Positions 1 through 64,000 of a DNA stretch of 64,000 bases are shown piece after piece; the stretch's first letter is position 1, and every line of letters begins with the position of its first letter. Position numbers and translations under genes: made by a program. Origin of the DNA: Podarcis bocagei (lineage: Eukaryota). The notes below the pieces were generated by a model. It saw only the letters and a list, made by a program, of their open reading frames with translations. It ran no database searches and was not told where the DNA came from. Where the stretch lies: NCBI GenBank assembly GCA_964188305.1, contig OZ076885.1; one strand, written 5' to 3'.

Positions 1-84
1 GTGTACACAGGGTTCTGATATTATCTCCCATCCAAACACTAAGGCGATCCAAATCTTTTCATAAGAAAGCTTCATGATTGGAGG

Positions 85-935
85 AGGATTGGAGGATGGA
101 TGGCGGCTAACAGATTGAGGTTGAATCCTGACAAGACAGAAGTACTGTTTTTGGGGGACAGGAGGCGGGCAGGTGTGGAGGATTCCCTGGTCCTGAATGG
201 GGTAACTGTGCCCCTGAAGGACCAGGTGCGCAGCCTGGGAGTCATTTTGGACTCACAGCTGTCCATGGAGGCACAGGTCAAATCTGTGTCCAGGGCAGCT
301 GTTTACCAGCTCCATCTGGTACGTAGGCTGAGACCCTACCTGCCCGCGAACTGTCTCACCAGAGTGGTGCATGCTCTGGTTATCTCCCGCTTGGACTACT
401 GCAATGCACTCTACGTGGGGCTACCTTTGAAGGTGACTCGGAAACTACAACTAATCTAGAATGCGGCAGCTAGACTGGTGACTGGGGGCGGCCGCCGAGA
501 CCATATAACACCGGTCCTTGAAAGACCTACATTGGCTCCCAGTACGTTTCCGAGCACAATTCAAAGTGTTGGTGCTGACCTTTAAAGCCCTAAACGGCCT
601 CGGTCCAGTATACCTGAAGGAGCGTCTCCACCCCCATCATTCTGCCCGGACGCTGAGGTCCAGCGCCGAGGGCCTTCTGGCGGTTCCCTCATTGCAAGAA
701 GCAAAGCTACAGGGAACCAGGCAGAGGGCCTTCTCGGTAGTGGTGTCCGCCCTGTGGAACGCCCTTCCAGCAGATGTCAAAGCGATAAACAACTACCTGA
801 CATTCAGAAGACATCTTAAGGCAGCCCTGTTCAGGGAAGTTTTTAACGTGTGATATTTTATTGTATTTTTGGTTTTTATGGAAGCCGCCCAGAGTGGCTG
901 GGGAGGCCCAGCCAGATGGGCGGGGTATAAATAAT
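85..935 (+). mobile_element. 5'-truncated L2-clade LINE (ORF2 C-terminus plus 3' UTR), inactivated; in SCFD1 intron 8, antisense to the gene
   Basis: ORFs 100-459 and 518-853 read WMAANRLRLNPDKTE...VRSLGVILDSQL...SRLDYCNALY...LHWLPV...RAFSV...LWNALP, typical of L2 ORF2 downstream of RT. Premature TAG at 457-459 and a frameshift near 515. Ends in a simple-repeat tail. Confidence 0.92.
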
Positions 936-1014
936 AAATTATTATTAATTATTATTATTATTGTTGTTGTTGTTGTTATTATTATTATTATCATCATCAT
1001 CATCATCATCATCA
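936..1014. repeat. Compound microsatellite (ATT)n(GTT)n(ATT)n(ATC)n, tail of the L2 element
   Basis: Directly visible. Confidence 0.95.
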
Positions 1015-1404
1015 TGAAACAACAAAGTCTTAAGTTGGCACCGAAACTCAGTACAGACTGTGCCAGATTGCTTTTTCTATACAAAAAGCACCACACTATT
1101 TCCTGTTGAGGACAGGCTGACACTGCCAGTCACCACTAGACATGCCTGAGTGGCATATTGCAAAGATTAGACCAGGTATAAGGAATAAGGTGATCTTTTA
1201 AGTACACTACCCCTAGTTCATGTACAAATACACTGTGTTCTCAGTTCATGCCCTTGAGAGGCACCAGATTACATATGGGCCATTTTTAAAAAGGGGACAA
1301 ACAGGCCTTTCCACTTTACATCACAGCTATCTCCTCCCTTCCCAAGTATTACTGTTTTAAAAATATTCCACTATTGTTGCAAGCTAGCATAAGCTCAGTA
1401 CTAA

Positions 1405-1495
1405 CCCCACAATCTTATGCACACTTAACTGGAAGTAAGTCCCGCTGAACTGAATAGGACTTGTGTCTAAGTACACATGCATAGGGTTATGCTGG
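1405..1495. repeat. Short (~90 bp) old palindromic MITE-like repeat; related copies near 12780, 35925, 37665, 41565, 45730, 52610, 58570
   Basis: Recurrent imperfect hairpin of the form caatcctatgca...aagtaagtccc...gggacttact...tgcataggattg. Confidence 0.55.
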
Positions 1496-2252
1496 ACCAA
1501 TAAAGAAGCTCCAACTTACAAAGAACTCAATATAATTTAGAGTTCTTCCCATATCCTCAACCTTGTCTGAACAGACAACACTTTCATATGCCACTAGCTT
1601 TCCTTCCTAGACTACAGGAGCGCATGCCAGGATGTAATCAAAGACACATAAGACACATGCACCTAGAAGCAAGGGGACACTGCATACCCAGGTCAGTTAA
1701 GAGGCAGCTAGCCAATCCAAGACATGGGAAGTACTCAAAGGTGGTGGAATACTCCATGATGGAGAAACCACCACATCAACCTAACCTCTGCTGGCTTACC
1801 ATTAGCAGGAGCTGGTTGAGCAGATTTTCCTGATAAGGCCTTTTAAAACTATTCCCTCCCACTGGAACCAATGGGAGGGAAAATAATTATGCCCAGAGTT
1901 TGCATACTTCTTAAATCGTGCACAGAGTGCACAAGCCTAAGGCTGGTTTATGTAGCACTAAACCATAGCTTAATGCTATGTCCAAACCCAGAAATTCTAC
2001 TGCACATGTCTTCCTAAGAATTGCAGTGGATAAAAACATTCTTAGATTGTGTCTGTTTAGCTTGGGACACACAAGTGGAGTTACCATGACAATGTAAAGT
2101 TACATTGACCGTTCTGTCTCCTCTGTGATATAGCTCAGTAAAAACAATTGTCTGTCTGCTGTTTGGCTTTCAGTTAAACAGTGATTCTCCCTTCATGATG
2201 CCTGTCATACATATTTCAAAAATTAATTCAGTTGGGATATTTCACAACTCAC

Positions 2253-2308
2253 CACTGCCACCATTTCTGCTGCTGTTCCCCTTGAACATCGGATTATTGG
2301 AATAGCTC
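2253..2308 (-). CDS. SCFD1: SCFD1 exon 8
   Basis: tag|GAGCTATT...GCAGTG|gtgagt; (G)[18 protein letters not shown]. Confidence 0.96.
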
Positions 2309-5300
2309 CTATTAAAAAATAAAAATTGATTTTTTGGGGGAAATGCTGTTATAGAGTCTACTATGTTTCTTTTAGGATAAATGGCTTTTATATTGCCTGC
2401 TACCAAGTTAATTTTATTAAATAAATATGGGTTAATAATATTTAAACAAAGCTTATGAAAACTTTCTAAAGTGCTGAGAAATTCCCTTATTCAGAGGGAA
2501 TTTTTGAGCATTTTTTAAAAGGCTAGCCAATAGAAGATAGCTAGACACCTCTCAAGCTGTTAAATGTATTTCTTAGTTCTCCAAAGGGATCATTTTGCAG
2601 ACCTAATACAGGACATATCTACTTTATATGTTCCAGGAGATTTAAGGAATTGAATTGTTTGAAACCACATTCTGAAACATCACATCTTGAGTGACAGATT
2701 ATCACTGTCATAACAGGACATGCAAACTTAAATAGGGAAGCTTTTCCTGAATAATTCTTAATTTTTAATCTTTAGCCAGATACAGATGGGTAAATTGTAA
2801 GCTCTGAGTTCGAACAATTCATATATCAAGAGCATCTAATATCTATCAATATCTTTAATTCCTACAAATTATTAAATGTTCAAAGAGAATAACATGAAAT
2901 CATATCATACTGTTGCTGTCCTCGGTCTAGGACTCTATTTCTTTTTTGACAACATTTACAGAAGAAATCCTTATTTTACAAAGTCCAAGCCACTGCAGAA
3001 ATGAGGTTGTATCCAATGAACTGTTCCACCAACGCATGGACTTCCACTTCTCGCAAACCCTCTCAAATCTGTTCTCCCAAGTCTCTGTAGCAGATTCACG
3101 GAGGTGTGCAGGCAGAGGAGCAGTGGAACAGGAAGAACCTTTTCTCAATTACTTTGCTATACAACACCCATAGGGTTGGATCCACAAAATCCAAGTGGAA
3201 ATGGGTGGGCAGAATATGATTTCTGCATAGCAGCTCCCAAAAGCCTCTCCAGAGGTCGGGAGGATACTGCTGAATGCGGCAGGAAGCTGAGGGCAAAGGG
3301 GAGGTCCCTGAAAATGTGAAAATTTCTGCATGAGCAAATTCACTTAACCATTGATCTGTACAATTCCTATGCTTTCTTCTCCTCTCTTCCAGCTGAATTC
3401 ACCCTACTTCATGTTTCACTACTATTCATGGTGCAAAATTATTTGTGTGCCAATGTTAATTTCAAGCATGATGAACCATCTTCAAATTCTTTTTTGAAAC
3501 TCTGCTTTATAACAGCATTTGAAGCTGGTTTGCAAACTCTAGGAATAGGTAACCATGAATAGAGCTCAATTCTGTAAAAACAATTCAGGGCACTGGGCAT
3601 TTTTGAGGAAGAGGTGGCTCGCTTTATCCTAACCACCTCCTTCGAATGACATATGACTTAATGTACAGTAGTGCCCCGCAAGACGAATGCCTCGCAAGAC
3701 GGAAAACTCGCTAGACGAAGGAGTTTTCCATTTTGGAGGTGCTTCGCAAAACGAATTTCCTATGGGCTTGCTTCGCAAGACGACAATGTCTTGCGAGTTC
3801 CTGCTGGTTTTTTTCCCTTCCCCCCCTTTTTCTAAGCAGCTAATCCGCTTATCAGCTGATCCGATCAGCAGATAAGCCGCTAAAAGCCGCTAAAAGCGCT
3901 AATCCGCTAATCCGTCAATGGGCTTGCTTCGCAAGACGAAAAAAACCGCTAGACGAAGAGAATCACAGAACGGATTCTTTTCATCTTGCGAGGCACCACT
4001 GTAGAGGGAATTTCACAGCATTCCTTACAGAGGTATGATATTTAAGAAACCAACATACTTACCAAGTGTAACAAAAAAACAGAAAAGGCTGTCTACAATT
4101 GTATCCATTACAGTCTCCATTTCCGTGTCTGTTATATCTGGTCTGTTGATGGCTGCAATACCAAAAAGGGAGAGGAGAAAAAAATCAGATTACTGTACTG
4201 TATAAATTATGCCTATGTGTCATTCACTCTAGATTAAAAGCTGAAAATTCTAGCAGACCAAAACAATTTTAAAATTCCAGGGTGTATCCAATGCTGTCTG
4301 TTGTGTGAGAGGTTATCTCCATAATCTCTTCCCCCTGCAGCCTTGCGTGCACCCTCAAAATTTGTCCCAAAGGGATGAAGGAGCAGAAGCAAATTTGGGG
4401 GGGGCACGTAGGGGGCTGCAGGGGTGATGAGAGGAAGCAGCAACCTTGTCGCATGAGCAGCAGTCTGATTGCATGTTGGATTCTACCCTCCATTTATGTT
4501 TCTTGCCTGATAGTAAAGATATACCGTATTTTTCGCTCTATAACACGCACCCGACCATAACACGCACGTAGTTTTTAGAGGAGGAAAATCCGTAGGCATG
4601 CCACCCGTAGGCATTTCCTCCATAACACACACAGACATTTTCCCTTACTTTCTAGGAGGAAAAAAGTGAGTGTTATGGTGCAAAAAATACGGTACTTGGT
4701 CTAAACAGCAGAAAGCACTTTATGTGCTTACTTTCATAAACTTCAATAATCGATTACAGCTCAATAATAAATGTAGGCAAGTAATCAAGGCGAATAATGG
4801 AAAATGAAGTCAGTAGCAAAACTCCACACCGTCACCAGCATTAGAATGTCTGGGTGCACATACAGAATTACACCATTATGTTCTCTTAAAATGCTAGACG
4901 TTTAACAAAATAACTGTTTTTAGAATAATCCACCTACCACGATACGAAACAAGCTCCTTGTTTTGATTGCATAATAAAAACATATCATCTTCCAAAGTAA
5001 TGAAGTTGAGATATTGGTCAAAAACCTATACATCAAAACAAAGGGATCATTAGTAAAAATAACACGTAAATGATTAGTTTATATTGAATCACTACTATAT
5101 CAAAACATTATTTTTATTTAAGGAACAACAAGGGCTTATATGCAATAGCAGTATTATCTTTGCAAAATAGTTCCAACCTGCACAAACTGAAATACCCAAT
5201 TTTGCCAACTCCCAACCTAAGAACCCCACACTCCAAAAAACTTGTTGAATCAGTTTTGAAAGTAACAGGTACTTCAATATGAATGTTTGGAATAATGTAC

Positions 5301-8300
5301 TTTACCTTAGCTACTTGTGCTACTGCACTGGCACCCAGAGCAGCATTTGCAATATCTTCCAGTTTACTTCTTGAAATGGCAGAAATAAAATTTAAATAAT
5401 AATATTCGTAAAGTTGGTTTCTAAGATCCTGAAAGAAAAAAATGAATGTTAAAAACACCAGAATTTTTTAGATAACAAGTATACTTTAAAAATGAAAGCT
5501 TTTACTATACAGTAGTGCTTCTAAAAATTAATCTCCTATAAGGCAGCATAACCCATGCCAATAACAGACAATATATACAATACTAGGGAGTTTTGCAGAA
5601 AATGTTCTTCTGAAGTGTCAGTGTTTAATCTGCAGTGTCCCAAAGCTTAGTTTGAGGTGCACATCCCCAGTCCTATATTCATTTGTATGTATGCTGACAT
5701 GTGGGAAGCATGCTCGAATGTCTCATGCAAATAAAATAAATAAAAAACTGGGCAGAACACAGTGGTATGTGGTTTCATTTGTAATCGCCCCAAGTTTAGT
5801 TAAAATTCTTGCTCCTTACTTGCCAGTGGCCTAGGGTAATCATTTGTCAAGTTCATATTCCACAAATACAATGCTTTTGACTGGTGAGAATGTGTGCATC
5901 TCTGAGTGGACATCACTCCTGGTTATTAAGATGTCTAACATGGGACAGAATAAAGCTTATTCAGAAAAGCAGTTATTCTGTTATTTTGATAAGCATGGGT
6001 AAAGCAGCTTCCCATTTAATATTATCCAAGTATCCACACTTCAAACCAAAAATTAACAGAATATGCCATTTCTTTATATAGCCTGTTTTGACCCTAATAA
6101 GACGCTTTTCTGCTGAGCTCATTTGGGTAAATTTTGAATATATTGATTAGTTCATTTTTCTGCACATTGTGTTATTGCATCTGTCCTGGATTAGATCTGT
6201 CTAGAGAAGAACTCAGTCTGAGATTTGAGTTTAAAAGCCTCTGCAGTGTCTGCATGTGTCCTGCAGGTGTCAGCAGTGTTAAATTGATATGCTGGACATT
6301 CATTCACTAAAAACTGCAATCCTAAATTGCACCAATACAAAGGTTGTGGCCTGCCCTGTATGGGCTTTGATGGGAGAAAAAATTAATCTATGCACCCTGA
6401 TTATATATAATTCTACTAATACCATGTGTTGCCTCAGCTTGTATAATATACATTAAATCTACAGGAATGGGGCATAATGAATCATTTTCATGGTCATGGT
6501 CATGGTTCCAGAAATCACTCCAAGAGATATCTCAGATTATGAAATGTTACATTCAAATCACCTGAAAAGCTTAATCAAATTAAGAATGTTGCAACAACTC
6601 TGGCTCACTCCCTTAACAAAAGGTGAAAATCACATTGTCATAATGCTCAGAGGTTGGGGTAAATGAGAATGAAGGTTTTTTTCCCCATGTGAAAAGGAGA
6701 TTTGAGTTATACCTGATATTCACTGCTATATCAATTTCTGGATTTTAAGAAAAAGTTAAGCAAGCCAGCCAGTGTTACAAACTGAGATATGAAAGCTAGG
6801 AGCTAAATGCACCTTAAACCTAGGTTATGGGTGCAATAACGGAATGTCTAGGCAGATTTTTTCATAACAAGAATACAAAGCTGAAAATGAATGAACTGCA
6901 GCTAAAATATTATGCTCATTTTTCACATGATCTGGTCCTTCCCCTGCCCACCCCCCTAATATTCTTAAGAGGGTCTCTTCTACAGTCTTCAGAGAGTAGC
7001 TGGAAGTGGGGAGGCAGAAAATGGTCTTCCTTTCCTTCCACTCTGCAGTTTGAAATCTTGGGCACAGTACTGCACCCAGAGCTCAGAAGCTGCTCATGCT
7101 AATGAAATTCCGTCGCAAAATGAGCCTAGAACAATGGGAGCTTCGAACACTTGACACCTGATATATTCGTACACACTAGCACAGGTAGTAGATGGACTTT
7201 AAAACTGCAAGGAAAGTAGGGAATAATCATACAAGACAACACGTTTGCAGGGGCTACAGCAGTAGCAAGCTGTCTCTCCTAACTGCCAACGACACTTAAG
7301 AACCTCTTTGATCCATAGCATAACCACTGTAAGTAGTAAGAGTATTTTCTAAGCAGTTGGCTCATCACTGGATTTGCTGATGTGGAGTACATGCTGCAGA
7401 CAATGAAGTCACAGCCCTAACATCTATGCTGCTGAAGCATAAACACTACCTTTTATCTGGCAGTAAAACAAAGTCCAGTTTCTTGTGTTACAACATGAAT
7501 TTTTAAACTCTTACAATGGACATTAAGCACGTCACACTACCTGGCACAGCCTGTCAATATTTTCCTCTGTTGGCATTACAAAATATATTGCTGGAACGTC
7601 TGGAATAGAATCTCGATCGGAGTGCAGAAGACTGGAAATAAAAGAACAAGCTTCATTTGTGAACTGTTTTACTCTTTCTTGAAACAAATGGAACAACAAC
7701 AAAAAGCCCTAGAAACAAAAAAGGCTTCAACAGCTTCAATCCTATGCACACTTGCTTGGGCAGAGCTTGACCGTGCAATCAGCCTTCTTCCAAGTAATCA
7801 TCTATTGGATTGGGCACATGGCACTTTCTACATAATTTGCTGATGCAGAAGTAATGCTAGTTTTTCTTTAATTGCAGTTTAACTGAAAGCCTGCCCAAGG
7901 AAGGTGTATTCCTTTCTCTCCTGTTCCCTTAACTATAGTTAAGCAGTTTGTTGACCACACATCATGAATTGCAATCAAGGTTAACCACGGCATCTCAATG
8001 TACCCATTCATAGCTTGTATGATTAGTCTGAAAAAAGGAAAAGGAGCTGTCTCAGGTGTTTCAGAACTATGACTTGAAAAGGTAGATTGCATAGACTTAA
8101 GTATAATGAAAATATGTTTTTCAGATATGCTCTTACTGTATGCCCAGTAACTTGCAAAATTAAAACTGCTTTCAGCCTTCTCTTAATTTTGTAAGCAATG
8201 TAATGGATTTATGTGCTGTTTTAGGTAAAGACTGGCATACTTAGACATGCCAGAGCTTCAGTCTGCTCTTTACAAGAGAGAATACATCACTGTAAGCATA

Positions 8301-11300
8301 ACTAGCATCCTTCAGCTTCCCATTATTGACCAGTTACCCAGCTGGTGGTTTAACATGCAACCTTATCCTCCTCACCATAAAAAAACCACATGTTTTTTCA
8401 AACAACGTATAAAGTAACACAACCGCAAAACGTATACATATAGATACATACAGATGTAAAGTAATGCCCATGTCTCTTAATTCTTTCACTGACAATAATG
8501 GAGATATTATATCTTGGCCAAATCTGTCATAAATGAGAACCTGCAACACAAAAATACCTATTAGCATAATTCCAGTAAGGAACTTGACATATTTAGGGGA
8601 GAGGATAGGACTCTTTTGAGGTCAACCAATCAGAGAGGAAGAAGAATGCTATGGTCAGGTTTTATTAGTTGCATACACACTAAGCAAACTAGAAAGCAAT
8701 GTCAGTGCATGGATCACAATTCACTTCAGTGGGGCCTGAGCAGAGGTTGTGCAGCAGCTTTATGTCCATGAGCTTGTAATTATTTAACAGATAAAGGGGT
8801 CTTAAGCAACATTTCAGATTTGAAGGAGTCAGTCACATTCTCATATGCTTTGAAATAAATACAGTGGTACCTTGGGTTAAATACGCTTCAGGTTACATAC
8901 GCTTCAGGTTCCGCTAACCCAGAAATAGTACCTCGGGTTAAGGATGAGAACAGAAATCGTGCTCCGGCGGTGCAGTGGCAGCAGGAGGCCCCATTAGCTA
9001 AAGTGGTGCTTCAGGTTAAGAACAGTTTCAGGTTAAGAACGGACCTCCGGAACGAATTAGGTATGTAACCAGAGGTACCACTGTAATTTCCTTTAAAACA
9101 AATTATTATTTAAAAAATATGAAAACAACAGGAAAGCATTAAAAAAAATTATTTGACATTGCAATTTTTTTTAAAAAAATGAGGGCAGCCTGTCATACAA
9201 AACCACGAGAGAATATATGGACATAATAACTAACCATGATTTATTGTGAAGGGAATAATTCTAGATGAACCATTGGCTAAAATGCTTTTCCTGCTCCCTC
9301 CAGTGCAGTTGAATTAAGGTTTTTCCCCATGTTTTTTATTAAACACAGTTTAGTTTCTAAATCAATCAATCTCAATGTTATGTCTCAAGCTTCAACTGTA
9401 CAGTGGTACCTCTAGTTACGAACTTAATTCGTTCTGGAGGTCCGTTCTTAACCTGAAACTGTTCTTAACTAGAGGAGTGCTTTCACTAATGGGGCCTCTT
9501 GGTGCTGCTGCGCTGCCGGCACCCGATTTCCATTCTCATCCTGGGGCAAAGTTCTCAACTCGAGGTAACTCTTCCATGTTAGTGGAGTTTGTAACCTGAA
9601 GCGTTTGTAACCGGAGGTACCACTGTATTTAATGTTGTTTGTCAAAACCGGGCAGCTTCATAATATATGGCTTGTTTCAAGCTAATCAGAGTTAAGATTA
9701 ACTGGAGTTTCTCAGGGTCACACAACACAGCAAGCTTCAAACAAATGAAAGAAAGGAAAAGCTTCAGAGCTCCTCATTGCAGCTATGCCAGAGAAGGAGG
9801 GAATGGGGCAGTGTGCATCTGATGCTCACCTAGCTAGTTCCTGTCAGAATTAAAAAAGTGTTTTATGATGACATCTGGACTTAAAAACCAACTGGAAAAA
9901 GTAACATGCACAATAAAAGCTGAAATGGTTCTATCATGCAACATTAAAAACAGAGTCACAAACAATGTTTCTTAAACCATTAGTACAGTTTCCTCAATAA
10001 AATCCATCACCAGTGTCAATACTACCAAAGGAATTACTTCTATCTACTCAGTTATGTTTACTTTCACAGAGCTCTTCTTTATGCAGTTCTATGGGGTTCA
10101 TTATCAGCAATTGGTCCAAGTCAACAACCTATTTCGTAAAGCTATAAAATGTCATTTTCAAGAACAAGGCAAATAAGTTAATTTGAAACTAGAAATGATT
10201 ACCATGGATGTAAAATTGGCATATAGTTTGACTTACTTTCCATACTGGTTCACCTGTACTGTTTTTAACAGGTGGCACATTGAAATTCAACATACGTTTT
10301 AGAGCCACTGAAAATGAGAGAAAAGAGGATTTTGAATAGTTTTGAAAACGTATGACTAACCACATAAAATCTATTGAGAACCTTTTCAAAATATTGCAAT
10401 CTGACTATATGTTATTTAGAAATAAACAATGTTAGAGTTTATTTATTTGAGATTATTGTAGTCAAGCAGTATATAAATTGTTAAAATAAAATAAATAAAG
10501 AGGCCATGGCTACTGTCTTATTTAAATTAATAACAACATTTGTCAAGATGTGTGGATATTGTAGCAACTGAAGAGACAAGAACCTAAGAGCAGAAACTGG
10601 TATTGTAAAATAACAGTGTGTTTCCATTGTACTTCTTATGTACCAAAGCCTTCTTATACTCAGAGACATAAGTATGATGAAAATTGATGTGAAAGTCATA
10701 TTAGATATTCCCAAGGCTCTGCCCTGAGACTAAAACTTTTAAAATAATCCATGAACAAACGCATGAATGGGAACAAAATGGCAAAGCAGATTTAGCAGAA
10801 AGTGTAAAGTGTTACACACAAGGGCACTGAATTTACATATATTCTGTCAAGTCCAAACTGGTAGTGACTTCTCAATATCTCCGACATATGAAGAATGAAA
10901 CTGTAATAAAAAATGTGTGTGTGTGTGTTGAAGTCTGATGAAGAAGTCTAGTCCTAAACCCAAACCCCGACATGGGTGAATCCGTGAAGATTTCATACAC
11001 CTTTGCAGTATGTGTTCCAGAATGGTTACTTGAAACATTTCTTACTAATAAATATATGGTCAGTATGGAATGCTTTGGCAATTACAAGCCATTGGGACAT
11101 ACTACACTGACCTGCTTCTGACTGGATAACATAGGCAAATCTGTTTGTTTGAAACAACCTTCCCCAACCTGGTAGCCCCCAGATGTTCTGGACCACAAGT
11201 CCAACCAGTGCTGATTGCGGCTAATGGGAACTAGTCCAAAAACAACTGGAGGACACCAGGTGGAGAAACTCTGACTTGAAGGGCTGTGCTTCAGTTTGGA

Positions 11301-12199
11301 GTAGTAACACCAGCCATTAAAATCACAGAAAAACACCCAGCCTAAAACCATCACGATCGCGTAGATGACACGTTCAGAACTCATCGGAGCACAGCTTGAA
11401 AAGATGAAAACAATGCTGACTCTGATAAACCTTATATTTTCCTTTGAGGATGATGCGTGTAAGGTACTAAAGGGGCATTTCTTGGGGATCATTTGTTCTT
11501 GTATCTTCTAACAATGCCTTGCAAATTGCTTAACGCGGGTAGGCGGATGATGCAAAGGCTGCTTTTAACAACTAATAGCATGACTCCACTTTAAGTTTAA
11601 GGGCTCCTTTGGAATAACTGCAATGTCTCTGAAACTGTGACGGCAGTCTCTTTGTGGACATGATGGGGTGGGGTGGATTCCCCCCCCCCTTTTGTACCAA
11701 CTTAAAACTCCGTAGTGGTCTATGAAGTACCTACTGCCCTATAATCCCAAAGTGTTGTTGCTGTTCTTATAAAACCCGAGGGCTGGAGGCAGCGAAAGAA
11801 GAAACACAGCCGCGCCAGGAAACTAAGAGCAGCAGGATGCGGGGTCAATACAGGGAACTATCTCGGCCCCTTGGCCGCCACGGGGCAACCCTCCCCCCCC
11901 CCCAAAGTAGGGCAGGGCTCCGCTCCTCCAGAAGCGGGTCGGCCAGCCAAAGAGAGCCTTCTTCGCGCGGGTTTTAAAGGAAGAGGCCCCGCGGAGGATG
12001 CAGAAAGGAGCAGGCCGCGCGTATCCTCCGTGAGGTAACAAAGACGCCGCCAAACCCTCCCGCCGAGCAGGGCAGCGGCGGCAGCCCCGCCGCACCCCGC
12101 GGGCTCCCCGGCGACAGAGGGCCGGCGCCCCTTCGAGCCTGTCCCCGAGAGAAAAGCGGGGAACTCACCCGTCTGCTTCTCCCGGATGCTGGCCGCCAT
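2253..12199 (-). CDS. SCFD1: SCFD1 / Sly1 (Sec1/Munc18 family), 5' part: coding exons 1-8; gene continues beyond the left edge
   Basis: Spliced translation [71 protein letters not shown]...[19 protein letters not shown]. Exons of 31, 71, 89, 91, 123, 88, 90 and 56 nt, all GT-AG, with consistent phases. Confidence 0.98.
3666..4001. mobile_element. Tc1/mariner (Tigger-like) MITE, family B
   Basis: TA|CAGTAGTGCCCCGCAAGACG...CTTGCGAGGCACCACTG|TA; near-identical copy at 33065-33387. Confidence 0.88.
4063..4152 (-). CDS. SCFD1: SCFD1 exon 7
   Basis: cag|CCATCAAC...ACACTTG|gtaagt; [30 protein letters not shown]. Confidence 0.97.
4279..4490. mobile_element. Old MITE family with GGGYTGTATCCAA-type terminal inverted repeats (possibly PIF/Harbinger); related copies near 3000-3340, 6900-7090, 16167-16328, 19130-19350, 22362-22545, 22740-22890, 62930-63140
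   Basis: agggtgtatccaa...ttggattctaccct termini and a shared internal cccctcaaaat..gctccaga motif. Superfamily assignment is tentative. Confidence 0.5.
4524..4692. mobile_element. Tc2/pogo-like MITE
   Basis: TA|CCGTATTTTTCGCTCTATAACAC...GTGTTATGGTGCAAAAAATACGG|TA. Confidence 0.85.
4938..5025 (-). CDS. SCFD1: SCFD1 exon 6
   Basis: tag|GTTTTTGAC...TATCGTG|gtaggt; [29 protein letters not shown]. Confidence 0.97.
5306..5428 (-). CDS. SCFD1: SCFD1 exon 5
   Basis: cag|GATCTT...GCTAAG|gtaaag; [41 protein letters not shown]. Confidence 0.97.
7541..7631 (-). CDS. SCFD1: SCFD1 exon 4
   Basis: cag|TCTTCTGCAC...TGCCAG|gtagtg; [30 protein letters not shown]. Confidence 0.97.
8452..8540 (-). CDS. SCFD1: SCFD1 exon 3
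   Basis: cag|GTTCTC...CATCT|gtatgt; [29 protein letters not shown]. Confidence 0.97.
8862..9083 (+). mobile_element. Tc1/mariner (Tigger-like) MITE, family A
   Basis: TA|CAGTGGTACCT...AGGTACCACTG|TA; eight copies in the window. Strand gives relative orientation only. Confidence 0.9.
9401..9625 (-). mobile_element. Tigger-like MITE family A, inverted relative to the 8862 copy
   Basis: Same TIRs and TA TSD; internal sequence is the reverse complement. Confidence 0.9.
10237..10307 (-). CDS. SCFD1: SCFD1 exon 2
   Basis: cag|TGGCTCTA...TGGAAA|gtaagt; (V)[23 protein letters not shown]. Confidence 0.97.
11154..11273. mobile_element. Degraded hAT-type hairpin MITE
   Basis: Resembles the 27704/32130/35048 family (ccccaacct...cagatgtt.tggac.acaa...gtccaaaa.ca.ctggag). 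Confidence 0.55.
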
Positions 12200-12620
12200 C
12201 TTTTCTGCCACTCAGGCCGGCTCCGCCCCCGTCGCCGCTACAGCAGCCGGCAGACGTGGCGCCCCGGCGAGGCGGCCCCTGCTGCTGCTGCTGCTGCTGC
12301 GAGCGACCTGAGGCGCGGCGGGCGGAGCCTCCTTGCCCGGCGTCCCCTCTGGCTCCTCGTATATCCCAGCCGCCGGCGCCGCAACTGGGGCTTCTCGGTG
12401 ATCTTCGGGGATGGTTGGAAGAGGAGAGGGCGGCGGTTTCCCCCTTCTGCTTCTTCCCACCGCCGGCTCTTCTCCCACTGAGGCGCTCGCGGCCCTCGCG
12501 CGGGACGGGGTTGGCGGTGCCGGACGGGGCGGTTCTGAGGTGAATTGGCAGCGAGGAGCCAAAATATAGGGAAGAGGGAGAAAACGCCACGCACAAAAGT
12601 TGCCGCCTAGGGGCCGGTAG
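11780..12620 (-). promoter_or_regulatory. CpG-island promoter and exon 1 region of SCFD1; YY1 motif over the start codon; (CAG)7 at 12279-12299
   Basis: High GC and CpG content. AAGATGGCGGC on the minus strand at 12192-12202; GC box ccgcccc near 12223. Confidence 0.88.
12169..12199 (-). CDS. SCFD1: SCFD1 exon 1, coding part
   Basis: aagATGG Kozak context; [10 protein letters not shown]+G|gtgagt. Confidence 0.95.
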
Positions 12621-13274
12621 CTTCTTACGCTTGAAACAGCTGTTAGAAAATATACAGGGTTTCATGGGGAAGGGCTGGGCAACATGCTAGATCTGACCAC
12701 CATGTACCCCCCCCCCCAAAAAAACCTTTTCTCTCTCTCTCTAGTAAAAGACTCGCATAAGATCATCTTAATATTCTCAAGGCTGCAATCCTAGCCCCAC
12801 TTACCTGCTAGTAAAACCTCTTTAGAGTCTGCTGGATTTACTTCTCAGTAGACGTGGGTAGCCTTGCTTCCTAAATTATGATTTACCTCCAGGCCACCAC
12901 TGGTTTTATTATTCTTTTGTGATGGCTTTTGTTGTTGCTAAACCCAATAGTCACACAGAACCTCTGTCTTCAGAAGTACCAAATATTAGCGGAAAGAGAA
13001 GAAAGCCATTGTGGGAGTAAGAATCTGGCTGACATTAAGCCATATGCAGAGTAGACCCACTGAAATGAATGGAAACATGATTTCAGTGGGTTTGAGTATG
13101 GCTTAATTGGATATGGCATTGTATTTATATTATTTTGCCATATACTCTTTATCTTATTCAGGGCTTGTATTCCTAACTGGATAGTCCAAGTTTGGCCTAA
13201 AGTCACAGTTCTCCAGGTTAGCTAGTCAGAGAGGTTTACAAAGTGCTAGAAGTTGACATTTGGTCCTGTACGCA

Positions 13275-13411
13275 AGCACTGTTGTTATTTAGGGAAGCTT
13301 TTTAATGTTGAATGTTTTACTGTTTTTTATATATGATGGAAGCCACCCAGAGTTGCTGGGGCAGCCCAGTCAGATGGTCAGGGTACAAAATAAAGTAATA
13401 ATAATAATAAT
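13275..13411 (+). mobile_element. L2 3'-end fragment with (TAA)n tail
   Basis: tggaagccacccagagttgctggggcagcccagtcagatgg matches 879-920. Confidence 0.8.
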
Positions 13412-13489
13412 TTAGTCTACCACAGCAATTCGTACACAAACCCACAAAAAGAACTGCTTTGGTGTGTCCCCCGCCCCATTAATTGGCCA

Positions 13490-13900
13490 CTGTAGGGAGA
13501 CAGATGGAGGAATGTGACTCTGTTGATTCTTCTTGATCTCTCAGCAGCTTTCAGTACCATCCACCATGGTATCCTAGAATACCAATTGTGTTGGAAGCAT
13601 ACAGGCAGCCAGTGTTGTTCTAGATCCAATTCAATGTGCTGCTTTTGACCTATAAAACTCTATGGCTCAGAACCCCAGTATATTCTGGCATGTCTATCCC
13701 AAACATACTTGCATCTTTCTCCAGAGCCCATCCCCCTCTTTGGGGATGCTTGGAGGGTGGTAACAAGGAAGAGGACCTTTTCAGTTGTGGTTTCATTGGT
13801 TTAATGCCTTTTGCAGTGAAGTCGACCTGGCATCTTTGTTTCAGCACCAGACTTATCTCCTCCACCCAGCTTTTGATGGATTACAAATGGATGTTTTGCT
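13490..13900 (+). mobile_element. Old, rearranged L2 fragments
   Basis: LILLDLSAAFSTIHHGIL RT motif at about 13520-13577, followed by 3'-part-like sequence. Confidence 0.6.
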
Positions 13901-14005
13901 ACTGCTGTGCCGGCAATTTCCTGTAGCTGTTATAGGGATTGTTACATTTTTGTGGTGTGGCATAAAGTATTACTATTTGTTTTTAATGTGTGATAAGTCA
14001 CTTGA

Positions 14006-14332
14006 CTGGATGTGGGTGGCACTGTGGGTTAAACCACAGAGCCTCGGACTTGCCGATCAGGTCGGCGGTTCGAATCCCCGCGACGGGGTGAGCTCCAGTT
14101 GCTCTGTCCCTGCTCCTGCCAACCTAGCAGTTCAAAAGCACGTCAAAGGCGGGAAGGTAAATGGCGGTTCCGTGCGCTGCTCTGGTTCGCCAGAAGCGGC
14201 TTAGTCATGCTGGCCACATGACCTGGAAGCTGTACGCCGGCTCCCCCGGCCAATAAAGCGAGATGAGCACCGCAACCCCAGAGTCGGTCACGACTGGACC
14301 TAATGGTCAGGGGTCCCTTTACCTTTTACCTT
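14006..14332 (+). mobile_element. Sauria SINE (tRNA-derived head, BovB-related tail)
   Basis: Box A/B head (ggttcgaatccc), gagatgagcaccgcaaccccagagtc and an (ACCTTT)n tail. 12-bp TSD TAAGTCACTTGA at 13994-14005 and 14333-14344. Confidence 0.92.
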
Positions 14333-15993
14333 TAAGTCACTTGAGAACCTTTGGGTAACAAATGACTGACAAGTCAAATAACAGTATTTTAAAAAAATAT
14401 AATTTAAAGGTTGCTTTATGGGATAATTATTCTTACTGAGCAATGTTACCACCAGAAATGTGTAGGTCCAGAGCCCTACAGCTTCCAAACCATCTTCATG
14501 GCAGGGGAGGAGGAAAAGTGTGCCAGAAGGAATAGTCTTCTTCCCATTGGAGCAAATGGCATGGGGATGGCATGTTCCGGCTCATTATGTGGCATAATTT
14601 CTAGCATGTTTGTGTCACTGGGATTTCAGGGTGTTAGGATTCAGCACATTTGCTTCTTCATGCTGCTGCCCATTCTCAAGGACCAGCAGGCCAAACATTG
14701 CAATTATGTCCTACCTTCCAAGGAGCCCAAAGGGACAAAGAGTTTTGCTCCTCCCCATTTGCAGGGTAGGGATTTCAACCCTGGTCTCCCAGGTTTATCC
14801 ACTACATCAATAGTGTAGCCTTTGTGAAGTGTATAGAAGCATTTTCAGAGGCATGTTTTTGGTGGAAGGGGGTAGTCTAAATTTGGGAATTTTTCTGTCT
14901 CATCCTTCAACCCCTCAGTGGAAACACTAAGTTTAGTTTATAATCTTTTCCATAAGTACCTGAACAGGGATCATATAAAATATGATTCTTCCTATCACAC
15001 TTTAGGAAGAAATTAATCAGTGTCATTTGTGAATCTTCAGAGCTATAATATACCAATTTTATTTGTAAAACGAAGCTAGGTAAGTAACACTGGACTATGA
15101 TATAAGATATTCCTGTTTGCACTATTAACATTGTATGGTAACATGAGGATTATCATGAATCCCAGATGAAGCAACACCATTGTTGCACATGAACAACCTC
15201 AAAAGAATCAAGTCCAACTACATTTGAATGCATATATATTTAATACTGTTAACTGACACATCGTTGATTTATTGCACTTTATATACAGTACATGTAAATG
15301 ACGGTTCTCCCATAATACATTGCTGCAAGTAATAGAAGAGCAAACAGACACTGGAAGCCATAGAAAGCCCCAGGAAATAGATATTACAGTTTTAAACAAA
15401 AACTAATATTTACAAACTTATAATTGTACATGCAAATTTGTATTCTACACTATTTCTACATAATGCTAATTGTTTAATCCCCCCCACCCATGAAAGAGTT
15501 CAATCATACAGAAATGGTGCCTTCCTTTAATCCAAATTACAGAACAAAAAAATCAATGAATTTAAGAATGCTATGATAAAAGCATTCAGTGAAGTGTTAA
15601 AGGTACCTGAGCTGCCATAAGGAATACTGTTGCCCTGAATTGACATCTATTTGCGGATTCCATTCATTTGCAGTTTATCCTACTTATGCTAGTATAGATG
15701 TAGCATTACAACTCTAATAAAGTAGTACATATTCAAATAATCACAATTAGAACTTAAGAGGTTCACATCCTGTGCACAGAGGTTTTAAGGCAGAAACAGC
15801 ACAACAGCATTTTCTTTACTCCTAGTACTTTAACCCAACAAACGGCTAAGCTAACAAGGTCATAAAATCACAAAGTGCAAAGAATAGATTGCCAGGATGC
15901 ACCAATCATGGGAAGTAAATTAAATCCACAGATACTGCAATATAAAATACAATGATCAAGACTTCTATAGGGAACACAGATTATACAGTAGAC

Positions 15994-16140
15994 CAGTGGT
16001 GTCCATACTTTTTTCAAAGAGGGCCAGATTTGATGAAGTGAAGGGCCATGAGGGCTGACCAAAGTTGTTGACCTTGTTTTTTAAGATTGAAGTTGTGGAG
16101 GTCTTTTTAAGGGCCCCGAAACGGACTTTAGACATGCCTG
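15994..16140. mobile_element. hAT-type MITE
   Basis: CAGTGGTGTCC...AGACATGCCTG flanked by a perfect 8-bp TSD, CAGTAGAC. Confidence 0.8.
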
Positions 16141-16705
16141 CAGTAGACCAACATGTTTATAAACTTAAAGGGTTCTATTCCATGCTGTATGAATAGAGCT
16201 GCTCTGCCCCCAAACATCTCCAGAGGGTCCCCCAACCTTCTGGAACAGATTTTGAGGGGGGAGGGGAATGCAGGGGAGAGAGGAAATTCCATTGTGCAAA
16301 TGGAAAAGCTTAATTGAATACAACCCATAGCAGCCCAAAATCCTTTCTTCCTGTAGCCTACAAATTTTTGCTAGTTTGGGTAGCCAGCAAAATCTCTGCA
16401 TTCCCCAGTACGGGAGGGAGCTCATTTCCAATGCTTAGCATGACATAGGAGGTCTTTTAATGCTCAGCATGTCTGAGAGGTCTTTTAAGCAATTCTCCTC
16501 CCTGTTCTTAAGCTCAAGGAAAAGATTGAAGCATGTTTATATGATGCTTATAATGTACCTGGAGGATTTTCAAAGCACAGTGCAACTGCAAATATGTAGG
16601 CCTGCAAAACCCAGGGCAGGGAGCAGGACATAAAGAAAAGCCATATACAATCCAACAGAAAACACTGGAAAATTATCTTTTTGAGTAAGTGAAATACTTT
16701 ACAAT

Positions 16706-16840
16706 AAGGCGGATAGCTCAGTTGGTTAGAGCGTGGTGCTGATAACACTAAGGTTACAGGTTCAATCCCCATAAGATACAGTTGCATATTCCTGCAATGA
16801 TGATCCTCTGGATCCCTTCCGACTCTATGAGTCTATTCTA
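16706..16840 (+). mobile_element. tRNA-derived SINE with a CR1-like 3' tail (Squam2-like)
   Basis: ggcggatagctcagttggttagagcgtggtgctgataac...ggttcaatcccc, then cccttccgactctatgagtcta. A tail fragment also lies on the minus strand at about 40594-40636. Confidence 0.72.
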
Positions 16841-17057
16841 AGGTTCTATACTAAGGTTTACAGGACTCACAGTGTAGTATGGAATGTTTAAATGTAAGGA
16901 TCTATGCTACACAGAGAATAATAATTCCTGCAACACTGCAATTCAAGATGTATTTCTACATATAGTTTGTTGCCATTCTCATAACAGGCACATATAGGGC
17001 CTTCAATGTGTGTGAATTTCTGCTTGCTTTCATTTGAACTTTGATATGAGTTTGGAC

Positions 17058-17288
17058 AAGAGCGGTGGACTTGTAATCTGGTGAACCGGGTTCGCTTCCC
17101 CGCTCCTCCACATGCAGCTGCTGGGTGACCTTGGGCCAGTCACACTTTTCTGAAGTCTCTCAGCTTCACTCACCTCACGGAGTGTTTGTTGTGGGGGAAG
17201 GGAAAGGAGAACGTTAGCCGCTTTGAGATGCCTTAGGGTAGTGATAAAGCGGGATATCAAATCCAAACTCTTCTTCTTATTCTTCTTC
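17058..17288 (+). mobile_element. Squam3-type SINE, 5' truncated, (CTT)n tail
   Basis: Near-identical to 51938-52226; CORE-like gctgggtgaccttgggccagtcac. Confidence 0.85.
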
Positions 17289-18112
17289 TGCATGTCCTTT
17301 TGACATGGCCCTTCTCTTGAAGTCAACCTCACCTTTTCTCTCAAATGACTGACATCTGAGTGTCCATGTTCTTTCTTAAGTCACTTATAACTAGCACATA
17401 AGAATATGCTTACACTTCTATGAATTGCAACACCTTTACACACCAGCACATTTTTCTAATACCAAGGAAAATATTTGGAATGACTGTAGAACGGAAATTT
17501 AATTTTAAAGCAGCTGGGATACTGCACCACAGCTGTATTCAGTGTCATAAAGCTCTGTTATTCTTTTAATATATATATATATCTGACAACAGTTAAAATG
17601 AGGTATTATGTTTAGCTTCCTTATTATAGTTCATAAGTAATAGCTAGGATACTTGAAATTCACTTAGAATGTAAAATATTTTCTCATCTCAACAAACCAA
17701 CAAGTCAAAACTTACACAAAAACATGATTTTCTGGCTATATTACAAACCAATGTAAAAGGGATTTGTGAATCTAGTTGTCTGCTAGTGTATATTTGATTA
17801 TAATATAAATGGATGGATGGTACAGTACATCAGCAGACAATTATGTCACCAGTTGCCTTATGTTATGAAGTGGGGCTGTGCTAAGGATGAGATTGGGGCA
17901 CAGTGTTAAAAAGAAACCAAATAATGCAAAATGGTTTGGAAAGCTTTGTTTGTTCATCATTTTGAATCAATGTTCAAAATGTAAAGACTGAGATTAAGCC
18001 ATTTCCACGATCAAGTTGCACGTCTGTGAGGATGAACGTGTGTGTTATCCAGTAGCAGCTAGCAAGCTTCTTAAATGCTTCATCATTCAATTTTCAGCAT
18101 CCATGGTAGTGA

Positions 18113-18351
18113 CTAATGCACTTCTGATTCTAACCTTAGAGTACTTCTGATGGTGAAATCCATAATTCTTTTAAACTTCTCGTAAGACTTTGTTATTGGA
18201 AGCTCTAAACAATTAAGGTGTCTCTTTCCAACAGGGTATTTTATATGCAGAAACTTAACTGCAGGCTCAGGATCAAAGCCAATGGGTGGGATATCACGAA
18301 TGCCAGTTGCAAACACTAGGATGTCCTCTAGAGTTACTGCTGACTCACCAC
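18113..18351 (-). CDS. G2E3: G2E3 last coding exon (HECT C-lobe)
   Basis: tag|GTGGTGAG...; [16 protein letters not shown]...LESEVH, then TAG. Confidence 0.95.
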
Positions 18352-21300
18352 CTAGACCAAGAACGAGGAATTTGATTAGCTGAAAACAGCTTTTACAAGA
18401 TTTTCACATTAGAAGGTAAGAGTGACTCAAGCTAATGATAAATTGACCATAGTTAATCATTACTGCAAATGTAAAGTGAAACTAAAATTCATAGGCAAGG
18501 CTTGTCTTAAGAGTTTGATAAATAGGAACTGAAGTCTTTTTTAAAGCCCCCAACACATTCCAGATTCCTAGTTCAGATTCATTTAGGTGGGTCCACTTTT
18601 TCTTACCTTCTATTTCCTGTAAGTAACCCATCCAGAAATCTAGACTTCTGGCTTTGTCTGCTCCTGGTACACAGTGGATAGCAAAGAGATCACCAAGAAG
18701 TTTTGCTGTAAGTTTCTCAGGCTTGTGACATAATATGCTACAGAATGCATCAGGATTCATCTGCATTTTTTCCAAAACACCAAGTGTTTTCAAACCTTGT
18801 CTAAAGCTAAGGGGGAAAGAGACAATGCATTGAACCAAGAAAGTGCTATGAGGTTTTTTTTGTTTTTAAAAAGATAGGAAAAAAACTGCCAAATTCATTT
18901 GCATATTACAAACACCACTTTAAATTTCTAGAAGCAGTAATTCCTTAGGGCTTTGCTGGAATTATTAAAAACAAAACAAAACAAAACCAATTTACTGATA
19001 TATTTCTGTACATGTACTAGTCAGAATACCCTTGCTGGAGCTGGTACCAGCTACAGATTCTAATCAGTAATTTATTTTAGAGCTTCTAAATTTTCCTGAA
19101 AGCTACTCACAACAATGGATGGTGTCCAAGTGTGGCATCCAGCTTACAGGAATTTCCCTCTTTTCCCTTCTCCCAGGCAGCCCCAGTACACTCCCTGAAA
19201 CCGTTCTGGAAAGTTGGGGGATCCTGAAGGACAGATTAGGGAGCAGGGAGGCTATAGAGGCAGCCAAAAAGGGAAATCCTGTCACATCCACAGGTAAAAT
19301 GATGGATCTCGCCCCAGTGAAAGAAAGCTGCAGAGCTTCCTCCCTTGGGACACTATTAAGTATATTTAAGTATTCATCCAACAACTCAGTTTTTCAAATT
19401 TGAAATACCAAATATCTTTAAGCATTTTTGAGTAACAACGTAAGATGAACAACATTAAGAACAGGCCCATGGCTCACCTAGGATCATATTCTCACAGTGG
19501 CCGACCAAATGTGTGAGAGAAGCCTGCAAACTGGACATGAGCGCAACAGCACTCTGCCTACTTGCAATTACCAGCAATACATCTTTCACTTGGTGTCATA
19601 ATAAAATTTTATATTTTCAGTACTAGTAAATGAGAGGGGAAGCCACCACTAGAACAATAAATTCTTCATAACACGTGAAACTTGACTTGTAAAATTTTAA
19701 TTTATAAATGCAAAACATGAGTTAATTCACATGGAAAGAGCGTGGCTACAGAACCCTGGAGTATAAACTGCAAAAGTATAGTAATGGGTTCTATGTGCAA
19801 AACAAACCTTTCAAAAGGTAAAAGTGTTCTCTTTATGACATGGTAATTCAATATCTCATTCACCAACACATTCTTATCATGTAGAGCTGTTACAGGTTTC
19901 AAACATCCAGCAATGGCGAGATATTCAGAGCAATCACTTATTGCTGATTCTAAGCTGTTCAGAGTTCTTGCAGATTTTATCTACAGTAAGAAATCAAACA
20001 TCAACTAGTTAATTTGATGAATAAATTCAAATGGATGGATGCAACTTCCTCTTTGTTTCAGATCTTATGTCTGATCACTTTTGGCTAACAAATAAGTGGC
20101 ACATATATTATGCCAACTATTGCTGAGAAAAGAAATGCCCTCAATACCAAATTGATTTAAAATTAAGATGTTAAAAGAGAAAAAAATACCAAGATCCATC
20201 CCTATAGTGCTATGCAGTTGTAGAACAACCTACCTTCTCTATTGTCTGCAGAACAGTCACATCAGCAACATCTTCAATAGTTGGTTTCACATTCTCTGTG
20301 CCATAAACAAGGCAATCAAACAAGGTCTTGGAAAAGAAGCTAGGAGATGGCCCTCCATGAACCAGAGAAACTGCTATCATTTTTCCAGCTTCATAGTATA
20401 AATTATCTTTAAGAGCTGAAAGTACAAAGTATGTAAAATAACTATTGTGCTTACTAAATGCAGCTGGGATGAGCCCCAATCAGTCTAACCAACTGCACAC
20501 CTACTTCAGTATTATGTTTCCCATCCAATAAAATGCCCCCGGAAGCCCAGAAAAAGTGCACAGAGGCCAGAGCTCTCTTCCCCCATTTGTTGCCAGCACT
20601 TAGTGCTCAGAGGCACCATTCATCTGAACAAGTGCCCATCTTCCATAAATTTATCTCAATCTATGTAAGCCAACTGTACTTAGGGGATACAAAAGAAACG
20701 GGCTGGACATTTATGCTTAACCACCAGGACTTGTTTGTTTCCCTTCCCCACTGCATACCCAACCCCTGTGGTCACAAAAAGCTGCCCTGGAGTTTTAGTC
20801 AGAAAGGAAACTGAGCCATCAACTCTACTTCAAGAAACAACTGGGGCAAATGCTCAGGGTTTCTTTTGGTATGCCAGCAAATGTGCTCACCAGAGCTTAA
20901 CAAAGGCAATTTTTATTACCCCAAAGAACCATGACTTAAAACTGTATTTAATAGTTCTCCTGTCCCTTGATACATAGTAAAACAGAACAGAAGCTGCCTC
21001 CTCTACTTGTATTGGTTTTTGTTACCTGGACAGAGTCAATAAAAACTCAAAAAGACAATTACCAGCACCCCTCTAATTGGAGTTGCTCCATCCTCTATTA
21101 CCAATTTTGCTATTTCTGAGCAGCCTAAACAGCAAAGAGAGTAAGGAGACTCCTATATAACAAAGTGAATATTCCTATTAATATTAATTGGAGTATTCGT
21201 ATTACTGAACTTGCAGTACACAGCCAGTGTGGTGTAGTTGATAGCGTTTTTGAATTTAGATTGTGGCAAGATCTAGGTTCAAATTTCTGCTCAACCCATG

Positions 21301-24300
21301 CAGTTTGTTAGGTAGGAAGACACTTGCTTAAGATCACCTAATTCACAGCTTGCTGCAGACCACATCAAGAGTGGTCAGAACCCAATGGAGAAGGGAAAAA
21401 GAAGCATACAGTCGAACCTTGGATTTCAAAAGCCTTGGCTCCTGAACAAATCAGCCCCTAAACGGTCGAAACCTGGAAGTGAGTGTTCTGGTTTTCGAAT
21501 GTTCTTTTGGAAGCTGAATGTCCAACGGAGCTTCTGCGGCTTCCGATTGGCTGCAGGAGCTTCCTGCAGCCAATCAGAAGCCGCACTTTGGCTTCTGGAC
21601 GTTTTGGAAGTTGAACAAACTTCCGGAACGGATTCCGTTCAACCTCCAAGCTACGACTGTACCCACTTTCCTCCAAAAACATTTCAAATGTTTATAATTT
21701 AGGCTTACCTTGAGAATCAAAAGACAATATTTTTGAGGAATCGCCTTCAAAGAGCGAGGAGTTCTGAAGGTGACGAATCAGTAATAGAAAAAAATCTCCC
21801 TTTGATGAATCCATATGTGTTTTTCTCCTGCAGTTTATATACTTTACTTCAATAGTATTGGCAGGATTGAAGCTCCGCTTCTGAAATCCCTTTAAGGCGC
21901 TATCCCAGATGTTTCGTCTATTGATATTCAGTCTTGTTCGTTTGGTATTAATTTGTGATCTTAATTCCCTCAGAATATTGGAAACTTTTCTTTGCTGCAC
22001 TACAAGTTGCCTGCACAAAATAAAAGGACTGTTTTATTAGCACAGCATCTACTTAGGTATGTACAGCAATATTTCTGGATCTCTATAACCATGTAACCTC
22101 AAGTTGCCCAATTTTTTAAAGAATAAATTACTAATGGCATCCTAATAATTAGCTAACTGAAACTGCTAACAGCATGATAATCTCTTTTTTTTAAGAATTA
22201 GCATACTTACTACTCAAAACATTTCAATAGCATTTAAATAAGGAAGCACAAAGTTTCTTGTTGAGAATAGAGTCAGACAAAATGCTGATAAACAGCTGTG
22301 CATCATCTCTTTAAATACTATGTTCCCCACTCAGTTCTGTATGTCAATAAAATCAGTGTAGTGGATTGTATCTAAGACTATACAAGCAGACTTCCACTAG
22401 TGTGATGGGATTTCTCCTCCTATGCACCCCCCTGTGCATCTCAAAAATATGCTCCAGAAGGTGTCCCAACCTGGACCAGATTTTTGAAGGTTTATGGGGG
22501 CTTCAGATGCAGGAAAGGAAGGAGCAGTTGCATATAACCCCCAATCTCTAACCTTAAAACAATGGTCTGGATCAAAAGAATCATTAAACTATTTCCACGA
22601 GCCTAATGGGCAATATCTAATTGTGATATCTTCATACTGCAATGAACTTCTATTTGTGCAAATGTTATTTTCATGGGCACTATCTAATTGTGATGTCTTC
22701 ATACTGCAATGAACTTCTATTTGTGCAAATGTTATTTTCCTGTCCTTTCTTCCTGCCTCCAGCCAAAGAATCTGCTCTGGAAGGTCAAAGAAACATTTGG
22801 AGCTGATTTGGAGGCCAAGTCAGAAGGTGTGTGGGCAGGAGTAGAAGGGAAAGCCCCATCGTGTATGCTGACATGACACTGGATCTCAAAGTTGTTTCAT
22901 ACTTGTTCTCCTGCCCATAGCAGTCCCCAGTGGGAGGTAAAAATTCCACTGGGCTGCAAGCTCAGGGTCAATCCCTGCCCCCAAATTCAATCATTCGGTA
23001 TAAAATAAAAAAAGATTGGCTGACAGTTCAACATTTACTTACGTTTTTCTTAGTGTCAGATTCCTCACGGAAGGACTAATCACGGAGGAAGGGGATATCA
23101 GTCTATTATTCGAAGAGGGGAGATCTAGTTGTGAACACTGAGTAAAGGCATTGGGGCATATCTTTGGGGACCTAGAAGGGAAGAAGCCCAACCACCTTGT
23201 TAGTTGAGTTAGCCACACCCTGACTCAGAAACAGCTGAGTCAGGATACAGGTATCTCCAGCATACAATATTGTCCATGACAAGTGTACAATCAATAAATT
23301 ACATTTGTTTTTTTGTAAATGAGTACTTCAGGCATGAAGGATTGCTTCTAGATGCAAACAAAATAAGATTTGCACCGTGTCCTTAAACAAATTACATGCT
23401 TTATGCTACTCCCCATTCAAAGAATACATTGCAGGCTGTTTCTGAAGTCCCCAAGTTTCAGAACAGCTTGTTGGATGGAATGAAGAGCTGCTACAAAAAA
23501 CTCTGGAACATTAGGTTGAATTCATGATTTAGCCCTTTGATCAGTTATTATTTTTAGGCTCTAACTATAATTTGATAGTGCCGATGTTCACACAAGCTTT
23601 GCCACATGAATGAACAAGAATGAGCTGCAGCAAGCCTTAAATTTGATAGCACATCCCCACTGTCCAATCCCAGTGCAGGCTGGAGTTCAGGAACAGAAGG
23701 TTTTGCTTTTGATTACCCACCATTTGCCACATTTGCCACATCCTCTGGATCTGGAATTGGGGTTAGTCTTAACCACAGTTAAAATGTCAGTTTCAGTAGC
23801 TATGGTTTGAAGCTGGCACTGAAAGAAAGTACAGGGAAGGTGGCTGCTTGGTGCTAAAAGGCAAGGAATTCCATAGTATAGGTGCTGCCACACTAAAATA
23901 TCAATTTCTCACAACTGTGGAATGAATATTACGTGGCACCTTTAACAGTAACAATTTCGGTCAAGTGACATATATGGAGTAAGATGATGCCGCAAAGGAA
24001 AACATTCCCAAGCCGTTATGGGCTTTATATAACAACAGTTAAACCTTAAACTTGGCTTGAACAAATCGGCAACTAGTACAGATCTCTGGGCAGAGGCATT
24101 ATGTGCCGACAGGGCCTTACTCCTGTCAGCAACTATGCTGCAGCATTCTGCATTAACTGCAGTTTCCAGGCAAAGTGAAAGGGAAGCCCCACATAGAGTA
24201 TACTGAGGTAATCTAATCTTGAAGTCACCAGTGCTTTCCCAGCCCAGGAACAGCTGAAACCGTCATACCAAATGCAGCTGGTAAAAAACACTTTTAGCTA

Positions 24301-27300
24301 CTGGGGCTACCTGGGCCTCCAGTGGCAAAGCTGGGTCCACAAGAACCCCCAGACTGCGCATCTGCTCCTTTGGGTTATGGGGGTGGACCTCAGCCAGGAC
24401 AGGCAACTGACCAATGTTACAGACTGAACAACCAAAAGTGAGAACTCTCAACATCCCCCAGCCACGTGGGAAGAGCGAGCATAAACATGAGGTTCACTGC
24501 AGCTCATTCCTGTTCATTTACATTGCATTCAACTGTGGTTTAGCATGATGTGTGAACACTGCCTGTTTGTTTCCACGCAGCTGCAAATGAAAGAACATCA
24601 CATGCCTGACAAGGAAGCCAAGATGGGATCCAGGAGACTGTCTGGGACATTTGGGTGATGGCTCTTCCAGCAAGCTATCGCCAATATCTGTTTTTTCTGG
24701 CATACTCCGAGAACGCTTTCGCCATTTCTGACAGTTCCCTGTGTAATGAAATTAACACAATTTATTTCTCATCCAAAATCTTTTAAAAAGTTTAAATTAA
24801 TTCAAGTATAATGGTGAACAGTTTCATACCAGTTGATTTGGCAAGGATAGTTCTACATTCTATGCATTCCCAATTTTGCTCCCAACTTGTTAGTGAGGAA
24901 CATGCCAAGTGAGTTCCACTCGAACCACAATATTGACAGCGCTTTATTTCCCATTTGCTAAAAGAAAAGAAAAATGCATTTTAAAAATTAAGACCGTTAA
25001 ACTTAAAAAAGAGAAGAGTTAACTCAATGTAACTAGTTATGGCTTCACTTTGCATCAGTATATTTCCCAAGATGGGACATAAATTTCAGTTGCAACATAT
25101 ATGTGGTAAAATGGGAGGTGCAGGTCAAAGATTACCAATATTATTTTATATTTAATATATTTACCCCGGCTCTCTTTAGCAAAGGATACAAGATAGCTAG
25201 CAATAATAAATAATACACTTTTAAAAAGAATCAAACATAACTCCACAGCTGCAAAAAGCACACTGGGCAGGACCCAAATGTTCTATTCCGCTCACAGAAC
25301 TAGCCATTCAGTTCAACCTAATGGTAACTCAGCTCTACAGATAGTCAAAGTATGCCATCCCCCAATGCCTTCTAGAAAAGTCACCACTTTATTGAAGGAA
25401 TAAAAATAATGATGAAACCTTCCTAGTGATGGCATGGGACATGGACCAGGTCCTCTAATGTTGACACACACATAGGGTGCATGCTTTCCTGTTTCTTCAG
25501 AGTTTCAGATTTCTAAACATGAAGACCTAATGACTGGCAACATAAAATCAATATGCCAATATCTTATTACAAGGAAACAAAAACTCACCAGGCAATTTAA
25601 GTTAAGGATCACTAGTTTTGTTGTCTTAGTATAATTCCATATATAGAATAAGGTGATCAACAGCTACTAACTATGACAATTATGTTCTACCTCCACAGCT
25701 GGCCCTATAGTGGGGCTTCCTACAGACATCTAGGGAAGGTCATTGCAAGAACAGGATGGTGGACTAGATGGGCCTGATCCACCAGGCACTTATGTGGTCA
25801 TCATCATGTCCAACTGACTTTGAATTAAATTAATTTAATTTAATTATGGATGGAAGCAGGACAAGATGACATTCCTATAAACTACGAGCATATTTAACAT
25901 GCTTATGTCCAAGGACCACATTTATTAATACCTATCAGGCTCATTGTAGTTTCTTCCATTTTCGCAGAGGCAGACATTGATGTCACAGTGTTGGTAGCAC
26001 TGAAGAAGGTCCTGGTATGCATTCTCTTCCAGTTCCCAGGAGGCATCTCTGGAAACATTAAAACTTATTTGAACATTTCAAGCCTACACTGCAGCTTTCC
26101 TTGTTTCAATAGTAATATATGATTTTACTATTATCAAGAGAAGATGAAATCTACAGAAAATCAGTAGCTGTTGGATAGTCTATGCTTTTGTAATTCAGAT
26201 CTCCCATCTATCGGAGCAAGCTGATTAACCCCTGGGTTCCTGAACAACCAGCATTTACAAAATTTGGAAAACTTCAAAAAAAGATTTCCCACATCCCTTT
26301 CTAGGGTTAAATGTGGCTTTGTATTGTGTGTGTCTTGACAAAAATCATTTGTCTTCTAATCTAAGTCTCTGTGCCTTCGTCTCTTAAGAAATGAGTTGTT
26401 AAAATACTTTGCAGTAGCTAAAATGTTCAGTTCTTTCCATCTTGTATTTCAACCTTTACTATTAAAACTAATGAAAAGCATGCCTCCTGCCCTTAATATA
26501 AACCCATGAAAAAAGCAGCTTAATAGAAAAATGATACAAAATAATACACCATAAATTTCAAAAGAGAATTAACCATGTATATCTCACTCTCCTGTTAAAT
26601 ATACCTAGTGGTATACAGCCTTAACTATAAACCTGTACAATATATTCTTAAAAATAAAGCAATATTTTGGGAGGTACTTACTTTTCTGGAATATGTAAGC
26701 CCATTCTCAACATTTCATTCTGAAATTTCTCTTTATTATTACATACTGGGCATCTAAAGAAAAATACCCCTGCACTTAGCGCTTGACACTGGATCCAAAA
26801 GAGAGAAAAATGATCAGTAAATCAGACAAGATTCTGGATGCTGGACAAGATGAGGGTACAACAGACAAGATGAGGGTACAACACAGTATCTGTAGTAGGC
26901 TATACTAATGACAATTTCTTTAATGCTTATTACCATTCTATATTTATATCCTGGCTCTCCCCCCCCCCCCACCCGCTCAAGGATGCCTGTGCAAGTGAAG
27001 ATCTCAGGTCCCATGCAGGTTCATATGAGAAAGAAAAACTTTCAGATAGCCTGGACCTAAGCTGTGTAGGACTTTATAGGTCATAACCAGCACGTTGACT
27101 TGTGCTCGGAAACAGACTGGTAGCCAGTGGAGCAGTTGTAACATTGCCTGCTATATCCTGTTACTTTTGCAAGTGCTTACTAGTTCTGAGCTTGTAAAGC
27201 TTTCAATGCAAAAAGCACATTTACTCCACGTTATCAGTAGTTATGGCTAAAGAGTACAGGATGAGTTTGGCAGTTCTATCCTGGTTTCCAACAGAAAACT

Positions 27301-30300
27301 GATTTTCCCAAGTACATGTTACTGCATTTGCTCATATTCATTCCTTTTATCGTCCTTCCAAATCTTACTAATGACATTTAGATTGTAAACTTTGAAGTAG
27401 GGATATGGAAATTTGTTTGTGTACATGCATGCTTATGCTACTCTAGGAAACACCACTGATGCATTATAACACTTTATAGTTTGCTCCCATGCCAGTTATT
27501 ATAGAATTTGTGACTCTTATTTCAGTTAGCTTTTAGTGCAGGGGTGGGAAACCATTTCTTCCTGGTGGGCCAGATCTGTCTTTACCCTACTACCATGGGT
27601 AAGATTTGCCAGGTGGGTGGAGCCATCACCTAACAATCATCTGATGTCGCAGCGATATCAGGTAAAAAGCCTCTCTAGGAATGTTCTGAGTGTGCCTCTA
27701 TAGCAGTCATGGCCAAACTTGGCCCTCCAACTGTTTTGGGACTACAACTCCCATCATCCCTGACCACTGGTCCTGTTAGCTAGGGATGATGGGAGCTGTA
27801 GTTCCAAAATAGCCGGAGGGCCAAGTTTGGCCATGCCTGCTCTAGAGAGGCTTCTCAGGTTCATGAAGCAGTTTGCATAGAGAATGTTGCTAAATATGAA
27901 GGTCTTTCTTCAGTTTTAGCAGGGGTTTCACTGCAAACCCCTTCTTGATTCTGAAGCAAGGTACACTCCCACTGCTCATCAGCTGATCAGGATCAGCTGA
28001 TGGGTGGGTAGGTGTTCATCTTGCTTCAGCAAAGGAATAGTAAGGAACTCACTTTAAAGTTCTTTGCTTGAAGCTGAATTGGTCCCCAACCTGAAATGAA
28101 GTCTCCTGGAAGAGGGCAAAGCTGGCTGGCTCCCTGAACAGGAACATTCAATTCTGCAACATTTTTATTGCAGGTCCTACTTGAATTAAACTATACAAGT
28201 GCTTTCCATCATTGTACAGCATACTTCTTTTTAGTAGTAAAAGGAAGTAATATTATTGTGGTGTTCTGGACATACTTGCAAACAGTCTCTATGAAACCAA
28301 GCGTTTTTGCAGCACGGACTTGCCAAAATGTTATACGATGGTGCGTGTTCAACCAACTCTAAACATATGGTACACTGTGACGATCCTTTAGAGGTTGGGG
28401 AACGTTTTTGTGTGGGTCGGTGTTTCCAACAGTATGACCTGAAAAATACAGAGCCACTGCAAGGTTATTATCTGTAAAAGCTTACTGACATTCTAAGCAA
28501 CAAAAAACATGGGGCAACTTAAGACCAACAAATTTCTCTTGGTATAAGCTTTTGTGGGCTGGAATCAACATCAGATATATGAAGTGGTCACCTAAGTGGA
28601 TATGTATATATAAACAATGTGTACAGAGAGAAGGGTGTTTTTAAGACTCAAAAAAAGCCAAATAAGCAAGCAATGAATGAAATAGCAGTAGAGGTGTTGC
28701 ATTACTATGCACAGCAGAAAAGTTCTAACCAATGGTGATATCTGATCTCTAGGGAATTGGGAGGTGTTTATGTGGTTGCAAGATGAGAGAAGAGCAAGAG
28801 GGATTCCTGTTTTTATGAGAGCGGAAATCTGTCGTGCAAGTGGGACGCCACAACTAGATATCATCCAATTTATATATTGTATTTAAATAACTCCACATTA
28901 ACAAGAACTTTGCAACTTGCAGCTTTTTGGCTCTAGTTAATTTTACTAAAAGTTAATGAAAATAACTTACGGAAAATTTTCTCTGAATTGGAAAATGCAT
29001 CCTCTCTCTACCCCACAAGGAAAGTGGTAACTTCGTTTGCATCTGGACGCCACACAACCAATTGAAGCACCTCTTTTCTTACAGATAGCACATTTCTAAA
29101 AACAAATACCACCAGTTGTTTTAATTTTTTGTTTTAGTAGTTATTCTAACCTCTGCTTAAAATAAGAAGCAATATATAACTGTATAAAATGTATATTAAG
29201 AGAAATGCACTGTTGAATAATTCATCACTTCTAGTCAAAACAATAACAAGCCTTTTCTCAAATGTTCCACGAGGTGGAACCTCGACTTACGTACAGCTCT
29301 ACTTACATACCGTTCCAGTTATGACCTTTAGTAGGTGCTTCGACTTATGAACTTTTCTCTAGATACGAACAGAGGCCTTGCCAGCAGCCCGGAGCTAGCC
29401 CGGCTGGCTGCGGAGCAGCGCTGAGGTCTCTGCTGCTGGGGAGAGGGCCCCCATCCCACCCCCGAAGCTGTGGAAGAGGTGCCGCCTGCAAAAGGCACAG
29501 CAGGGCGCACTGTAGCCCCAAACTCCGCCGAGGAACTAACCTGAGGAAGTCCAGAAAAAAACCTGGCCTGGCAAGAAAAAAAAGTGACCCTGGCCAAAGT
29601 GAACCAGCTCTTTACTGACTCTTGCCCCACCCCCAGCTTGTAGCCAGGTAAGCCCGCCCACCCTCAGTGCACGTAAGAAAAAAAATGTTAATTTTTTTCA
29701 TCTACAGTACTGTCTTATTTATTTTATAGTACAGTACATTGATTATTGCCTTCATTATATGGATCTATGGTCTCATTAGACAGTAAAATCCGTGTTAAGT
29801 TACTGTTTTAGGGGATGTTTCTCATTGTCTAGGACGGATGAATTCACTTTTCCATTACTTTCTATGGAAAAGTGTACCTCTACTTATGTACATTTCTAGT
29901 TATGACTGGACCTCCAGAACAGATTATGGTTGTAAGTAGAGGTTCCACTCTAGTTCATTTTTCTATTATGTAAATGAAAATGTTAGTAGCTTTCTTTTCT
30001 CTTTTGGTTCACTGCAAAACCAAGCAATAATCCTGTCATCTGCATAGCCACTCATTCAGAATTGTCCATTATCACCAGTATTTTGTATACAGAACTCCAG
30101 CTAATGTGAACATTTAAAATGCTGGTTTTCGATCTTTCAGATTTGCAAATAACTTTATATAACAACAGAACAGAATTAATGACTCTGTCTTAAAAATATA
30201 TGTAAGTATCTTACTCCCAATTCCCACTCTACATCTTCAGTACTTCTATTTGTGGCAGAAATTTCTAGCATGCTTTTGGCATTTCCAGAACCGTTAGTTT

Positions 30301-32333
30301 AGAGATTTGATTAATTTTGCTTAACACCAATCACAGAGGTTAACTGTTTTTATACAGTTAATTCTACAGGTTTGGCTTTCTCAACTTCAAAAAAAAGAAG
30401 AAGAAAGAAGCAGGATTGTTTACTACAACTAATTTTTTTAATTCCCTGGGTTTTATTCACTGCTATCCTAACCAGTAACTAGAAATGACTGCTTAATGCT
30501 ATACAGATTTCTTTAACCAACACAGTTGCATCAATATCTGCCTATAATGCCAGAGCAAGACTGTAGCCTTAGTGAAACTCAACTATATCATATTTTAGCA
30601 TATTATACTGGTATACATGATGCTATGTCCTTCTGGTCAGATAACTCTTTGGAACAGTCTCAACATTCACGATATATTCTTACCAGTCTTGCAGCTCGAT
30701 TAATTTCTTTTTGGATGTCCTCAGGTAAAAACCCATAAAAACCTTCTTCGTCTTCACCTCTCTGCCAAATCCCACTTGACATTAACTACAATAAAGGAAT
30801 GGATTACTGCTAAGTTATAAAAATGATAACTTTCCACTTGAGAAAAAACATTACTGAAGAAGCCCACATACACATGCTCTGCTCCAGCTGATCATAATAC
30901 CACCCAAGGAGGTGTTGGTTTTCACTGTAGCAAAGTACTTAGAACTTTGCAGGTTCAAAAGAAAATACTTACCACACAGTAATAATGAACAGTGAGATTG
31001 TAGTCCTCGTAAGTCCTCCTTTCCCCATACTTTTCAGGACGGTCATCAGCCCGTTGACAAAATTCACAGGCTAAAATATTAAGAAGCAATTTTATATAGT
31101 GCGTTAGTTCTCTGAAATGCCACTTTTTCTTTAGATGTTTAACAGATGTTTCAAGTTGTAAGATATACCCTTTCGACACAAAGCAACAATACCTGGACAC
31201 AATGGGTAGCATCCAGTATCCCTTCTATTCAAAGAAGGGACTGAGATCTAGCAGATGCTCCTGCTAGAGGAAAGTGGGGAGGGGGAGGAGGCATTGTGTG
31301 GCATGATGTTCAGAGACAGGAATGAGCTGCAGTGAGTGCCCCTCCCTTGCACAGCTGGGGAGGGCGTTTGGAAGCACTGAATGAGGGGAGCATGACCCTG
31401 AAGCTCCCTGTGGTGCATTTCTCTGTGCTGAACTATGTTTTGGCACAGAGGTCACCCATATTTCTGGAACAGTGGCGATTCACAATCACAGACACATACA
31501 CTCCCTCTTCAAAAATACGGGAACATTGCATCCAGTTGTTGAGTTCAATAGGAAAAATCAGAACTAAAACAAAATTGCTAGAACACTGAAGATTGTCCAA
31601 CATGGGGGTTTTAGTGACTGATCCATTACGGATAACAAAGCCAAGAACATGATACATAGACAATGAAGCATTCTATGTCTGAAGATTTGGGGCGGGGACT
31701 GCAAATCTAATTGCAAGGTTAGGTATCAGTTTAAATAAATCTTTCAAATTCCATCTGCCAGTAATTACTGCAGTGCTTGTTTGTAGCATGTTAGTGTGGT
31801 ACAGAGGTTAGATTAGGACCTGGGAGACCAAGGTTCAAATTCCATCAGCTAGAAAGCTTACTGGTTGACCTTGACCCTCTCTCAGCCTAACCTACTTCAC
31901 AGTACCTTTGGGAGGATAAAATGGGGAGGAGAACAATGTATGGAACCTTTAGCTCCTTGGTACAGCTAGGCTTATTAAGAATGGGGCAGAGTGACAATGT
32001 CCAAGAATAGTTAATTATCCAGCCCCTGAAACAATTGTTACATGAATTTGAAATGGCAAATTGCACTAGCATTAAAAACACAGGGTTTTTTTTGTACAAA
32101 TCCATGATTGGCATTTGGTTACATTAATTCAGGCTTCCTCAACCTCGGCCCTCCATATGTTTTTGGTCTAAAACTCCCATGATCCCTAGCTAGCAGGACC
32201 AGTGGTCAGGGATGATGGGAATTGTAGTCTCAAAACACCTGGAGGGCCAAGATTGAGGAAGCCTGCATTAATTAAGTAAACATGCACGGTACTTACTCAA
32301 TTTCTGAAGGCAGCCAACAATGTTATCACTCAT
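18113..32333 (-). CDS. G2E3: G2/M phase-specific E3 ubiquitin-protein ligase (three PHD/RING-like fingers plus a degenerate HECT domain); 15 coding exons, 744 aa (701 aa without the 129-nt exon)
   Basis: Spliced translation [29 protein letters not shown]...[18 protein letters not shown]...[20 protein letters not shown]...[15 protein letters not shown]...[12 protein letters not shown]...[19 protein letters not shown]...FATG...[16 protein letters not shown]. Exon lengths sum to 2235 nt. Upstream of SCFD1 as in human. Confidence 0.97.
18607..18806 (-). CDS. G2E3: G2E3 coding exon 14
   Basis: tag|CTTTAGA...GAAG|gtaaga; [14 protein letters not shown]...YLQEIE. Confidence 0.96.
19808..19980 (-). 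CDS. G2E3: G2E3 coding exon 13
   Basis: tag|ATAAAATCT...GAAAG|gtttgt; [29 protein letters not shown]...LLPFE. Confidence 0.95.
20234..20415 (-). CDS. G2E3: G2E3 coding exon 12
   Basis: cag|CTCTTAAA...GAGAAG|gtaggt; [29 protein letters not shown]. Confidence 0.96.
21409..21659. mobile_element. Tc1/mariner MITE, family C
   Basis: TA|CAGTCGAACCTTGG...CCAAGCTACGACTG|TA with a central palindrome (gattggctgcaggagcttcctgcagccaatc). Confidence 0.85.
21709..22010 (-). CDS. G2E3: G2E3 coding exon 11 (start of the HECT domain)
   Basis: cag|GCAACTT...TCTCAAG|gtaagc; [19 protein letters not shown]...[10 protein letters not shown]...SSLFEG. Confidence 0.95.
22606..22739. repeat. 67-bp tandem duplication
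   Basis: Two units, 22606-22672 and 22673-22739, with 2 mismatches. Confidence 0.95.
23043..23171 (-). CDS. G2E3: G2E3 coding exon 10 (129 nt, symmetric phase 2, Ser/Pro-rich linker)
   Basis: cttcttcccttctag|GTCCCC...AAAAAC|gtaagt; open frame [42 protein letters not shown]. Confidence 0.85.
24120..24405 (-). mobile_element. Old L2 fragments
   Basis: [34 protein letters not shown] is homologous to the L2 ORF at 100-459. Confidence 0.75.
24606..24738 (-). CDS. G2E3: G2E3 coding exon 9 (ends at a GC donor)
   Basis: cag|GGAACTGT...GTCAG|gcatgt; [43 protein letters not shown]. Confidence 0.9.
24830..24957 (-). CDS. G2E3: G2E3 coding exon 8 (third PHD finger)
   Basis: tag|CAAATGG...AACTG|gtatga; [35 protein letters not shown]. 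Confidence 0.96.
25932..26048 (-). CDS. G2E3: G2E3 coding exon 7
   Basis: cag|AGATGCC...GATAG|gtatta; [38 protein letters not shown]. Confidence 0.96.
26682..26788 (-). CDS. G2E3: G2E3 coding exon 6
   Basis: cag|TGTCAAG...GAAAA|gtaagt; [35 protein letters not shown]. Confidence 0.96.
26844..26883. repeat. 20-bp perfect tandem duplication
   Basis: GACAAGATGAGGGTACAACA x2. Confidence 0.95.
26960..27145 (-). mobile_element. Old L2 fragment
   Basis: aggactttataggtcataaccagcacgttgacttgtgctcggaaacagactggtagccagtg is the reverse complement of the L2 LHWLPV..RAQFKVLVLTFKAL segment. Confidence 0.7.
27704..27839. mobile_element. hAT-type hairpin MITE, nested in an older repeat (about 27539-28136)
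   Basis: CAGTCATGGCCAAACTTGG...CCAAGTTTGGCCATGCCTG; TSD CTCTATAG/CTCTAGAG. Confidence 0.88.
28276..28438 (-). CDS. G2E3: G2E3 coding exon 5
   Basis: cag|GTCATAC...TGCAA|gtatgt; SYCWKHRP...CTICLE...[15 protein letters not shown]. Confidence 0.96.
28971..29095 (-). CDS. G2E3: G2E3 coding exon 4
   Basis: tag|AAATGT...TTTCC|gtaagt; [37 protein letters not shown]. Confidence 0.96.
29270..29951. mobile_element. Non-autonomous Tigger-like DNA transposon
   Basis: Inverted termini gtggaacctcgacttac / gtaagtagaggttccac; Tigger-like AT-rich tacagtac segment; internal GC-rich part. Confidence 0.75.
30684..30785 (-). CDS. G2E3: G2E3 coding exon 3
   Basis: tag|TTAATGTCA...AGACTG|gtaaga; [34 protein letters not shown]. 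Confidence 0.96.
30973..31070 (-). CDS. G2E3: G2E3 coding exon 2
   Basis: tag|CCTGTGAA...TGTGTG|gtaagt; [32 protein letters not shown]. Confidence 0.96.
31790..31960 (+). mobile_element. Old CORE/Squam3-like SINE (similar remnant at about 21222-21315)
   Basis: ggacctgggagaccaaggttcaaat...ggttgaccttg...tctcagcctaacctacttcacag. Confidence 0.65.
32130..32265. mobile_element. hAT-type hairpin MITE
   Basis: CAGGCTTCCTCAA...TTGAGGAAGCCTG; perfect TSD CATTAATT. Confidence 0.9.
32297..32333 (-). CDS. G2E3: G2E3 first coding exon (exon spans 32297-32352)
   Basis: aacag|TTGG...aagATGAGTGAT...TTGA|gtaagt; [12 protein letters not shown]. 37 nt, and the phase fits the next exon. Confidence 0.9.
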
Positions 32334-33064
32334 CTTAGTGTTCTCCTTCCAACTGTTAAATATGGAAGAAGAAAAAAAATCAGTTGCAGCATACCTGATA
32401 TTAGTCTTTTTAGTCTAGTACCATACCCAGTATTCTCTGTTTCAAATTAAAAACAAAATACAGGAAACAGAATTATTGGTTTAACTACTCAGTATACTTT
32501 TCGGCTGTCATGACAAATCTGGCTTCAGGTTTTGTATTAATCAGTAGTTCATTGAAATTTGCTGTTATTTTTAAAAGTAGCCACAACAACATTTTTAGAA
32601 TAAACTTGAAATTCAGAAAAGCAAATACATTATCTTTTCGGTGGTACAAAATTATCTGGAAGAAAATAAGCTCCTAGCGTCCTTGAAGTTAGCTATTTTG
32701 TCTCTGTGAGTCAGCTGAGAGTCCTGCCTTCAGTCTTCATCCAGAAAAATAAGATGATAAGGAACAAGTGAAGAAAAAGAAAAAAAGAGGGAAGGAGGGG
32801 TAGGGGAGGGGATGAGAGGGGAGTTGAGTTTTTGTGTCAACTGAAGAGGCAAGCAGTGAGATGAGGTAACAGGTCACAAAGGTTATTACTTTGGAGCAAT
32901 TAGGTCATAAAGGCTCTTGCTCTGGGACAGTATAGTTGTTATCCAACACTCCAGAAAGGTAGCTCATGAGCCAGTAAGCTTATACAAAAGGGTATTTTGC
33001 CATTATAAATGCCTCTTGCTCCCTTGGAATGACTTGGAATGTTCCCTTGGGTACCAATCTAGTA

Positions 33065-33387
33065 CTGTGGTGCCCCGCAAGACGAATGCCTCGCAAGACG
33101 GAAAACTCGCTAGACGAAAGAGTTTTCCGTTTTGGAGGTGCTTCGCAAAACAAATTTCCTATGGGCTTGCTTTGCAAGACGACAATGTCTTGCGAGTTCC
33201 TGCTGGTTTTTTCCCCTACCCCCCTTTTTCTAAGCCGCTAAGCCGCTTATCAGCTGATCCGATCAGCAGATAAGCCGCTAAAAGCACTAATCCGCTAATC
33301 CTTCAATGGGCTTGCTTCGCAAGACGAAAAAACCGCTAGACGAAGAGAATCACAGAACGGATTCTTTTTGTCTTGCGAGGACCACTG
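33065..33387. mobile_element. Tigger-like MITE family B
   Basis: Near-identical to 3666-4001; TA flanks. Confidence 0.88.
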
Positions 33388-35047
33388 TAGATTGATATCC
33401 AATAAAAATCTCAGTGGTAAGTTGAATTTCTAAGCCTGTAAAATAAGACACTTTGCAACACAGCAAACCCCAAGATGCAAGTATCTTCCATGCCTAGTGC
33501 AAAGTTAATACTTTGCTTAAAATCTTCTTCCCAAACACAATATGTCAGTTTAGGTTAGCCTCCAACATCCCACTTCTCCAACAAGCAAAGATATCACAAC
33601 AGTTTAGCTTTGCTAGCTGGAAAGGAGACTAATGAATTTGCACCACTATTGCTGCATTACACTGACCATGTGTAAAGATTTGAATTAAAAGCTAATTTTA
33701 TTTGTTTTAGGAATACAGTATGCACCAATAAAAAGTTCTGAAACAGATACTACATAGAAATCCTAGTTATAAGCTCCATGCAGGATCATCCATTTGGGAG
33801 AAAACAGGTCTGCAAAAATAAGGCTTTTGCCTGCTGCTCAAAAGACAGCTTGCAGGCATTTTATTCCACAAACAGAGCTCCAACAAGAGATAACTCTCTG
33901 CCCACCCCCACTTCAGAGGATGGCTTCCAAGAGGGACATTGGTTTGAAATTGGCAAAAGGCCTCTGCTTTGGCAACAGTATTTAGCTGACTATACAAAAC
34001 AACCAAATCACAAATATTTTTTGTTTTTGTTGATAATTGTTTTTAGATTACCTCTCCTGAAAAAATATTCTTTTCTTAATAATGTCCAAAGGCATTCAAG
34101 ATCCACAAGCTCTAAGTATTTCAGCAGTGATATCATCTGTACAGGTAGGGTTCCCTGTGTATCATGGACAGAAGCAGATGGGAAAAGTTACAACCTTCAC
34201 TATCTTCAATCATTCCTCTTACAGAAAAAGAAACTGGGAATATTTTATTATCCTAAACACTTGTCTATCCAGAAATAAGCAAAATACTCATGAGTAAGCA
34301 TCTTGAGGATCACAGCAGGCGGTTCCTAAATTCAGCAGATGGATAAAGAAAGGTATGCATGTGCACAGAGTCTTAATGATATTTAGCAAACTTACATTTC
34401 CTTTGCAGGCTTTTTTGTGGGATGGAACTTGGGTTATCTGGATCATGCTAAGTAATCAAAACACTGTTTTAAAAGCTTTATTTTTCTATTTCCAGACAGG
34501 TACAACATGGGCTACAAAAATACATTTCATAAGTCAAGGATGATACTTTTTATCAAAAATTAATAAACGTAACAAGGCAGGTTTTATTTCAAACTTGAGA
34601 TGGTGTCATGACTTCAGATAAAACAAAGGCAAAGAAAAGGATCCAGCTGGGGGGCTGTATCCTGGGCTTCTTCACCTCTGGCAAGCCACTTTGACAGGTG
34701 GGTGGGACTGTCCACCTGTCAATCACCTGATGTCACCATGATTTCAGAGAACCTATCTGCCTCTTTTGCTGCACCTCTTCAAGTCCAAGTAGCGCTTGAA
34801 GTCATTGCCGAACACCATTTTCTTCACACCCTGCTCTCAAGCAGGGACAAGCTACATTCCGGAGTTCCCTGTTCTCACTGGGGCCTGAAGACACACCAAA
34901 CAGCTGACTGGCACTGACTTCAAATCCCAATTTTGTCAGGGATCCACTCCACCTGGGAGCTCTGATTCAGTACTCCTGAATGGAACCAACCCTAGCAGGT
35001 CTTGGAAGCCCTGCTTACCAAGAAACAAGCAACAGTACACTTTACAG

Positions 35048-35182
35048 CAGGCTTCCTCAAACTCGGCCCTCAGGTGTTTTTGGCCTACAACTCCCATGAT
35101 CCCTAGCTAGCAGGACTAGTGGTCAGGGATGATGGGAATTGTAGTCTCGAAACATCTGGAGGGCTGAGTTTGAAGAAGCCTG
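35048..35182. mobile_element. hAT-type hairpin MITE
   Basis: Same family as 32130; perfect TSD CTTTACAG. Confidence 0.9.
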
Positions 35183-36237
35183 CTTTACAGTTCCCAATTG
35201 TTTGTTTGCAGCCATGTTTTACCTGCTGCACACCTGATGTCATATAAACCACTCTGAAGATTTTCCCGAATCAAGTGGTACAAAAATTTTATGGAATAAA
35301 AAATAAATAGAAAAATGACTTGGGGCATGGCTTGGAGAAAATGGCTTTGTGGGTAAAATTAGGACCCCTGCTGGGCCAAAGTTTCCCCACTGCTGAGATA
35401 AAACAATAGAACACCTGCAGCTAACAGTCACTTTTGAGAACTATGGAAAAAATGTTGTGTGTATTAAAAAAACCAACAACTTATTTTGGAGCAACCTCTG
35501 ATTTCAAAGTCAAATCTACACTGCCACAGTCAGTCAGTTTTAAATAAAATGTTCTAAACAAACAAAACAAGGAAAGGAGACAGAATTTCAAATGCATGTT
35601 TTCCCTTCTGTTAACAGGCAACAAAGACAAGCTTTGCACTTCAGGAGCTTTCACAGATGCCATTTCAGTTCACTGTATGTGTCCTGAATTTAAATATGAA
35701 ATGGTCTTAAGTTCACATTGTGGTTTGTGACAGCCTAATGCTACCACTTGAAAGGAAACCATTGGGCTATTTGTTTAGCAAATCATATTCCGTTTTTAGC
35801 GGAAATGCTCTCTAAATTGAAGGACAGCTCCAAGCAATAATAACCAGCCTGCATGTATTATACACTGCAAATCTGAAATGACTTAACATTCCTGAACTTA
35901 GGAAGTAGTATCTTAGAGTCTTTTAGCTCAGTTTACTCAGAACTGTCCACTGAATTCAATAGGACTTGCTTCCTAGTACTTTGGACTTACAACTTACAAA
36001 CCTACTTAGACTGGAACCCAAACAGTAATTTAAGAAATCTCACTAGAAAAAGGAAGATATTTCAGCCTAAGATTCTGGGGTGTTCAGTGGAAACAGGGAA
36101 GATAACCCTATGAATCAGAAGCACGTGTGTAATATATGGATGCTGAAATATGTCAGCTGCCTCAGCCCTTTCACTACTTATAGAAAAGAGTGCTCCAACC
36201 ATAAACAGTTGCTAAGTCACAGTGATCAACTTGACAG

Positions 36238-36615
36238 TAATAATAATTTTATTATTTATACACCGCCCATTTGGCTGGGTTTCCCTAGCCACTCTAGGCA
36301 GCTCACAGCATATATCAAAGCATAATAAAACATCAAACATTAAAAACTTCCCAATACAGGGCTACCTTCAGATGTCTCCTAAAAGTTATGTAGCTCTTTA
36401 TCTCCTTGACATCTGAAGGGGGGGGGAAGAGGTGTTCCTCAGGGAGGGTGCCACTACTAAGAAGGCCCTTTGCCTGGTTCGCTGTAACTTCACTTCTTGC
36501 AGTGAGGGAACCAGCAAAAGACCCTCAGAGGAGGACTTCAGTGCCTGGGCTAAACAATGGGGGTGGAGACATTCCTTCAGGTATACTGGGCTGAGGCTGT
36601 TTAGGGCTTTAAAGG
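36238..36615 (-). mobile_element. L2 3' fragment
   Basis: Diverged reverse complement of about 580-935. Confidence 0.82.
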
Positions 36616-38432
36616 CCCAGTGGGGAAGAGTCAGTAAAGGGGTGTTATCTGCTTAGGGCAGTGAATGACTGAGAGCATCACCACAGTGGTTGGGAAGGAA
36701 GAGACAAATGAGAAATGAACTGAAAAATGGCTCCTTGTCACCTTCCAGCCTTGCAAAATAATGGCACAAAGGGAAACAAATGCTATTCTCTTTTTGTAAG
36801 TGCTTCCCTGGGTTGAGTTGCTTTTTTATTTCTGGCATTGACAACTGCGTGGCACACAGAAATTCAACAGGTAAAGCTTTTCCTGACATAAAGGAAGTGA
36901 TGGGAAATGGTTTGTTTGCACCAGCTGAATTCCTTTATGACATGTTTCCAGACTATGAACCTGCCTGCTCTTTAAGTTCTGCATTTCAGGCTCTACTCCT
37001 AGATGTCATTTTCAAAGCTGAGGTGGGTAACTGGGATTTAGGGACTCTTCAGTGATGTCCCAGTTGTGAAATAGCCCCACTTTAGTGCATTACACTAATG
37101 CATAGGGGAAGTTCCCAGTGTGTGAATTAGTGATCAAGTTATCCCTATCCAGGAAAGGACATAGTGTAGCGCAATTGTAGTTGATGGTAGGCATTCTTCT
37201 TTCCCATTATCTGTGATTTCCTTTTTCTGCTTTAAATTGTTTTAATTTACAATTTTACCTTCATAAGTCACAGTATAAAATGATTAAATTAATGATTTTA
37301 ACTTTTTGACAGGTGAAAATTTTATTATTTAGAGCTCTGAATGAAAACCCTATTGTTTCCTTGTTTTCCCCTCAAATTTATTTTGTTTTAATTGTAATGT
37401 CAAGAGTTGAATTTAAGAATGTTTTTGAATATAAAATGCTAGCTGTTAAATGTATAAAGAGGAGCTCTGTCACAATAAAAAAAAAAATGTGGAAAATCAT
37501 ATTCCTGGGGATTTCAAACATATAGAAAACAGGCATCAGTGGGAAGAAAGAGGGGCTGTATAAAATAAAATCCTCAGTAAACATCCCTTTAAAGCAAACA
37601 AATAAGAGTTTTATCCTACCTTAAAGCTAATAAACTTACTTTAGCATAATCTACTTTGAACCAATTTCACAATACTATGCATGTTTACTTAAAAGCACGC
37701 CCAACTGAATTCAATGGGGCTTACTTTCAAGTAAGAGTGCATGACTAGGGAGTAAGTTTTGCACAAAACACAGCAAGTCTGATATGAACAGGTTTACACT
37801 GTAATTCATCAGCCTTAATGGTATTTTCTGTAGTATGGCTGTCCCTCAAAAAAATTTAATTTTAAGCATGTTACAGATTCTCCTACTGTATTTCTTTGAG
37901 CAGAAGTAACTTTGTCAACCACTTGAAAAACTGTTACTAGACAACAGCACGTTGCCATCTGAAAGAAAAGCTGGGAGGGGGCTGTACAGTATATCTTTCT
38001 TCTCTTCCCCCACCCAGCCAGGAGGATGAAATAAGGTATTGCTCTGGAAATAAAAGATTCCAGTTTTGAAATACACAGAGAACTGAGTACTGAATTTTGG
38101 GCTCTGGGGGCATTAGTGTGTGGTTTCTCTCTCTACATATAGGATGTGGAATACTTATAAATATACTCCAATATTACAGACCACCAGTAAAACATCCAGT
38201 GTCTGGCACTTTAATTACAGTATATACCTTTAGGCAGCAGGCACAGAGCATTCTTCAACCAGCCTTTGCTGATTCACATTCAATTAAATGTGTAGTAGGA
38301 GGGGAGATTTTTTGGTTTGCCTCTGTTCCTATTTTTATTGTGCATTTTGCCTTTTTTATATTGTATTTTTATGTTGTACCACCCTTCATCTGTAGATCTC
38401 AGGACGGTATACAAATTTAATTGACAGCAATA

Positions 38433-38658
38433 CAGTGGTACCTCAAGTTAAGTACTTAATTCATTCCGGAGGTCCGTACTTAACCTGAAACTGTTCTTAA
38501 CCTGAAGCACCACTTTAGCTAATGGGGCCTCCCACTGCTGCTGCGCCGCCAGAGCACGATTTCTGTTCTCATCCTGAAGCAAAGTTCTTAACCCAAGGTA
38601 ATATTTCTGGGTTAGTGGAGCCTGTAACCTGAAGCGTATGTAACCCGAGGTACCACTG
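38433..38658 (-). mobile_element. Tigger-like MITE family A
   Basis: TA|CAGTGGTACCTC...GAGGTACCACTG|TA. Confidence 0.9.
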
Positions 38659-38834
38659 TAGTAATAATACCAAAGGAAACTTAAGTCAGGTAAGTGCTTC
38701 TCACCACTCAGACCGTAGGATGCGCCCAACAACTTCAACATCACCCTCCTATACCAACCATGATTTGCACCCGGATCCTAGTGCATATTTACTCCGAAGG
38801 CAACCCACGGGGAGAAAGAATACAAGGGCCCTCG

Positions 38835-38945
38835 AGATGAGGCCAATGGCTCACCTAGTCCAGCGTCCTGGTCTCACAGTGGCCAACTAGATGCCTGTGG
38901 GAAACCCGCAAGCGGGACCCGAGCACAAGAGCAACTGGCATTCCG
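38835..38945 (-). mobile_element. CR1 3'-end fragment (others at about 19455-19580 minus, 25650-25795 plus, 40345-40410 plus)
   Basis: aggccaatggctcacctagtccagcgtcctg...cacagtggccaa is the reverse complement of the CR1 tail at 45400-45480. Confidence 0.65.
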
Positions 38946-38989
38946 AAGTAAACCCCACAGCAGTTTACTCTCGTGTAACGATGCTGCAG

Positions 38990-39135
38990 AACCGCAGTTA
39001 AATGCCAAAGCAGCTGCTTTGCATGCAGAATGTCCCACGCTCCACCCCCAGTCTCAGGGTTGGCAGGCGCTCCCTGCCTGAAATCCCGGAGAGCAGCTAC
39101 CAGCCAGAGCAGGCAATACTGAACTGGACGGGCTG
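38990..39135 (-). mobile_element. Old tRNA-Ala-like SINE (others at about 20780-20900 minus, 50230-50432 minus, 57680-57815 plus)
   Basis: Head of the form gtagctcagtggtagagca...ttgcatgcagaagg, shared among the copies. Confidence 0.6.
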
Positions 39136-39149
39136 ATGCTTCGGCGTCT

Positions 39150-39780
39150 CCCGGAGCGCCGCGTGAAAGGCGGGAAAAACGCCCTCCCTGCGCGCGCCCT
39201 TCTCCCAACCCCCGCGGCCACCATTCCTGCCCCGCGCACCTCAGGCTCACCTGCGCGATCCGTAAAGCGGGCGGACCCGCAACCTCCCGCTCGCACGTCC
39301 ACTCCAAAATAACCGCCCGAGCATTCAAAACTCCAGCATCCGCTTGCGTCACAAAGGCGGCTAAGGACGCGAGGAGGAAGCCCCGCCCCGCCCCGCCCCT
39401 GGTCCTTCCGATCGCTTGGTCGGACGCTCGGCTGCTCTTGCCTAAATTAAGCAGAATTCCCGGATCTCCGAGGGACATCTGTTAATCGGACGCTAGGCTG
39501 CTGCTGTCTTGGTGCTCCTCTTCTCACTCATTCTGTCTCTTAGCTGTCGTAGGAGGGAGGTGCTTGCAGTGCCTTCGCTCCTCTTCACCTCCCGCGGTCC
39601 GAAGCCTTCGGGGCGACGCGGGGTCGTAGCGGCGAAGCCTCTCGCTCGCGGGAAAAGCGGCCGCGGCGGGGGACTGGCTTCAGTTTGAGCCTGGCTTGCT
39701 CGCCGGGGACGTGCATTTTCGCTCCCAGTTACCGAAGCACAGCCGGGGAAGGTTGCGCGGGGCTGGCGGGGAGCGGAATA
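39150..39780 (-). promoter_or_regulatory. CpG-island promoter of G2E3 with GC boxes, a CHR element and E2F-like sites
   Basis: CpG-rich. (CCCCG)3 at 39381-39399; TTTGAA on the minus strand at 39324-39329; GCGGGAAA at 39170 and 39648. Confidence 0.85.
39251..39340 (-). other. G2E3: G2E3 non-coding exon 1 (5' end approximate)
   Basis: Strong donor GCAG|gtgagc at 39251/39250 inside the CpG island. Confidence 0.75.
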
Positions 39781-39995
39781 CAGTGGTACCTCGGGTTACA
39801 TACGCTTCAGGTTACAGACTCCGTTAACCCAGAAATAGTGCTTCAGCTTAAGAACTTTGCTTCAGGATGGGAATAGAAATCGCGCGGCGGAAGCGGGAGG
39901 CCCCATTAGCTAAAGTGGTGCTTCAGGTTAAGAACAGTTTCAGGTTAAGAACGGACCTCCGGAACAAATTAAGTACTTAACCGGAGGTACCACTG
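39781..39995 (+). mobile_element. Tigger-like MITE family A
   Basis: TIRs and TA TSD. Confidence 0.9.
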
Positions 39996-41310
39996 TATCA
40001 GCCACCGAAACGGGACTGGGCGCCTCGCTCCGCTGTACTTCGGTTCCTGCTAGTAAAACCCCATTGCTTTTTCCTAAGTAGATGGGTGCAGGATCGAGCC
40101 CAGGGGATGTACTCTCTGGGGGAGCAATTGCGGGGAGGATCGCAACAGAGGGGCAGGGTGCACACATTTTACAGCTTGTCAGTTTACGCCCCAAGCTTTG
40201 CAGCATAAACAAGAGCTGACACACACGCGCGCACCCCATTACTGACAAATAAACTCCAGTGTGTTGGCTTCCTATAAGGCAAGCTGAATTATGAAGTCTT
40301 AACTCAATTAAAAGGGTAATGCTTCCAACCCTTCATGTTGGCTACTGTGTGAATAGGATGCTGGGCTAGATGGGTCATTGACCCGGTCCAGCAGCAGGCT
40401 CTTTTCCCGTTATATTAAAGCTGTATATGTCGTAAATTAAATATTGATTCCCTGAGGTGTGCTGTTCCCATGTGCTGTTTTCTAAAAATGGGGTGTGATT
40501 TGTGAGAACACTACTGTTTCATTTTAAAATCTCGGAAACTGATTGTGAGAGGTAGGGTGAAAATTCAGTGCACAGTAATTTAACTCGATAGTGTTATAGA
40601 ATTGTAGAACTGGAAGGGACTGTGCAATGCAGGAATCTCAACTTTGTAATTTTTTATTTCTCCCCAACCCATTTTGACTGAGTTGCCCCAGTCACTCTGG
40701 GCGGCTAAAGCATCCTACACCTGTTTGCTCCAGGGATACTATTTTCCAGAGATTTGCTCCTTTAATGATATCTTCATTTGCAAAGCAATTCGTTAGCACC
40801 CCTACTGAGGCAATAAAAGGATTTTCTTTTTGTCTTTCTAATGAACTGTAAATACTCTGCCTCTATTTCTCTACCACATATAAACTCCTCATAGTTTACT
40901 TTGTGTTTTTTGTGTGTTTTTCTGGCCACTATAGCAGTTGTGACCCCTCACCTCCCGAATCTCTTCCATTTTTTCTTCTGCATCTAAGAGCATTAGGCCC
41001 ATGCAGCTATTGGTGCACTTCCAATCTGGCCATGGTTAGCTGATCACTAGTGTTACAGCTGCACCGAGCCTTGTTAGGTTGACTGGAAACATGATGCATA
41101 ACTAGACATTCAGGAAATGTGCTACCACATTGTTGTTTGATATATTCATAACAGCTGCACACTGTGTTGTCAAGAGTTCCTTCTTGACACAACAGATACT
41201 ACAAGATAATCTAATTCGTCTCCAAAATAGCAAGCACAACGTTCAGATAAAATGCTACCTGTGCAGCTTTGCCCAAAACATTTAAATATATGTTTGTACA
41301 GAGAACCATA

Positions 41311-41552
41311 CAGTGCTACCTCGGGTTACAGACGCTTCAGGTTAAAGACGCTTCAGGTTACATACTCTTCTAACCCAGAAATAGTACCTCGGGTTAAGAA
41401 CTTTGCTTCAGGATGAGAACAGAAATCGTGCAGCGGCGGCACAGCAGCAGCGGCAGGCGCCATTAGCTAAAGTGGTACCTCAGGTTAAGAACAGTTTCAG
41501 GTTAAGAACAGACCTCCAGAATGAATTAAGTTCTCAACCCGAGGTACCACTG
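41311..41552 (+). mobile_element. Tigger-like MITE family A
   Basis: TIRs and TA TSD. Confidence 0.9.
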
Positions 41553-42661
41553 TAGATTGTTTTCCAGTGAATCTAATGGGGCTTACTTTCAAATAAGTGG
41601 GCAAGGAAAGCCTTGTAGCCTTAATTACAAAATTAAAAGATAATTCCTGGTATGTAATACTTTAGACAGGAGATCAATATTAAACTGGCTGATCTAATAG
41701 TTCAGTGGTAATTAAGTTTCACATATTCAAACTTCCAACTTAGCACTTCTTAGGTGTATCACTTTGATGTTTGCCATAAAATATAACTTTTTTAAAATAC
41801 AGCCCTCTTCTATTATATTCTTACATCCTTGTGTGAGTGTTTTGATCCAGAAATAACCTCTGGCTGTGCTGGGTGCCTTTTAAATTCAAACATGCCACCT
41901 TCTTAGCAGCAGGAATTTTTTCACAAAACAGCAATTTCAGGTCTCTTGTTACAGGGTTGCTTGGATAATAAGTAGCTACGTGAGCAGCAGTGCCTGGGAA
42001 TGATATTTCCCCTGCTGTGTGACCATGCGGCTTCACTGGGGAGAGCTCAGATGTTGCCTGTACGTTTTGCGTTACTTTGCTCTAATGTGGGTCACAAGTA
42101 TAATGTGTTTATACGAATGCAAGATCATTCTGCCACATTCCTTGGTCTTTGAAGCACGGCACAGGCTCAATTGCTCTTCATTTCCCTCTTCCTTGTTTCA
42201 CACTTTTAATGGTTCGTCTTTTCAGATGCATTTGAATGTGAGTTTCAGATTGAACAGAAGCCCAATTAAATGTGAGTCAACTGAACACAGGTAGGATTTG
42301 GCTTGGTGCGGCATCCAACCGATACAATTTTTGTTTCTTGCACCTGTGCTTTGAAACTAGTCATTCAGGTTTAGCTGCAAACTAAAAGATATTTGGGCTG
42401 AGGGGACAGTCTAATTTTAGGTATGCAAAATTGTGATAATGATTAATATAATTTCCAGTTGTTTCATTCATTCATTCATCAGATGAGTCACAAGATTCCC
42501 ATTGTTAACTACAGTGTAGAGATGAATGCTAGCAAATGTCCCATATCTCCTCAACTTCCAGCCAACCAACCATGAGACTCAGCTTAAAAATATGGCTGCC
42601 AGACTTCCTTGGCATCTGCAGCACTGCATCTCACCTAGGTGATGTTGGCCGTGACTGCTAA

Positions 42662-42908
42662 TGTTATGTACTGAAGTTCTCACCCTGGGCCAGCAGGGGG
42701 ATACTATAGATAGTTATGCAAATAAGGGATCGAAAGTGACGTTCAGTGATTGGATAGTTTTAGAAAATTGTTACAGTTACGTTGTACTGGAGCTCTATAT
42801 AAGGAGGCTGGCTGAGCCCTTCAGTTCAGTTCTGTTCTGGCCTGTGAATAAGCAGGAGCTGTTTGAAGAATCGCTGTGTTGTCTGATATGTTCACCCACA
42901 ACTTAACA
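42662..42908 (+). mobile_element. Solo LTR (247 bp)
   Basis: TGTTA...TAACA termini; perfect 5-bp TSD GCTAA; TATATAA at 42796. Confidence 0.88.
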
Positions 42909-44036
42909 GCTAAGATGTGACCATTAATTGCCAGATTTCATTTTGAGAGACAGCAAGCACAGTTTGTCTTACTACAGATCCCTTCGGATATCCTTTCCAG
43001 CCCCATTAACCACTTTTCTAAAACCAGCTTTACAGTGTTATAGCACTATAAGTCTTTTGTTTTTAAGTTATATTTCACTATTTTAATATTTTGAAAATGT
43101 AGCTGAAAAAGCATTCCTGTACTAATTCAAAGATTAAAACGTTAGAAAAGCATGGGATGACAAAACTGCTCCCATTGCAAAGTTATAGTGAATGTGTGCT
43201 TAGTTTTAAACAGCCATTCAGGTAAATTGAACCTCCCCCACTATGGCAACTACGTTATTCCCACTGGTTTTAGTATATTGGATGTAACTGGATATACATA
43301 CAGAAAAGGATAGAACTCCCAGTAGTCAATTGCAATTCCACTTGATGGGTCATGATTTGGTAGCCCTAGCAGTCACTTATCTGGAAGTAGTAGCCTAGTA
43401 GCTAGGAAGCGTTTGTGTATATTCTTTATCCTGTTTTTCCTTTCCCCCACTTAGGATTCTCATTTTAAATATCAAATAATACATGGCAGTCAGAGGTGTC
43501 GATACTCGGTTCCAGTTCATTGGTAAGAGCTATCACAAGTCTTTGATGACGGCCATTGACAAATAGTCCCTGCTACTAACAGGTTAAATTGCTCCAACCC
43601 TGTCAACTTCCAGTTTCAACCTCATGCACCTGCTTTTCTCCTCCAATCAAAACTTACAGGAGAAAGAGTCATAAAATTTGTCCATTGCATGTGTTTCGGT
43701 AAAGATGAGATCTTATCTGTGCACAAGAAAGAGCAAAGTATATGTGATAGCTTTCTTTCCTCTTGTCATTGCCTTGGGACTTGCAGTTTAGATAAGAAGG
43801 GCTTGTGATTTCACAAAGTCAGAGGATACACATTCGTCTTGAGGCTTTACATTATGAGTTGTATTCAGCTAATTTTTACTTATAGTGTACACTTTGACAT
43901 AAATTGACCCAAGTTCATTGCCATTAATTTCACTGAGTCTACTTGAGTAGTAGTTTCCTGCAACTCTGTTGTTTTACTCTCTGTCCGTTCTCACAATTGT
44001 CATGTTCTTATTCCCCACTGAGGCCTGGCCTAGTTA

Positions 44037-44265
44037 CCGTATTTTTCCATGTATAGGAAGACCTTTTCTAATGAATTTTTTTTAGTGATAAATTGAGGGT
44101 CGTCTTATACACAGGCTAATACGGTGTCAGAGCAGGGGATCGTTGGAAAACAGCTCAACAGCTCAGCAAACTTCAACAACAGGTTTTTTGGGTGTGTTTT
44201 TTTTGCAATTTCCCAAAAATAGGGGACATTATACATGGGGTCATGCTATACATTGTAAAATATGG
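44037..44265. mobile_element. Tc2/pogo-like MITE, degraded
   Basis: TA|CCGTATTTTTCCATGTATA...TATACATTGTAAAATATGG|TA. Confidence 0.65.
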
Positions 44266-44865
44266 TACATTATAGAACACTCCCCTTATTTCAGTATTTT
44301 TGCCAGCACAGAGTTTCACAGAGACTTTGGTAATGGGACCACTCTGATGGCACATATGGTTTGATGCAAGGAGTTCACCTTCTTCTTCTTCTTCCTCCTC
44401 CTCCTCCTTCTTCTTCTCTGCCCTGAGGTTCTTCCACCATGTTCTGTGTGTGTGCATGGATCCTTAGCTTGTGACTACACCAAAGCCATTTCATACAAGT
44501 AGTCCATCCTTGTTTTGAAGTGTTTTGAAATGAGGTATTAAAACTTCACTTTTGTAGGAACGTCTATTCTACTCTCCAGTTATTTTATATAACACATAAA
44601 TCCTTATATCCGCATATGGACCAGGGTATACTATAACAGGAAACTGTTTTCTCAGAGCACCTATTCGCACATGATAATATCCCTACCTCCATCTTAATGC
44701 CATTTGTGACAGATTCGTGAATATGTTGCAGCATGAGTGAAAATAGACGTGTGTGTTCATTACAGTTGACAGTGTACATATGGACACATATGATTTTCTA
44801 CTTGGAAGAAGTGATACTGATGGTTGCTTTACCCCTCCATAAAGCAGCTTTGTAGAATAACAAGT

Positions 44866-44883
44866 CACCACTAGATGGCATCA
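44866..44883 (+). promoter_or_regulatory. Candidate CTCF site
   Basis: CCACTAGATGGCA matches the core CCASYAGRKGGC. Confidence 0.55.
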
Positions 44884-44980
44884 AAGAATTTCTTAGTTAT
44901 CCACGGCAGAAGAGACACCAAGAAAATCATGAATTACAAAATGATTTGTTTCAGTAAAATAAGTGATCTATACTGATAAG

Positions 44981-45129
44981 CAGTGCTTTTTATGGGGGGG
45001 GGTACGCAGGGGTACGCATACCCCTAAACATTTTGTGAATCTAAGTTTGGCTTCATTGAGGGGCAGTATTTCAATATGAGTAGGAAAATGAAAATACCCC
45101 TAAACATATTTTTTTTAAAAAAAGCACTG
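44981..45129. mobile_element. hAT-type MITE
   Basis: CAGTGCTTTTT...AAAAAGCACTG; perfect TSD CTGATAAG; same family as 53049. Confidence 0.88.
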
Positions 45130-45199
45130 CTGATAAGTGAAATGTGATAATTTAAGTGAAGGTATAAGGATTCATCTGCCGAATTCCATTGAACTCTGG

Positions 45200-45480
45200 A
45201 ATACAGATGCCACCAACTTGAACAACTATAAAAGAGAATTAGACAAATCAATGGAGGGGAAGGCCGTCAGTGTCTACTTGCCATAATGGTTTTGCTTTAC
45301 ATCCACTGTCAGAGGCAGTTTGCCCCTGAATACCAGTTGCTGGGAATCAGAAGAGGGTAGAATGCTGTTGTGACACACTCTGCTTGTGGGCTTCTCATAG
45401 TTGCCTGGTTGGCCAGAGCGAGAATTAAACGCTGGACTAGATGAGCCATTGGCCTGATCCAGCAGGACTCGTCTTAGGCT
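45200..45480 (+). mobile_element. CR1 LINE 3' end
   Basis: YKRELDKSME-like ORF2 end, then gctggactagatgagccattggcctgatccagcagg. Confidence 0.7.
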
Positions 45481-45918
45481 CCAAGCCATGATTTAAGGAT
45501 GAACGTATGGAGAGCAGATAGCCTGCTGTTGTGACCTTCCTCTTGCACTGAGCCTTAAAAGACAGTAAATACCTTCCATGCAAGAAGAAGGAGGAGGAAA
45601 AAAGAGAGAGAGGCTTTTTTGGCCCACAGTCAGACTCAGACTTCAGGCTTTTTGAGAGGTGGGCTTAATTTCTGCTTTTTCTTTAGTCCCTAGATAAACC
45701 TCCCTTTCTGCTAACAAATATAGAATGCAACTGTCTCGGAAGCAATCCTTATTATGCTTGATTAGACTTACTCGCAGGTCGGTGTGCATAGGATTATAAA
45801 CCTTTGTGTTTAAAAAAAACATTCCTTGCTTTGCTTGCTCAAGCCTGCTCCTACTTTGATCCCTGGCCCTGCAAACGTCGTTCCTATCATTCCCACTACT
45901 TGCTTCTCGCCCTGCATC

Positions 45919-46291
45919 CAGTGGCGTAGCTAGCTGTTTGAGTGCCCGGTGTGGGGCCATGCCCTGCAGCCAGGGGCAGGGTGATCCACCCATGGGGGCG
46001 AGATGATCCGCCCATGGGGGCGGGACAAGCCTCTCTGACGCTTGGAGCCGCCTCCCCCTCAGCTGTAGGGCAGCTGAGGGAGAGGCAGTACGCAGACGCA
46101 AGTCCCACACTGCTGTTTCAGGTAGCACGGAACCTGCAGGCGCCTAAGCCACCACGTCACTCCTAAAAAGTTTCGTGAGCCCAATTTTTTATTTATTATT
46201 TATTTTAAACTCATTTTGTCACCCACCACTCAGTAATGACACCTGAGGTGGACTGCACCCTCCCCTCCACACACCCCTTGCTCCGCCACTG
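45919..46291. mobile_element. Non-autonomous hAT (Tip100-like) element
   Basis: CAGTGGCGTAGC...GCTCCGCCACTG; TSD CCTGCATC/CCTGCATT. Confidence 0.82.
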
Positions 46292-46367
46292 CCTGCATTT
46301 GCCTCAATTGCCTGGGTTGCCTTTCTGGAATTGACATTACTATCATCATCATCATCATCATCATCGT

Positions 46368-48085
46368 ATTTTAATAGGTATAGAACAGGAAAAGCAACAT
46401 CCCAGTTACAAACAAGAAAGGGACCATAACAAGGGATGAGAAAGCAAACATAGTTTTAGGCATGTATGGCATACAAAAGTCATAATGGACAAATGTAAAA
46501 GTTCGGTTACAAAAGAAGATCATCAGGATTAAACTCAAGAAAAAGACAGCACCAAAACATTGCATGATCCAGTCAAGTATATTTCCACATATGCCAAGCT
46601 TGTGATGACAGTTGTCTAGAAAATAGTGTTATCAGCTTATAGAGTGCCCGGGCTCCCCTTCTCATTCCTGGGTGCCAAACTCTGGATTTAGCATGTTAAA
46701 ATGCAAGCCAGGAGCCAGCTTTGTATTGTGCTGCTAAAGATGGGCCATTAGCAGGGAACAAGGGCAGGCAGATGGGTTACCAGCAGAGCAAAGACTCTGC
46801 GCCAGCAAATGGTTGCAGCCCTTCCCTGAGCTCTGGGTATTTAGCAGAACACAATACTAGAGTACTGAGGAGGGAGATTCAGGATTGCAGTTGAGGATGA
46901 TGCAAACTGGAGGGGAACAGCTACAGCTTGCAAGCTGCGGCAAGTTGGAGAGTAGGTGGTCAGAGAACAATGTGGGCTGACAATTTTATTTGGACACTGG
47001 AGCAATGGGAGAAACAATGGGAGTGCAATGCTTTGAACCCCTCCGTCATAAGTTCAGGTTGTATATATGTGTAAATAAACCATATGTCATAAAGATACCA
47101 CAGTCTCCACTGTGCCTCATTTCCAAAGGAAACACAAATCCTGGACCCCTGGAATCTCGCATCATTGGGAGATTGGGATAGTGTGTAACAATATATTGTT
47201 TGCTGTAAAATAAATAAAGGAATGTTATATAATTTAAAAGTGATTCTTGTCCTTGTCTAAATTTTAAATGATGTATGCTTTTTTCTGTAATTGCCATGTT
47301 CCATAAAGAATGATACCACCTGTCCAGCATGAGATCTTGAGCTGTTATCAATTGAGTTGTAAGAACAAGACGGGCTGCTACAATCATATAAACCATTATT
47401 TCCTTTGATAATATGTTAGCTTTCTCCCCATCAAAAATATTTAACAGCATCTGTTTAGGCCAACGTATAATCTGTTCCTTAGTAATATTAATCATTTCTG
47501 TGTGAACCAACTTCCGGAACTTTTTAACAATGGTACAATCACCATTGGTAGTGGCATGTGCCATTGTGCCACGTTGCCTGAAGCCTCTCCAACATAATGG
47601 TGGTATTGATGAGAACATTTGAGATAGTTGCCTTGGCATGCAATACCACCTGTGGAGTAATTTGAGTGTGTTTTCTTGAAAAAAGCTGGATACTGATTTC
47701 AATGGGCAAGTTTCCCAAAATTTGTTCAAGTCATTAACCTGCATTGTTTTTACCAATGTCTGATTCCCATACTTTCATAAGTGTTCCCATGGAGCCAAAA
47801 GTTACAGTTAATAAAATAGCTTTTTTTTAGATCAGAACTTTTTCACCTCTTCTCATTTTGGTCACTAGGTTCTCAGTTTAGGTTAATGGCCTCAGGGCTT
47901 CCCTTTTCATATAGTATTTTGTAATGAAGCTGAAAATTTGATTGGAAAATATCCAGATTGTGTGGAAGCTGTCTGACCTCTTTTTGAGTCTTGCATATTA
48001 TTCTGTTTTTGGTGATATGCACCAATGGACAACCTGAGTGCATTTGATTCCATTTCCCTTTTCACATTCAGCCGGCTGAAATTCT
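46368..48085 (-). mobile_element. L1/Tx1-clade LINE 3' fragment, interrupted by a solo LTR
   Basis: KLLHRWYCMP..L..M...PLCWRG..QRGTMAH...C..VKKF resembles the L1 ORF2 C-terminal zinc-knuckle region; AT-rich 3' UTR at 46368-46626. Confidence 0.8.
46627..47190 (+). mobile_element. Solo LTR (about 564 bp) inserted in the L1 fragment
   Basis: TGTTA...TAACA termini; 4-bp TSD ATAG/ATAT; AATAAA at 47074. Confidence 0.72.
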
Positions 48086-48089
48086 TGTA

Positions 48090-48325
48090 CAGAGGTACCG
48101 CGGGTTACATACGCTTTAGGTTACATACACTTCAGGTTACACACTCTGCTAACCCAGAAATAGTGCTCCAGGTTAAGAACTTTGCTTCAGGATAAGAACA
48201 GAAATCGGGCTCCGGTGGCGTGGCGGCAGCAGGAGGCCCCATTAGCTAAAGTGGTGCTTCAGGTGAAGAACAGTTTCAGGTTAAGAACGGACCTCCGGAA
48301 CGATTTAAGTACTGAGGTACCACTG
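48090..48325 (+). mobile_element. Tigger-like MITE family A
   Basis: TIRs and TA TSD. Confidence 0.9.
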
Positions 48326-51005
48326 TACCATTTTTCACTCTTGTGCTGGACTTTCCTTTTCGGTTTATGGCATGGCATATGTAAAGTATGAAAAAATTAT
48401 AAAGTGCATTTATAGCCCTCTTTTTTCCATGAAGTGGTTTACATACAGATCCCAAGTAGGCTGCGTACACATTGACAGCTTGAAATATGGTGAGGCTTTT
48501 TTGTTCAGCTGTGTTTTAAGTTGCAGTCTTGTGCTGCTGTACAGACCAAAGGGGGTAGGTGGGAAAGTTTTGACCTTATGCTTATAACCTAATTTGTTTT
48601 CCTGTGCCAAACACCAGTTCACTGAAACTGTCACCTGCGCACGTGCTATAATCTGTGCATCTGCAATAGCTGCATGACATGCGCACAGCATTTAAGCGCA
48701 GCATCCATTTTCAAATCGGATGGAAACTAGTTTGAAGGAAAGCATATCAAACAGGATTATTTCTCAAGAAGATACCTATGGAGAGTGGTTAACATTTTGT
48801 AGTCCTTGACTTCAAACACCAGTGGTGGGAGTGCACTGGAATCAGAGTAAGCAGTAATATACACACTGCTATTGTCTCCCATCCAGGCACTGACCACAAA
48901 CTCCTCCTTTTCTGGAGCAAGGTGGCTGCATTATGAGCCTTCAATCCATGTACTTGACTGAGGTACACCTGTCGGTTCAGTTTAGCTGAATGTATATCTT
49001 TCTGTTTGGACCACTGGCAACCTCCGATAGCCACACTACATGTGCTGGTTTGCTTCTTCTGGTTAAATTCTAAAATTGCACCAATCAGAACCGACATGTT
49101 CTCTTTCTTGCATGCCTATCTGTGACCAAGAACTTTAATCGCTCGCTGTGAAAGCTGTTCTTTCCCTTTGTGAGCCAAAAGCATGTGGGGTTTCCTACAC
49201 CTCCTCTTGTCAGTCTAGATGATTCATGAGGCAGAGTAGGCTGTGTGCCCTATATCAATACAATTACATAATCAGTACCTGTAAGTTAAATCACTCTTCA
49301 CACCCACTAGTGAAAAATATGACAATAAAGCTATTCTCATTATGATTTTGCTCCATTGAAAGTAATTATATATAGAAACTATAGTTTCAAGCATTATCTT
49401 CACCCCATACCTAAAACTTTTTGTTCTCCATAGGTAGTGCTGAAAAAAGAATGAGCCTATTTCTGAAGAGGCAAAGTATATAATTTTTTCCCCCATGGCA
49501 CTATAATAAGGCAGGAAAAAAGGAGGTAAGAAAGGGCTTGATTAGTTAATTGAAGGTCCTGTAAATGTCAGCAGTGAGTTCCTGAAACCTGGATCTTTTG
49601 ATTTAGGGGCCACTTCCGCAGTGCAAGCCATAGTTAAACATTAAGTGTGTTTGTGTGTGTATAAAACCTCTCTCCTATATATGACTTTTCCCTAAGCAAA
49701 GGGTCAGGTTCCTGTAAAGATATTCCACAAAAGATGCTTATCGTTGGGGTCTGATCTAGATGTTACACTTTACCAAGTGTTATTTTGGAAAGTGATTTTG
49801 GATATTGTTGATTGTTTGCCTTTTACAGTCCATTGTAGATGTTTGGCTATGTTGTGTGGTACTTTGAAAAAACAACAACAACAACCCAGTTCTGTGGTGG
49901 TGCTGTCACAGGGCTTCTTTTCCCATTAGGGACTTTGAAGAATTCTATCCCATGAGTTCTTGCTAGTGCTTGAGAGGCAGTTGCTGAAGAGGTTGCTGGA
50001 GGTTTTGTACTCAGTGAATAGGGTGCCTCTGTTGCAGAATGTGGGAGTTTGAAGTTCTGCCTTTCACACCCCCTCATTTGTTAGGAGTCCCCCACCCAAC
50101 CGTGGTTTTCATGTCATTATTACTGTTTTCTAAATTACAGTGCAGTATGGTAATTAAAATTAGGCTAGAAGGTCAATGCAATGTGTTGAATGTATCTGTA
50201 CATTATGCTGGCTTTTAAAAAGTTTTAAGACAGGAACATAGGAAGCTGCCTTATACTGAATCAGATCAATGGTCCATTCAGCTCATTATTGTCTACACTG
50301 TAGAGGAGCAGTTTCTGAAGGTTTCAGATGGGGTCTCTCCCAGTGTTACCGAGAGCTGCTGAGGACTGAACCTAGCATCTTCTGCATATAAAGCAAATGC
50401 TTGACCACTGAGCTATGTACAATCCTTCCCTGTAAATATATTTTTTAAAATGTTCTAAAAATCAGACTTAGGCAAATGATTTAGATGCTTCAGTCCAGAA
50501 GAGATGCAAATATGGAAGCAGACTTTGATTACTTGCCGGATCAGGAACTGTGTGTGCGCATTCGGACATGCAAGCAAGTATGCATGTTGCCTATCAAAAG
50601 CTTTTATAGTTTTCAGCAGAGGAGTTCTTTAATGGTCATTCCCACTCTGCTAGAACCAGTCACATGTGTCAAGATCATTCTTTTGCATACCTTGAGCATA
50701 AATGGATGCTGTCACCATTTCCTCTGTTTCTAACATTCAGGCTGTGACTGTGCCATGACTTGTGTAGAGAAATCTCTTATCAACTCACAAGAGGCAGTTA
50801 TCAGAAGGCTTGGGGGAACCCTGCATTTGACAAGGGTAGAAACCTATTGAGGGGGGGGGACAAAACAAAAGGGGTGGAGACCAGTGAGAAGAAGAGAGTA
50901 TGCTCAGTAGATGCAGAATGCTGATTGGCTGTTTTGTGTGTATGTGAAATGGATTGGGGGTGGGGTAGGGCAGGGAGTAGGATAACAAAATGGAATAGTT
51001 CAAAT

Positions 51006-51569
51006 TGTGATGGCCTGGGAATCCGATTCAGAGGCTGAACCAGAGGAACCCCAGCCTGCACAGGAGTCCCCGCCTCCAGGGCCGGCTGAACTGGGGCAGG
51101 GCCTTGGATCTGAAGCACCTGCACCTGTGCCGGATCCTCAGGAGCAGGCACCAGGTGAATCCTCTCTGGCTCCGGAGGTGATTGAGGACACAGTGCCTAC
51201 AGGTGCGCCTCTGGGTCCATTAACCCTCCAGCCTCTCCTGAGCTGCAGAGGCTCAGGGCAGAGAGGCGGAGGGAACTGGTTTCTCCCAGGAGGAGTGCTC
51301 GCCTTAAGGCCAGGAGAGGCGGGTCACCTGGGGGCCGGGGCCGCCCCTGGCCTCAGAGAAGATAAAGGCCAGTCAGCCCGGTCCCAGGTTGCGGGAGCAA
51401 CGTCATTGAAGAGCTGTTTCGGCCAGCACCCTGTCCTGTTCCTCCAGAGTTCCTGTCCTTGCCCTGCTCCTCGCCCTGGACCCCGCTTCACCCGTGGAGG
51501 ACTGTCTGCCGACCCTCGACTCAGGTCCTGGACCTCGCCCCACGGTAACCTCCCCCTGGGACCAGCACA
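51006..51569 (+). mobile_element. Solo LTR (564 bp, probably Gypsy/Ty3) with a decayed ORF in U3
   Basis: TGTG...CACA termini; perfect 5-bp TSD CAAAT; GC-rich block sharply distinct from its flanks. Confidence 0.85.
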
Positions 51570-51937
51570 CAAATCCTGAAAAGGGAACACTCCAGACTGC
51601 ACTATTTTGTTGCCGCAATAATGTGGTAACACTAGGGAAACACTGCAGAACATATACTGTAATAAAGCAGAACAAATCCACCACTAATGCACTGTTATTG
51701 TGTCAGGTCCTAAGAAAATGTTGCAGAATACATCCACAACAAAACGCCAGTCTGGAGGGGTTCTGAGTGACTCTCTGTAGGCCTTGAGTTTCTTTCTTAT
51801 TATAGGCTGGGAGCAAATTGCAGGAATGCAGTTTCACTCAGGTTTACACCTGATGTTCCTAACTCCTGGCAGATAATAGAGGGATGCTTGATTTGGCCTG
51901 ATATATGGCTAGGAGAGACTCAGTGTGGTGTAGGAGA

Positions 51938-52226
51938 GAGCCAGTGTGGTGTAGTGGTTAAGAGCGGTAGTCACGTAATCTGGGTAACCGGGTTCGTGTC
52001 TCCGCTCCTCCACCTGCAGCTGCTGGGTGACCTTGGGCCAGTCACACGTCTGTGAAGTCTCTCAGCCCCACTCACCTCACAGAGTGTTTGTTGTGGGGGA
52101 GGAAGGGAAAGGAGAATGTTAGCCGCTTTGAGACTCCTGAAGGGGAGTGAAAGGCGGGATATCAAATCCAAACTCTTCTTCTTCTTCTTCTTCTTCTTCT
52201 TCTTCTTCTTCTTCTTCTTCTTCTTC
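51938..52226 (+). mobile_element. Squam3-type SINE, full length, long (CTT)n tail
   Basis: Box A gtggtgtagtggtt, box B gggttcgtgtc, CORE-like segment and a (CTT)n tail. Confidence 0.9.
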
Positions 52227-52375
52227 ATGCTTAAGCAAATCTCCCATGCTGGAACTGCTGCTCTGCTCCTTCTGGCTGTCCCAGTTATATCCAGAGCAAA
52301 GTCAAGTCTCTGCTTGAACTGCAGATGGTAGATTTCTAGACTTCTTTTACAGGGTCCCTCTTTTATGATCTAGGA

Positions 52376-53465
52376 CAGTGGTGGCGAACCTAGGGCACAT
52401 GTGCCAGAGAGGGCACTCAGACCCCTCTCTGTGGGCATGCACGCCATTGCCCCAGCAGGGCCGTAGCTTCCGTGCCGGGGTCGGGGGAGGAGGAGGAGAG
52501 GAGAGCTTGCGTGCGCCATCCAAAGCCTGCGGCACCAGGGCCTGCTGAGCGAGCGAGGGACTGAGCAGACATTGACTTTTGATGCACCAGGGCCTCCCGC
52601 CAGTCTGTTTTTCCTACTCGAGAGTAAGCCGCCTTGAGTTTAGCAGGGCTTAACTCCTAGGTCACTAAGCATATAAAGCCTGCAGCCTAAGAAGGGGCTG
52701 CTGGGTTTACATGTTCGTTGCACTTTCCCGCGGAAGCCTACAGAGAAATTAATTCCGTGGAGGCTGTGATCAAATGGCAGCCGAAGAAACGGCAAACAAC
52801 AACAACAACAACAACAACAACGACAACAAATTATTTATACCTTGCCCATCTGGACTGGGTTTATTTATTTATATTTATTTGTATGTGCGCACGCGGATAA
52901 TCATTATTATCTCATATTAAAAATTGGGAGGGTGGCTCTTAGTACAGCCCTCCAATGTACACTAGTGGCCAAAATTGTGGAACCTTCTGGAAAAAATGTA
53001 TTTCCAACGTTTGATGGCTCATAACATCACTTTGTTTTGGAGTAATACCAGTGTGTTTTCTCTGTGGGGACGCAGGGGGACGCATACCCCTTAAAATTTT
53101 GTGAATTTAACGGGAGAAGAAATTCACTGTATTTATTTTTCCTGATTTGAACTGTATTTATTTTTCCCCGGTGGTGATTTTCTTGAGTCAAAATGAGAGT
53201 ACCCCCTAAACATTTTTTTTTAGAAAAAAAGCACTGAGTTATACCATAAAATTATATATCATTGGAGAGATAATTTAATGAAGAATGTAATGCAATAAAT
53301 TTTATGAAGGATTATTAATACAACAGCAGTCATAAAGAAGAAATGTGAAACACACAGAAAAAAATGAGATATTCAAGTTAAATTGCCATGTTGGCACTTT
53401 GCGATAAATAAGTGGGTTTTGGGTTGCAGTTTTGGCACTCAGTCTTTAAAAGGTCACCATCACTG
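52376..53465. mobile_element. Non-autonomous hAT (Charlie-like) element with nested insertions
   Basis: CAGTGGTGGCGAACCT...AGGTCACCATCACTG; perfect TSD ATCTAGGA. Confidence 0.85.
53049..53236. mobile_element. hAT-type MITE nested in the 52376 element
   Basis: CAGTGTGTTTT...AAAAGCACTG; TSD AGTAATAC/AGTTATAC. Confidence 0.85.
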
Positions 53466-54051
53466 ATCTAGGATTTTTGTGATGGTCTATACTTTTAGAC
53501 TGCTTCTCCTAGACAAAGTTCACTGAACTAGTTCAAAAATCTCTGAAAGTGGTTTCTGTAATTCCTAGGTGAACTAAAAGTGAATTAAGTTCATTTTCGG
53601 GTACAACTTTTATAATTCATCCTCTTGGTTCATCCCAGCCTCATAGCTTTCATTTAAAAAGAGTCACACAAACAAAAGTTAGAAAGCAAAATGTGGAGGC
53701 ACCATCCTAAGGTTTATTAGGCAGATACAGAGACACTGCTGTTGCTAAAGCTGCTCACTTAGTCACTTAATCACTGCTGAGCAATTGGAAGGAATGTGAT
53801 GCATTTCCTAGATCTTCCTTGCTGAAGAGATTTTGACCACACCATACATTTAAAGCACATTCAGCACACATTTAAAGCACATAGCGTCCCCTAAAGATTC
53901 ATGGCAATTGTAGTTTCACTAAAATTCCCAGTTCCCCTAATAAACTATGAGAAACTAAAAAAGTAGCCAAGGTAAGTGATAAATTGAACATATGCAAAAG
54001 AAGAGAGAGCCCCCGTATCTTTTAACAGGTACAGTATGTAGAAAAAGGAAT

Positions 54052-54332
54052 TGTTGTAGCAATTCCAGAATAGGTTGTGTAGGTTTCCAGAATACCTGGG
54101 TAGGAATTGAATTTAGGGCAGGAATAAAGCAGTGGAAGGAGAGATGGGGGAATTGAGACTAGAACTAGAACCAGGGAAAAAACTTGATTTAGATATGGCA
54201 GGCAGACTTACAGACAGGGAGGTTCTTTTACTACTTAATGATAGAAATTAGATTGAGTCTCATTATTCTTAAATCAAAAGTTAATCTCAATGGATTTGTG
54301 CCGCCATATGCTGGATGTTCTGTTAAATAACA
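54052..54332. mobile_element. Possible short solo LTR
   Basis: TGTT...AACA termini; TSD ambiguous. Confidence 0.35.
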
Positions 54333-56052
54333 ATTTGCTACTAGTTATGCTGCCTTGTCACTCGAATGAGAGGGGAAGGTCACATCGCTGTCCAGTTTCT
54401 TAGCTGAGCCCACATCCTAGGCCTGATTTGCCCCTGTCTTGCATTGGAAACGTATAGGCCTGTCCAATTTCGCTATCTGTTTCTTTGATTTATTCTGAGG
54501 TGAACCACAGACATAAGAGCATAAAATTAAGCTCCATTTGAACTGTGCAACTGATTGATTAATTTTGCGAGGAAAAAGAAGTCAAGGGCACTAAAGAACA
54601 GGTTGTTCGGCGTGCAATGCAAGTGATATTTATGAACACATAGTAGGTGTGCATAAAGAGTATGTTTGTGTAAAGTGGTATTTTATTGAAGAATGTGATG
54701 TAGGTTGTCATGGAGATTAAAAGCTTTGAAGTGCTTTTCATTGGTGCTAGTTATGGTTGCTGGGCACAAGGATATTAGTTCTGGCACCCTGAATCTTTCA
54801 TTGTTGCAAAAATAATTGCACTTTCATCTGCGCTGCAAGGGCTATTGAAGTAGGATAAATAAATGTAGACACATGAACACATCTAAGTTTAAAGGTAAAC
54901 ACGGTGCCCTTGTGACACGTCTCTGGTCAAAATGATGTGGCTGCAGCTTCCACAAACCACTCAAATGCTTGTTTTCTGTTGCACGGCCGTTCAGGCCATT
55001 TACAAGATGTCATTACAAGCTGTATAGAATCGGCACTTGCTTCAAAAGGCAAAGGCGACGGAGAGGTATCGACAGCCTCTGCGTTGCTGGTAAATATAAA
55101 GGGGCCCTTTAGAAGCAAAAAGGCAAACTGAATGAAAAGCTTGTGTTTCTGTAAGGAGAGTCTGGTATACGGTATTTGTATAACAACTCCAGCCTCACTT
55201 ACAGCTTTTTATATATATCTAAAAAGCAGAGCAATTTCTCCAACGATTAGGCGGACAAATTACATTGACAAGTTTTACTTCTGTGAAAAGCTCTGGACTG
55301 TCTGTACAGGAACACTGTTGTTTTGCCGAATTGCTTTGGGTAACTTCTTAACCAATAAATCAACGGCAGGAGCTGCAACCTTAAGCGGCAGGCGGCCACA
55401 AGCACAAAACAGACATCAAACGAGTTTTCAAAACTGACTAAAAGTGATGGTGATTAACTAGAATTATAGATATTTATATTTAAACTGACACCACAGAATA
55501 CTTTTGAATCTTGACAGATATGTGGAATATTTAAATGCAGTAATTGCAGTTACGGGACCTCCTGGGATTAACCTGTTCGAAGGGTAGTGACATATTACAG
55601 GTTTGGGAAGAAAGGAATACGGAAAGGGATAGAAATGAGATTAATTCATGCATATACAAGTATGTAGTGTTATTAGTATTCTGTTCTAGTCTACCTTTGA
55701 AAACACACAATGTTTTAGAAGTTTCTCTTCGTTCTCTTGTAGCGCAGTCGTGTGAGAGTTTACTCGGATGAAAGGCCCAGGGTGTGTACAGTGGAGCTTT
55801 TTCCTAGGTGGTTGTGGATAGCATTCTGATAAAGTAGCATAATCTGTAGACTAGCTGACAGTTAACAAAACTACCACCACATATCCTATATCTAAACTAT
55901 GGTTTTGGTCTATAGTCAGAATACTTATACAGTGTATAACCAATGTGACTGTATTTCAAAGGGAAAAGGGCTTCTGTTCTTTTAAGATTTAAGATTTGGG
56001 ATTTAATTTGTAAATGCTCATCGGCAACCTATCTATCTGTCATCTATCTATC

Positions 56053-56332
56053 ATGAGGTCCGGCGCCGAGGGCCTTCTGGCGGTTCCCTCATTGCGAGAA
56101 GCAAAGCTACAGGGAACCAGGCAAAGGGCCTTCTCGGTAGTGGTGCCCGCCCTGTGGAACACCCTCCCATCAGATGTCAAAGAGATAAACAACTACCTGA
56201 CATTCAGAAGACACCTGAAGGCAGCCCTGTTCAGGGAAATTTTTAATGTGTGATATTTTAGTGTATTTTTGGGTCTTTGTTGGAAGCCGCCCAGAGTGGC
56301 CGGGGAAACCCAGCCAGATGGGCGGGGTACAA

Positions 56333-56378
<46 letters not shown>

Positions 56379-56380
56379 GT
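56053..56380 (+). mobile_element. L2 3' fragment with (AAT)n tail
   Basis: Highly similar to 654-935. Confidence 0.92.
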
Positions 56381-56385
56381 AATTA

Positions 56386-56613
56386 CAGTGGTACCTTGGG
56401 TTAAGAACTTAATTCGTTCTGGAGGTCTGTTCTTAACCTGAAACTGTTCTTAACCTGAAGCACCACTTTAGCTAATGGGGCCTCCTGCTGCCACCACGCT
56501 GCTGGAGCATGATTTCTGTTCTTATCCTGAAGCAAAGTTCTTAACCTGAAGCACTATTTCTGGGTTAGCGGAGTCTGTAACCTGAAGCGTATGTAACCTG
56601 AAGCGTATGTAAC
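56386..56613 (-). mobile_element. Tigger-like MITE family A, running into the assembly gap
   Basis: Left TIR with TA; right end lost in Ns. Confidence 0.88.
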
Positions 56614-56835
56614 NNNNNNNNNNNNNNNNNNNNNNNNNNNNNNNNNNNNNNNNNNNNNNNNNNNNNNNNNNNNNNNNNNNNNNNNNNNNNNNNNNNNNNN
56701 NNNNNNNNNNNNNNNNNNNNNNNNNNNNNNNNNNNNNNNNNNNNNNNNNNNNNNNNNNNNNNNNNNNNNNNNNNNNNNNNNNNNNNNNNNNNNNNNNNNN
56801 NNNNNNNNNNNNNNNNNNNNNNNNNNNNNNNNNNN
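56614..56835. other. Assembly gap (222 N)
   Basis: Run of N. Confidence 1.
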
Positions 56836-57157
56836 ATCCTTGATCCAAATAAAAGGGGTGGGGTGGGGTAGAATTATGGACTTGTATTTGGATGTCAACA
56901 ACTTAGTGTGGTCGTTGCAAAAAAACTTGCATGCACAAGTCACACAGAAGACGCTTTTCTTGAAGCACCCATAGTGCCATCACACTACACAGTGGAAATA
57001 ACATTTACATGCATTGCTGATCTGGGATGAAGTCACTTTTCCACAGCTGGATTTGTGTGCACTTTAGGTGCCTACAGCTGCACACAGGAATTATATGAGA
57101 CCCAGGACTAATCTATACCGATCAGTTAAAATCTTATAAATGCGTTATAAACATGTG

Positions 57158-57173
57158 ACACCAGAGGGCGCTG
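57158..57173 (+). promoter_or_regulatory. Candidate CTCF site
   Basis: ACACCAGAGGGCGCTG closely matches the CTCF core. Confidence 0.6.
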
Positions 57174-57876
57174 TAGAGCAATGTAAAATCGTCAATGTAA
57201 AATTGCATTGAGAGCTACATAACTTTTTTTAAAAAAGCACTTTTACAATCAGTATAGATCTAGCCCCAGAAGCACGGCGAAATAAAATGCATGCTTGTCA
57301 TTTTTGTATTCCCTGTTGCCACTTCTGGGCAATGTGTGAAGTAGCTCTTCTGGTTGCAGGAAACCAGAATGATGAATATTACTCACTTGACCAGGGTATT
57401 TTTTTATTGCCACTTTTTGGTGATACATACAACCACAGGGAAGAAGTGGAATTGTGTTGTGTGTTAATGTGCAAAGGGCAAATTGCAAATGGACTCTGTA
57501 GCTCTCATGTCCTCTCATCACAGCATTCAGTTGTGATCATTAAAAGAATCCTTCAAATGTATTTGTTTGGTAATCAATTCTGGAATTTCTAGCTGGATAT
57601 TCTAGAATATAATCAAGGCAGCTTACAAACAGTTAAGACAAACTGTGTAGCAAAAATCTCTGGTGATTATGAGTGTACTAAGGGGCTGCATATCAGTGGT
57701 AGAGCACTTACTTGCCATGCAAAAAACCTTAGTCTGGAGCCCCAGAAACCCATAGCCAGACAATAGTGTGTTACTTGGCTCAATGGTCTGACTTGGAGTG
57801 AAGCAGCTTCCAACGTCCCTTTGAACTGCAGATTTCATTATGCGATGAGAAAAAAAGAGCTTGTTATCAAACTTCC

Positions 57877-58559
57877 TGTCATGGGCTCAGGCACTGAGCC
57901 AGAGGGGAAGGAGGAGATGGAGAGCGAAGGGGAATAATCTGAGGGGAGTTCAGGAGGGTATGCCAGTGATCAGAGAGATTCCATGAGTCTCTCCAGCGAA
58001 TCAGAGGATTCCCAGAAAGGGGCCCCCAAAGGCAGGGCAAGGGGGGCCAGTGGGGAGTCTCCAAGCGGCAGCTGGAGATCAGGGGTAGCTTCCCCACCAG
58101 AGCGTAGCGGGGGGAAAGAATCCCAAGGGTTAAAACAAGAGCCTCCTGCAGAAGGAGAGAGTGAGGCTGGACTGACCACGCGCCAAGTTCAAATGTGGAG
58201 GCGCGCGGGCCAGCAGAAAACCTGGATTGGGAGCCAGGTCCTAAAGCCCGCCGGAAGGGTGGGGCGGAGTCAGAAGAATCCGCCTCTGAAGAGAGTAGGA
58301 AGGAGGTAACCCCAGAGGGCAGGAGGACCCGGAGGAGAAAGGAGCAAAAGGAGGAGAGGGATAGGTGGAGCAAAGCTCGGCTCTTGAACTGGTGTATGAG
58401 CGGGGAGGAGTCAGACGGAGCTTCGCCGGTCTAAGGACTCAGACGTAGCGCTGAGCGCCACGGATGTCAAACCAACAATGAACCACAATAAAGACTTTTG
58501 TTTATAAAGAGCAACTGGCGTTGGTCCTCTGTGAGCTGGGACCTGAGGCAGCGCTGACA
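57877..58559 (+). mobile_element. Solo LTR (683 bp, probably Gypsy/Ty3) with a decayed ORF in U3
   Basis: TGTCA...TGACA termini; perfect 5-bp TSD CTTCC; AATAAA at 58487. Confidence 0.9.
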
Positions 58560-58761
58560 CTTCCCTTAAAGTGCAATCTTATGCATGTTTCTTCAGAAGC
58601 AAACCCCTGCTTTATTCAAAGGAACTGACTCCCAATGTGTTTTTTAGGACTGCAGCTTTAAACATATTCGCTTTGCTGTCATCCTATCAGCTTGAATGGA
58701 AGTTCATTGGCTGCATTTTATGTTCTACTAACCTGCCCATGACAACAACAACATCAAATCA

Positions 58762-58812
<51 letters not shown>

Positions 58813-58945
58813 CCTATTGTTGTTGTTAATTTATTTATACCCTGCCCATATGGGCAGCTCCCAACAACAACAACAACAACAACATAATAATAATAATAAT
58901 AATAATAATAAAGTGATAAAGCATCAAACATTAAAAACTTCCCTA
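58762..58945 (-). repeat. L2 3'-tail remnant with (ATT)n, (CAA)n and (AAT)n microsatellites
   Basis: tttatttataccctgcccat...catcaaacattaaaaacttccctaaa plus simple repeats. Confidence 0.75.
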
Positions 58946-59017
58946 AAATGTTTTTAAATATTATTTTATGTTGTTTTTAAGCAGATTGTTTTACTGCATT
59001 GTTGTTTGCTGCCCTGG

Positions 59018-59518
59018 TGTCAAGAACTGGGCAGAGGAGGAGGAATGGTGGAGACCGCCTCCCCATCCTGACCCTTCCAGGGAGGAGGAAGAGGATGACA
59101 GTTTAGAATTACAACAGTGGTTTGCGGGAGGTCACAGCTCAGAGGCAGATGAGGGGAAAAGTTGGGAAATAATGGAAGAGAAGGAGCAGGCAGAGCCGGA
59201 GCAGCAGCTGGCTGGTTGTCATTAGAAAGCATTCCAGACCCACCTTCTCCCAGAACCTGGCAAGCCTTAAAGGTAGGAGAGCAAAAAGCTCAAAGACAGA
59301 GGGCACATAGTAGCACCCGTAGAAGAGACAAGGTGAATGATGAATGAGAAAGTGGGAGAGAAGGGCGTGGAGATTCACTCGGGATGCCATTATCCAAGAG
59401 GCTGGGTTCTAGAGCTTCTCTCTGTAAAGTTTGAAATAAAAAAGGACGGTAAGAAACTTTTCCTTGTCTTTATATTATCCTGGGCAACAAACTGGGAGCC
59501 ACTGACAGCTTCCTGACA
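59018..59518 (+). mobile_element. Solo LTR (501 bp, probably Gypsy/Ty3) with a decayed ORF in U3
   Basis: TGTCA...TGACA termini; TSD CCTGG/CCTGA; AATAAA at 59435. Confidence 0.82.
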
Positions 59519-60635
59519 CCTGAGCTCTATTGGGAGGAAGGGTAGAATAGAAATTTATAGAAAATAATAGAATAGAATAATAGAATAGAAAATAATAATA
59601 AAATAACTTCTGGAGGGCTGTAGGTTTTTGATCCCTGACCAGCACCACATTTATTGTTGTTACTAAGAATTACATCTTTCAATCAAGTGATTATTTGGGT
59701 GCAGAATTTAGTGTCTAGGCTGCTTTCATAATAAAAAATGGGAAACAATTTATAGCTCTGCAGTGCACCAAGAATGAAGATTGTGGTAGGTATGGTGACT
59801 CACAGTATTAGAGGAATCAGAGCTGAAAAAAGCGAATAGACATAACGTCACATTTTATTGCATTTTTAGCTTGTCACAGCCTTTGCGTTTCTACGGTAAA
59901 TGTAGCTGTATTTGCATTTATTCTAATGCTCAGTGCCTCGCTTCAGAGTTGTCCAAATGATGTATGTAGGCGTTAAAAGCATTCGGGGGAAATGGAAGTG
60001 TTTGGATAAGACTTTTGGTTTTTTAGATGTGTCATAGTTCAAAGTCATTAGAGTCTCGATTCTTTCAGATTACCTATTTTCTTTTCTAAAAAATAAAAAA
60101 TAAAAAAATACCGGCTGCAGATCATTGGCTTCAAGCTTCCTCGGATTCCCTTGGGAAGGAACATTGACACTGAGAGCAAACATGACGTGCTCAGCTCATA
60201 TTTTAAGACAAGTTACAGCAATTGGGCTTGAATTTTGCTACTTTTTGCGTGCGCATCCTTCACTCATGTGCTGTCAGCTGCAAAGTATGAACACAATTCA
60301 AAACTGGAAGAGGGTTTTAAATTAATGCATTGCATGAAGGCTGTGAGGCACAGGTCCTAGGCAAATGATTTAGTTTAAACTGACTTAGAGCGGTACCACA
60401 TAGGAAACATATGTCGGCTGCCATAAAATAAGGCCTGTATTGAGTTTCTCCTTCATCTCTGGAACGTCCAATGCCGCTTAACCTGTGTCTTGAGTCTTGA
60501 CATCATTATTCTGAAAGCCTATATCAACGGTTGGCAGTGTAGCACAGGCAGGAGGTCATCGCTCACCTGCCTTCACAGTCTTCAGTATAACTACGGTAGA
60601 ACTGGATTTATGGTGGTGAGTACAATCCCCCCAAA

Positions 60636-60994
60636 GGGACACGGGTGGTGCTGAAGGTTAAACCACAAAGCCTAGGACTTGCTGATCAGAAGGTCGGCAG
60701 TTCAAATCCCCGCCACGGGGTGAGCTCCCGTTGCTCGGTCCCTGCTCTTGCCAACCTAGCAGTTCGAAAGCACATCAAAGTGCAAGTAGATAAATAGTTA
60801 CTGCTCCGGCGGGAAGGTAAACGGCATTTCCATGCACTGCTCTGGTTCGCCAGAAGCAGCTTAGTCATGCTGGCCACATGACCTGGAAGCTGTCTGCGGA
60901 CAAATGCCGGCTCCCTCGGCCAATAAAGTGAGATGAGCGCCGCAACCCCAGAGTCGGTCATGACCGGACCTAATGGTCAGGGGTCCTTTACCTT
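60636..60994 (+). mobile_element. Sauria SINE, full length
   Basis: Homologous to 14006-14332; TSD TACAATCCCCCC at 60621 and 60995. Confidence 0.92.
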
Positions 60995-61451
60995 TACAAT
61001 CCCCCCCACAGGGGGCTGAGCCACAGGCCACTGTTCAAAATAATAATGATGATGAATGATGATGATGATAAGCAGAAGGTGAGAGGGAGGAGGGCATGCA
61101 AGTAAGAAATATTGAGGGGGTGCCAAATTTTGTCCTTGCTCAGGGCCATATTACCAAAGTATGACCTGACTGCTAGCTCCTGTGAGATATCGGGGTGAGG
61201 CATGAAAAACTCAGTGCGGTGTGGCTGCTGAGGTGGAGCCAATCCAACACTCCTGTTATGTCTGTACCACACTGAGTTCCCGATGTTTCCGCCTCTCAAG
61301 AACTGACAGTGGAACTGGTGAAGGAAAATGCAAAGGAACGTTTAAGTTGTACTGTATTACAGATTATGGACCAGTAGAGGGTATTCAACATGGGATTGCC
61401 ATTTTTGGCAGTAGCCTCAGTGTTTTTGAAAACCTGTATCTCTTCCCTTTG

Positions 61452-61885
61452 AGTGTAATTTTTTAAATTCAATTTCTGTTTTACATTTTAGAATATCCAC
61501 TTAAACAACCTTAAATTATCAATGACTTCCCCTCCTCTCTTTCCATAGTTCATTTTGCACAACATAAATCCCTGCATATTTTATATAAACTAAACCATTC
61601 AGTACCCCATTATTACATCCATCAAAACTTATTTACACTGTTGAATTTATCTTAATGTGGCCCACATTTTCAAAAAAACACAAGTTTCCTCCATATATTC
61701 AATAAATATTTTCAAATCTTCTTTAAGCATATGTTCTTCTTGTTCTCTTTTTCTATATTTTAAGATTGCAAGCTGCGCATATTCAATCAATTTAAGTTGC
61801 CCATCTTGTTTAGTTGGGACTTAGCTTGTTTTCCATTTTTGGGCTAACAAAACACAGGACATGGTAGTGGCATACATAAATAAAA
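61452..61885 (-). mobile_element. 5'-truncated L1-clade LINE
   Basis: Minus strand reads LFMYATTMSCVLLAQKWK..VPTK....KLIEYAQLA, like the L1 ORF2 C-terminus. 14-bp TSD ATCTCTTCCCTTTG at 61438 and 61886. Confidence 0.85.
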
Positions 61886-62512
61886 ATCTCTTCCCTTTGT
61901 AGCAGGCTGGGTTTACTTATATAAAACATCACAATTCAGGTGTGCATTGTTAGATTCAGATACCATATCTGTATTAAAGATAGGAACCGAAGAGTTAGCT
62001 ATTTCAAAATTAAGTCTAGGTGTGCAGCAATGCTGGGTTTTACTATGAAAGAAATGAAAAATAAATTAGCTCCTCAGTGGGGTTTCCACATTGAGAATTT
62101 TGCATGGGTTTCTGACAGATAGAACTGGAGAGTGTAGGAAGATGATCAGTTGAAATGATCAGTGTCATGAATCATCCTATTATGGAGAAATCGGGCTATT
62201 TCCTTTTTCTTTTTTACCTGAGGAAGGGGGAGAACAAGGGGCATGACAGAAGCATATGATGGTGGGATGGATACAGGGAAAGTGGATCGAGATAAGGACT
62301 AAATCTCCCCAGACATCAACAGGATCATTCAGTGAAGCTGGGAAGCAGCAAATCTGGGACAATGAAAAGGATGCATCAACATACTGGATGGAACATATCA
62401 TAGAAAGTTGTGATAGTCTTTTTTTAAAAAAGGGGGTGGGGTGGGTGGGGCTTGAAAAAGAAATGCACAAGATAAAATGCGTTTTGTCTTCCCTACCTTT
62501 GCAATGAAAATA

Positions 62513-62737
62513 CAGTGGTACCTCGGGTTAAGGACTTAATTTGTTCTGGAGGTCCGTTCTTAACCTGAAACTGTTCTTAACCTGAGGTACCACTTTAGCT
62601 AATGGGGCCTCCTGCTGCCGCCACGTGATTTCTGTTCTCATACTGAAGCAAAGTTCTTAACTGGAGGTACTATTTCTGGGTTAGAGGAGTCTGTAACCTG
62701 AAGCGTCTTGAAGCGTCTGTAACTTGAGGTACCACTG
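62513..62737 (-). mobile_element. Tigger-like MITE family A
   Basis: TIRs and TA TSD. Confidence 0.9.
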
Positions 62738-64000
62738 TATGCTGTGCTGTCATGTTGCTGAGTCGACACATATAATATGTTATAATTGAACTTTGAATAT
62801 TGAAAGCAACTGTTCCCTGCCCCTTTCTAGCTATGTTTCAAAGGAGCATAGGTGGAAAGCCTGCAAAAAGAGCACTTAATCCTTATAGCAGTAAACATCC
62901 CAGCCAGTATCTCCCATGTAGCTCATGAAAGGTCTCAGTCAATACCCCCTCAAAATCCACAATACAAGAGAGACTGTTTGCTTGTCCTGCTCAGTTCCTC
63001 TCCTACATTGAAACAGATATCTATTTTGCTCAGTAACTCCCCCCCAACAACATAGACCACAATCTATCCCCACTGAAATGCATGGAAGATATGCAAGAAT
63101 ATTGCTGATTTGGCACAAGAGAAGATTCCAGTGGATTGGGCCCATAATCTTTTCATATATCACTTTGTATTTATAGTAAGTTTAAGAAAGACAAAGAAAA
63201 GGAAGAAACTGTTTTGCTTAGTATGAAAGAAAGCCACAAAATGAGCATTCAGCATGAGGAGTATGTCAAGGAACAACAGTACCTTATACAACACTCTGGA
63301 AAAATGGTAAAAAGTACAAGTGTTCACACCATATTGTAAAGTAAATTCTTTAGAAATTGCTCTGTTATCTCAGAGGTAGCAGACATACCATATGCCGTGT
63401 CTAGCAGTTGCTATGGTAACTACTCTTAAAATTTTAACACAGGAGAAACGGTTGCCTAAAATCTCCATGGCTTGGGAGGCCATATTCTGCTCAATAGTTA
63501 ATGCCTTGAGCTTCATTAATAATCTTAATGCAGATTTAGAGTTCCATTTAAAAAAATTGTATTTAAATTGCATCATAATTGTGGGATATGGTAGTATTTG
63601 ATACTTCTGGTTTTAGGTAGGTTCACACATTACAGTTGTGATACTGAACCTGCCTAAAACCTTATTTGCGTTGTGGCTCCTTAATATGGAACCTGAGGTG
63701 TGCAGCAGGGTGTATCTTGTATGCATGTATTGATTACCCCAGTCATGGACAGTCTCTGTGTCATCACCCAGCTATTCTAAAAGTGGCACACTGCATCCAG
63801 GAAGCTATAGCAGTGAGATGGGCTTGGCCAATATTGCAAGTCACTCTTATGACCACCATTTTATTATTATGCAGAGGCTGTTTCAAGTGGTCTTCACCTG
63901 GCTATTGCACAGCACACATTTTCCCATGGGAGCGAAACAAACCACAATAGACTCAGCTATACAGCTGCAAATATAAGGTTTTAAGTGTGTTTTAAGTGCA

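Follow-up and report, generated by a model that had tools for sequence, protein, structure and literature searches.

The window, a 64,000-nucleotide stretch of Podarcis bocagei DNA (contig OZ076885.1, assembly GCA_964188305.1), contains the three LTRs listed in Table 1 (E1, E2 and E3). On sequence grounds, all three are classified as solo LTRs of chromoviruses of the Tf1/sushi type (Ty3/Gypsy), self-priming in E1 and E2 and presumably so in E3. The TG..CA ends and 5-bp target site duplications (TSDs) of the initial annotation are found in E1 and E2; the duplication of E3 is imperfect, matching at 4 of 5 positions. At 34731-35232 there is a further stretch with TG..CA ends and a duplication of 5 bp, probably a chance occurrence. 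The LTRs are as dissimilar as had been reported, word-7 blastn giving no match among them at E<=1. Each carries a reading frame that opens at LTR base +2 and encodes, in the same order, an acidic part, an (S/T)P motif and an Arg-rich part. The frame stops at 51363-51365 in E1, within GATAAA, at 58432-58434 in E2 and at 59345-59347 in E3; the latter two stops lie 52 and 87 nt upstream of AATAAA, in agreement with the 50-90 nt given initially.

Table 1. Features of the three LTRs in the window
Feature	Position	Strand	Remarks
E1 solo LTR	51006..51569	+	TG..CA; TSD CAAAT
E1 U3-encoded Pol tail	51007..51365	+	copy frame-shifted near 51,210
E1 RRSARL codons	51288..51305	+	Ser-Pro just before
E1 TATA-like GATAAA	51361..51366	+	contains the stop codon; ~30 nt upstream of inferred R start; putative promoter role
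E1 self-primer	51391..51400	+	complement of sequence directly after 5' LTR; inferred R start
E2 solo LTR, subfamily E2a	57877..58559	+	TSD CTTCC; 118-nt internal deletion
E2 U3-encoded Pol tail	57878..58434	+	premature stop 57935-57937; frame-shifting deletion near 58,180
E2 self-primer	58413..58423	+	inferred R start; last tail codons overlap
E2 AATAAA	58487..58492	+	
E3 solo LTR, older family	59018..59518	+	TSD CCTGG/CCTGA
E3 U3-encoded tail	59019..59347	+	copy frame-shifted near 59,215
E3 AATAAA	59435..59440	+	

The claim that the frame occupies U3 holds for E1, where the frame would end about 25 nt before R, and has to be qualified for E2, where it would continue about 20 nt into R. This placement presumes that R begins at the self-primer complement, as it does in Tf1. 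The copies in the window are broken. The single -1 shift ascribed to each of them corresponds to a small frame-shifting deletion in E1 and E3, defined relative to open paralogues; E2 is disrupted by its 118-nt deletion and by a premature stop codon that was absent from the earlier account.

The 40 copies scored for E1 include 39 elsewhere in the genome, at 92-94%; full-length relatives were recovered, and the genomic copies of E3 other than that in the window are 84-87% identical. A fourth family, E4, was met by accident. The order PR-RT-RH-IN was established by Pfam on the Pol of one element (L091) and by the order of motifs in E1, E2 and E4 elements; the Pol traces of E3 are limited to remnants of integrase and RNase H. 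The chromodomain is located at the C-terminus of integrase, after GPY/F and upstream of the polypurine tract. It is intact in E1 and E4 and degenerate in E2 (57.3, 49.5 and 14.8 bits, respectively, for PF00385 Chromo; cut-off 25.1). Self-priming is indicated by 10-11-nt complements between the LTR and the sequence following the 5' LTR in E1, E2 and E4. E1 is organized as a single gag-pol ORF, and E2 and E4 have overlapping gag and pol frames.

The conservation of the frame exceeds chance: paralogues keep it open although the copies in the window are broken. It is open in 19 of the 30 best-scoring genomic copies of E1 (120 codons), 15 of the 23 best-scoring copies of E2 (208-248 codons, about 224) and 4 of the 30 best-scoring copies of E3 (105-111 codons). 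When one open copy of each was shuffled by dinucleotides, the frame was still open in 66 (E1), 3 (E2) and 22 (E3) of 2000 shuffles.

The initial annotation proposed that the frame might be a C-terminal tail of Pol/integrase that continues past the polypurine tract into the 3' LTR. This is directly supported by the junctions and loci of E1 and E2 type. An E2-type junction pattern had 1500 matches genome-wide and none in the control; the in-frame length is found in 76 of the first 100 in the list, with 20 lacking one base, 3 lacking two and 1 having one base too many. The chromodomain is open into U3 at 20 of 30 E2-type loci, 17 of which are open from the integrase core. The E1 pattern had 178 matches, with the in-frame length in 68 of the first 100, and at 14 of 20 loci the frame stays open into U3, starting from GPY/F or the chromodomain. 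Both junction samples are in genome order. All 11 E4 junctions are in frame. The junction pattern for E3 at first gave seven matches, none with Pol; one decayed element (L288/L293) has integrase remnants upstream and a chromodomain that is split by a frameshift, and its tail shares the frame of the second chromodomain half. Seven full-length copies, chosen from loci already known to be in frame, have LTRs that are 99.6-100% identical and a single uninterrupted Pol-plus-tail frame. The in-frame Pol fusion is the modal genome-wide state, and the read-through structure of Pol can be regarded as very likely for the E1, E2 and E3 families.

Many copies are out of frame, probably through slippage in G-runs. 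Nearest-neighbour DNA searches, which were dominated by one contig (C19), returned junctions that are mostly out of frame, and this sample includes the window's own E1 and E2 subfamilies. By the chromodomain anchor, 3 of 6 E2a, 1 of 24 E2b and 4 of 29 E1 junctions parsed are in frame; by a closer anchor the figures are 2 of 5, 2 of 23 and 4 of 28. Seven copies (L091, L164, L168, L175, L181, L182 and L195) have a long uninterrupted Pol that stops at the polypurine tract or no more than about 80 nt beyond it, which suggests that an element may do without the tail in cis or receive it in trans. Within the tail, G7 runs show shifts in 2 of 22 copies and in 7 of 24. Most of these shifts are gains, so that they cannot account for the losses at the junction in the sample rich in C19. 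Assembly error as the sole cause of the variable G-runs was rejected because both lengths occur in short-read contigs, a weak argument given the few flanking letters; the extra base is present in three X2 contigs and two X3 contigs and absent from a deep X7 contig. Where an E1 junction is one base short, the stop of Pol and the LTR AUG overlap as TGATG. Such stop-start coupling was considered as the usual E1 mechanism and discarded, since the genome-order sample rules it out as the main state.

The dN/dS comparison suggested in the initial annotation gave ratios well below 1 for the E2 tail, a weaker result for E1 and no significant signal for E4. In 15 non-independent pairs of six E2 subfamilies, dN/dS lies at 0.20-0.36 and no upper bootstrap bound exceeds 0.58 (dS 0.3-1.6). 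At dS above 1, the six subfamilies show an approximately twofold third-position excess and invariant blocks. The E1 tail has dN/dS of 0.27-0.60, the interval lying below 1 in 7 of 10 pairs, and the intervals of the E4 tail contain 1 in 10 of 10 pairs. Shared variants of E3 are distributed over the codon positions as 11/9/10, without a third-position excess (38 copies, variants and indels). For comparison, dN/dS exceeds 1.2 in shifted plus-strand frames and is 0.09-0.10 in the Pol core and 0.33 in the part of the Pol tail before the polypurine tract. The lengths of the tail vary among subfamilies by whole codons. Purifying selection acts on the six E2 subfamilies, and selection on the E1 tail is weaker.

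Judged from its sequence, the tail is a low-complexity segment of 100-230 residues, acidic and then basic. The length following the chromodomain is 132 residues in E1, 147 in E4 and about 360 in E2, and chromodomain integrity is inverse to tail length in these three families, which are three data points. The same charge order is found in four families (E1-E4) and in other squamates. Blastp among the four family tails found no similarity and no alignable sequence, and Pfam assigned no family to the tails of E1, E2 and E3. The tail of E4 has no S/T-P. Proteins in which Pol and tail are fused were found for Podarcis muralis in UniRef and, at 49% identity, in a Logan contig, and similar tails are present in proteins of the amphisbaenian Rhineura floridana and the viper Vipera latastei; the protein searches were confined to longer proteins, which favours fusions, and gene models can mask frameshifts. 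The same kind of search with the E3 tail yielded none among 86 candidates. In a representative search, 54 of 129 matches (of 150), with those ending before the chromodomain end left out, have more than 100 residues beyond the match, and most of these 54 proteins look like chimeric gene models. No RNA data set was listed as carrying the sequence. Contigs from four runs of another organism, presumed to be RNA, cover the 3' end of E2 and are silent on translation.

Extension of Pol into the 3' LTR has been described in plant CRM group A (e.g. Beetle1/Beetle7) and some other Beta chromoviruses, and the LTR-encoded C-terminal module of integrase in CRM group A was proposed to be a targeting domain (PMC3059260, PMC3605345). 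The lizard elements resemble CRM group A in that Pol crosses the polypurine tract, enters the 3' LTR and adds a C-terminal module to integrase. They differ from it in having a self-primer complement in place of tRNA-Met priming, in keeping, upstream of the polypurine tract, the chromodomain that is replaced by the CR motif in plants, and in having a low-complexity tail that fills U3. With the vertebrate V-clade of the Tf1/sushi group (sushi-ichi, Amn-ichi/ni/san) they share PR-RT-RH-IN-chromodomain, GPY/F, CCHC Gag, self-priming and, in E2 and E4, overlapping gag/pol frames; a U3-encoded tail is not mentioned in the available parts of the accounts of this group (PMC6317226, bioRxiv 10.1101/2022.12.06.519325, PMC4131045). 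Fish and frog relatives appear, with LTR edges inferred, to end about 10-30 residues past Gly-Gly-x-Val. The earlier statement that no description was known thus does not extend to the plant elements and stands for vertebrates, in which a U3-encoded Pol tail was not found described in the literature searched. Coding sequence also overlaps U3 in HIV nef and MMTV sag, which are separate genes expressed from spliced RNAs, whereas the U3 frame of the lizard elements is the end of Pol.

The integrase of Ty1 has a disordered C-terminus with a bipartite NLS and an AC40-targeting domain, and the targeting of Ty5 is phosphorylation-dependent (PMC9673352). These elements provide the working model: an integrase tail that is long, disordered and open to phosphorylation and that combines basic signals for import with a short motif for tethering. 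In Ty1/copia, compared by description only, the tail is within pol upstream of RT and not in the LTR. HMGN binds the acidic patch through the HMGN/Dsup motif RRSARLSA (PMC12487698). The E1 tail contains RRSARL, 6 of the 8 residues of this core, and keeps it in 5 of 5 aligned E1 copies. RRSARL is predicted to have the anchor arginine position in a likewise disordered context, but E1 continues with KA instead of SA and the motif is absent in E2, E3 and E4.

We hold with moderate confidence that the tail is probably a nuclear-import and chromatin-docking module of integrase. It would be translated within Gag-Pol, from the 3' copy of U3 in the genomic RNA, and would remain attached to integrase. 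Through its basic end it would interact with importin and/or the acidic patch of the nucleosome, the binding being gated through phosphorylation of nearby S/T-P and CK2-type sites, and its acidic part would serve as a flexible spacer. The E2 elements combine a degenerate chromodomain with the longest tail, and there the tail may have taken over targeting, like the CR motif in plant CRM.

Frame and selection data say nothing about processing, and the tail could be made in Pol and then removed by the protease, or act before integration in RT stimulation, RNA packaging or particle assembly. The C-terminus of Ty1 integrase also stimulates RT (PMC9673352), and a basic end could bind RNA. These variants are rather unlikely in view of the NLS-like Arg clusters, the HMGN-like motif of E1 and the inverse relation, of three data points, between chromodomain integrity and tail length. 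The initial annotation alternatively suggested a separate U3 accessory protein, which would be made, also or mainly, by reinitiation at the junction AUG or from a subgenomic RNA, like nef/sag. An in-frame AUG is present at LTR+5 in E1 and within the polypurine tract in E2, the one-base-short E1 copies have the TGATG overlap and many copies are out of frame. Such a protein is nonetheless improbable: the U3 frame of E4 has no Met, the first Met of E3 is near codon 50, the first LTR-encoded Met in two E2 subfamilies is at codon 25 or 36, TGATG belongs to the LTR end and in-frame fusion predominates; the case against it is weaker in E1 and E2, where AUGs are present. That the tail is tolerated baggage, in which read-through persists because a purine-rich promoter sequence disfavours stops and the protein is loosely constrained, is very unlikely, for although its dN/dS (~0.3) is far above that of the Pol core (0.09), E3 and E4 lack significant selection and the tails are unalignable between families, the third-position excess and invariant blocks of E2 are unexpected under DNA-level constraint alone and the charge order is common to four families and other squamates.

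As a putative docking module of integrase, the tail offers a candidate, testable account of how chromoviruses of vertebrates gain access to chromatin and select their insertion sites. When vertebrate repeats are annotated and dated, LTRs are taken to be non-coding. In these abundant lizard families U3 has a dual use, as promoter and as coding sequence under codon selection, which affects the reading of LTR divergence. Solo LTRs spread ready-made reading frames across the genome, and Podarcis gene models already absorb some of them.

A more speculative and doubtful proposal is that squamate chromoviruses converted their promoter region into a fast-evolving, LTR-encoded targeting module of integrase, convergent with plant centromeric retrotransposons. 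It would be an HMGN mimic in E1 and a chromodomain replacement in E2, where it may steer insertions to chromosome-end heterochromatin, and the slippery G-runs of the junction would generate tail-plus and tail-minus progeny differing in insertion behaviour. In a comparison with the centromeric concentration of plant CRM group A, 18 of 51 E2-type junctions on contig C1 are located in the last 0.74 Mb, by telomeric arrays, two pairs of them being duplicates; E1 junctions are dispersed.

The three solo LTRs of the window, E1, E2 and E3, lie where the initial annotation placed them. The 5-bp target-site duplications (TSDs) described there stand for E1 and E2 and are imperfect in E3. DNA comparison likewise found no nucleotide similarity among the three.

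Solo LTRs of the window, with positions and target-site duplications
E1 LTR	51006-51569	CAAAT
E2 LTR	57877-58559	CTTCC
E3 LTR	59018-59518	matches at 4/5 bases

All three belong to repeat families of the 1.6-Gb genome, the nearest named proteins being those of Podarcis muralis. Each contains, as reported, a frame from LTR base +2 with an acidic first half and then a basic end. The frame is broken near 51,210 in the window copy of E1 and near 59,215 in that of E3; the E2 copy has a 118-nt deletion near 58,180 and a stop at 57935-57937. An open frame occurs naturally among the best-scoring paralogues: in 19 of 30 for E1, 15 of 23 for E2 and 4 of 30 for E3. When one open copy was shuffled, the frame survived in 66 (E1), 3 (E2) and 22 (E3) of 2000 trials.

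Full-length relatives of E1 and E2 encode a CCHC Gag, PR-RT-RH-IN, a GPY/F module and a chromodomain, and their Pol proteins are 46% identical. Gag and pol overlap in different frames in E2 and in E4, a fourth family outside the window, and form a single ORF in E1. The sequence 3' of the 5' LTR is complementary to a 10-11-nt site within the LTR, a self-primer described as a signature of the Tf1/sushi group (PMC6317226, bioRxiv 10.1101/2022.12.06.519325). If R begins at this site, the whole of U3 is occupied by the frame; its end falls within a TATA-like box in E1, and in E2 it extends about 20 nt into R.

The relation of the U3 frame to Pol was read at the junction of the polypurine tract with the 3' LTR. 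Copies found by DNA similarity, many of them on contig C19, gave a mostly out-of-frame impression: an in-frame junction was seen in 3 of 6 copies of E2a (the subfamily of the window copy), 1 of 24 of E2b and 4 of 29 parsed E1 copies. The G-runs adjoining the tract vary in length among these copies, and seven copies whose Pol is long and unbroken have their stop at the tract or just past it. The impression was reversed by pattern searches that permitted any run length, the first 100 junctions in genome order being scored for E2-type and for E1 elements. Among the first 100 of 1500 E2-type junctions, 76 had the in-frame length, 20 lacked one base, 3 lacked two and 1 had one extra, and the chromodomain was continuous into U3 in 20 of 30 fetched loci, spanning six subfamilies. 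E1 junctions (first 100 of 178) matched the in-frame length in 68 cases, fell short of it in 18 and exceeded it in 14, with the frame open from GPY/F or chromodomain across U3 in 14 of 20 loci. These counts bear out the earlier suggestion that Pol reads through the tract into the 3' LTR. All 11 E4 junctions are in frame. One decayed E3 element, whose LTR shares 90% identity with that of the window, retains integrase remnants upstream of U3 and the second half of a chromodomain in frame with it. In seven copies with 99.6-100% identical LTRs, a single frame extends all the way from protease to the stop in U3; having been picked among in-frame loci, these copies establish existence, not frequency.

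We infer that the fusion of Pol with the U3-encoded tail is the replicating state and that out-of-frame copies are products of slippage. Where such copies keep a long Pol, the tail may be dispensable or provided in trans. Because the genomic RNA carries U3 at its 3' end, the tail would be translated from there as the terminus of Gag-Pol. The other option of the initial annotation, a separate U3 gene, is unlikely to apply generally, since E4 lacks a Met in its U3 frame, though AUGs adjoin the E1 and E2 junctions.

The LTR-encoded integrase tail is real and selected. When individual natural E2a and E2b copies are compared, the U3 frame has a dN/dS of 0.24-0.32, to be compared with >1.2 in shifted plus-strand frames, 0.09-0.10 in the Pol core and 0.33 in the Pol tail before the tract. 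The proposed comparison between subfamilies gave, for E2, 0.20-0.36 in 15 of 15 non-independent pairs of six subfamilies (bootstrap upper bounds <=0.58). E1 values are 0.27-0.60, with the interval below 1 in 7 of 10 pairs. In E4 the intervals include 1 in all 10 pairs, and no codon-position bias was seen in E3.

The post-chromodomain tails contain 18-25% Asp/Glu, about 14% hydrophobic residues and CK2-type sites, with S/T-P sites in families except E4; no sequence could be aligned between the tails of different families. By analogy with the Ty1 integrase C-terminus, which houses an NLS and a targeting domain (PMC9673352), the tail is proposed to be a disordered module for import and chromatin docking. 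Two features hint at this putative role: the E1 tail keeps RRSARL, 6 of 8 residues of the HMGN acidic-patch motif (PMC12487698), and the longest tail is that of E2, where the chromodomain is degenerate.

In plant CRM group A, Pol is described as extending into the 3' LTR, at the site encoding the CR targeting motif (PMC3059260, PMC3605345). The lizard elements share this layout, but they are not CRM members because they retain a chromodomain, self-prime and bear a low-complexity tail. The initial annotation knew of no description; this holds for vertebrates within a literature search that had Repbase/Dfam and key older papers outside its scope, and not for the layout itself, given the plant precedent. 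Fused Pol-tail proteins occur in UniRef entries of P. muralis and in one Logan contig (only longer proteins were searched). Proteins of Rhineura floridana and Vipera latastei have a chromodomain, a similar junction and an acidic-to-basic tail. Read-through into U3 is inferred in all of these from the Pol-tail sequences. In Labeo rohita and frog proteins the run-on is apparently only 10-30 residues.

More chromovirus families with a junction between Gly-Gly-Asp and Val and an acidic-to-basic U3 frame are found at L266, L274, L279 (E4), L289, L290, L275 and L270; the E4 copies have 100% identical LTRs. C19 (96.5 Mb; L103-L139 and others) carries many full-length copies that are almost identical, have internal deletions and are out of frame at the junction; it is probably a repeat-rich W chromosome. 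At one end of contig C1 (G000:C1:141.93-142.66 Mb, L327-L345), the last 0.74 Mb contains 18 of its 51 E2-type junctions, from four subfamilies. One of them has its 3' flank directly in a TTAGGG array, a second is close to such an array, and flanks are shared within two pairs; the crowding could reflect targeting or retention.

In tiny E3 derivatives (L157, L160, L163, L271, L277, L278, L283), roughly the first 25 bp of the LTR are followed by a piece of the polypurine tract and then by an LTR. Podarcis gene models P0009 and P0011-P0014 start at the E1 LTR AUG, linked to gag or other exons, as possible annotation artefacts or exaptation. The E2a cases L091 and L093 have the TSD GGTGT, found also at L040 and L048, possibly through duplicated loci or site preference. 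A CR1-like LINE splits an E2a element inside gag at G000:C3:103.20-103.21 Mb (L095, L096). The window also contains two CpG-island promoter regions, at 39000-39800 and at 11800-12600, the latter with a first exon on the minus strand and an ATG near 12,198.
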